This document shows, one piece after another, positions 1-40,215 of a stretch of DNA of 40,215 nt. A program made the position numbers and the translations under genes. The notes under the pieces are model-generated. The model saw nothing but the letters and a program-made list of their open reading frames with translations, had not been told where the DNA came from and did not search any database. The stretch spans positions 1 through 40,215 of the IMG/VR virus record IMGVR_UViG_3300012231_000022; one strand, given 5' to 3'. Position 1 is the stretch's first letter. Each line of letters starts with the position of its first letter. Source of the DNA: a virus. Taxonomy: Duplodnaviria; Caudoviricetes.

Positions 1-123
1 CGGCTACGACGTCGCCCGGATCGCCGAGCGCGTCGGCAAGTCCGTCAAGTACGTCTACGACCGCATGAAGCTGCTGTCCCTCACGAAGCCGGCCCAGTCG
101 CTCTTCTTCGACGACAAGATCAC
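1..123 (+). repeat. Terminal direct repeat copy 1 (circularisation overlap)
   Basis: cggctacgac...gacaagatcac is identical to 40093-40215. Confidence 0.97.
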
Positions 124-129
124 CGCGCG

Positions 130-1170
130 GGGCACGCGATCCTCCTCGCGCGGCTGAAGCCGGCGGACCAGGCGCGCGCCATCGGCTCGAAGGATCCCGG
201 CATCGACGGGCGGGCCGGGGGCGGCCTCTTCGAGACCGAGCATCTCCTGTGGGACCACGAGACGGATGACGGCACAGCACCCGATCCGGTGAAGGTCAGG
301 AGCGTGCGCGAGCTGCAGGCGTGGATCGACGAGCATGTGAAGTTCGACGCCGCGGCCGCGGACCCGATGCTCTTCCCCGAGACCGTCGGCGCCATCACGG
401 CGGCGAAGGAGGAGGCGGAGAAGGTCGTCTCGATCACGCACGACTACGTGATCCCTGCCGACGCGCGCGACGGGCAGCGTGTCCTCAGCGAGCGGTCGTG
501 GAAGCGCGCCGACGGCACGGGGAAGCACAAGCGCTGCGAGCACGCGGTGACCGGCGTGATCGTGATCGGGCTCGGCCGGGGCGAGGCCTTCAAGGTCTGT
601 ATCGCCAAGGAGAAGGGCTCGACACACTGGGGCGCCGAGCAGAAGGAGCGGAAGGCGCGCGCCTCCGGCGCCGCGAAGCAAGGGAAGAGCGGGGAGCAGC
701 GCTGGGAGATCGAGCAGCGCAAGCAACGGGAGCAGCGCTGGGAGATCGAGCAGCGCAAGCAACGGGAGCAGCACGCCCGCGATGAGGCCGAGCGGGACCG
801 ATGGAAGACCGCGGCGCCGGCGATCCTCGAGGCGATCGCGGAGAAGGTGAAGAGGGCGCCGACGAAGGCCACGGGCCTCCTCGCCCAGATCATCCTCGGG
901 CAGCTCCGCGACCCGTGGAGCATGCCGAAGGGCGCCGCCGCCAGCGTCCTGGTGCCGCTCGGGATCTCCGCGGAGGACCTGGTGCGCCATGCCGCGTTCA
1001 AGGTGCTCCGGGGCGAGTGCTACGAATACCAGGCGCCGCGCGACTTCCCCAAGCGCGCCAAGGCGTTCGGCGTCGACGCCAAGGCGATCGTCGCCAAGGT
1101 CGCCCCCGTGCCGACGGCTGCGGCGGCCGACACGGCGCCGGCGCCGAAGAAGAAGGCCACGAAGAAGTGA
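130..1170 (+). CDS. parB: C-terminal part of ParB-family protein (continues from 39737 across the junction, apparent 2-nt frameshift at 128-129)
   Basis: Frame from 130 reads GHAILLARLKPADQARAI...SVRELQAWI, the expected ParB continuation after ...FFDDKITA; ends in a Lys-rich tail. Confidence 0.75.
   Translation, partial: GHAILLARLKPADQARAIGSKDPGIDGRAGGGLFETEHLLWDHETDDGTAPDPVKVRSVRELQAWIDEHVKFDAAAADPMLFPETVGAITAAKEEAEKVVSITHDYVIPADARDGQRVLSERSWKRADGTGKHKRCEHAVTGVIVIGLGRGEAFKVCIAKEKGSTHWGAEQKERKARASGAAKQGKSGEQRWEIEQRKQREQRWEIEQRKQREQHARDEAERDRWKTAAPAILEAIAEKVKRAPTKATGLLAQIILGQLRDPWSMPKGAAASVLVPLGISAEDLVRHAAFKVLRGECYEYQAPRDFPKRAKAFGVDAKAIVAKVAPVPTAAAADTAPAPKKKATKK
694..772 (+). repeat. In-frame 36-bp tandem duplication (EQRWEIEQRKQR x2)
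   Basis: 694-729 equals 730-765, plus partial third copy. Confidence 0.95.
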
Positions 1171-1409
1171 GCCCCGAGGATCGCGACCGCTGCCCGCGCA
1201 CCCGGCACGATCACGGGGCGTGCGCGATCTGCGGCGGCCCGGCGTGCCCCAACTGCGATCACTGCCCGGGCTGCCGGCAGCTACGACGGCCTATGAGCAT
1301 GTTCGGTACATTCACAAGCGGGCGCCAGCGCCGGGTATACAACAGAGTCTTTGACTCAACGCAGCGCCAGCGAGTGCCGTGCGCGAGGAGGCCGACGCAT
1401 GCCGCGTGA
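1167..1409 (+). CDS. Small Cys-rich (zinc-binding) hypothetical protein
   Basis: GTG overlaps parB stop; CAIC..CPNCDHCPGC. Confidence 0.45.
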   Translation: MSPEDRDRCPRTRHDHGACAICGGPACPNCDHCPGCRQLRRPMSMFGTFTSGRQRRVYNRVFDSTQRQRVPCARRPTHAA

Positions 1410-1569
1410 TCTCGACAGGCTGACCGACGAGCTGTTTCTCCTCACGGCGACCGAGGACCTCAACGACGACGATCTTCGCGAGGCCGCCGAGGGCCTCCTG
1501 CCCGAGCTGTACACCGCGCTCCGCCAGGCCGGCTACGGCACGGATGGCGAGGACGACCCGGACGCGTGA
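1399..1569 (+). CDS. Small acidic hypothetical protein
   Basis: GAGGAGG SD before ATG 1399; stop overlaps next start. Confidence 0.6.
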   Translation: MPRDLDRLTDELFLLTATEDLNDDDLREAAEGLLPELYTALRQAGYGTDGEDDPDA

Positions 1570-1883
1570 AGGCCCCCGGCAAGTCGACGGCCGCCACGAA
1601 GGGGCTGACGAAGAAGCCGCGGCCCGCCGGCGTGCTCTACACGATCGAGGCCGCCGCGGTGATGTTCCGGCGCCGCCCGCGCACGATCTACGACCTACTG
1701 TCCGTCCACGCCGCGCGCTTCGATGCGCCGATGTACGAGCAGGTGGCCAGCCGGCGGCTCGAGCGCGTGCTGTCCGCGGCCGATATCCGCGTCTTCCGGA
1801 CGTTGTTCCCCGTGTATGTCAAGAAAAAATTGCCCCCGGGCAAACGTTCACGCCCCACGTTTACGGACCCGCCCCGTGGCTAA
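1566..1883 (+). CDS. HTH-like DNA-binding protein, possible late regulator
   Basis: LYTIEAAAVMFRRRPRTIYDLL is MerR/Xis-like; lies just before the terminase. Confidence 0.5.
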   Translation: MKAPGKSTAATKGLTKKPRPAGVLYTIEAAAVMFRRRPRTIYDLLSVHAARFDAPMYEQVASRRLERVLSAADIRVFRTLFPVYVKKKLPPGKRSRPTFTDPPRG

Positions 1884-1908
1884 GCGACGCGCGAAAAGGG
1901 GCCGTATT

Positions 1909-2337
1909 GTGACGGCTGCCAATGCACCGCGTGTGTGGACAGGCGACGCGTTACTCGACCGAGCGCTGTTTCTGGCTGGGTTCAAACAGGAGCATCTCCG
2001 CCATGCGCTAGCCCGGGATCTCGAAGCCCTCGACGCGGTGGTGCCCGAGAAGCGGACGTGGGAGCGCAACAAGGCAGGTGAGCTGGAGCTGACGAAGCGG
2101 GAAGAAGGCGGCGCCCCGGATCACCCGGTGCGGCTGCGCGCGGCAGAGAACCTGTTCGACTGGGTGGGGTTCAAAGGCAAGCGTGAGCGCGAAGGCGGCA
2201 CAGGCAAGCCGGTCCAGGTCACGATCAACCTCACCGCTGCGCCCGAGCCTCGACCTGAGCTTCCGCGCGGGCGTCTCGCGATTCATCTCGATCAGCACGG
2301 ACCCGCCAACAGCAACGGGGGTAACGGGGCCCACTGA
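1909..2337 (+). CDS. Putative terminase small subunit (start 1909 or 1876)
   Basis: Directly upstream of TerL; PDHPVRLRAAE helix and VQVTINL C-terminal strand; AAAAGGGG SD before GTG 1909. Confidence 0.6.
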   Translation: MTAANAPRVWTGDALLDRALFLAGFKQEHLRHALARDLEALDAVVPEKRTWERNKAGELELTKREEGGAPDHPVRLRAAENLFDWVGFKGKREREGGTGKPVQVTINLTAAPEPRPELPRGRLAIHLDQHGPANSNGGNGAH

Positions 2338-3712
2338 AGTCGCCGCCTTCGGCACACGCGGCGACGGCAAGACCTGGGGCGCGTTCGGCGCGATGATCGT
2401 CCACGCGCAGCAGCATCACGCGCTCGGCGGGCATCTCCCGACGAAGTGGCTCGGCGCCGCCGACACGTTCCAGAGCCACAAGTCGAAGACCCACGAGTCG
2501 CTGACCGCGCCCGGCTGGCAGGGCACGTGGGTGCTCAAGGACGACGGCCACCTCGCCGTGTTCGTGCTCGACGGGGCCGAGCTGGTGCACCTGCGGCTCT
2601 TCGGCGTCGAGGACCAGAGCGGCATGGATCGGCTCCGCGCCGAGTGCCACGGCCTGTGGTTCGAAGAGCCGGCGCCGTCCTCGGTCCTCGTGACCTCGAG
2701 CGGCCTGTCGGAAAGCGCGTGGGGCCTCGGGCTCACGTCGCGGAGGCTGCCGAGCTATCGCGCCCCCGCGATCATGACGCTCAACTACCCGGACGAGGAC
2801 CACTGGACGTGGCGGCGCTTCGTCACCGACCAGCACCCGGGCACGGCCTACGTGCGGATTCAGCCGGGCGAGTACGCGAGCGCCGATCAGCGGGCCGAGT
2901 GGACACGCGCGCTGGCCAATCGGCCCGACATGCTGCGCCGGCTGCTTCAGGGCGAGCCCGGCGCGATCATGCTCGGCCAGGCCGTGGCCCGCGGCTGGAG
3001 CGGGGCGCACCACCTGGCCGAGAAGGCCTACGCGCCCGTGGAGTACGCCCCGCTGTGGGTCGGCTGGGACGCCGGCCACACGCCCTCGACGATCCTCGGG
3101 CAGCGCGTGGAGGGCCGGGTGCGCGTCTACGCGGCGCTCTGCACGCAGGACGCGGGCACGCGCCAGCACATCGAGGCGCAGGTGCGCCCGTGGCTGCAGG
3201 CGCACGCCCCGTGGGCCCTCACCCGGGCCGGCGACCCGAAGCTCTTCCACGCTTACGACCCGAGCATGAACACCGGCGACCAATCGGACACCGACGCCAG
3301 TCCGATCCGGGTGATTCAGCAGCTCCTCGGCGGGGTGCTGCGCGCTGGGGCTGTCACGTGGGAGGGTCGCCGCGATCCCATGCTCGCGCTCTTCAACCAG
3401 GCCGTCGGTGGGCACTGGGCGCTCCAGGTCAACCCGGGCAAGGACACGGAGCTGCTGCGCCGCGCCTGGGACGGCCGCTGGCACTACGCGACGAAGGTCA
3501 CGGGCGAGCTGCGATCGATCCAGCCGGCCAAGCCCAATCCGCCGTGGGCGGACATCGGGGACGCGTCCTGCTACTTCATCGGCGGGGTCGCCCCGCAGCG
3601 CGTGCTGCCCAAGGGCCCGCGGCAGACGCACGCGGTCACGGGCGCGAACCCGTGGGACACGGGGCGCCCTGCAGCGCCGCAGTACGCCACGAGCTCGACG
3701 CGGTGGGGCTGA
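2183..3712 (+). CDS. terL: Terminase large subunit (start uncertain)
   Basis: Walker A GTRGDGKT, Walker B LWFEE, motif III TLN, RNase H-like nuclease GWDAG...YDPS...DIGDASCY. Confidence 0.85.
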   Translation: MSAKAAQASRSRSRSTSPLRPSLDLSFRAGVSRFISISTDPPTATGVTGPTEVAAFGTRGDGKTWGAFGAMIVHAQQHHALGGHLPTKWLGAADTFQSHKSKTHESLTAPGWQGTWVLKDDGHLAVFVLDGAELVHLRLFGVEDQSGMDRLRAECHGLWFEEPAPSSVLVTSSGLSESAWGLGLTSRRLPSYRAPAIMTLNYPDEDHWTWRRFVTDQHPGTAYVRIQPGEYASADQRAEWTRALANRPDMLRRLLQGEPGAIMLGQAVARGWSGAHHLAEKAYAPVEYAPLWVGWDAGHTPSTILGQRVEGRVRVYAALCTQDAGTRQHIEAQVRPWLQAHAPWALTRAGDPKLFHAYDPSMNTGDQSDTDASPIRVIQQLLGGVLRAGAVTWEGRRDPMLALFNQAVGGHWALQVNPGKDTELLRRAWDGRWHYATKVTGELRSIQPAKPNPPWADIGDASCYFIGGVAPQRVLPKGPRQTHAVTGANPWDTGRPAAPQYATSSTRWG

Positions 3713-4062
3713 TGGACTACCTCACGACGCACCACCCGACGGCCAAGGACAAGTGGGCGAACCTGCAATGGCGCCCCGGGTCGGGCCTGCTCGACGAGGA
3801 CGACGACGAGGGGCCGAGCCTGGTCCACCTCGCGCACGCGGTCGGCCTGCACACCCCGGTGCCCGGACCGGAGGTGGACACGCCGACGGCCACGGCCGCG
3901 CCGGAGATCCCCGCGTACGACACGATGGAGCAGGCCGTCCAGGCCGCGCTCAACATCGGCGATGGGGACGGGCCGGGTCCGGGACCGGGCGGGCCGGGGA
4001 TCAGCGACGGCGGGGCGGGCGCAACGGGCATCGGCGGGGACGCGGGCGCGGGCCCCTGGTAA
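3712..4062 (+). CDS. Hypothetical protein with acidic patch and Gly/Pro/Asp-rich C-terminus
   Basis: TGATG coupling to terL and TAATG coupling to next gene. Confidence 0.6.
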   Translation: MDYLTTHHPTAKDKWANLQWRPGSGLLDEDDDEGPSLVHLAHAVGLHTPVPGPEVDTPTATAAPEIPAYDTMEQAVQAALNIGDGDGPGPGPGGPGISDGGAGATGIGGDAGAGPW

Positions 4063-4229
4063 TGGCCCGGTGCGCGCACTACGCGTTCTGCAAGACGCCC
4101 GGCGGCGGGATGGAGCGCATCGGCTTCGACACGCAGGGCAAGGCGACGCACCGCACGCCGGTGAAGGCCGACAAGCCGAAGCCCGCGGCGAGCCGCAAGA
4201 GCGCGCTCACGGGGAAGGGGGGTCGGTGA
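4062..4229 (+). CDS. Small basic hypothetical protein
   Basis: Coupled start and stop on both sides. Confidence 0.55.
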   Translation: MARCAHYAFCKTPGGGMERIGFDTQGKATHRTPVKADKPKPAASRKSALTGKGGR

Positions 4230-4303
4230 CCTACCAGATCTTCGGGGCCGTCTTCATCGCGCTCATCGTCGCCGCCGTCGTCACGATCTGGTGGGAGCGA
4301 TGA
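4226..4303 (+). CDS. 25-aa single-TM membrane peptide
   Basis: TYQIFGAVFIALIVAAVVTIWWER; coupled on both sides. Confidence 0.5.
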   Translation: MTYQIFGAVFIALIVAAVVTIWWER

Positions 4304-4638
4304 GCACGCCCCCCGTCCGCGTCGCCGACCGCCTGGTGCTCACGCTCGCCCTCGATGGGCGCGACGTCGGCCTGCTGGTGGCCTTCCCGTGGGCCGGCGG
4401 GTTCTTCCTCGAGCACGTCGTCGTCTTCCCGGACGCGCCGGCGACGACGCTCCTCGCCCTGCTCCAGGCCGGCCTCGACGAGGCCAACCGGCGCGAGGCG
4501 AAGCACATCGGCATCTTCCAGCCGACGCAGGGCATGGACTCGCGGCTGCGCACCGTGGCGCAGGCGTTCGGCTTCGAGCCCTACCACGTCGCCGAGGATG
4601 GCGTGTTCCTCGTGAAGCGCGCGGAGGAGGCCGCCTGA
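4300..4638 (+). CDS. GNAT-fold-like protein 1
   Basis: DGRDVG..FLEHVVVFP..LRTVAQAFGF pattern; resembles 16495-16830. Confidence 0.45.
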   Translation: MSTPPVRVADRLVLTLALDGRDVGLLVAFPWAGGFFLEHVVVFPDAPATTLLALLQAGLDEANRREAKHIGIFQPTQGMDSRLRTVAQAFGFEPYHVAEDGVFLVKRAEEAA

Positions 4639-4850
4639 TGGGCTCGTCGCGGAACGCGCCCGATCTGCCCCCCGAGCCGCCCGCGAAGGACGATCCGGTG
4701 GCGCAGGAGAAGGCCGGCAAGATGCGGGCGCAGCTCAAGGCGCGCAAGGGCCGCGAGAGCACGATCCTGACCCGCGGCGTGCTCACGGGCGGGAATGCCG
4801 ACGAGGCCAGCACGTCCACGCTGCTCGGGGGAGGCACTGATGCCCGCTGA
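4638..4850 (+). CDS. Small pre-portal virion protein (T7 gp7.3-like position)
   Basis: MGSS..Pro-rich..RKGRESTILT..TLLG pattern typical of pre-portal podovirus proteins. Confidence 0.6.
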   Translation: MGSSRNAPDLPPEPPAKDDPVAQEKAGKMRAQLKARKGRESTILTRGVLTGGNADEASTSTLLGGGTDAR

Positions 4851-6507
4851 TCCCGGCCAGCTCTGCAAGCGCTACTACCGTCTGGTGTCGGACCAGGCGA
4901 ATTTCCGTCAGACGTGGCAGGACCTGGCCGAGTTCTTCACGCCGTACAAGGCCAACATCACGGTCACCACCGCGCCCGGCACGCGCAAGACATCGCGCCT
5001 GTTCGATTCAGAAGGCGTGACGGCGGCGCGCACGCTCAGCTCGAACATCCTCGGCGCCGTCGCCAACCAGGCGCAGGAATGGTTTTCGATCCGCGTCCGC
5101 GACGACGCGCTCAACGCAGTGAAGCCCGTGCGGGACTGGTGCGAGGACGTCGCCAAGCGGACGCTCGCCGCCCTCGTCGCCTCCAACTTCTACACGGAGC
5201 TGTCCGAGGTGATCGGCGATCTGCCCGTCTTCGGCATCGGCGGGCTCTTCATCGATGAGAAGGACCCGGTGGGCCCGAACCGCTTCGGTGGCCTGCACTA
5301 CGTGGCCCAGACCATCGGGCACTATGTGTGCGCCGAGAACGCCGACGGCCGCGTCGACACCGTCTTCCGGGACTTCACGTGGCCGGCGCGCGAGGTGTTC
5401 GCGCAGTGGCCCGACACGTGCTCGCCCCGCGTGCGCGATGCCGCCAAGGAGCCGACCAAGCAAGACGAGCCGGTCAAGCTGCTGCACGCCGTCTACCCGC
5501 GCAATGTCTACGCGGTGGGCTCGCGCGCGGCGACGCACAAGGCGTTCGCGAGCTGCTACCTCGAGCACGACGCGAAGACGCTGCTGGGCGAGGGCGGCTT
5601 TGACGACAACCCGTATGCCGTGGGGCGGTGGGAGAAGGACAGCCAGAGCGCCTGCGGCTGGGGCCCGGGCAGCATCGCCTATCCCGATGTCCGGACGCTC
5701 AACCGCTACGTCGAGCTCGACCTCCAGGCGCGCGGCAAGGCCGTCGACCCGTCCCTGATCCAGCGCGCGGACGGCATCCTCGGCTCGCTCTCGCTCGAGC
5801 CCGCGGCCATCAACATCACGACCGACGAGGACCCGTCCAAGACCGTCTTCGCGCTCGAGAGCAAGGCGCGCTTCGACGTCAACAGCGACGGCATCGAGCG
5901 GCTCGAGCGCAAGATCAGCAAGGTCTTCTTCGGGCCGCTCCTGCGCGAAGTCACCAAGGACATGACGCTCGGCGAGGCGCTGATGGTGCAGGACGAGACC
6001 ATGCGCCTGATGGGCCCCGCGGCGGGCCGCATGCAGACGGAGATCCTCGGCCGCGCCATCGAGCGGAGCATCGGCGTGCTGTCCCGGGCCCGGCAGCTCC
6101 CGCCCCCGCCCCCCGAGCTGCTGGAGGCCGGGTTTGATGCCGAGCTGGACATCGTCTACCAGGGGCCGCTGGCGCGCGCCCAGAAGTCGCGCGACCTGGT
6201 GGCGATCGAGCGCAAGAACGCCTGGGTGGCGCAGGTGGCGCCGTTCAAGCCCGAAGTCGTCGACGTCTACGATTGGGACGCGGAGGCGCGGCATATCGGC
6301 GAGGTGACCGGCTACCCCTCCGACCTCGTGCGCGGAGAGGACGCGGTGGCCGAGATCCGCGCCAACCGGGCGAAGGCGCAGGCCGCGGCCACGAAGCTCC
6401 AGGTGATCGGCGGGGCGGCCGAGGCCGCGGGGAAGGCCGCGCCGATGGTGAAGGCCCTCAGCGATGCGAACGCGCAGCAACAGCCCCAGGGAGCCGCCGC
6501 GGCATGA
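4840..6507 (+). CDS. Portal (head-tail connector) protein
   Basis: 555 aa; WQDLAEF..LFDSEG..WF..SNFY..FGIG..GWGPG..YQGPLARAQ motifs of the BPP-1/T7-type connector; GGAGG SD. Confidence 0.9.
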   Translation: MPADPGQLCKRYYRLVSDQANFRQTWQDLAEFFTPYKANITVTTAPGTRKTSRLFDSEGVTAARTLSSNILGAVANQAQEWFSIRVRDDALNAVKPVRDWCEDVAKRTLAALVASNFYTELSEVIGDLPVFGIGGLFIDEKDPVGPNRFGGLHYVAQTIGHYVCAENADGRVDTVFRDFTWPAREVFAQWPDTCSPRVRDAAKEPTKQDEPVKLLHAVYPRNVYAVGSRAATHKAFASCYLEHDAKTLLGEGGFDDNPYAVGRWEKDSQSACGWGPGSIAYPDVRTLNRYVELDLQARGKAVDPSLIQRADGILGSLSLEPAAINITTDEDPSKTVFALESKARFDVNSDGIERLERKISKVFFGPLLREVTKDMTLGEALMVQDETMRLMGPAAGRMQTEILGRAIERSIGVLSRARQLPPPPPELLEAGFDAELDIVYQGPLARAQKSRDLVAIERKNAWVAQVAPFKPEVVDVYDWDAEARHIGEVTGYPSDLVRGEDAVAEIRANRAKAQAAATKLQVIGGAAEAAGKAAPMVKALSDANAQQQPQGAAAA

Positions 6508-6812
6508 GCGACGAGCACCTCACCGCCGAGCAGGCGCAGGCCGCGCGGAAGGCGCTGCTCGACGACTACGTTCTGACCTTCACGTCGCCCCACGGGGCAC
6601 GTGTGCTCGAAGACCTACGGGCCAGCGCGTTCGTCTACCGGAGCACGGCCGTGACCGATCACAACGGCCGCGTGGACCCGGCGGGCGTCGTGTTCCGCGA
6701 GGGCGCGCGCGGCGTCGTGCTCGCGATCGAGACGAATCTCAGGAAGGCCAAGCAAGGGCGCCCGGAACTTCAAACCCATGCGGTGTCGAGCACCGCGGAA
6801 CAGGACACGTGA
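6504..6812 (+). CDS. Bbp19-like conserved post-portal protein
   Basis: DYVLTFTSPHGARVLEDL...FREGARGVVLAI motif and synteny. Confidence 0.7.
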   Translation: MSDEHLTAEQAQAARKALLDDYVLTFTSPHGARVLEDLRASAFVYRSTAVTDHNGRVDPAGVVFREGARGVVLAIETNLRKAKQGRPELQTHAVSSTAEQDT

Positions 6813-7012
6813 TGAACGAGCACATTCTCCAGTTCTTCGCCTTCGCGCATCTGCCGGCGCCCATGGCCGACGTGTCCCGGCCGTTCTGTGAACTCGCGCA
6901 GCAAGTCGTCGACACGCTGCCGCGCAACCCGGAGAGGACGGTAGCGCTCCGCAAGCTGCTCGAGGCGAAGGACGCCGCGGTGCGCGCGCTCATCGCCAAG
7001 GACACGCCGTGA
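6812..7012 (+). CDS. 66-aa helical-hairpin protein, candidate Acb2/Tad1-like nucleotide sponge
   Basis: ILQFFAFAHLP...LPRNPERTVALRKLLEAKDAAVRA; coupled start and stop. Confidence 0.55.
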   Translation: MNEHILQFFAFAHLPAPMADVSRPFCELAQQVVDTLPRNPERTVALRKLLEAKDAAVRALIAKDTP

Positions 7013-7209
7013 TGGCTGACGACAACGGCGGCAAGCCGAAGGTTACGGTGAACCCGGGCTTTCGCGCCCTCATGGAGCCCTTCGAGGCCATGACGCACGA
7101 CGAGCGCGAAGCGGCCGCGGTGGCCCTGCTGAGCCAGCTCGTGGGCACCGTCATGCAGGCGCTCAGCCAGGGCCACGTGGTCATTCCCGACCTGCGGAGG
7201 CCGCTGTGA
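7012..7209 (+). CDS. Hypothetical protein
   Basis: Coupled on both sides. Confidence 0.55.
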   Translation: MADDNGGKPKVTVNPGFRALMEPFEAMTHDEREAAAVALLSQLVGTVMQALSQGHVVIPDLRRPL

Positions 7210-8075
7210 GGCCCCGCTTCCGTCTCCTCCGCGCCGAGGGCGACGCGGCGGCCGCGGCCGAGGGCCAAGGGGCTGGTGCGGGCGCCGGAGCGGGTGCAGC
7301 GGCCGCCGCTGGCGCTGCAGGAGCCGCTGGCACGGTGCCCGAGTGGCGGCAGCAGATCCCCGAGGCGATCCGCGGCGAAAAGACGTGGGACAAGTTCAAG
7401 GACCCGGCCGCCTTCTACCAGAGCTATCACGCAATGGAGAAGATGCAGGGCTCCATGGTCAGCATCCCGGGCAAGGACGCCAAGCCCGAGCAGGTGGCTG
7501 CCTTCCGCGAGAAGCTCGGCGTGCCCAAGGATCCCGGCGGCTACACGCCGCCCCAGGGCGAGGGCCTCGACCAGGCGCGCTGGCAGCGCTGGACGGGCCA
7601 CGCCCACAAGCTCGGCCTGACGCCGGAGCAGCTCACCGGCCTGGCCACGCTCGAGGCCGAGGAGCGCGCGGACCAGGGGCGCACGATGCGGCAGAGCTTC
7701 ACGGCCGGCCTCGACGCGCTCAAGCAGGAGTGGGGCGAGGGCGTGTTCGCGAAGAACGTCACCCTCGCGTCGCGCGCCGTCGACCGCCACATGTCGCCCG
7801 AAGGGAAGAAGTTCCTCGACGACAGCGGCCTCGGCGATCACCCCGAGCTGGTGAAGGCGTGGGCGTCCGTCGGGGCGCTCCTCGCGGAGGACCGCTACAT
7901 CGAGGGGCGCGTCGCGGGCCTGCCCAGCGTGGATGAGGCCAAGGCCGAGATCGCGATGATCCGCGCCGCGGGCAAGGCGCACCCGGCGAACAACCCGAGC
8001 CTGCCGGGGCACCACGAGGCCGCGGCGAAGCTCGAGGGCCTGTACCGCCTCGCGCATCCCGGCAAGGCGGCGTAG
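7206..8075 (+). CDS. Capsid scaffolding/assembly protein
   Basis: Ala/Gly-rich N-terminus; EKLGVP..Y, AHKLGLTPEQ, LKQEWG, GLGDHPELVKA motifs; precedes capsid gene. Confidence 0.85.
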   Translation: MRPRFRLLRAEGDAAAAAEGQGAGAGAGAGAAAAAGAAGAAGTVPEWRQQIPEAIRGEKTWDKFKDPAAFYQSYHAMEKMQGSMVSIPGKDAKPEQVAAFREKLGVPKDPGGYTPPQGEGLDQARWQRWTGHAHKLGLTPEQLTGLATLEAEERADQGRTMRQSFTAGLDALKQEWGEGVFAKNVTLASRAVDRHMSPEGKKFLDDSGLGDHPELVKAWASVGALLAEDRYIEGRVAGLPSVDEAKAEIAMIRAAGKAHPANNPSLPGHHEAAAKLEGLYRLAHPGKAA

Positions 8076-8224
8076 TCCGTCGCACGCAGCCCCGTTCCAC
8101 AGTCCGGGGCAAGCCGCGAGGCTCCCGGCGAAGTAACAGCGCGTGAAGCTGTAGAAGGGTCGGGCGACCGGCAACCCTTCGTCGTGCAGTGCAAGCAGCG
8201 GATTCACGACGGAGGACGCAGACA
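8076..8224 (+). ncRNA. Structured 5' leader / cis-regulatory RNA of the capsid gene
   Basis: Hairpins at 8104-8128, 8136-8152, 8154-8180 and alternative stem 8176-8186/8205-8215 over the GGAGG SD. Confidence 0.55.
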
Positions 8225-9103
8225 GTGGCTCTACAGGATGAGGCCTGGTTTATTCACGCAGTCTCGGACAACGTCACCCAGCTCGCGCAGCAGAAGCGGA
8301 AGAAGACGGAAGGCTCGACCCGCGTCAAGGACGGCGTGGTCGGCAAGACGTGGCCCTTCAACCGGATCGGCTCCGTCGAGATGAGCCCGGTGGCGCGCGA
8401 CACCGATACGACGTACGTCAACCCGCCCCAGTCGAAGCGCCGGGCGCAGCTCAATGATTTCGGCCTCGCGGCCCTGATCGACGACTTCGACGTGATCAAG
8501 ACCCTCACCAGCCCGCAGAGCGAGATCGCGCAGATCCTCGCCTACGGCCGGAGCCGCAAGATCGACGACTTTGCCCTTGCCTCGGCACTGGCGTCGGCGA
8601 TCACCGTGGACGAGGCCGGGGAGACCACGGGCACCCAGGCCATGCTCGCGGCCAACATCATCGCCAACGGCGGCGCCGGCCTCACCCTCGCCAAGATCAC
8701 GCAGACCGCGGAGATCATGAACGGGACCGACGTCGACGCGGACGATCGGTACTTCTTCTACTCGGCGCACGCCATGACGAATCTCCTGTTGAACACGCAG
8801 GCCACGTCCTCCGACTACTCCACGCTGCAAGCCCTGATGCACGGCAGCTTCCCCTTCGACGCGCAGTGGATGGGCTTCTTCTGGCGCATGACGACGCGCC
8901 TGCCGAAGACCGGCAACATCCGCTCCTGCATCGCGTGGCAGAAGAACGCGATCGGCGTGGCGTTCGGCCTGGTGCAGGAGGTGGAGACGGGCCGGGACCC
9001 CGGCAAGTGGAACAATCCGTTCGTGATGCTCAAGCTCTCCGGTGGCGGCTGCCGCGTCGATGACCTCGGCGTGGTGCAAGTCGACATCGACGAGACGGTG
9101 TAA
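8225..9103 (+). CDS. Major capsid protein
   Basis: GTG 8225 after GGAGG; QLAQQK..FNRIG..KRR..RKIDD..WMGFFW..GGCRVDDLGVVQVDIDE pattern of BPP-1-like capsids. Confidence 0.88.
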   Translation: MALQDEAWFIHAVSDNVTQLAQQKRKKTEGSTRVKDGVVGKTWPFNRIGSVEMSPVARDTDTTYVNPPQSKRRAQLNDFGLAALIDDFDVIKTLTSPQSEIAQILAYGRSRKIDDFALASALASAITVDEAGETTGTQAMLAANIIANGGAGLTLAKITQTAEIMNGTDVDADDRYFFYSAHAMTNLLLNTQATSSDYSTLQALMHGSFPFDAQWMGFFWRMTTRLPKTGNIRSCIAWQKNAIGVAFGLVQEVETGRDPGKWNNPFVMLKLSGGGCRVDDLGVVQVDIDETV

Positions 9104-9115
9104 GGAGGCGCCCCC

Positions 9116-9574
9116 ATGGCCACCATCTACGCAGACGAACTGGTTCGGCAGCGCGCGGGGCGCAACCTCCAGCCCCACGAGTGGCACGGCAAGGTGCGCG
9201 AGATCAAGTACGACTTCGCCGCCTTGCCGGCGGGCAACGTCGGCGACGTCCTCGTCCTCGGCCGCCTGCTCAAGGACGAGCGGATCCTTCTCGGCGCGGA
9301 GTGGCACAGCGCCGGCGGGGCCGGGACGTTCCACATCGGCACCTACGCGATCGCGGCCGACGGGATCTCCCTCGGCGCGGTCATCACCGCGGCGCAGTTC
9401 GTGAACGGCGCCAGCAACGCCGTCAGTGCCGCGCCGCTCCTCTGGCCGTTGACCACGGCGACCTTCCCGAACTTCATCGCGACGGCCGACGTGTTCCTCG
9501 CGATCACCAACGTCGGCACGGCCTTCACCACGGCGGCGCGCTTCACGGGCTCCGTGCTGATCGTCGGCGACTGA
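9116..9574 (+). CDS. Capsid cement/decoration protein
   Basis: Strong SD AAGGAGG; beta-rich 152 aa directly after capsid gene. Confidence 0.65.
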   Translation: MATIYADELVRQRAGRNLQPHEWHGKVREIKYDFAALPAGNVGDVLVLGRLLKDERILLGAEWHSAGGAGTFHIGTYAIAADGISLGAVITAAQFVNGASNAVSAAPLLWPLTTATFPNFIATADVFLAITNVGTAFTTAARFTGSVLIVGD

Positions 9575-9582
9575 TCTCAACC

Positions 9583-9612
9583 GGGCGGCGGGGCTGCGGC
9601 TCCGTCGCCCTT
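9583..9612 (+). terminator. GC-rich hairpin (terminator/attenuator) after capsid-cement genes
   Basis: gggcggcggggc-tgcg-gctccgtcgccc followed by only TT. Confidence 0.45.
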
Positions 9613-9624
9613 GGAGGACCGCGT

Positions 9625-9852
9625 ATGAAGGCCAAGGCTCGGTACACGGTGACCGCGATCGGCGGCACGTCCGTCACGCTCACGCCGAAAGGCGCCGGGG
9701 GGCGCGAAGATGATGACCTCGGCGGCGCACCCGGCCTCTTCGGCACGGGCACCATCGTCGTCACGCAGGGGGCGACACCCGACGCTACGTTCTGGAAGCT
9801 CTTCTCGGCCTCCGGCGTGGAGTACCTCGTCGAAGTGACGCGGCTCGGATAA
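9625..9852 (+). CDS. Small beta-rich virion-associated protein
   Basis: GGAGG SD; late operon. Confidence 0.6.
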   Translation: MKAKARYTVTAIGGTSVTLTPKGAGGREDDDLGGAPGLFGTGTIVVTQGATPDATFWKLFSASGVEYLVEVTRLG

Positions 9853-9855
9853 CCC

Positions 9856-10230
9856 ATGGCCACCATCACGCCCGTCCGCGTCCAGACGCCGTACGACGTC
9901 GACATGGAGATTTGGAAGTGGATCGGCATGGCGGCCGGCGACGTCGCGCTGCCCGTCCTCTGCAACTACAAGCAGGACAAGAGCGTCAAGTGGATCGCGG
10001 CGACCGTGGGCACGGCCGTCGCCACCATCCAGGGCGACATTGACCCCGCGGGCGGCAGCTTCGCCATCCTGCACGACACGCGCGGCTTCGCCAACCCGCT
10101 CACCATCACGCTCGCCACCACGGCCACCATTGCCCAGATTCTCGAAGCCTGCTACGCGGTCAAGCCCGTCCTGACGGGCGGCGCGACCACGGCGGGCTTC
10201 GACACCTGGCTGTTCTTGCGAGGGAGGTAG
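9856..10230 (+). CDS. Putative head decoration protein
   Basis: Beta-rich 124 aa with clear coding bias. Confidence 0.6.
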   Translation: MATITPVRVQTPYDVDMEIWKWIGMAAGDVALPVLCNYKQDKSVKWIAATVGTAVATIQGDIDPAGGSFAILHDTRGFANPLTITLATTATIAQILEACYAVKPVLTGGATTAGFDTWLFLRGR

Positions 10231-10236
10231 CTCTCC

Positions 10237-10785
10237 ATGCCCAAGACGCCGCCCGAGTCCTCCCTGCCCGCGCCGGCCCCGGAGCCGGCCCGCCCCGCGA
10301 TGCCCGCCACGCAGGCGCGCGAGCTGGCCCGCGACGAAGTCGCGCGCTGGACGCGGGCCCTCGAGGTGCTCACCGCGGCGGCGACCTACGAGGACGAGGC
10401 AGGGGATCTCGACCGACGCCTCGCGCAGCTCCGCGAGACCCGCGCGACGGCCGAAGCCGCGCATGCGGCCGTCCTGTCCGAGCACGAGCGGACGGCGGCG
10501 GCGGCCGAAGCGGACGCCCAGCGTCGCATCGATGCGGCGGATGCCGACGCCAAGGCGATCGAGGCCGAGCGGGACCGCGTCGTCACCGAGGCGCAGGCCG
10601 CGATCGACGCCAAGCAGGCCGAGCTGATCCAGATCGAGCGCGATCGGAACGCGGCCAAGACGAAGGCGACGGAGGAGCTGGCCGAGCTCCACGCGCAGAA
10701 GGAAGCCACCCAGGCCGAGGTGGACGAGACGGTGCACCGCATCGGAGACGCCGTGCGGGCGAAGCTGACGGCGGCGCGCAGCTAG
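10237..10785 (+). CDS. Coiled-coil protein
   Basis: A/E/R-rich heptad character; GGGAGG SD. Confidence 0.65.
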   Translation: MPKTPPESSLPAPAPEPARPAMPATQARELARDEVARWTRALEVLTAAATYEDEAGDLDRRLAQLRETRATAEAAHAAVLSEHERTAAAAEADAQRRIDAADADAKAIEAERDRVVTEAQAAIDAKQAELIQIERDRNAAKTKATEELAELHAQKEATQAEVDETVHRIGDAVRAKLTAARS

Positions 10786-10786
10786 C

Positions 10787-11566
10787 ATGCCCGAAACGGT
10801 TATCGCGCCGTCGGCGGGGCCGAGCGGGAGCGGCTCGACCCCGACGGGCACGGGCTTCGTGCACGTCACTGGCGGTGTCCAGGACGGTGCGTCGAAGCTC
10901 GTCGACACGGCGGACGTCAACGCCGATCAGATCACGAATGCCCTGCTCGCGGAGATGGCGACGCTCACGCTGAAGGGGAACAATACCGGAGGCGCGGGCA
11001 ACCCCCTGGACCTCACCGTCGCGAACGTCTTGGCGATGCTCGGCGCGCCATCCGTGTACGCGCGAAACAACGCCTTCACGTACAACACGGACAGTGCCGA
11101 GCGGAACGTCCTCTCGTTCTCGGCGCTCGCGAACGACCTGGGGACGGACAAGGGTTTCCTGATCGTCGCGGGCGGCAACGTCCTCAGCAACAGCGGCGTG
11201 AACACGTCGACGTGGCGGGTCAAGCTCGGGGCGACGACGCTGTGGGGTGACGCGAGCGCGGCGTACACGAATAACGCGACCCGGCGCGCGTGGCTGCTCA
11301 TCGCCTGGCTCGGGAACCGGGGGGCGACCAACTCTCAAGGGGCCTACGGACTGGGCATCGTGTCGACTGTGACGGCTGCAAGTGTGGCCGGTCTCGGCGA
11401 CATTGCCGTTGGCGCGGCTGGCGTTCCGTACCACAGCTTCGTCTTTAGGGGGACTGCAGCGGAAGACACGACGGCCGACAAGACACTGTCGCTCACCCAC
11501 CAGTTCGCGGTGAGCAACGCCGCCGACGAGCTTGTCGTTGACAACGCCCTGGCGATCCTGCTATGA
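10787..11566 (+). CDS. Fibre-like virion protein
   Basis: ITNALLAEMATLTLKGNNTGGAGNPLDLTVANV fibre-shaft motif and beta-rich C-terminal domain. Confidence 0.6.
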   Translation: MPETVIAPSAGPSGSGSTPTGTGFVHVTGGVQDGASKLVDTADVNADQITNALLAEMATLTLKGNNTGGAGNPLDLTVANVLAMLGAPSVYARNNAFTYNTDSAERNVLSFSALANDLGTDKGFLIVAGGNVLSNSGVNTSTWRVKLGATTLWGDASAAYTNNATRRAWLLIAWLGNRGATNSQGAYGLGIVSTVTAASVAGLGDIAVGAAGVPYHSFVFRGTAAEDTTADKTLSLTHQFAVSNAADELVVDNALAILL

Positions 11567-11835
11567 CGCTCGCCTTCTTGAACGCGTACGGCGCTGTGTC
11601 GCGCCCCCAGATGGACGCGCACCTTGCGGCCGAGCTCGGACTTCAGGGCGTCGCGACTTCGGCCGACTCCCGCTATCACCTGGTCCAGCATTCAGAGCTG
11701 ACGGAGGCGGATCGACCGCGCATCCAGGCCGCCCTCGATCGGTACGTCTTCGATCCGACCTACGGGGCCGCACCACCCGTGAAGACGCTCGAGGAGCGCC
11801 TGGCGGCCCTTGAGGCGGCGATCCCGGTCAGGTAA
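11563..11835 (+). CDS. Putative fibre assembly chaperone
   Basis: Ends KTLEERLAALEA; follows fibre gene. Confidence 0.5.
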   Translation: MTLAFLNAYGAVSRPQMDAHLAAELGLQGVATSADSRYHLVQHSELTEADRPRIQAALDRYVFDPTYGAAPPVKTLEERLAALEAAIPVR

Positions 11836-12998
11836 TGCCCTCCTACGAGCCGCCCAAGCGAGCGACCGAGTACATCACCTACGTCGCGCTCATCGACTCG
11901 GCGAGCGGCAAGCTCTTCAAGGTGAACCCGACGCTCGCGGCCGGCGACGTCAAGGTGTCCATCGATGGCGCCGCCGAGGCCAATCTCGCCACGCTGCCCG
12001 TGGTCACCCCAGCCGGCTCTAGGCGCGTGAAAGTGGTCGTATCCGTCGCCGAAATGACTGGCGACAACATCGGCATCCTGTTCTCCGACGCCGCGGGCGC
12101 GGAGTGGAACGACCTGTTCATCAACCTCCAGACCGCCGCGCGCCAGATCGACGACCTCGCGTTCCCTACAGTGGCGGGCCGCAGTATCGACGTCGAGACC
12201 ACTGGTGAAGTCGGGCTGAGCTTCGACAACATCAAGGCGGCCTCGGCGCCCACGACGCTGACGAATATCACCGTCCCCGTCGTCACCGGCGTGACGAACG
12301 ACGTCGGGATCACCCAGGCGGGCGCCGACAAAGCGTGGGGCACGGCGGCGCGGACGCTGACCGCGTTCGGCTTCTCGGTGGCGATCAGTGGCGCGGCGGT
12401 GCAGGCCATCTGGGATGCCCTCGTCGCGAGCCTCACGACGGCGAACAGCATCGGCAAGCGCATCGTCGACTTCCTCACGGGGGACGCCTTCGCGCGCCTC
12501 GGGGCGCCCGCCGGCGCCAGCACGGCCGCGGACATCGCGGCGGTCAAGGCCGAAACCGCCACGATCCAGGCGAAGACGACCAACCTCCCCGCGGATCCCG
12601 CGGACGAGAGCAACACGCAAGGTCGGTTCAACACCATTGACGCAGCCCTGGGCCTGATCGACGACTTCCTCGACACCGAAGTCGCCGCGATCAAGGCGAA
12701 GACGGATAACTTGCCGGCGGACCCGGCCGACGCGTCGGACGTTGCGGCTTTGATCGATGCGGTCCCGACGGCGACCGAGAACGCTGACACGCTGCTGAAC
12801 AGGGACCTGTCCGCGGTCACTGTGACGAACTCGCGCAGCCCGATCAACGGCATCCGGCTGCTCAGAAACAAGTGGTCCCTGACGGCGATCCCCGGCTCGC
12901 TGGTGGTCTACGAGGAGGATGACACCACCATCGCCTGGCAGGCCCCCGTCACCACCGACCCCGCGGCCGAGCCCGTGACGAGCGTCGACCCGACATGA
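11835..12998 (+). CDS. Fibre/appendage virion protein with internal repeats
   Basis: Beta-sandwich-like N-terminus; repeated AKT(T/D)NLPADPAD(E/A)S; VQAIWD motif. Confidence 0.65.
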   Translation: MPSYEPPKRATEYITYVALIDSASGKLFKVNPTLAAGDVKVSIDGAAEANLATLPVVTPAGSRRVKVVVSVAEMTGDNIGILFSDAAGAEWNDLFINLQTAARQIDDLAFPTVAGRSIDVETTGEVGLSFDNIKAASAPTTLTNITVPVVTGVTNDVGITQAGADKAWGTAARTLTAFGFSVAISGAAVQAIWDALVASLTTANSIGKRIVDFLTGDAFARLGAPAGASTAADIAAVKAETATIQAKTTNLPADPADESNTQGRFNTIDAALGLIDDFLDTEVAAIKAKTDNLPADPADASDVAALIDAVPTATENADTLLNRDLSAVTVTNSRSPINGIRLLRNKWSLTAIPGSLVVYEEDDTTIAWQAPVTTDPAAEPVTSVDPT

Positions 12999-13180
12999 GC
13001 GACGGCTTCGGCGCGCCGCTCTTCGTCCTCGGCCTCGCGGCCGTGCCCGCGGCACCGCCGGCGCCCGCGGGCTTCCGGTCGCCGGTCTTCATCCTCGGCG
13101 TGGCCGGGACGCCGGGCGTCACGCCCCCCGCGTCGAGCGAGGCCGAGTATCAGCCCACGTGGCGCCCGAGGAGACGCTGA
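12995..13180 (+). CDS. Small Pro-rich protein with duplicated P(L/V)F(V/I)LG motif
   Basis: Coupled on both sides; basic WRPRRR end. Confidence 0.55.
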   Translation: MSDGFGAPLFVLGLAAVPAAPPAPAGFRSPVFILGVAGTPGVTPPASSEAEYQPTWRPRRR

Positions 13181-13761
13181 TGCCCACCGCCGCGGTGCCC
13201 GTGGTAAATCGCGCGCTCGTGACCCTGCTCGGCGATAAGCCCATCGCTGATCTCGCCGAGGATTCCACGCGGGCGATTGTGTGCGCGACGGAGTACGAGC
13301 CCCTGGTCTCGGAGCTCTTCGAGGGCCATGACTGGAACTTTGCCAGCCTGCGCGTGGCGAGCCTGGCCCCGCTGCTCGACGGGCCCCTGTGGGACTACGC
13401 CTACGCCTTCCAGCTCCCCGCGGACTGCGTGCGCGTGCGGGCCACGAGCGAGGATCGGGCCGAGGGCGGCGACGGCAGCCGCTGGCAGGTGGAGGGGCGC
13501 ACCCTCGTCGCCGACGTCTCGACGATCAGCCTCCGCTACACGGCGCGCGTGCCCGAAGGCCACTGGCGGGCCGCGTTCGCCACGGCCGTGGCCTATGCGC
13601 TGGCGGCCCGGATCGCGCTCGCGATCACCGGCAAGGCCTCGGTCAAGGAGCTGTACGAGAAGCTGGCGCCGCGCCAGCTCGCGCTGGCCAAGGCGCTCGA
13701 CGGCCAGGAAGGCTCCCCGCGGCGCTACATCACCGACGCGCTCACGCGCGATCGAGACTAA
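13180..13761 (+). CDS. Tail tubular protein A / adaptor
   Basis: VVNRALVTLLG..HDWNFA..YAFQLPADCVRV motif. Confidence 0.82.
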   Translation: MPTAAVPVVNRALVTLLGDKPIADLAEDSTRAIVCATEYEPLVSELFEGHDWNFASLRVASLAPLLDGPLWDYAYAFQLPADCVRVRATSEDRAEGGDGSRWQVEGRTLVADVSTISLRYTARVPEGHWRAAFATAVAYALAARIALAITGKASVKELYEKLAPRQLALAKALDGQEGSPRRYITDALTRDRD

Positions 13762-16298
13762 TGTCCACCGTCAAGACGCGCGCGACTGATTGGACGGCGG
13801 GGGAGTGGTCGGACACGCTCGGCGGCCGGGTCGACGTCGACAAGTACGGGCACGGCGCCGCCCGGATCGAGAACCTGCTCCTTACGCAGGGCGGCGGCCT
13901 CCGGCGCCGGCCTGGCACCGGGCATCGGGGCATCGCCGCCGGGAAGGCGCGGCTGATCCCGTTCATCTTCGCCCAGGGCGACGCCTACACGATCGAGATG
14001 AGCGAGGGGCTGTTCCGCTTCTACACGTCGGACGGCCGGGTTGAGAGCGCCCCCGGCGTGCCCGTCCAGGTGGGACACACCTATTTCGTCGACGAGCTGC
14101 CCACGGTCAACTGGACGCCGTCGGCCGACGTCCTGCTCTTCGCGCATCCGGCGCACCCGCCCTCGCGGCTCGAGCGGCTCCTCACCGACGGCCAGCTCTG
14201 GCGCGTCCGGGACGTGCCCCTCTACCCGCCGCCCTCGTACGAGTACGGCCAGCGGCCCACGACGGCCGGCGCGACGCTCACGCCGAGCGCCACCTCGGGC
14301 GTCGTCACCCTGACCGCCTCCGCGGCGATCTTCCTCGTCGCCGATATCGGGCGCGAGGCGGTGGTCCTCGCCGGCGTCAACGTGGGGGCGCGGGCCACGA
14401 TCACCGCCTTCACCGACACCGCACATGTGACGGCGACCGTGACCGAGGCGTTCACCAACGTCACCGCGACGGCCGCCTGGAGCTGGAAGATGACCGACTC
14501 GCCGAAGACGACGTGCACGCCGGGCGCCAAAGACCCGGTGGGGATCAACACCACGCTGACCTTGGGTGGCAACGGGTGGCGGACCGGCGACGTGGGGAAG
14601 TTCGTCCGCGTGCACGGCGGCACCTATCGCATCACCAGCATCACCAGCCCGCTCATCGTGCAGGCCGATATCTTCTCCGAGGCCACGGCGATCACCGCGG
14701 CGCCGTCCAACACCTGGAGCCTCGAGGAGGCCGCCTTCTCCGCGGACAACGGCTACCCCGCAGTCGTGGCCTTCGCCGAGGATCGGCTCTGGTACTTCGG
14801 CACGCCCGCGCAGCCGCTCACCTTCTGGGCCTCCAAGTCCGGCGACTACTACAACTTCGCGCAGGGCGTCCTGGCCGCCGACGCCCTGATCGGCACGCTC
14901 AACAGCGACCAGGTCAACGCGATCCGCTGGGCGGTGCCCTACCAGCGCGGGCTCATGGTGGGGACCGCCGGGGATGAGTGGTCGATCGACGCGGGCGAGG
15001 GGAACACGCTCACCCCCGACAGCCTCGCGCAGGCGGTGAAGCCGGCCACCAGCTACGGGTCGACGGCGATCGGGCGGCCGCTGAAGATCGGCAACGTCGT
15101 GCTCTTCGTGACGCGGAGCCGGCGCAAGCTGCGCGAGCTCGCCCCGGACCCGAACGCGATCACCGTCTCCTACGTCGCGCCGGACATGACGCTCCTCGCC
15201 GATCACCTGACGACGCCCGTCTCGATCATGGCCGTGAAGCAGAACCGGCGCGTCGTCGAGCTGGCGTGGCAGCGTGAGCCACAGCAGACGGTGTGGGCGG
15301 CGCGCGAGGACGGCACGCTGCTGTCTCTCGCCTACATCCGAGAGCAGAACGTCGTCGGCTGGTGCCGGCACGTGCTGAGCCCGACCCTGACCCTCGACGG
15401 CGACGGCCGGCAGATCCCGGCCGCGACCGACGGCCTCGTCGAGAGCGTCTGCGTGATTCCGCACGCGGCGGGCGACCGGGACCAGGTGTGGCTCAGCGTG
15501 GCGCGCACCGTCGGCGGCGCTCTGGTGCGCCACGTGGAGGTGCTGGAGGAGCAAGGCACCGTCTTCGACGACGGCTTCGTGTGTGACGCCGCGGTGAGCT
15601 TCGACGGCCAGGTGTACGACCGCACGCTCACGCTCTTCGCCGAGACGGGCACCGGGATCACCTTCACGACGGACGCCGCGTTCTTCGACGCGGGCATGGT
15701 CGGGAGCGAGATCCGCCACGTCCTGAGTGGCGCGCGGGCGACCATCGCGGCCTACGTCTCGCCCACCTCCGTGCAGGCCGATATCACGATCCCCTTCACC
15801 GGCCTCAGCCCCGCGCTCGCGCCGGGGCAGTGGGGCATCGCCGTCGACTTCCTCGGCGGGCTCGACCACCTCGAGGGGCGAACGGCCCAGATCGTCGGCG
15901 ATGGCGGCGTCTACCCGCCCCAGACGGTCGTGGGTGGCGCGGTGGACCTGGTGGGCGGGCCGGGCGCCATGAAGATCGAGGCGGGGCTCGGCTCCACGAG
16001 CCGGCTCAAGACGCTGCGCCCCGAGGTGGCCGGGCTCGGGACGGTCCAGGGGCGCCCGAAGCGGAACGCGCGCGTGGTGCTGCGCGTGCACAAGAGCGCC
16101 GGCTTCACGCTCAGCGGCAAGGTCCAGCCCTTCCGGCGCGGCGGGGATCCGCTCGGGACCGGCACGCTGCCGCAGAGCCGGGACATCGACCTCGCTGACC
16201 TCGGGTGGGATACGGACGGCCAGCTCGAGATCGAGCAGGCCAACCCGTTGCCGCTCACGCTGCTGGGCCTGTTCCCGCTGCTGGCGACGGACGATTGA
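13761..16298 (+). CDS. Tail tubular protein B / nozzle
   Basis: 845 aa; WTAGE..GGLRRRPGT..RLIPF..YPAVVAFAEDRL..SKSGDYYNF..QNVVGWCRH..PLPLTLL. Confidence 0.85.
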   Translation: MSTVKTRATDWTAGEWSDTLGGRVDVDKYGHGAARIENLLLTQGGGLRRRPGTGHRGIAAGKARLIPFIFAQGDAYTIEMSEGLFRFYTSDGRVESAPGVPVQVGHTYFVDELPTVNWTPSADVLLFAHPAHPPSRLERLLTDGQLWRVRDVPLYPPPSYEYGQRPTTAGATLTPSATSGVVTLTASAAIFLVADIGREAVVLAGVNVGARATITAFTDTAHVTATVTEAFTNVTATAAWSWKMTDSPKTTCTPGAKDPVGINTTLTLGGNGWRTGDVGKFVRVHGGTYRITSITSPLIVQADIFSEATAITAAPSNTWSLEEAAFSADNGYPAVVAFAEDRLWYFGTPAQPLTFWASKSGDYYNFAQGVLAADALIGTLNSDQVNAIRWAVPYQRGLMVGTAGDEWSIDAGEGNTLTPDSLAQAVKPATSYGSTAIGRPLKIGNVVLFVTRSRRKLRELAPDPNAITVSYVAPDMTLLADHLTTPVSIMAVKQNRRVVELAWQREPQQTVWAAREDGTLLSLAYIREQNVVGWCRHVLSPTLTLDGDGRQIPAATDGLVESVCVIPHAAGDRDQVWLSVARTVGGALVRHVEVLEEQGTVFDDGFVCDAAVSFDGQVYDRTLTLFAETGTGITFTTDAAFFDAGMVGSEIRHVLSGARATIAAYVSPTSVQADITIPFTGLSPALAPGQWGIAVDFLGGLDHLEGRTAQIVGDGGVYPPQTVVGGAVDLVGGPGAMKIEAGLGSTSRLKTLRPEVAGLGTVQGRPKRNARVVLRVHKSAGFTLSGKVQPFRRGGDPLGTGTLPQSRDIDLADLGWDTDGQLEIEQANPLPLTLLGLFPLLATDD

Positions 16299-16479
16299 TG
16301 CGCTCCGTATTGGCGCGAGCGTCGTCGAGTGACTGGCCGCGCACGTACGTGAGGCGCAACTCGGCCAGCTCGGGGCTCTCGGCGATCAGGGCGGCGCATT
16401 CGTCGAGCCACGCCTGGACGACGGGGTTGTCCTTCAGCGCGGGGTTCGTGGGTACCAGCCGGCAGTCAGGCTCGTCCAT
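16255..16479 (-). CDS. 74-aa antisense-oriented hypothetical protein
   Basis: Fills the gap between nozzle and next gene; MDEPDCRLVPTNPALKDNPVVQAWLDECAALI; own promoter. Confidence 0.5.
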   Translation of the reverse strand: MDEPDCRLVPTNPALKDNPVVQAWLDECAALIAESPELAELRLTYVRGQSLDDARANTERINRPSPAAGTGPAA

Positions 16480-16486
16480 GGCCGGG

Positions 16487-16495
16487 AGTCTAGCA
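16487..16495 (-). promoter_or_regulatory. Extended -10 promoter (TGcTAGACT), leaderless
   Basis: Minus strand tgcTAGACT-cccggcc-ATG, 7 nt to the start codon. Confidence 0.5.
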
Positions 16496-16830
16496 TGACC
16501 GCCCCCCACATCGCCGAGGGCCGGATCGTCGTCACGTGGTGCCCCGAGGGTGTGCCGCTCGGCTGCATCACGGGCCAACTGCACGCCACGACGCCGCCCG
16601 GCTTCGAGGTGGACTGGATCATCCGGTTCCCGGAGAGCCTGCCGGGCGCGGGCGCGGAGATGTGCCTCGCGCTCCTGCCGGTGCTCGTCGAGCGCTACCA
16701 GCTCCGCTGGGTGCTGGTGAAGATCCACGACGCGTACAAGCCCGAGTGGCTCACGACGATGGCGCGGCGCTTCGGCTTCGTGTTCCAGGAACGCCAAGGG
16801 CCGCTGGCGCTGTGGAGGAAGGACCTGTGA
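16495..16830 (+). CDS. GNAT-fold-like protein 2 (T7 gp13-like position)
   Basis: EGVPLG..FEVDWIIRFP..LTTMARRFGF; between nozzle and first ejection protein. Confidence 0.5.
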   Translation: MTAPHIAEGRIVVTWCPEGVPLGCITGQLHATTPPGFEVDWIIRFPESLPGAGAEMCLALLPVLVERYQLRWVLVKIHDAYKPEWLTTMARRFGFVFQERQGPLALWRKDL

Positions 16831-17390
16831 TCACCCTCGTGAGCGGGCTACCGCGCAGTGGCACCAGCCTCGTCATGCGGATGCTCGGCGCCGGCGGGCA
16901 CCCGCTCTGCTACGACCAGCCGGAGTCCTTCGAGTGCGCCGGCTTCCCGCACGTTGATCTGAACGCGGCCGAGGGGCGGGCGCTGAAATGGCTGGACCCG
17001 TTCACGCTGGGCGGGCCGCCGTCGGGGCGCGCGTATCGGACGATCGTGCTCACCCGCGGTCCGCACGAACAGGCGCGCTCGATGCTGCGCTTCGTCGCGG
17101 CCGCGCTCGGGATGCGCCTGCCCGCCGCGGGGCTCGTGGAGGCGCTCCGACGCGACACGCCCCGGCTGGCGCCCTTCTGGGGCGCGTACGGGCCGGTGCT
17201 GCCGCTCACCTTCGAGGACCTCCTTGCGCATCCGCACGAGACCGCCGGCCAGCTCGCGACCTTCTGCGGCCTCCCGTTCTCGGTGGCGATGGCCGCGCAG
17301 GTGCGTGCCAGAGGCCCTCAGGCGTCAAAGGAGCCCCGTGAGCTGACGATGGCGCACGATCCCGCCCTCTGGCATGGAGCGCCCGCGTGA
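16827..17390 (+). CDS. Sulfotransferase-family P-loop protein
   Basis: ITLVSGLPRSGTSLVMRML (5'-PSB loop), IVLTR..EQARS (3'-PB), LTFEDLLAHP. Confidence 0.75.
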   Translation: MITLVSGLPRSGTSLVMRMLGAGGHPLCYDQPESFECAGFPHVDLNAAEGRALKWLDPFTLGGPPSGRAYRTIVLTRGPHEQARSMLRFVAAALGMRLPAAGLVEALRRDTPRLAPFWGAYGPVLPLTFEDLLAHPHETAGQLATFCGLPFSVAMAAQVRARGPQASKEPRELTMAHDPALWHGAPA

Positions 17391-17932
17391 GCGCCCCCAG
17401 GGTCCGCGGGCACCGTCGAGCGGGCGTGCTGCGCGTCCATCCCGAGCTGCGGCACTTCGGCCTGTCGGTGGCGGCCATCGCCGGCATCGCCGCGGCCGCC
17501 TCCGCCGTCGCGGGCGCCACGACCGCCATCGTCAGCAGCCAGCAGGCGAGCGCGGCGGCCGACTATAACAGCGAGATTGCCGAGCAGCAGGCCGAGCTGG
17601 CCCGCCGCGCGGGCAAGGCGGCGGAAGCCGATCAGCGCGAGGCCAACGCCCGCGTCATGGCCCAGCAGCGCGCGCAGCTCGCCGACAGCGGGATCACGGG
17701 CGAGGGCACGCCGCTGCTCCTCCTCCTGGACACCGCGGCGCAGGCCGAGGTGGAGGCGCAGCGGGCGAAGTACACGGGGAAGGTCAACGAGCAGAGCTCG
17801 CTGGCCAACGCGGGGCTCTTCAAGCTGCAAAAGGAGCAGGCGGTGACGCGCGGGGCGGTGGGCGCGGGCACGTCGCTGCTCACCGGCGCGGCCGGTGTCG
17901 CCAGCGCCTACGCGAAGTACAGGACGACATGA
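17387..17932 (+). CDS. Small internal virion/ejection protein (gp14-like)
   Basis: Hydrophobic Ala/Gly N-terminus, YNSEIAEQQA, QQRAQLADSGI..GTPLL, GTSLLTGA. Confidence 0.75.
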   Translation: MSAPRVRGHRRAGVLRVHPELRHFGLSVAAIAGIAAAASAVAGATTAIVSSQQASAAADYNSEIAEQQAELARRAGKAAEADQREANARVMAQQRAQLADSGITGEGTPLLLLLDTAAQAEVEAQRAKYTGKVNEQSSLANAGLFKLQKEQAVTRGAVGAGTSLLTGAAGVASAYAKYRTT

Positions 17933-19611
17933 AGCTCGCCCAGATCGTCGCCCAGTCGCCGCTGCCCTCGGGCTCGAATACCCGCTACGCCACGCCCCCG
18001 CCCTCCAGCGGGATCGGCGAGGGCCTCCAGGGGCTCGCGGAGGTGGGCAACCAGGTCGCCGCGCACATGGCGAAGGCCGACGCGGAGCTGAAGAAGTACG
18101 AGCAGGCGTTTGAGGCCACGGCCTCGGTCACGACGGCGCGCGATCAGCTCGACCAGGGCGAGGCCGTGTTGAAGATGGGCGCGCGCGACCCCGCGACGGA
18201 CGAGCTGATCACGCCCGCCGTCGAGCCGCAGGAGTTCATGCCGGCCTGGCTCAAGCTCCGGGACAAGGTGAGCGAGGAGGCCCTCGGGCGCGCGAAGGAC
18301 CCGACGAGCAAGCTGGTGGTCGGCCGGATGCTCGAGACGATGCTCGGCGAGCGCCAGACGCACGCGCGGGCCTACGAGTACGCCGCCCGCACGGCCCGCA
18401 TTGAGACGCGGCTCGACCAGGATCTCGCGGACTACGGCAAACAGGCGGTGCTCGAGCCCGACGCGACCACGCCGAGCGGCGCCCCGCTGTGGGAGTCCTT
18501 GGCGCAGCGCTCGCTGGCCGCGGCCACGGGGGCCGTGCCCGAGGCGAAGCTCCGGGCGAAGCAAGCGGCGTTTGTCGAGCACCTCGACACCGCGCTCGCG
18601 AACCGGCGGTTTCTCGTGGCGCCCGACCAGGCCATCGAGGACTTGCAGACGGGGAAGTATCGGCTCGACCAGGGTAAGGCCAATGCGCTGGCGGCTACGC
18701 TCGAGACGAAGTGGGCGGCGCGCCAGGCCCGCGAGGACGCCACCGCGCGCCGGGACGACGCGGCGATGGTCCAGAGCATCAAGGAGAACCACGACGCCAC
18801 GATCGGCGCGCTTTCGCGGGACGCCAGCAACGGCAAGCTTTCGCTGGAGCAGCTGGACGACTGGGCCGCGATGCTCAACATGCATGACGAGCCCTATCAG
18901 AGGCTCCGCAAGATTGTCACGGAGGCGCCGAAGGACGCGCCCTCGGATCCCAGCGTGTACCAGCGGCTCAGCATCGCCATCAACACGGGCGACCGCTCGG
19001 TCACGCGGGAGCGCCTCGCCGCCTTCCGCGCGCCCGGCGGGGGGCTCAACCAGAAGGACTACGAGCACCTCGACGGCAAGCTCAAGGGCGAGATCGACTC
19101 CCGGAAGGGTGACGTGGAGCGCGCCGAGGGGAAGGCGCTCGCGGCCGAGGGGCGGGCGCTGACCGCGCAGCACTACGACTACAGCCAGACCATCGCCTAT
19201 GCCCAGCAGCAGCTTGGCATTCCCGACAAGTTCCCGCTGGACAAGACGCGCGAGAAGCTCTGGGCCGACTTCACGGATGACCTCTTCCTCCGCGCACATC
19301 CGACGCGCGGCCCCAAGGCCGAATCAGCGCGGGCCGTGGCCGAGGAGCTGATTCCACGCTATCGCGTGCGCATGGGCGAGCTGGCCCAGCGCGACATTAG
19401 CGAAATCGAGCCCCGTCTCCGGTGGAAGACGAAGGACGAGCTGGAGGCCGGGGCGCTCAAGTACCGCCTGCCGGCCGACCAGGTGAGGCAGCAAATGGAC
19501 CTCCTCGCCGAGCTGGCCGCCCGGAAGAAGACGCTGGCCGACCTCGAGCAGAAGCGGGCCACGGAGAAGGGCGCGGGCGGCGTCAAGCGCACGCCCGCGA
19601 AGCCCGAGTAA
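17929..19611 (+). CDS. Middle internal virion/ejection protein (gp15-like)
   Basis: 560 aa helical; synteny. Confidence 0.6.
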   Translation: MKLAQIVAQSPLPSGSNTRYATPPPSSGIGEGLQGLAEVGNQVAAHMAKADAELKKYEQAFEATASVTTARDQLDQGEAVLKMGARDPATDELITPAVEPQEFMPAWLKLRDKVSEEALGRAKDPTSKLVVGRMLETMLGERQTHARAYEYAARTARIETRLDQDLADYGKQAVLEPDATTPSGAPLWESLAQRSLAAATGAVPEAKLRAKQAAFVEHLDTALANRRFLVAPDQAIEDLQTGKYRLDQGKANALAATLETKWAARQAREDATARRDDAAMVQSIKENHDATIGALSRDASNGKLSLEQLDDWAAMLNMHDEPYQRLRKIVTEAPKDAPSDPSVYQRLSIAINTGDRSVTRERLAAFRAPGGGLNQKDYEHLDGKLKGEIDSRKGDVERAEGKALAAEGRALTAQHYDYSQTIAYAQQQLGIPDKFPLDKTREKLWADFTDDLFLRAHPTRGPKAESARAVAEELIPRYRVRMGELAQRDISEIEPRLRWKTKDELEAGALKYRLPADQVRQQMDLLAELAARKKTLADLEQKRATEKGAGGVKRTPAKPE

Positions 19612-22600
19612 TGGCCGACAAGACGCTCGAGCTGATCAAGACGTACCCCAGCGCCGAGGCGCCCACGCTGGATCACGCCTACTCCGAGACGGAGCGCGAG
19701 ATCCGCTGGGCCGTGGCGATGCAGGACCCGGACATCAACCCGGCGGCCGAGAGCGGCCCGGCGGGGGGCACGCCCGAGCAGGTGGCGGCCGCGGGCAAGG
19801 CGGCCGAGCAGCCGAGCGCGATCGCGACCGGAGTCAAGACGGCCCTTGAGGCGGCCGGCGAGGGCGCCAGGAACGCAATGGAGGGGCTGACGCGCACCAT
19901 CCTCACTCGCCCGCAGGGCGGCGCGAATACCGCCGACGAGGTGGCCCGCGGCCTCGCCGACAAGGTGGGCGGTGTGCGCCAGCTCCTCATCGACGGTCTC
20001 CTGCCGATCGTCGGGGCGCCGTTGATCGGCCTCGGGGCCGGCGCGCGGCAGGCGCTCAAGAATCAGAACGCGGCGCTCGAGCAGCAAGTCGTCACCGAGG
20101 ACGGCGGCTTCATCCGGATGATCCTCGGCGGTGGCAACCCGCTCGATCCCACGCTGGAGGGCAAGGCGCTGCGCGGCCCCATGACCGTGGGCGAAGCGCT
20201 GGATATCGCCGTCCAGAGTGCGCCGCTGGCGGCCGGCGCGGCGGGGAAGGTGGTCAAGGCGGCGAAGATCCAGGCGCCCAACCTCAAGGGCGAGCGCGGC
20301 AGCGCCGCCTTCCGCAGCGACGACGCGGGCGGGCCCGGGGGCACCATTCCCCAGCCGCCGGAGGCCGCGAAGGCAACCCGGGCGGTGGGCGAGCTGAACG
20401 TCGACCGCATCGAAGCCCCCGACACCGTCAAGTCGATCATGCTCCGGCTCAACCAGATGGCCGGGGAAGGCGAGCGGATGCAGGCCCACCGGGAAGTGGT
20501 CTCCCACGAGGCCACGATCGCGGCCGGCAAGGCGCGCGGCGTGAACCTCGAGCGCCTGATGAACACCGACCTCGAGAGCTACCTCCCCGACGCCGCCGGC
20601 CAGGACGCACTGCGCAACATGTACACCGCCGTGGGCCACGTCCTCGATTCCCTCGAGCAGCGGATCGCGATGGGCGACAAGGCCGCGCAGGCGGAATATA
20701 TCTCGACGCAGGCGATCGGCATGGTGCTCGCCGTGCTGGACGAGGCCGGGGCGCGCAACGTGGCCCGCTCGCTCGAGGCGCGCAAGATCGGCTCCGAGGC
20801 CGAGCGCGCGAGCATGAAGGACCTCGCGTCCTTCGCCCGGAAGCTCGGGGTGGAGACGGGGCTCACGCCCGAGGTGGACGCGGGGAAGAGCGTGGCGGCG
20901 CGGGCCAAGGCGGCCGGGCTCCGGGTCGTGAAGGAAGGCCACACGCCCGACGAGACGTTCTCCGTGGCCGACCTCGTGGCCGGGAAGATCGGCGGAGAGC
21001 TGACGCTGACCACCGTAGCGGCCGAGCTGATCCGCACGGCCCACGGGGGCAAGGCGCCCGCGAAAATCTCCGCGGCCGAGGCGATCGCGGCGAAGATCAC
21101 GGCCGAGCTCCAGGCGCAGCAGCCCCACGTCGGCCCCGAGGCGCTGATGGGCGTCTACAAGGCGATCGAGCGGGCCCAGCGGGCCGCCGAGGACGCGCAG
21201 GTGCGTGAGCACGATGCCGTCGCGGTCACCATCGCCAACGCCCTGGCCGCGAGCGGCTACACCAAGCCGCCGACCGCCATGAGCCTCGCCGAGGCCGTGG
21301 CGCGCAAGATGGCGCTCGAGCTGCTCGCGGCGCCGCAGACGGAGCAAGGAGCCTCGCCGGCGGCAATCCTGGCCGCGATGCGGGCGCATCTCGAGACCGA
21401 GCACCAGCGGCGCACGTGGCAGGGCAACTGGTGGGCGGGGATTCGAGCGGGCGCGTCGATCGCCTACTCCGCGTGGATTCAGGGGCTCATCAGCGGCATC
21501 AAGACGAGCACGCGGAACATCCTCGGCATGGCCGTCTCGCTGCCCTACGAGGCGCCCTCCCGCTTTACCGCCGAGTGGGTCAATAAGTTCATCACCCACG
21601 ACCCGGACGGCGTGCAGCGGGGCGAGACGGCGCGGGCGCTGAGCCAGAGCGTCGGCGCGATCGGATCGGCGATTCAGCTCATGGGGCAGGCGTGGCGGGA
21701 GAACAAGGCGCCGTTTGAAGAGGCCGCGCGCGCGCGCTCCAAGGTAAAGATCCTGCTCATTGGCGAGAAGGAAGGCCCGAACCTCAACACGGGCAAGGCC
21801 GGGCGCGTCGACAATAGCGCCGCCGCGTGGGGCTTCGACCCCGAGACCACCTTCGGCGGCACCATCGACGTGCTCAACAAGGCGCTCAACTCCCGCTGGA
21901 CGCCCGGGGGCGCGCTGATCGTCGAGGACGCCTTCGCGCAGGGGATCGCGTACCACATGGAGATGTCCGCGCTGGCTGTGCGCACGGCGACCCGGGAGGG
22001 GCTGACGTCGGGGAGCCCGGAATACCTCGCGCGCGTCAAGGCGCTCGAGACGAGCCCGCTCCCGCACATGGTCATCGACGCCCAGGATCACGCGATCCTC
22101 ATCACCATGAACAAGGAGCTCGGCGCCACGGGGCAACTGGCGCTCCGGCTCATGGATCGGATCCCAGGTGCCCGCGTGCTGGTGCCCTTCGTCCGCTGGG
22201 GCACGAACGCGGCAAAGTTTGTCGTCCAGAACACGGGCCTGCTCGGCGAGCTGTCGATGCAGAACTGGCGCGACCTCAACCCCGCGGGCGGCAACTGGGG
22301 CACGGCGGGCGCAGAGGCGGCGGCGCGGGACAAAGCAATTGCGCGGATGATCCTCGGCGCCGGCACCACGACGGCCATCGTCGCGGCGGTGCTGAACGGC
22401 ACCATCACGCCAAGCGGCATGCTGAGCCCGGCCCAGCGAGCGCTCAAGCCGTTCCGTGAGGAAGGCTCGGACTACGCGATCCGACTGGGCAACACGCTCG
22501 TGAGTGGCTACAACCAGTGGGGCGGGCAAGTCGGCCTCATGGTGGCGGCCATCGCCGACTATGTCGACCTGCTCCGGCACATCCCGAATCAGGCCGCGAT

Positions 22601-23489
22601 GGACAAATGGACGGCCGGGCTCGAGGGCATCGTCATTGCCTCCGGGTTTACGTTCGTGCGCCAGTCGTCGATGCAGGGGCTCGCGAACATGCTCGACGCG
22701 ATCCAAGATCCCGAGCGCTCCTCGGGCAAGGAGCTGAAGGGGCTCGCGCGCTCGGCGGTGCCCACGCTCGTCCGCGATGTCACGAAGACCTTCGACGACA
22801 ACGTGATTCACGAGGTACGGACCCTGTCGGACGCCTTCAAGGCGGGCCTGCCGTACTTCGCGCAGGGGATCCCCGCGCACCGGCACCCGGTGACGGGCGA
22901 AGTCCTCGTCTACCCGGCCGCCGTCGCGCCGGAGTTCCTCTGGCCCCTCGGCGCGTTTGTCAACATGGTGACGCCGATCGGGTTCACCGGGCAGAAGGAC
23001 CGCGCGTGGGCCAAGGAGGTGCTCGCCAACGAGGTCCTCCTCCGGCCGATCGGCTGGAATATCTCGCTGCACGGCTTCACGACGCAGGCGCCCAACGACG
23101 GCCCGCAGCTCACCGAGCGGCCCGAGACGGGGAGTGTCGAGATGACCGCCGTGCAGCGGGACAACGCCATCGTCTACATGACGCAGACCGCGAAGGACAG
23201 CCACGGGCGCACGCTGCCCGAGGCGCTCGAGCACCTGGTCCACTCCGAGCAATACCGCAAGCAGTCGGGCGGGGCCGACGGCGGCCGCGCCACGCGGCTG
23301 CGGCAGGTCTATGGAGAGTTCCGGGATCGCGCGCACGCCTGGCTGATGGACCCGACGCAGGGCTCGCCCACGCTCCGCGCCAAGGTGCTCGACGCCCAGC
23401 GCGCGAAGGACAACGCCAAGCGGCCAGTGACCGACCCAAAGAGCCCGCAGTTCAATCCCGCCACACTGTTGCAGTCACTCGGGAGGTGA
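19611..23489 (+). CDS. Large internal virion/ejection protein (gp16-like)
   Basis: About 1290 aa; RNILG, LVPFVR and hydrophobic helices; TAATG coupling. Confidence 0.7.
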   Translation: MADKTLELIKTYPSAEAPTLDHAYSETEREIRWAVAMQDPDINPAAESGPAGGTPEQVAAAGKAAEQPSAIATGVKTALEAAGEGARNAMEGLTRTILTRPQGGANTADEVARGLADKVGGVRQLLIDGLLPIVGAPLIGLGAGARQALKNQNAALEQQVVTEDGGFIRMILGGGNPLDPTLEGKALRGPMTVGEALDIAVQSAPLAAGAAGKVVKAAKIQAPNLKGERGSAAFRSDDAGGPGGTIPQPPEAAKATRAVGELNVDRIEAPDTVKSIMLRLNQMAGEGERMQAHREVVSHEATIAAGKARGVNLERLMNTDLESYLPDAAGQDALRNMYTAVGHVLDSLEQRIAMGDKAAQAEYISTQAIGMVLAVLDEAGARNVARSLEARKIGSEAERASMKDLASFARKLGVETGLTPEVDAGKSVAARAKAAGLRVVKEGHTPDETFSVADLVAGKIGGELTLTTVAAELIRTAHGGKAPAKISAAEAIAAKITAELQAQQPHVGPEALMGVYKAIERAQRAAEDAQVREHDAVAVTIANALAASGYTKPPTAMSLAEAVARKMALELLAAPQTEQGASPAAILAAMRAHLETEHQRRTWQGNWWAGIRAGASIAYSAWIQGLISGIKTSTRNILGMAVSLPYEAPSRFTAEWVNKFITHDPDGVQRGETARALSQSVGAIGSAIQLMGQAWRENKAPFEEAARARSKVKILLIGEKEGPNLNTGKAGRVDNSAAAWGFDPETTFGGTIDVLNKALNSRWTPGGALIVEDAFAQGIAYHMEMSALAVRTATREGLTSGSPEYLARVKALETSPLPHMVIDAQDHAILITMNKELGATGQLALRLMDRIPGARVLVPFVRWGTNAAKFVVQNTGLLGELSMQNWRDLNPAGGNWGTAGAEAAARDKAIARMILGAGTTTAIVAAVLNGTITPSGMLSPAQRALKPFREEGSDYAIRLGNTLVSGYNQWGGQVGLMVAAIADYVDLLRHIPNQAAMDKWTAGLEGIVIASGFTFVRQSSMQGLANMLDAIQDPERSSGKELKGLARSAVPTLVRDVTKTFDDNVIHEVRTLSDAFKAGLPYFAQGIPAHRHPVTGEVLVYPAAVAPEFLWPLGAFVNMVTPIGFTGQKDRAWAKEVLANEVLLRPIGWNISLHGFTTQAPNDGPQLTERPETGSVEMTAVQRDNAIVYMTQTAKDSHGRTLPEALEHLVHSEQYRKQSGGADGGRATRLRQVYGEFRDRAHAWLMDPTQGSPTLRAKVLDAQRAKDNAKRPVTDPKSPQFNPATLLQSLGR

Positions 23490-23496
23490 GTTCCCC

Positions 23497-25329
23497 ATGA
23501 CCGTCGCCGCCACCACGACCCGCATCGCCTACCTCGGCAACGGCGTCGCCACCGCCTTCACCTTCCCGTACCGCGTGATGAGCCCGGCGGACGTGCTCGC
23601 GTACGAGGCCGGCGTCCAGCGCACGGACATCCTCGTGACCGGGGGGACCACCGACGCGGGCGGGACGGTGACCTTCGCCACGCCGCCCGTCAATGGCGCG
23701 GCCGTGTGGCTCATCCGCGCGACGCCGCTGCTGCAGGCGACCGATCTGCAGGAGTACGGCAGCCTGAGCGCCGAGACGCAGGAGCGCGCCTACGACCGCG
23801 CGGCGCTCTGGGTGCAGGAGATCAACGAGGCCCTCACCCGCATCCCGCGCCTGGCCAATCCGGGGACGGGGGCGGGCGTGGTGCTGCCGGCGGGCGCACT
23901 CCCCGAGCCCGACCCCGGCAAGTTTCTCCGGTGGCTCGACGCGACGCACCTCGGCAACGCCGATATCGTGCCCGCCGGCGCGATCGCCGTCCCCGTCGCC
24001 ATCCCGCAGGGCGGGCACGGCGGCACGAACGCGCAGACCGGGCGGCTGAACCTCGGGGCCACGCCGGCGATCAACGCCGTCCAGGACTACGGGCTCGTGG
24101 CCGGGGGCACCGGCGCCGCGAATCAGGCCGCCCTGAATGCCGCGATCGCCGCGATCAATGCCGCGGCGTCGGTGTCGGGGCAAAAGGTGGCAACCCTGTA
24201 TATCCCGGCGGGGACGTACGCGGTCAACCTGCCGCTGTCGACCATCACGAAGGCATGTGCCATCGCGGGTGACGGCCTGGACTTGACCGTCCTGAACGGC
24301 AACGGGGGCGGCGTGATGTTCAACTTCGTCACGTCGCGGCCGGTCGAGATCCGAAACATGAGCATCGCTAACGCAACCATCGGGATTCAGATCGCAGGCT
24401 CCGGTGCGGACACGAGTATCCAGGGCAACAACAACAACATGGCGTCAGTGATCGACCACGTGCTGCTGTCGGCCTGCACCACGTACGGGATCAGCATCGT
24501 GTCGGCCGACTTCTACACGATCACCCGGTGCATGCTGTACGCCTGCGCCAGCAGTATCCATATCCAGAACACCGTCGCGCCGGATGCGGGCGACTGCCTC
24601 ATCGAGGGCTGCACGATCGACAACTCGCTCACCACTGGCACCGCGATTTACTACCAGCCGGGCGGCGGCCTCCGTATCAGCGGGTGCAAGATTCTGAACC
24701 ACCTGTACGGCATCTACCTGAACGTGCCCACGGGCATCGACACGTCCAACTTGCTCATTACTGGCAACTCGATCGAGAACCAGCAGAGCATCGGCATCCT
24801 TCTCGACCGGACAGGGACCGGGACGTTTAACAACGTCGTCATCAGCGGGAACGAGTTTGCCGTGGGCTTCGGTCCTGCGTCCCGGGCAATCTCAATTCCG
24901 ACGGCTGGGACGTGGCTCTCGGTCGTGGCGATCACCGGGAACGTGTTCTACGGCTACGGCAGCGGAAACATCTTGATGACCGTCGCGGGCGGGACGCAGA
25001 TCAGCATCACCGGGAACACGATGTACACGATCCCCGGCCTCGCCACCCCCGGCCGGTGTTTCGAGCTCGGCGGCACCAACGTCTCGGCCGCCGTCATCGG
25101 CGCGAATACCCTGACGGGGTTCCTTGAAGCCAACAAGATCACGGGCTCGGTGCAGGGGATCACGCTCACGCTTCCGTTCCCGCTCACGTTTGCCAATCTG
25201 AGCGTTGGCGCCCCGCCGGCCAACGGCAGCGTCGTCTACTGCTCGGACGGCACCATCGCGAACCCCGTGGCCGGCGGCGGGACGGGCTGCCTCGCCAAGC
25301 GCCTGAACGGCGTGTGGGTCGGCAACTGA
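23497..25329 (+). CDS. Tailspike/tail fibre with pectin-lyase-like beta-helix
   Basis: YLGNGVATAFTFPY N-terminal anchor; VQDYGL..AALNAAI..LYIPAGTY; repeated ITGN rungs. Confidence 0.85.
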   Translation: MTVAATTTRIAYLGNGVATAFTFPYRVMSPADVLAYEAGVQRTDILVTGGTTDAGGTVTFATPPVNGAAVWLIRATPLLQATDLQEYGSLSAETQERAYDRAALWVQEINEALTRIPRLANPGTGAGVVLPAGALPEPDPGKFLRWLDATHLGNADIVPAGAIAVPVAIPQGGHGGTNAQTGRLNLGATPAINAVQDYGLVAGGTGAANQAALNAAIAAINAAASVSGQKVATLYIPAGTYAVNLPLSTITKACAIAGDGLDLTVLNGNGGGVMFNFVTSRPVEIRNMSIANATIGIQIAGSGADTSIQGNNNNMASVIDHVLLSACTTYGISIVSADFYTITRCMLYACASSIHIQNTVAPDAGDCLIEGCTIDNSLTTGTAIYYQPGGGLRISGCKILNHLYGIYLNVPTGIDTSNLLITGNSIENQQSIGILLDRTGTGTFNNVVISGNEFAVGFGPASRAISIPTAGTWLSVVAITGNVFYGYGSGNILMTVAGGTQISITGNTMYTIPGLATPGRCFELGGTNVSAAVIGANTLTGFLEANKITGSVQGITLTLPFPLTFANLSVGAPPANGSVVYCSDGTIANPVAGGGTGCLAKRLNGVWVGN

Positions 25330-25643
25330 TGGATGCCGAGAAGGCGACGGCGTGGCTGAAGTTCCTGCGGGAGCTGACCGCGACGATCCTCGTGTACGTC
25401 TTCGCGATCTATTCGGGCTATACGCTCATCAAGAACCACGAGGTGCGTATTCCCGCGCTCGCGGCGGCGGTAGAGGCACATGTTCGCGCCACGGTGTTGA
25501 CGGAGTCTGCTCTCGTGACGAACTCGGAAGAGTTGACCCGCATAGCTCAGGAGTCGTGCAAGACGCTGAAGTACATCGCCAAGCAAGACGCCCGCGCATG
25601 TGAGATTCGCAGGGTCGTGCTTGGCAACACCATTGTCCCCTAA
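25329..25643 (+). CDS. Single-TM membrane protein (holin/spanin-like)
   Basis: N-terminal TM ATILVYVFAIYSGY, helical tail with two Cys. Confidence 0.45.
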   Translation: MDAEKATAWLKFLRELTATILVYVFAIYSGYTLIKNHEVRIPALAAAVEAHVRATVLTESALVTNSEELTRIAQESCKTLKYIAKQDARACEIRRVVLGNTIVP

Positions 25644-25689
25644 CCGAAAGGGGCCATGCAGTGCACCCCTCACCCGAAAGGATCCCACG

Positions 25690-26742
25690 ATGAAGCGACG
25701 CCGTCCCCTCCTGCTCGCCCTCACCCTGCTTGCTCTCACTTTGCCCGGGCTCCCGCCGTCGAATGCATTCGCCGCGACGGGTGACGTGTGGTTCGAGTCG
25801 AGCACCCCCGGCACCCACACCACGACCACCAACCTGAACTTCTCGAGCTCGACGCTCAAGTTGCTCGGCGGTCGATCACTCCAAGTGACCGGCGACGCCA
25901 GCGTGACCGGCGACTTGACTGCTGGTACCGCGTTTGTGAGCGGCATCGCTATCGTTGGCGGTGATGCCGCCGTGACCGGCGACTTGACTTCTGGCGCCTC
26001 GTTCGTGTCGCAAACGACCGCGCGCACGCGAGCGAATTTCGAGTCAAACACGACGGTCTCCGGCAGTCGCGACAGCGCGCATAACGTCGGCACGTACGCG
26101 TACGGCTACGTCTCGGACCTCTATATCAACACGACGGACACGACGACGAGCACGCTGGGAACCGCCAACTACTCCATCACCGCGCAAATCAACAAGATCT
26201 CCCCGGACGGGGGCACCGGATACGGAGGTGCCCTGGCGGCCATCTTGGTCATGAACCGCTCGACGGCCTCCAGCGACTACACCGAGCACGCGGCGCTTGC
26301 GGGATGGGCCATCCAGAACTCTACGGCTGCGGCCAAGGCGTTTGTCTGGGGCGGCGGCTTTGGCGTCAACAAGACCAACAGCGGCGCTGCGATGGGCGCC
26401 ATCATCGAAGTGCAGAACACATATGCTAACGACGACACGCTGATCGGCCTCCGGATTCAGAGTTGCTGTAACGCGAGCACGATGTACTCCGTTGGCCCGG
26501 CCATCAGCATTTCGCGCAGCACGTCGGGCAACGGGTGGTCACGACTCATCGAGGCCAAGGATCAAGGCTCTGCCGACATCTTCGTGATCGGCAGCTCGGG
26601 CGAAATCTACTCCCCGGCTACTTACGGCGGTTCTGGTAACCGGCCAGCGTGTATCGACAGCACCGGGTTGTTCTACCGGGGTACGACCGTCAGTGTCCGA
26701 GACGCGGCGGGCACGGGCACGACCACCGTGCCGCAGTGCTAG
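25690..26742 (+). CDS. Signal-peptide-bearing beta-repeat fibre/adhesin-like protein
   Basis: MKRRRPLLLALTLLALTL...AFA signal; repeats GDASVTGDLTAG/GDAAVTGDLTSG; AAAGGA SD. Confidence 0.6.
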   Translation: MKRRRPLLLALTLLALTLPGLPPSNAFAATGDVWFESSTPGTHTTTTNLNFSSSTLKLLGGRSLQVTGDASVTGDLTAGTAFVSGIAIVGGDAAVTGDLTSGASFVSQTTARTRANFESNTTVSGSRDSAHNVGTYAYGYVSDLYINTTDTTTSTLGTANYSITAQINKISPDGGTGYGGALAAILVMNRSTASSDYTEHAALAGWAIQNSTAAAKAFVWGGGFGVNKTNSGAAMGAIIEVQNTYANDDTLIGLRIQSCCNASTMYSVGPAISISRSTSGNGWSRLIEAKDQGSADIFVIGSSGEIYSPATYGGSGNRPACIDSTGLFYRGTTVSVRDAAGTGTTTVPQC

Positions 26743-26753
26743 GCGCCTGACCC

Positions 26754-26969
26754 ATGCGCTGGTCCCTCTCGATCAGTGTCCTCGTGGCGGCCCTCGCCGT
26801 CACGGGGGCAGTACCCGCCGCCAGCGCGCAGGCCCCGGCCACGACGTGTGACGTCCAGCTCCAGGTCGTGGAAAACGGCCGGCGGTTCGCCGAGTCGCAG
26901 CTCGCGCAGCTCGCCGTCCGCGCTGCCGCGCTCGAGGCCGAGCTGAAGGCGCTCAAGGAGAAGAAGTAG
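26754..26969 (+). CDS. Small exported coiled-coil protein
   Basis: Signal ...ASA-QA; C-terminal RAAALEAELKALK. Confidence 0.55.
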   Translation: MRWSLSISVLVAALAVTGAVPAASAQAPATTCDVQLQVVENGRRFAESQLAQLAVRAAALEAELKALKEKK

Positions 26970-26993
26970 CCGCGCGCCTTGACGCACGGTATC

Positions 26994-27016
26994 GCCGTCG
27001 GGTAGCCGACGGCTTC
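26994..27016. terminator. Hairpin between convergent genes
   Basis: gccgtcgg-gtag-ccgacggc. Confidence 0.45.
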
Positions 27017-27054
27017 ACCGAGCGGGCGGGCGGCCCGAGCTGGGGGTGCATCTA

Positions 27055-28071
27055 CTAGGGCGCCGGCGCGGTCCTCACGGACGTGTAGCGCGCCTTCAGC
27101 CGGAGGAAGGGGCGCTCAAGGGAGTGGTAGGATACGGCGGCGAGCGCCAGGGTGAGGGCGAACGCCGCCGGCAGCTTGTACGGCCACCACCAGGCGCTGA
27201 CCACGTGGATCGCGGCCATGTGGAAGACGTAGAGCCCGTACGAGATCCGGCCCAGATAGACGAGCGCCGGGTGCGACAGCCACGCCGAGCCCGCCAGCGC
27301 CGCCACGAGCGCCCCGCCACAGGCCAGCGAGGCCCCCAGAAACGCGAGCGTGACCACGGCGGGGGCCATAGCGACCGGGTTGCTTGCGGGCGGCGCCAGC
27401 AGCCACCGCCACAGCACCACGGCCACGGCGAGCACGACCAGCGGAGCGCTCGCGCCCAGGACGCCCCGCGCGGCGGGGCAGAGCTCCACGCGCGGCGCTA
27501 GCGCGATGAGCGCGCCAAGGCCGAGGGCGTCGAGATGCGCGACGCTGTTGAACCAGGCTGCCCCGACGCTGACGCCCGCCAGGTACAGGCCGTATCGGCC
27601 GGCGACGGCGACGACGACCAGGGCGACGCACGCCGGCCGCAGGAGAGACCGCGGGAGCACGGTCAGCACGAGCGGCCAGGCCACGTAGAACTGCTCCTCG
27701 ACGGACACGCTCCACAGGTGGGCGATCGGCCCGGGCCCGGGGTCCTCGACCCAGTTGCCGGCGAAGAGCGCGAAGGCGACCAGCGCTCGATCCGGCATCC
27801 CGGCAACGATCGCGTTGGCGAACAGAAAGCTGAAGTAGAGCGGCCAGATCCGGAGCGCGCGCCTGGCCCAGAACGCCAGCACGTTGATCCGCCCGGTAGC
27901 GTCGGATTCGCGGACAAGGAGCGCGGTAATGAGATACGACGAAAGGACGAAGAACAGCTCGAGGCCGGCCGCGGTGCCAACATACGTCGCCGCCGGGGCG
28001 GCGTGTCCGATGAAGACCGACAGGAAGGCGAGGAAGCGGAGGCCGTCGAGCTGAGGGATGTAGAAGCGCAT
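27055..28071 (-). CDS. Acyltransferase-3 (OafA/Oac-like O-acetyltransferase)
   Basis: LDGLRFLA..H, FFVLSSYLI, RRALRIWP, HLWSVSVEEQFY, GRISYGLYVFH, SYHSLERP. Confidence 0.93.
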   Translation of the reverse strand: MRFYIPQLDGLRFLAFLSVFIGHAAPAATYVGTAAGLELFFVLSSYLITALLVRESDATGRINVLAFWARRALRIWPLYFSFLFANAIVAGMPDRALVAFALFAGNWVEDPGPGPIAHLWSVSVEEQFYVAWPLVLTVLPRSLLRPACVALVVVAVAGRYGLYLAGVSVGAAWFNSVAHLDALGLGALIALAPRVELCPAARGVLGASAPLVVLAVAVVLWRWLLAPPASNPVAMAPAVVTLAFLGASLACGGALVAALAGSAWLSHPALVYLGRISYGLYVFHMAAIHVVSAWWWPYKLPAAFALTLALAAVSYHSLERPFLRLKARYTSVRTAPAP

Positions 28072-28082
28072 GGGCGGCCCGG

Positions 28083-28091
28083 AGTATAGCA
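28083..28091 (-). promoter_or_regulatory. Extended -10 promoter of the acyltransferase
   Basis: Minus strand tgcTATACT, 11 nt before ATG, no SD. Confidence 0.6.
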
Positions 28092-28347
28092 GGGCTCAGC
28101 CCCGGCGACGGCCCGCCCTGGGGCGCGGAGGCCTGGCCGAGGGTGGAGATGGCGGGGGAGCGGGCCGCGTGGCGCCTGACGGCTCTCCGTGGCTCACGCG
28201 GTTCGCAAACGGTACGATTGGCGAACATAGCCCGCCAGATCAATGTAATTCCCTGCAAATGCGAAGGAGGCGTATCACGACGAGAATCGGAGCTAACGCC
28301 GCGACACCATTGACGATCCAGGCCGAGGGTTCCACGTGCAACACTCC

Positions 28348-28392
28348 TTCGTAATCGGTAGGTCGCGGGTTCAACTCCCGCCCCCGGCTCCA
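28348..28392 (+). other. attP core: 3' half of tRNA-Thr(CGT)
   Basis: ttCGTaa anticodon loop, tcggt, aggtc, T-arm gcggg-ttcaact-cccgc, acceptor ccccggc-t-CCA; 5' half absent; next to integrase. Confidence 0.88.
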
Positions 28393-28405
28393 GCCATGAA
28401 ATCAG

Positions 28406-29533
28406 CTACTTCACCCGCCTCAACCGCTTCGATTTCGGCGCCGGCTCCGGTACGACAACGGGCGGATTCGGCTCGTCCTCCACCCACGCGCGCCCTTTCG
28501 ACGGCATCCAGCGGGCATAGTACCGGAGCGTCGTCTCCGGCGTGCGGTGCCCGAGCTGCGCGGCGACGTAGGTGATCGGCGCGCCGGCCGCCAGCCGGAG
28601 CGAGGCGTACGTGTGGCGCAGATCGTAGAGCCGAAACCCCTCGAGCGTCGCGGCCGTGCGCGCCCGCCGGAACGCCTTGCCCGCTTTCGACAGGTCGCGC
28701 GGCCGGCCGGCCGCGTTGAAGAAGAGCCAGCCCGACTTGTCGCATGGCGGTAAGGCGTACAGTGCGGCCGCCAGGCCTCGGGGCACGTCGATCACGCGCG
28801 TCTCGTGCGTCTTCGTCGGCCGGAGGACGCCCGCCACCCACGCGCGCTCGATGCGGAGCGACGCCTCCGTCGCGTTCAGATCCGCGCGCCGGAGCCCGAG
28901 GCCCTCGCCGGGCCGGAGGCCGGTTTTGGCGAGCAGCTCGAAGTAGACCGCCCACGCGGGCTCCGTCGTGCGGGCCACGGCCAAGAAGGCGTCGCGCTCC
29001 TCCAGGCTCATCGGCTTGACCCGCTCGTACCGCTCGATCGCCGTCAGCGTCTCGCCCCGTCGCCGGCGACCGCGGCCGATCCCGAGGCAGGGGTTCGCCA
29101 CGATCAGCCCGGCCTCGGCCGCATCGGCAAGGCACGCCGACAGCGCCGCGCGGATCCCCCGCACGGACTGTTTCGCCTGCGTCCGAGCCTTCTCCGTGAG
29201 GAGCGCCCGGATGCGCGCGCGGGTCAGCGCGCCGAGGGCGAGGGCGCCGAGCGTGGCGAGCACGTGGCCCGTGAGCCGCTCGCGGTAGTTCAGCAGCGTC
29301 TTCGGGGCGACGTGGGGCGCGATCTCCTCGAGCCACCGCGCGACGTAGTCGGCGAGGGTGATCGTCGGCGGCCCGCCGGCCTGCCGCGGCCCGACGGCGC
29401 CGACCTCGACGCGCCGGGCCCACTCGGCGCCGCGCGCCTGGCCCTTCGTCGCGTACCCCTCGCGCTTGGCGAGCGTGCCGCGGTGCCAGAAGCGGTAGCC
29501 GTAGCCGCCCGCGGGCGTGCGGAAGAGGGTCAT
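28406..29533 (-). CDS. int: Tyrosine integrase
   Basis: TGLRPGE, PTKT, LYDLRHTYAS, QLGH, TLRYY; N-terminal arm-binding and SAM-like domains. Confidence 0.95.
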   Translation of the reverse strand: MTLFRTPAGGYGYRFWHRGTLAKREGYATKGQARGAEWARRVEVGAVGPRQAGGPPTITLADYVARWLEEIAPHVAPKTLLNYRERLTGHVLATLGALALGALTRARIRALLTEKARTQAKQSVRGIRAALSACLADAAEAGLIVANPCLGIGRGRRRRGETLTAIERYERVKPMSLEERDAFLAVARTTEPAWAVYFELLAKTGLRPGEGLGLRRADLNATEASLRIERAWVAGVLRPTKTHETRVIDVPRGLAAALYALPPCDKSGWLFFNAAGRPRDLSKAGKAFRRARTAATLEGFRLYDLRHTYASLRLAAGAPITYVAAQLGHRTPETTLRYYARWMPSKGRAWVEDEPNPPVVVPEPAPKSKRLRRVK

Positions 29534-29883
29534 TCCTTCTCGCTATAGCGCGGCCGCGGGTCCGCAGCCGCCGGGAGGCACACGAATTCGCTGAGGTCCA
29601 GCCACTTCCGGCCCTCGCCCGAGTAGATCGTCACCTGAGTGCCCTTGACGACGACCTCGACTTCCGGTGAAGCGGCCGTCGTTGCGAGGTTCTTCGTCCA
29701 CGCCATCGCCCTTGTTTCGCATTCCCTCCGCGACTCCGCTCCTTCGAGCAGGGACCAATAGCCAAGCCAGTTCTTGCCGGGCATCGTTTTCGACCACTGC
29801 TTCCACAGCACCCACCCGCAGTCAGCGGCGGCTGGGCCGGCGAGCAGCATCCCTACCAGGGCCGCAAGAACGACACTCCTCAT
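29530..29883 (-). CDS. Exported Trp/Cys-rich protein (candidate superinfection exclusion)
   Basis: Signal MRSVVLAALVGMLLAGPAAA; GGAGGG SD; between cI and int. Confidence 0.6.
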   Translation of the reverse strand: MRSVVLAALVGMLLAGPAAADCGWVLWKQWSKTMPGKNWLGYWSLLEGAESRRECETRAMAWTKNLATTAASPEVEVVVKGTQVTIYSGEGRKWLDLSEFVCLPAAADPRPRYSEKE

Positions 29884-29982
29884 CGGTCCCCTCCCTCGAC
29901 CGCGCAGGCCATGGCCGGCGCGCATGACGCACACAAGCTCCCCGTACTCCGTAGCGGTAGGCAGACCACGGCGCCCCTCCGG

Positions 29983-30393
29983 TTATCCATGCCCCCGGAC
30001 ACGCTCGGCCTTCGGTGGTTCGCCGCGCGCCGGCCAGCGCGTCACCTTGACCTGGCCGTACCAGTGCCGCAGGAGCTCTCGACGGCGCTCGGGGTTGTTG
30101 CGTAACTCCGCCGTCAGCTCGCGCGCCAGGTGGTCGGCGAGCTTGCGGGCGTCGGGATCGAGGGCCTCGCCCTGGCTCTCGCCGCGCGCGCTCTTGGCCG
30201 AGGCGCCTGCGAACCAGTCGTGCGGAAGACTCAGAACCCTCGTGAGCTCCAGCAGATTGGCACCCTGAGGAATATCCTCCCCCTTCTCCCATCGAGAGAC
30301 GGTCTGCTTTGAAACGCCGACCTTCTGGCCCAAGGCCTCCTGGGTCAAGGGGACCGCTTTTCGGGCCGCCTTAATTTTCTGTCCTAGATTCAC
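29983..30393 (-). CDS. CI-like XRE HTH repressor
   Basis: LGQKIKAARK..LTQEALGQKVGVSKQTVSRWEKGE; no S24 peptidase domain. Confidence 0.85.
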   Translation of the reverse strand: MNLGQKIKAARKAVPLTQEALGQKVGVSKQTVSRWEKGEDIPQGANLLELTRVLSLPHDWFAGASAKSARGESQGEALDPDARKLADHLARELTAELRNNPERRRELLRHWYGQVKVTRWPARGEPPKAERVRGHG

Positions 30394-30395
30394 GA

Positions 30396-30437
30396 GACAC
30401 CTGTCACGCGATTTTGTTTGACACTAGTCACACGATT
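30396..30437. promoter_or_regulatory. Two 18-bp operator-like repeats
   Basis: gacacctgtcacgcgatt (30396-30413) and gacactagtcacacgatt (30420-30437), each with GAC-N4-GTC dyad. Confidence 0.7.
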
Positions 30438-30446
30438 CAGTATTCT
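30418..30446 (+). promoter_or_regulatory. Sigma70 lytic promoter (PR-like)
   Basis: TTGACA-17 nt-TATTCT. Confidence 0.8.
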
Positions 30447-30453
30447 CCGTCAC

Positions 30454-30708
30454 GTGAGAAAGCCAAGCCCAAGCCAAACCAAGTCCGATCCGGTGAAGCT
30501 AGCACGATTCAAGCGCCGGTTACAGGCCCACGGGATCACGCAGATCGCCATCGCGGAGCGGGCGAGCGTGAGCAACATGCACGTCTGCAACGTGCTCGCC
30601 GGGCGCGACATTAGCGCCAAGGTCCTCCTCGCCGCCAAGGCGCTCCTCGCCGAGGCCCTCGTCACCAAGCGGGTCATGCGGCAGCCGGAAGAGGCCGTCG
30701 CGTCGTGA
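30454..30708 (+). CDS. Cro-like HTH protein (probably leaderless)
   Basis: GITQIAIAERASVSNMHVCNVLAG; divergent from cI; GTG 7 nt after -10. Confidence 0.75.
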   Translation: MRKPSPSQTKSDPVKLARFKRRLQAHGITQIAIAERASVSNMHVCNVLAGRDISAKVLLAAKALLAEALVTKRVMRQPEEAVAS

Positions 30709-30715
30709 GCCGCGC

Positions 30716-30937
30716 GTGAAGGAGATCGCCGCCATGCCCCCAGACCGCAAGCCGCTCGCCCGCTGCCACTCCCGCGAGGTCCGGATCACGTTCCGCGTGA
30801 CGCAGCCGGAGGCCGAGGCCCTGCGTGCGGAGGCGGCAGCGCGCGACGTCGAGCTGTCTCGGCTCATCCGGCGGTGGCTGCTCATGGGGAAAAGGATCGA
30901 CGCGGTGGCGCTCCACGAAAAGGCGGTATTCGCGTGA
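30716..30937 (+). CDS. Ribbon-helix-helix/CopG-like protein
   Basis: RITFRVT..EAEALRAEAAARDVELSRLIRR. Confidence 0.6.
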   Translation: MKEIAAMPPDRKPLARCHSREVRITFRVTQPEAEALRAEAAARDVELSRLIRRWLLMGKRIDAVALHEKAVFA

Positions 30938-31209
30938 CACCCGCCGACGACTTGCGCCCGCCGGTGCCGGATGTCGGACACCTCTCCCTCGCGGAGGCCG
31001 CCCAGCGCCTCGGCTGCTCGACGTCGTTCCTCTACCACCACGTGCCGGCGGGCCACCTCGACGCGCTCGAGCCGTTCAAGAGCGTCACCGGCCGGTGGCA
31101 GATCCCCGCCGCCGCGATCGCGCGCTACGAGGCCGAGCGTCGGCGCACCGCGTATGGAAGGCCACTCCCCACCAAGAACGGAGGCCGCCGTGTCGAGAGC
31201 CAAGGGTAG
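30934..31209 (+). CDS. Excisionase-like HTH protein
   Basis: LSLAEAAQRLGCSTSFLY...GRWQIPAAAIARY. Confidence 0.7.
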   Translation: MTPADDLRPPVPDVGHLSLAEAAQRLGCSTSFLYHHVPAGHLDALEPFKSVTGRWQIPAAAIARYEAERRRTAYGRPLPTKNGGRRVESQG

Positions 31210-31248
31210 GCGTCAGCAGAAAACCAAGGACCGAAAGGAGAACGGGAA

Positions 31249-31332
31249 ATGAACGACGTCGTGACCGCGCTGCTCACCGTCCTGGCCTGCACGGGGTGGG
31301 GCCTCGTGCTGATCCTGGTGGCCGCGCAATGA
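31249..31332 (+). CDS. 27-aa hydrophobic peptide
   Basis: AAAGGAG SD; MNDVVTALLTVLACTGWGLVLILVAAQ; coupled to next gene. Confidence 0.55.
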   Translation: MNDVVTALLTVLACTGWGLVLILVAAQ

Positions 31333-31559
31333 GCCCCGAGGATCGCGCGAAGGTGAACGCCCGTCCGCCGGGGACGCGCCCCGGCTGCTACGAGATCCCC
31401 TCGTCGAGCCTGCCCGGGGCGCTGCAAGCCCGCACGGGCGGCCGGGTGCCGGTGCCGGCGACGCCGCCCGCGCCCGCGGTGATCACCATCGGCCCGCTCG
31501 AGCTGCTCGCGCTCGCGGAAGAGCAGGGGCTCGACGTCTCGCCCGAGGCATGGCGGTGA
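31329..31559 (+). CDS. Hypothetical protein
   Basis: Coupled ATGA overlap. Confidence 0.5.
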   Translation: MSPEDRAKVNARPPGTRPGCYEIPSSSLPGALQARTGGRVPVPATPPAPAVITIGPLELLALAEEQGLDVSPEAWR

Positions 31560-31876
31560 AGCGCTACCTCGGCATCTCTCCTTGGCGATACGGGGGCTGG
31601 AGAAATGCCACGAACGCCCTCACGCCCGAGCAGGCGCAGGCGGCGATGCGCGCCCCGGTGACGGTGGGCGGCGTCCAGATCCCGCTGGAGACGTATCAGC
31701 AGGACGGGAAGAACGAGGGCCGATGCATGTGCTTCGCGTGCACCCCGTACGCCGACGGCTGCGAGGGCGGCGCCGAGGCCACGGCGATCGGCGACGAGGT
31801 GACGCTCGAGCTGTGCAGGCGCTGCTACGACGATCACGCGGACGCCGCGCTCGCCATCGCCGAGCGGGCCGCCTGA
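31550..31876 (+). CDS. Cys-containing hypothetical protein
   Basis: CMCFAC..C..CRRC. Confidence 0.5.
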   Translation: MAVKRYLGISPWRYGGWRNATNALTPEQAQAAMRAPVTVGGVQIPLETYQQDGKNEGRCMCFACTPYADGCEGGAEATAIGDEVTLELCRRCYDDHADAALAIAERAA

Positions 31877-32091
31877 TGCCCGCCGCCACTTTTTACCAGG
31901 CGGTGATCGACCTCAAGCGCGAGCTGCTCGCGCGCGCCCTCGCCGACGCCGGGGGCAATCGAACGCACGCGGCTCGCGCGCTCGGCCTGGAGCGGACCTA
32001 CTTCTGCCGGCTCATTCGCGAGTTCGCCATCAACCCACGCCAGTACGCCCCGGCGTTCGTGACGGACGACGACGTCGAGCGGAGCGCGTGA
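31876..32091 (+). CDS. Stand-alone Fis-type HTH protein
   Basis: ELLARALADAGGNRTHAARALGLERTYFCRLIREF. Confidence 0.8.
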   Translation: MPAATFYQAVIDLKRELLARALADAGGNRTHAARALGLERTYFCRLIREFAINPRQYAPAFVTDDDVERSA

Positions 32092-32372
32092 TGTTCTCCG
32101 ACCTGCTCGCGCTGCCCGGTCTCTGGCGCCCGACGCGCCTCGTGGAGCCGCATCAGCTCATGCCGGGGACGGTCACGCTCGGCGGCTGCTTCATCTGCCG
32201 CGGCTGCCGGCAGACGCTCGACCTCGCCGAGCTGGGCGCGCCGTGCTTCATCGAGACTGTTGGCATCGCGTGCAGTGACTGTGGCGAGCCCGTCTATTTC
32301 CCGCTGACCGCGGTCGACCTGGACATCTACCACATGAAGGGCACGCTCTGCACGGCGTGCCTGCACCCGTGA
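32088..32372 (+). CDS. Cys-rich hypothetical protein
   Basis: Three CxxC motifs. Confidence 0.5.
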   Translation: MMFSDLLALPGLWRPTRLVEPHQLMPGTVTLGGCFICRGCRQTLDLAELGAPCFIETVGIACSDCGEPVYFPLTAVDLDIYHMKGTLCTACLHP

Positions 32373-32551
32373 GCTGCCCCTCCGGCAAGCGCGGCTTTGT
32401 CACGGCCGCGGACGCCGTGCGCGCGCGTCGCGCCTGGGGCGCTCGGCGCCGGAAGCTCACCCGCGTCCATGTGTACCGCTGCGCGTGCGGGCAATGGCAT
32501 CTCGGCCGCAGCGGAAAGAAGCGTCAACCCCTAACCAGGAGGTCACTGTGA
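32369..32551 (+). CDS. Small basic zinc-finger protein
   Basis: CPSGKRGF...VYRCACGQWHL. Confidence 0.6.
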   Translation: MSCPSGKRGFVTAADAVRARRAWGARRRKLTRVHVYRCACGQWHLGRSGKKRQPLTRRSL

Positions 32552-32973
32552 GACATCCGGAAGGACTCACTATAGAGCGACTAGAGCGCCACTTCATGCC
32601 TGAGCCCAACACGGGCTGCTGGCTCTGGATCGGCGCCAGGAATTGGCGCGGCTACGGCCAGATCGGGGCGGGGAATGGGTCAGGCCGCACTCTCATGGCG
32701 CACCGGGCGGCCTACGTGCTCGCCCGAGGCCCCATTCCCGAGGGGATGGACATTGACCACCTGTGCCGTGTGCGTGCCTGCGTGAACCCGGCGCATCTGG
32801 AGGCGGTCACGCACCTGGTGAATGTCCAGCGCGGCAAGGCCGGGTGTCGGCCGACCTGCCCCAGAGGGCACGCCTACGACATCTATCCGGGCGGGCGCCG
32901 CCGGTGCCGAACGTGCACGCGCGATCATAACTCCCGACGTCCCTCTCGCGCCACCAAGGGGGTGCTTCCATGA
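32548..32973 (+). CDS. HNH endonuclease 1
   Basis: CWLWIG..GYG..AHRAAY..IDHLCRVRACVNPAHLEAVTHLVN; C-terminal CPRGH..CRTC. Confidence 0.9.
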   Translation: MRHPEGLTIERLERHFMPEPNTGCWLWIGARNWRGYGQIGAGNGSGRTLMAHRAAYVLARGPIPEGMDIDHLCRVRACVNPAHLEAVTHLVNVQRGKAGCRPTCPRGHAYDIYPGGRRRCRTCTRDHNSRRPSRATKGVLP

Positions 32974-33161
32974 GCGAGCGACAGAGCCCGAAACAGGAGC
33001 TGATCATCACCCTCGACGCCGCATGGAAGCTGTTCGACACGGGCGATCCCGCGCCGGTACGCCTGGCCCAGATCCGCGGGCTCGTCGACCATGCGCGGGC
33101 GCTGGCCCTGCGCGTCGGCGAGCTGGCGAAGCCGCGCAAAGGCAAGGCAGTGGCCACATGA
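32970..33161 (+). CDS. Hypothetical protein
   Basis: Coupled on both sides. Confidence 0.55.
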   Translation: MSERQSPKQELIITLDAAWKLFDTGDPAPVRLAQIRGLVDHARALALRVGELAKPRKGKAVAT

Positions 33162-33607
33162 ACCGCCCGTGCCGAGACCCGCTCGATCGCTTCTGGGAGA
33201 AGGTGCTCCCGGAGCCGAACTCGGGCTGTTGGCTGTGGACCGGGTACACGAACGCGCAGGGGTACGGGAAGTTCAACCGCGGCGGGAACTCGGACGGCGG
33301 TGTCGCCCTCGCGCATCGGTTCGCCTATGAGGCATTCCGCGGGCCGATCCCCGGCGAGATGCCGCTTGACCACCTGTGCCGCGTGCGGCCGTGCGTGAAT
33401 CCGTGGCACACCGAGGCGGTTCCGCAGCGGGAGAACTGGCGGCGCAGCACGAGCCCCAATGCGGTGGCCCACCGCACCGGCGTCTGTAAGCGCGGGCACC
33501 CTGCGACCCCTGAAAACATCTACGTCCGACGCAACGGCTTCCGGTTCTGCCGCCCCTGCGCGGTCGAGAACAGCCGCGCGTTGAGGAGGACCCGCCATGC
33601 CGCCTAG
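33158..33607 (+). CDS. HNH endonuclease 2
   Basis: RFWEKV..CWLWTG..AHRFAY..LDHLCRVRPCVNPWH..EN; CKRGH..CRPC. Confidence 0.9.
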   Translation: MNRPCRDPLDRFWEKVLPEPNSGCWLWTGYTNAQGYGKFNRGGNSDGGVALAHRFAYEAFRGPIPGEMPLDHLCRVRPCVNPWHTEAVPQRENWRRSTSPNAVAHRTGVCKRGHPATPENIYVRRNGFRFCRPCAVENSRALRRTRHAA

Positions 33608-33643
33608 CCCTACGACCAAGCACGACGAGGAAAGGAGATCAGC

Positions 33644-34726
33644 ATGAGTACCGACCCCGTAACCATTCCCGCGGACGAGGAGCGCCTCGTTCCGATCAGC
33701 GGCACCGGCTCACTCCTGGACCGCTGGGTCGCCGCCGATCCCGACGCCGCCATCAAGCGTATCGAGGCGATGACCCGCATCCTGGAATCGCTGCGCGCCG
33801 CCTCCATCCGCGCGACGCACCCGTCCGATTGGATTTGTCACGTCAGCCGCGATCAGGACGGCGCCGTGCTGAGCCAGCGCTGCTACCTGCAGGACATGGG
33901 CGCCGAGCGCGCCGCGCAGCCCTGGGGGATCGACATGGGCGCGCCCGTGATCGAGCGGCAACCACAGAGCGGCAACAACGAGGACGGCACGTTCATGTAC
34001 GTGATGCTCGCGGACGCGTGGTCGAAGGTGACCGGCGCCCGCGTCGAGAACGTGCAGGGCTCGCGGTGGAGCGGCGATCCGTTCTTCGCGAAGTCGAATG
34101 GGCCGGACGACAAGGTCGACCCGAGCGACGTGTTGAAAGCCGCCTACGCGAATCTTCATGGCCGCGCGGTGCGTGCGCTCGCCGGCCTGAACGGCATCCC
34201 GCTCGACACGCTCAAGGCCGCGGGCATCGACGTGTCCAAGGTCGTGATGGTCGACTACACCAAGGGCGGCAAGGGCGGCGAGTCGACGGGCGCCGGCGTC
34301 GGGACGGCCGACGTCGTGATGGCGTTCGGCAAGCAGAAGGGGATGAGGGCGTCCGAGCTGGCGGATGCGGACTTGGCGTGGTACGTCGGCGCCGCGGAGA
34401 AGTCGCTGGCCGATCCGAGCAAGGCCAGCTTTCACAAGGCCGAGCAGCGCCGGCTCGACGCGCTCAAGCGCGAGCAGGAGCAGCGCGCGCGCAAGGCCGA
34501 GCACGAGGCGGCGACGGGCAAGGAGGAGGCGCCGGCGGCGAACGGCGAGCGCATCAAGGCGCAGGAGGTGACGGCCTTCTGGAGCCTGGCGAAGCGGCAC
34601 GGCTGGGAGAAGGCCGAGACGGACTCGCTGCTGCTGGAGATCGGCGCGGCCACCGTCGATCAGATCCCGATGGCCGGCTGGGAGACCATCCGCGCCACCC
34701 TCGAGCGCGGGCCGGTGCGGGCATGA
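33644..34726 (+). CDS. Putative recombination (single-strand annealing-like) protein
   Basis: Heads an exonuclease cluster; DVLKAAYAN..RAVRALAGL; FGKQKG domain. Confidence 0.5.
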   Translation: MSTDPVTIPADEERLVPISGTGSLLDRWVAADPDAAIKRIEAMTRILESLRAASIRATHPSDWICHVSRDQDGAVLSQRCYLQDMGAERAAQPWGIDMGAPVIERQPQSGNNEDGTFMYVMLADAWSKVTGARVENVQGSRWSGDPFFAKSNGPDDKVDPSDVLKAAYANLHGRAVRALAGLNGIPLDTLKAAGIDVSKVVMVDYTKGGKGGESTGAGVGTADVVMAFGKQKGMRASELADADLAWYVGAAEKSLADPSKASFHKAEQRRLDALKREQEQRARKAEHEAATGKEEAPAANGERIKAQEVTAFWSLAKRHGWEKAETDSLLLEIGAATVDQIPMAGWETIRATLERGPVRA

Positions 34727-35487
34727 GTGCCGCGGCGGTCCTCGTCATCCAGGCGGCCGACGTCGCGCGCATCGACCGGCTTGCGGCGCTCGAGATCCAC
34801 GACGGCGCGCAGGAGAAGGACGCCGTCGACGGCCTGGCGTTCGTGCAGGGGATCAAGCGCACCCTCGAGCAGGAGCGCAAGGCGCAGGTCGACCCGCTGA
34901 ACGCCCAGGTGAAGACGATCAACGACACGTTCCGGCCGTACCTGGACGGGGCCACGACGGCCGAGCAGAGGATCAAGGCCGCGATCCTCGACTGGCGCGA
35001 GCGGGAGCGCCGGCGGATCGCCGCCGAGCGGGAACGGGTGCGCCTGGAGAACGAGCGGCGGGAGCTCGCGGCGCAGGCCGAGCAGCTCCGGCTCGCGGCC
35101 GTGGCCCGGCAACAAGAGCAAGCCGAGCGCGAGCGCGTCGCCAAGGCCACCGAGGCGGCCGCGCAGGCCGCAGGCTTCACGCCGAGTGACGCGGCCGAGC
35201 TGGCGATCCTCGAAGCGGCCGACGTGGCCCCTGTGGCCCCACCCGTCGTCGAGGCGCCCGTGCGGCTCGTCGTCCCGTCCGCGCCCCAGGCCACGGTCAA
35301 GGCGACGCTCGGGAGCGCAACGGTGCGGGCCGTCGTCAACCGCGAGGCGATCCGCGCGGCGGTGGAGCCCGGCGCGCGCGAGATCCCCGGCGTTCGGATC
35401 TATCCCGTCTGGCAGTTCGAGGTGGTCAACGCCGCCGCGGTGCCCGACGCCTACCGGCAGGAGCAGCTCGCGGGGCGACGCGCATGA
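34723..35487 (+). CDS. Coiled-coil early protein (Gam/Gp157-like)
   Basis: ERKAQVDPLN..INDTFRP; AVEPGAREIPGVRIY. Confidence 0.55.
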   Translation: MSAAAVLVIQAADVARIDRLAALEIHDGAQEKDAVDGLAFVQGIKRTLEQERKAQVDPLNAQVKTINDTFRPYLDGATTAEQRIKAAILDWRERERRRIAAERERVRLENERRELAAQAEQLRLAAVARQQEQAERERVAKATEAAAQAAGFTPSDAAELAILEAADVAPVAPPVVEAPVRLVVPSAPQATVKATLGSATVRAVVNREAIRAAVEPGAREIPGVRIYPVWQFEVVNAAAVPDAYRQEQLAGRRA

Positions 35488-36152
35488 GCGCCTTGATAGT
35501 CGATACTGAGACAACAGGTCTCGCCGATCCCGTGCGCCCCGTCGAGATTGCGTGGCTCAGGCTCTCGGGCCCCGTCGACCTCGAGCCCCTCGAGTCGTTC
35601 TCCCAGCGCTACGACCCCGACAAGGCGATCGAGTACGGGGCGCTGGCGACCCACCACATCACAGCCGCCGACCTCGTGGGCAAGCCGCTCTGGGACACGT
35701 TCCGCCTGCCGAAGGGCACCGAGTACCTGATCGGGCATAACGTCGACTTTGATTGGCGCGTGCTCGGCGAGCCTCCGGTCAAGCGCATCTGTACGCTCGC
35801 GCTGGCCCGCTCGCTGTGGCCGACACTGGACAGTCACACCCAAGGGGCGCTGCTCTATCACTGCGCGCCGGATGTCGCGAAAGAAGCGCTCCGTGGTGCC
35901 CATGCGGCGGATGCTGACTGCTGGTGCTGCCGGCGCATTCTCGCCGCGCTCATCCGAGATCTGGGCGGTATCGAGTCGTGGGAGGCGCTCTGGAAGATCT
36001 CCGAGGCCGCCCGCGTGCCGACGGTCATGGCGGTGGGAAAACATAAGGGCACGCCCATTGCCGAGCTGCCGCGCGACTACGTCGCCTGGTTCCTCCGACA
36101 GCCCGACGTCGACCCGTACCTCCGCAAGGCCCTGGAAGGCGCGCGGCCATGA
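35484..36152 (+). CDS. DEDDh 3'-5' exonuclease, ExoX-like
   Basis: IVDTETTG, GHNVDFD, ICTLALAR, AHAADAD, C-terminal GKHKG..LPRDY. Confidence 0.88.
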   Translation: MSALIVDTETTGLADPVRPVEIAWLRLSGPVDLEPLESFSQRYDPDKAIEYGALATHHITAADLVGKPLWDTFRLPKGTEYLIGHNVDFDWRVLGEPPVKRICTLALARSLWPTLDSHTQGALLYHCAPDVAKEALRGAHAADADCWCCRRILAALIRDLGGIESWEALWKISEAARVPTVMAVGKHKGTPIAELPRDYVAWFLRQPDVDPYLRKALEGARP

Positions 36153-37105
36153 TGACCGTCGAGGACGTCTGCAAGGAGATCGTCACCCGGCGCGAGGCGG
36201 CCGTCAGCCGCCGCATCGAGGCGTACCCGCGCAACAATCCCGTCGCGTCGGATCTCGGGCCGTGCGCGCGCGAGATGACGCTCGCGATGACCCACTGGCA
36301 GGTCAAGCCGCCGCTGTCCGTCGAGCTGAAGGAGCGCTTCGACCGCGGCAACGCCATCGAGGACCTGGTGCTGAACGAGCTGGCCACCCTCGGCATCCGC
36401 GTCCGCGTCGACCGGAAGGCGTTCGAGATCAAGGACACGAAGGGGCGCGTGGTGCTCCGCGGACGGCTCGACGGCTTCGCCGAGTTCGACCGCCAGCAGT
36501 TCCCGATGGAGGTCAAGAGCGTCGACGCCAATGTGTTCCGGCGCATCGAGACGGCCGCGGACTTCGACCGCTTCCCGTGGGCGCGCAAGTGGCCGCGCCA
36601 GCTCCAGAGCTACTGCTACGCGGAGAATTTCGAGGCGGGGTTCTTCCTCCTCGACGACTGCATGGGCCACTGGAAGCTCGTCCCGGTCTACCTCGACTTC
36701 GAGGAGATGGAGCAGATCCTCCGGCGCTGCGAGGCGGCCGTCGAGCACCGCGACGCGGGCACGCTGCCCGACTTCATCGACGACGTCGGCGCGTGTAATC
36801 GGTGCTGGGCCCGCGGCCGCGTCTGCTTTCCCCCGCGGCTCGGCGCCGATGGCCTGCGCGTGCTCGACGATGCCGAGCTCGAGGCGCTGCTGGTGAGGCG
36901 CGAGGCGCTGCGCGAGGCGGCCCACGAGTACGAAGGGGTCGACAAGGCGGTCAAGGCCGCCGTGAAGGGCCGCACGGACCTGCTCGTGGGCGACTTCTTG
37001 GTGACCGGCAAGGAGATCACGCGGAAGAGCTACGTCGTGAAGGAGGGCAGCTACTGGAAGGCGGAGATCGAGCGGCTCACCCCGAAGGCTGATGCGGCGG
37101 CCTGA
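36149..37105 (+). CDS. Cas4-like PD-(D/E)XK nuclease
   Basis: ASDLGPC, GRLDG, EVKS, QLQSY, CNRCWARGRVC. Confidence 0.78.
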   Translation: MMTVEDVCKEIVTRREAAVSRRIEAYPRNNPVASDLGPCAREMTLAMTHWQVKPPLSVELKERFDRGNAIEDLVLNELATLGIRVRVDRKAFEIKDTKGRVVLRGRLDGFAEFDRQQFPMEVKSVDANVFRRIETAADFDRFPWARKWPRQLQSYCYAENFEAGFFLLDDCMGHWKLVPVYLDFEEMEQILRRCEAAVEHRDAGTLPDFIDDVGACNRCWARGRVCFPPRLGADGLRVLDDAELEALLVRREALREAAHEYEGVDKAVKAAVKGRTDLLVGDFLVTGKEITRKSYVVKEGSYWKAEIERLTPKADAAA

Positions 37106-37112
37106 TTCCTCA

Positions 37113-37895
37113 GTGCCGAACCGTGACATCCGGGAGTCCGCATTGACCAGTAAGACGCTCGCGAAGCTCTCTCACGGCGGGGAGCGGTTCTTCTGGCGGC
37201 TGACGCTCGTGGCCGACGACTTCGGGCGCTTCGAGGCCGAGGAGATGGTCCTGCTCGCCCGGTGCTACCCGGCGATGCTGGATCGCGTCAAAGTCAAGGA
37301 CGTTCGGGGCTGGCTGGGTGAGCTGGTGGCTGCAGCGCTGGTGAAGCTGTATCGAGTCGGCGAGAAAACCTTCGGGTTTTTCATGACTTGGGCCAAGCAT
37401 CAGCGTCAGCGAGCCAAGGAGTCGAAGTATCCCTCGCCGGCATCTGCCGACATCTGCCGGCAGCCGCTGACATATACCCCCGTAGTTACCGAAGACACCG
37501 TAGTACCCGAAGACACCGAAACCACCGTAGACACCGACCTACGTTCACAACCTCCTCGTGCCGAGGAGGCCGCGGATCGCTGGCAGACGGCCGCATGGCC
37601 GAGTCCCGAAGCCCTGGCCCACTTGTACAACAGCGAAGGCCCGGACAACCTGCCAGCGGTCGAGACGCTCTCCCTCAAGCGCAAGGAGGCGGCCCGGCGA
37701 CTGCTGCGCCAATTCCCCGCTCGGGACTGGTGGCTCGAGGTCTTCGCCGAATACAAGGCCAGCAAGTTCCTTCGAGGTCAGACGCCCCCTCGCGATGGGC
37801 ACGCGAGCTTCCGCGCGGACTTCGACTGGCTGCTGCAGACCGGCAAGAAGGGCACCGAGAACGCGGTCCGGGTCCATGACGGAGTCTATCGGTGA
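37113..37895 (+). CDS. Replication initiator (replisome organiser-like)
   Basis: PNRDIRES..LVADDFGRF N-terminus; SKFLRG..ADFDWLL..VHDGVY C-terminus. Confidence 0.78.
   Translation: MPNRDIRESALTSKTLAKLSHGGERFFWRLTLVADDFGRFEAEEMVLLARCYPAMLDRVKVKDVRGWLGELVAAALVKLYRVGEKTFGFFMTWAKHQRQRAKESKYPSPASADICRQPLTYTPVVTEDTVVPEDTETTVDTDLRSQPPRAEEAADRWQTAAWPSPEALAHLYNSEGPDNLPAVETLSLKRKEAARRLLRQFPARDWWLEVFAEYKASKFLRGQTPPRDGHASFRADFDWLLQTGKKGTENAVRVHDGVYR
37441..37540 (+). repeat. Iteron-like repeats, putative origin
   Basis: catctgccg x2; ccgtagt(ta/ac)ccgaagaca x2 (37480-37515) plus degenerate 9-mers. Confidence 0.6.
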
Positions 37896-38359
37896 CCCGG
37901 CGGCGGAAGGATCTCTTTCCGTCCCCGGCGGCCACTACGACCCCGTCCGGCCGCTCGCCGCGCACGCGCTGCCCGTACGACGGCGCCGAGCTCGACACCC
38001 GTGAGCTCTGCCCCGAGGGCCTGGGCTATCCGTACGGCACCCCGTGCCCGTTCGTGTGTCCAGTCTGCCGCAAGGCGCTCGAGTGGTCGGGCGCCTGCCA
38101 CACGTGCCACGGCCAGGAGCAGCGCGGCGACCCGCGATGCATGCCCGGCGATCGCTACGACCTCTTCGCCGACACCGGCAAGCCGATCGGCGACGGCCAG
38201 CACTGGACGCGCGTGGAGCGCGGGCCCATCGGCGCGGTGACGTTCGAGCAGGCGCAGGGCGTGACGCAGGCGCTCAAGCAATTCGCCGGGCACGAGCTCG
38301 AATCGATCGCTGCCGTGTTCGAGCACTTCCCGTCCCGGCCCAATGGAGACCCCCGATGA
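37892..38359 (+). CDS. Cys-rich protein downstream of the initiator
   Basis: CPYD..C..CPFVCPVC..CHTC. Confidence 0.55.
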   Translation: MTRRRKDLFPSPAATTTPSGRSPRTRCPYDGAELDTRELCPEGLGYPYGTPCPFVCPVCRKALEWSGACHTCHGQEQRGDPRCMPGDRYDLFADTGKPIGDGQHWTRVERGPIGAVTFEQAQGVTQALKQFAGHELESIAAVFEHFPSRPNGDPR

Positions 38360-38883
38360 TCTGCGCCCGCTGCCTCGTCCAGTTCCAGGCCGCGGCCGCC
38401 CATGCCGCGCACCTGATCGAGATCCACGGCGTGCCCGCGATGCTCGCCCTGCGCGAGGCGCGGATGCCGGCCGAGGCCCCACTCCCAACCCCCGCGCCGG
38501 CGGACCCACCGCCCGCGGACCCCACGACGACGGAGGAGCCCCCGATGCCAGGAAGCACAAAAGGCCAGACAGGCGCCACGTGGCGCTGCGGCACCTGCGG
38601 CAAGGTCGGTCATACGGCGCGCTCGTGCCCCAACCCGAAGGCCGCGACGACGGAGAAGCGCTGTGGCTACTGCCGGCGACTGAAGACCGATCACACCGCC
38701 ACGTGCCAGCGCGCGCAGGGCGCCACGAAGACGGCGACGGCCGCCAAGGCCACGAGCCCGCCCCCACCCACGAACGGCGCCGACCCGATCGCCACCATCC
38801 GTCAGGCCCTCGACCAGCTCGAGACCGAGCTGATCCGCGTGCGGGCGCTCAAGGTCGAGCTGGCGAAGGTGCTCGGGGGGTGA
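38356..38883 (+). CDS. Multi-zinc-finger protein (C2H2 + CCHC knuckle) with coiled-coil end
   Basis: CARC-x12-H-x4-H; CGTCGKVGHTARSC; CGYC..H..C. Confidence 0.6.
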   Translation: MICARCLVQFQAAAAHAAHLIEIHGVPAMLALREARMPAEAPLPTPAPADPPPADPTTTEEPPMPGSTKGQTGATWRCGTCGKVGHTARSCPNPKAATTEKRCGYCRRLKTDHTATCQRAQGATKTATAAKATSPPPPTNGADPIATIRQALDQLETELIRVRALKVELAKVLGG

Positions 38884-39083
38884 GCCTCGTCAAGCATCGC
38901 GTCGGCGACACGCTCGACCTGGCCGAGGTGCGCCAGCTCGCCGCGCGCGTCAGCCTGGCCCGCGCTGCGGAGTTCCTCGGCGTGCACTTCGACACCCTGG
39001 CGCGCATCGCCGACCGCGAGCGCATCACGTTCCAGCGCGTGAACCACTACGGCCACGGCAACGGGAGAGACCATGCCAAGTAA
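38880..39083 (+). CDS. Small HTH protein
   Basis: SLARAAEFLGVHFDTLAR. Confidence 0.6.
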   Translation: MSLVKHRVGDTLDLAEVRQLAARVSLARAAEFLGVHFDTLARIADRERITFQRVNHYGHGNGRDHAK

Positions 39084-39321
39084 GAACGCCAAGCAGCTCC
39101 CCCTCGTGGACGCCCCCCCCCGACCGAAGGTCAAGCGCCGCGACAAGGACGCGTGGCCCGCCTGGCGGGCGACGACGCGCTGCCTCGACTGCCCCTTCAC
39201 GCGCGTGGGCGTCGTGCAGGCGCGGGATCAGACCGACGCTCGGACGTTCACCCGGGCCACGCTGCCGCCGCCGACGAAGGCGCACGCGCATCGCTACGTG
39301 ACCGCGGTGGGGCCAGCGTGA
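39073..39321 (+). CDS. Basic hypothetical protein
   Basis: GGGAG SD; CLDC..HAH. Confidence 0.5.
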   Translation: MPSKNAKQLPLVDAPPRPKVKRRDKDAWPAWRATTRCLDCPFTRVGVVQARDQTDARTFTRATLPPPTKAHAHRYVTAVGPA

Positions 39322-39740
39322 TCCTCGAGGTCTTCGTGCCGGGCAAGCTGACCAACCCGCTCAACGGCTCGCTCTCCCGCGCGCACTGGAGCCACAAGCA
39401 TCGATGGTCCACGGCTTGGAAGGCGGCCACATGGGTGGAGACTGCGAAGCTCTGGACCGGGCCAGGACCGACGCCGACGTGGACGCCCGAGCAGCCGAAG
39501 CGCGTCACGTTCATGGCGCACACGGCGCGGCTCTTCGACGAGACAGGGCTCCGCGCGGCCCTCAAGCCGGCGGAGGATGCGCTGATGGGCTGGCCGCAAG
39601 CGCACCCCACGCACTGGCGACTGATCCACTCCGACGCGCCCGACAGCGGGCACGTCTTCGTCTACGACCAGGTGATCGACCGCGCACAGCGCGGCGTCCG
39701 GATCACGATCGAGCCGCACCCGAAAGGAGCTACCGCATGA
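39318..39740 (+). CDS. RusA-like resolvase
   Basis: VPGKLTNPLN..LFDE..ALKPAEDAL..IHSD..GVRITI. Confidence 0.6.
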   Translation: MILEVFVPGKLTNPLNGSLSRAHWSHKHRWSTAWKAATWVETAKLWTGPGPTPTWTPEQPKRVTFMAHTARLFDETGLRAALKPAEDALMGWPQAHPTHWRLIHSDAPDSGHVFVYDQVIDRAQRGVRITIEPHPKGATA

Positions 39741-40215
39741 CCACCGCGACCCTCGGCTACCAGGTCCTGCCGCTCACGGACCTCCACGAGTCGACACGGA
39801 ATCCCCGGAAGCACTTCAACCCCGAAGCGCTCGCCGAGCTCGCGGCCAGCATCGCGGCGAAGGGCGTGCTGACGCCGCTCCTCGTGCGGCCCAACGCGGC
39901 CGGCTACGAGATCGCGGCCGGCCACCGGCGGTACCGGGCCGCCAAGCTCGCCGGCGTCGACCAGGTCCCCGCCATCGTCCGCGAGATGACCGACACGGAG
40001 CTCCTCGAGATCCTCACGATCGAGAACCTCCAGCGCGAGGACGTCCACCCCCTCGAGGAGGCCGAGGGCTACCGGCAGCTCCTCGACGCGGGCGGCTACG
40101 ACGTCGCCCGGATCGCCGAGCGCGTCGGCAAGTCCGTCAAGTACGTCTACGACCGCATGAAGCTGCTGTCCCTCACGAAGCCGGCCCAGTCGCTCTTCTT
40201 CGACGACAAGATCAC
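39737..40215 (+). CDS. parB: ParB-family protein, N-terminal CTPase and HTH (continues across the junction)
   Basis: NPRKHF..LAASI..GVLTPLLVRP..IAAGHRRYRAA..IENLQREDVHPLEEAEGY..IAERVGKS. Confidence 0.9.
   Translation, partial: MTTATLGYQVLPLTDLHESTRNPRKHFNPEALAELAASIAAKGVLTPLLVRPNAAGYEIAAGHRRYRAAKLAGVDQVPAIVREMTDTELLEILTIENLQREDVHPLEEAEGYRQLLDAGGYDVARIAERVGKSVKYVYDRMKLLSLTKPAQSLFFDDKI
40093..40215 (+). repeat. Terminal direct repeat copy 2
   Basis: Identical to 1-123. Confidence 0.97.

Follow-up and report, generated by a model that had tools for sequence, protein, structure and literature searches.

A two-state RNA leader before podoviral capsid genes, predicted to gate capsid translation and perhaps read by the scaffolding protein

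The scaffold-capsid locus

The stretch of viral DNA examined here (the window: 40,215 nucleotides, the whole of IMG/VR record IMGVR_UViG_3300012231_000022) is a podovirus-like genome with an integrase. Its head module runs in the order portal (PF12236), scaffold, PF19821 capsid and tubular tail genes, which is the order of the PF19821/HTVC010P type. The capsid scaffolding protein gene (7206-8075, plus strand like the capsid gene and the leader elements between them; phrog_3742/phrog_458), whose product we propose as a regulator, is followed by the HTVC010P-type major capsid gene (8225-9103; PF19821, phrog_3437). The latter has a GTG start, and the closest cultured relatives, at approximately 33% identity, are HTVC010P-type pelagiphages. 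An in-frame GTG at 8189 was dropped as a capsid start because the homologues begin at the 8225 codon. The two genes are separated by 149 nt (8076-8224), whereas the other gaps of the module are mostly -13 to +12 nt and two seemingly longer ones contain small ORFs or a hairpin; a first reading of this DNA (the sequence-only reading) had singled out the gap as a rare real spacer in a tightly coupled operon, and it is one. A scan of window positions 6500-10500 for sigma-70 promoters and terminators found none. In four related loci (L013, L034, L071 and L091, the last from ZP6), a sigma-70-like -35/-10 pair was seen by eye directly 5' of the leader.

The gap encodes a series of potential helices. 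The tetranucleotide ACAG (8099-8102) lies immediately 5' of P1 (8104-8128), a GNRA-capped hairpin with the first copy of a bulge motif: the pair G8108-C8124, then U8123 opposite G8109-CAA8112, then the pair G8113-C8122. A short hairpin, P2 (8136-8152; arms 8136-8140/8148-8152), precedes the switch hairpin, P3 (8154-8180), which is the predicted ON state and carries the second motif copy in reversed orientation (G8159-C8175, U8160 opposite G8171-CAA8174, C8161-G8170). Its 3' strand, 8175-8180, is shared: it can pair with 8154-8159 or with the Shine-Dalgarno (SD) side, where the helix 8176-8186/8205-8215 (spanning 8176-8215) forms the predicted default OFF state. This 11-bp stem, with one G-U pair, covers the SD sequence GGAGG (8211-8215; position -14 to the start codon), and its upper part, 8181-8186/8205-8210, is compatible with either state. 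All three hairpins and the 11-bp stem had been described in the sequence-only reading and are present in the sequence. The bulge that it placed in P1 and P3 is likewise a real repeated motif, but its register is ambiguous, the best being one pyrimidine opposite four nucleotides. A further pairing that it proposed, 8076-8082 with 8207-8213, exists as a sequence match; nevertheless, its probability is at most 0.004 and it reaches z < -2 in only 1 of 25 leaders. As it is neither populated nor conserved, we reject a function for it and attribute the match to chance.

Several other features of these loci were recorded. Some relatives encode a capsid with a hydrophobic N-terminal extension of 30-50 residues (proteins P0020, P0041, P0042, P0055, P0068, P0080, P0082, P0088, P0097 and P0105; loci L008, L013, L030, L031 and L037). 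The extension mostly ends in glycine directly before the residue aligned to position 2 of the window capsid, which suggests a cleaved leader. Three loci (L007, at 959-1483, L029 and L042) have an ORF, HNH/endonuclease VII-like by eye, inserted after the RNA leader and ahead of the capsid start codon, where it would fall under leader control. In the window, positions 6812-7012 encode a 66-aa protein that matches phrog_1761 and phrog_5120 (function unknown) and no Pfam family, and that we take to resemble the small cyclic-nucleotide sponge proteins of phages. A strong 12-bp GC hairpin without a U tract (9583-9610) lies after the gene that follows the capsid gene. Elsewhere in the window are a sulfotransferase-family gene (16536-17390), an acyltransferase-3 gene (27055-28071) and a tyrosine integrase gene (28406-29533).

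Conservation of the leader

The single-sequence fold of the leader is weak. Over 166 nt its z-score is -1.67, with 14 of 200 shuffles folding as well, and the minimum free-energy structure contains neither bulged hairpin; we regard this score as uninformative for the leader. Comparison with Rfam 15 matched no family at its gathering score: the window and 20 related loci gave no hits, the best E value for the leader being 2.6. Among 11 loci searched at E <= 1, the only match was a glutamine-II riboswitch in P-SSP7 (L115, 3523-3576), which is separate from the capsid leader motif and lies upstream of it. Because the window fold alone was unremarkable and Rfam was empty, loci of capsid homologues were collected for comparison.

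This yielded 49 distinct leaders, of which 26 with the full layout, including the window, were picked by eye and aligned. Their common layout consists of ACAG, P1 with its GNRA loop, a GNNAGA-loop hairpin, the short hairpin, the switch hairpin and the SD-side helix. The tetranucleotide is ACAG or AAAG in 22 of the 26; the GNNAGA-loop hairpin, 5' of the short hairpin, is found in most relatives and is absent from the window, L003, L005 and L020. Over 25 pairs, 91.4% of 615 alignment cells are paired, against 39-48% in slid controls, and two-sided (compensatory) changes occur in 20 of the 25 pairs, a level reached by 0 of 500 column shuffles; the by-eye choice and the kinship of the 26 leaders inflate both the pairing and the covariation figures. 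For this reason an independent check, blind to the capsid, was added. A DNA pattern scan returned 22 hits, 16 of them without an inner stem; the six with a proper inner stem (five distinct) all precede PF19821 capsids, and on the covariance model three inner-stem loci that had not been used in training reach 102-110 bits. The leader also stays with the capsid gene where extra genes part the latter from the scaffold gene, and in several relatives it lies far from the scaffold stop codon. The comparative sequence data rescue the weak single-sequence signal and confirm a structured capsid leader.

Competing helices over the Shine-Dalgarno sequence

The two-state arrangement was analysed in the 24 of 26 leaders that could be parsed. 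The switch hexamer plus 6 nt pairs with the SD side of its own leader at -15.6 kcal/mol and with those of other leaders at -9.5 kcal/mol, and in 19 of the 24 leaders the own pairing beats shuffles at z < -2. The 6-bp switch helix forms in every one of the 22 sequences that were given, and five of its six pairs covary. Position 4 of the shared strand is a purine in six leaders, and all six have a pyrimidine in both partner strands, a double change that the purine-richness of SD sequences does not explain. Covariation and folding models both describe an expression platform in which mutually exclusive helices control the SD. The sequence-only reading had proposed a two-state translational switch triggered by a protein or ligand; the covariation of both competing helices supports such a switch, and the candidate trigger is considered below.

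The SD-occluded state is the predicted default. In folding models it is favoured by a median of 6.2 kcal/mol, and by 2.6 kcal/mol in the window; the open state is favoured in 2 of 24 leaders and some relatives require more than 10 kcal/mol to flip. For the window, a computed bonus of 2-3 kcal/mol on the bulged hairpin flips the fold. The modelled ON state raises SD accessibility in the window only from 0.02 to approximately 0.25, and in the 24 leaders from a mean of 0.11 to 0.41.

Such a switch might operate without any ligand. The bulged hairpin would form first, during transcription or under ribosome masking, and would leave a timed window for translation until the SD helix forms. In the folding model the switch hairpin indeed has an occupancy of 0.33-0.97 up to the point where the SD is transcribed, and disappears afterwards. 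Likewise, P1 of the window is predicted only when 8076-8090 are masked (0.83 versus 0.02-0.2), a mask that a ribosome at the scaffold stop codon might provide. Nevertheless, a purely kinetic device leaves unexplained why a two-copy bulge is conserved in sequence and recurs on other platforms, and in several relatives the distance of the leader from the scaffold stop codon does not suit it. We consider this explanation quite unlikely and favour a switch on which something acts through the bulges.

A small bulge motif shared by several podovirus groups

The motif on both bulged hairpins places a pyrimidine opposite four nucleotides, between a G-C pair on one side and another pair on the other. 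A strict scan of all 40 kb of the window finds on the plus strand only the two leader hairpins, and one hit on the minus strand. In the HTVC010P group the helices follow the same order and 49 of 64 leaders contain both copies; the controls gave 2 and 1 of 64 (coding), 2 of 189 (shuffles) and 5 of 64 (reverse strand). The anti-SD helix is weaker in this group, with z < -2 in 29 of 52. All 30 leaders of Syn5-like cyanopodoviruses have one copy, against 4/30 in coding sequence, 24/150 in shuffles and 13/30 on the reverse strand; no anti-SD helix is evident in them by eye. In L202, L205 and L213-L219 of the Syn5-like set, complementarity was noticed by eye between the 5' arm of the hairpin bearing the motif and a pyrimidine tract immediately 5' of the start codon, which may represent a different switching scheme. 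YeP5-like prophages contain the motif in 51 of 51 leaders, often twice. In 37 of these 51 a hexamer complementary to the SD stands just 5' of the first copy, and the prophages L336-L415 have a terminator-like hairpin after the scaffold gene. The motif also occurs in P-SSP7, in the T7-like Ralstonia phage P-PSG-11-1 and in pelagiphage Hroenn. Hosts come from several phyla.

Other groups differ. The canonical motif is present in only 3 of 60 leaders of the MEP301 group, which instead conserve a C-C bulge variant (55/60; control 19/60). BPP-1-like phages have gaps of 6-46 nt with motif hits in 11 of 57 at scattered positions, which is consistent with chance. The motif is absent from the gaps of T7, Piluca and APEC (93, 11 and 14 nt, respectively), and neither the motif nor the scaffold segment described below was found in phiKMV and SP6. 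The full covariance model recovers the window's own group, and not the HTVC010P, Syn5 or YeP5 leaders; the kinship of these three rests on the small motif and, for HTVC010P, also on the shared order of helices.

In architecture the motif resembles the C-loop, which is likewise an asymmetric hairpin loop with three extra nucleotides on its long strand (PMC9516175 and PMC2952876). Set against the trans Watson-Crick/Hoogsteen rules that PMC9516175 gives for the first bulge base and its cross-strand partner, 80 of 155 motif copies have allowed combinations, 66 have G-G or U-G, seven have others and two have excluded ones; the forbidden C-U does not occur. Canonical pairs close both ends of a C-loop, whereas one closing position of the motif is A-C in 123 of the 155 copies (G-C in 14, G-U in 12 and A-U in 6). 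G-G and U-G may be compatible first-base combinations as well. Owing to the A-C closing position we call the motif C-loop-like only, and a C-loop fold with two crossing base triples would be putative here.

These features bear on the nature of the ligand. Besides the start codon and SD-side positions, only three columns are invariant in the 26 sequences of the window's group, and copy number and orientation vary between groups, so that neither the fixed architecture nor the many invariant nucleotides of an aptamer are seen. A small-molecule or ion riboswitch with two symmetric pockets would account for the classic strand-displacement platform, and the frequent A-C opposition (123/155) could be pH-sensitive; the glutamine-II riboswitch just upstream in P-SSP7 shows that podophages do carry riboswitches. 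Yet the conserved part comprises approximately six nucleotides in variable copy number, orientation and spacing, Rfam has no match and the regulated gene is structural. We therefore regard a riboswitch as highly improbable here. The label 'riboswitch-like' of the sequence-only reading, if taken in the metabolite sense, is not supported, given so small a core attached in variable number and orientation to different expression platforms. A protein-binding site would suit a motif this small, which varies in copy number, orientation and platform, better than an aptamer for a metabolite, and a protein-responsive switch is the reading that we pursue below.

Co-occurrence with a scaffold N-terminal segment

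Motif-bearing phages have in common an N-terminal scaffold segment of approximately 38 residues. In the window it corresponds to residues 45-82 (7338-7451), is predicted to be helical and is our candidate RNA-binding element. Profiles find the segment in 56 of 56 HTVC010P-group loci, 14 of 25 Syn5-like loci (flank-limited) and 31 of 45 window-group loci, many of the misses in the last being scaffolds whose start is out of range or diverged; a second profile finds it in 65 of 78 YeP5-like loci. The profiles find it in none of 77 BPP-1-like loci, though the scaffold core is detected in all 77, and it is absent from the full scaffolds of T7, Piluca and APEC. The MEP301 group, with its three canonical motifs in 60, looked discordant at first; however, 45 of 54 of its loci contain a variant segment alongside the variant C-C bulge. 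A forward test started from the segment. Four phages with the segment were taken: in RHEph21 and CRP-361 the scan detects the motif, in Lau218 it is visible by eye on a stem longer than the scan allows, and Lo5R7ANS falls outside the motif count. RHEph21 also has an annotated tRNA-Asn (L425, 2699-2772) in the space separating its scaffold and capsid genes, 5' of the motif.

The capsid tree (28 rows) shows that the double-negative phages are scattered. T7 is sister to the double-positive Hroenn (99/94) and Piluca to YeP5 (95/91), while APEC, BPP-1 and phiKMV/SP6, the last on long branches, are placed elsewhere. Double negatives thus occupy three or more separate positions, and the number of independent contrasts is no more than three or four. 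Part of the motif loss is trivial, as the phages concerned have short gaps or phage-polymerase promoters and little or no leader. There are also discordant cases: Vibrio 1.257 has the segment by eye and no motif in its 69-nt gap, and in DvSI2, L047 and 3 of 55 HTVC010P-group loci the scan finds no motif to go with a segment that is clear or doubtful. With a net charge of -4 to +3, the segment lacks basic character, and it could serve an unrelated role in assembly.

The AF2 model of the window scaffold has a mean pLDDT of 79.6, and the Atlas structural neighbours of the scaffold include T7-type capsid assembly proteins. Foldseek returned no match to the model at E <= 0.001, a PDB sequence search with the scaffold gave nothing relevant, and the best VIA-align Z was 4.6, a comparison in which the N-terminal part was barely tested. 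Folded alone, the segment reaches a pLDDT of 58.

The joint presence and absence of RNA motif and scaffold segment lends real, though indirect, support to the part of the sequence-only reading that named the scaffold as a possible ligand. The same switch could have another binder, which would be either the capsid protein or a host factor that binds RNA, such as a C-loop-recognising ribosomal protein. The motif always adjoins the capsid gene, even when extra genes separate the scaffold gene, C-loops are described as protein-binding sites (in the available part of PMC2952876), and hosts of several phyla would suit a universal host factor. Neither binder, however, predicts the joint loss of the scaffold segment or the paired variants of the MEP301 group, and activation by the capsid protein would be positive feedback; these alternatives appear rather unlikely. 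Co-occurrence would fit any use of scaffold binding, including one in which the bulges tether the scaffold to capsid mRNA for co-translational assembly or mRNA protection, with the SD helix as secondary tuning. Conservation of the motif in Syn5-like phages, where no anti-SD helix is evident, agrees with tethering. In the window's group, on the other hand, the motif sits directly on the switching helix and shows three-way covariation, and we judge tethering as the main function very unlikely.

Proposed mechanism

Comparison of related sequences establishes the helices, the competing pairings of 8175-8180, the repeated bulge and the joint presence or absence of motif and segment. The explanation that we prefer, at roughly an even chance of being correct, is a leader switch that is OFF by default and through which free scaffold turns on capsid translation by binding the bulges. 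In the folding models the SD-sequestering fold is the favoured state without help. The scaffold segment would bind the two bulged, C-loop-like sites, and this binding would stabilize 8154-8180, free the SD and license capsid translation. Scaffold consumed in procapsids would no longer activate, and capsid synthesis would therefore follow the pool of free scaffold.

A broader proposal, which we hold tentatively and at somewhat less than an even chance, is that T7-related podoviruses, among them the HTVC010P-type pelagiphages and the cyanopodoviruses, share an ancient and so far unrecognised feed-forward circuit. The scaffold would have a small element dedicated to RNA binding that reads the C-loop-like site in the capsid leader and licenses capsid translation, and the scaffold may remain bound to the message, where it would receive capsid protein as it is made. 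T7, SP6, phiKMV and BPP-1 would have lost both parts and would rely on promoters or tight coupling instead; on this broader proposal, the loss in these model phages is why the circuit never showed there.

How the capsid:scaffold ratio is set is known for few phage systems. The present finding offers a defined RNA site, a candidate binder of 38 residues and a switch that can be tested with reporters, and the motif ranges over the very large marine HTVC010P-type group (for which the search tool estimates about 4,600 stored stretches with matching capsid patterns), cyanopodoviruses and enterobacterial prophages. If the proposal is true, a structural protein would act as a translational activator, the MEP301 group would provide natural co-varying variants of a new small RNA-protein pair, and the leader would be a compact ON switch for synthetic use.

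Comparison with known systems

Literature searches found no description of the leader element, with overlap possible for T7-like members in one survey. In the parts of Fremin et al. (2023; PMC10690425) available to us, five structured-RNA candidates are placed at most 25 nt from PHA00201 (T7-like) capsids, one precedes a Podo-type capsid and two precede N4-type capsids. Those parts propose neither a function nor a switch or ligand for them, and PF19821 is absent from the table of downstream domains. These candidates may overlap the T7-like motif members. The RNA element is real, widespread and apparently undescribed, and the switch is well supported in the window's group.

The nearest mechanistic parallel is the Com-mom system of phage Mu, in which, according to the portion of PMC6483171 available, a phage protein binds a hairpin beside an inhibitory structure and exposes a translation start; the corresponding mechanism here is our inference. 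The leader has the same elements, an inhibitory structure over the initiation site and an adjacent conserved hairpin, and co-occurrence makes the binding of a phage protein that raises translation a candidate. Com is a zinc-finger protein that recognizes a loop motif and controls a DNA-modification gene (same portion of PMC6483171), whereas the window leader has an internal bulge in two copies, would act on the capsid gene and has a structural assembly protein as its candidate binder. Among the window proteins scanned, none was identified as Com-like. The scaffold of P22 offers a second parallel: free scaffold reportedly represses its own gene post-transcriptionally and thereby reports on procapsid assembly. 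Both cases would use free scaffold as a post-transcriptional regulator that reports assembly, yet P22 is said to repress the scaffold's own gene, whereas the proposed effect of the scaffold in these T7-related podoviruses is activation of the capsid gene by way of a defined RNA switch. By analogy, the leader would work like Com-mom and echo the autoregulation of P22 while belonging to neither.
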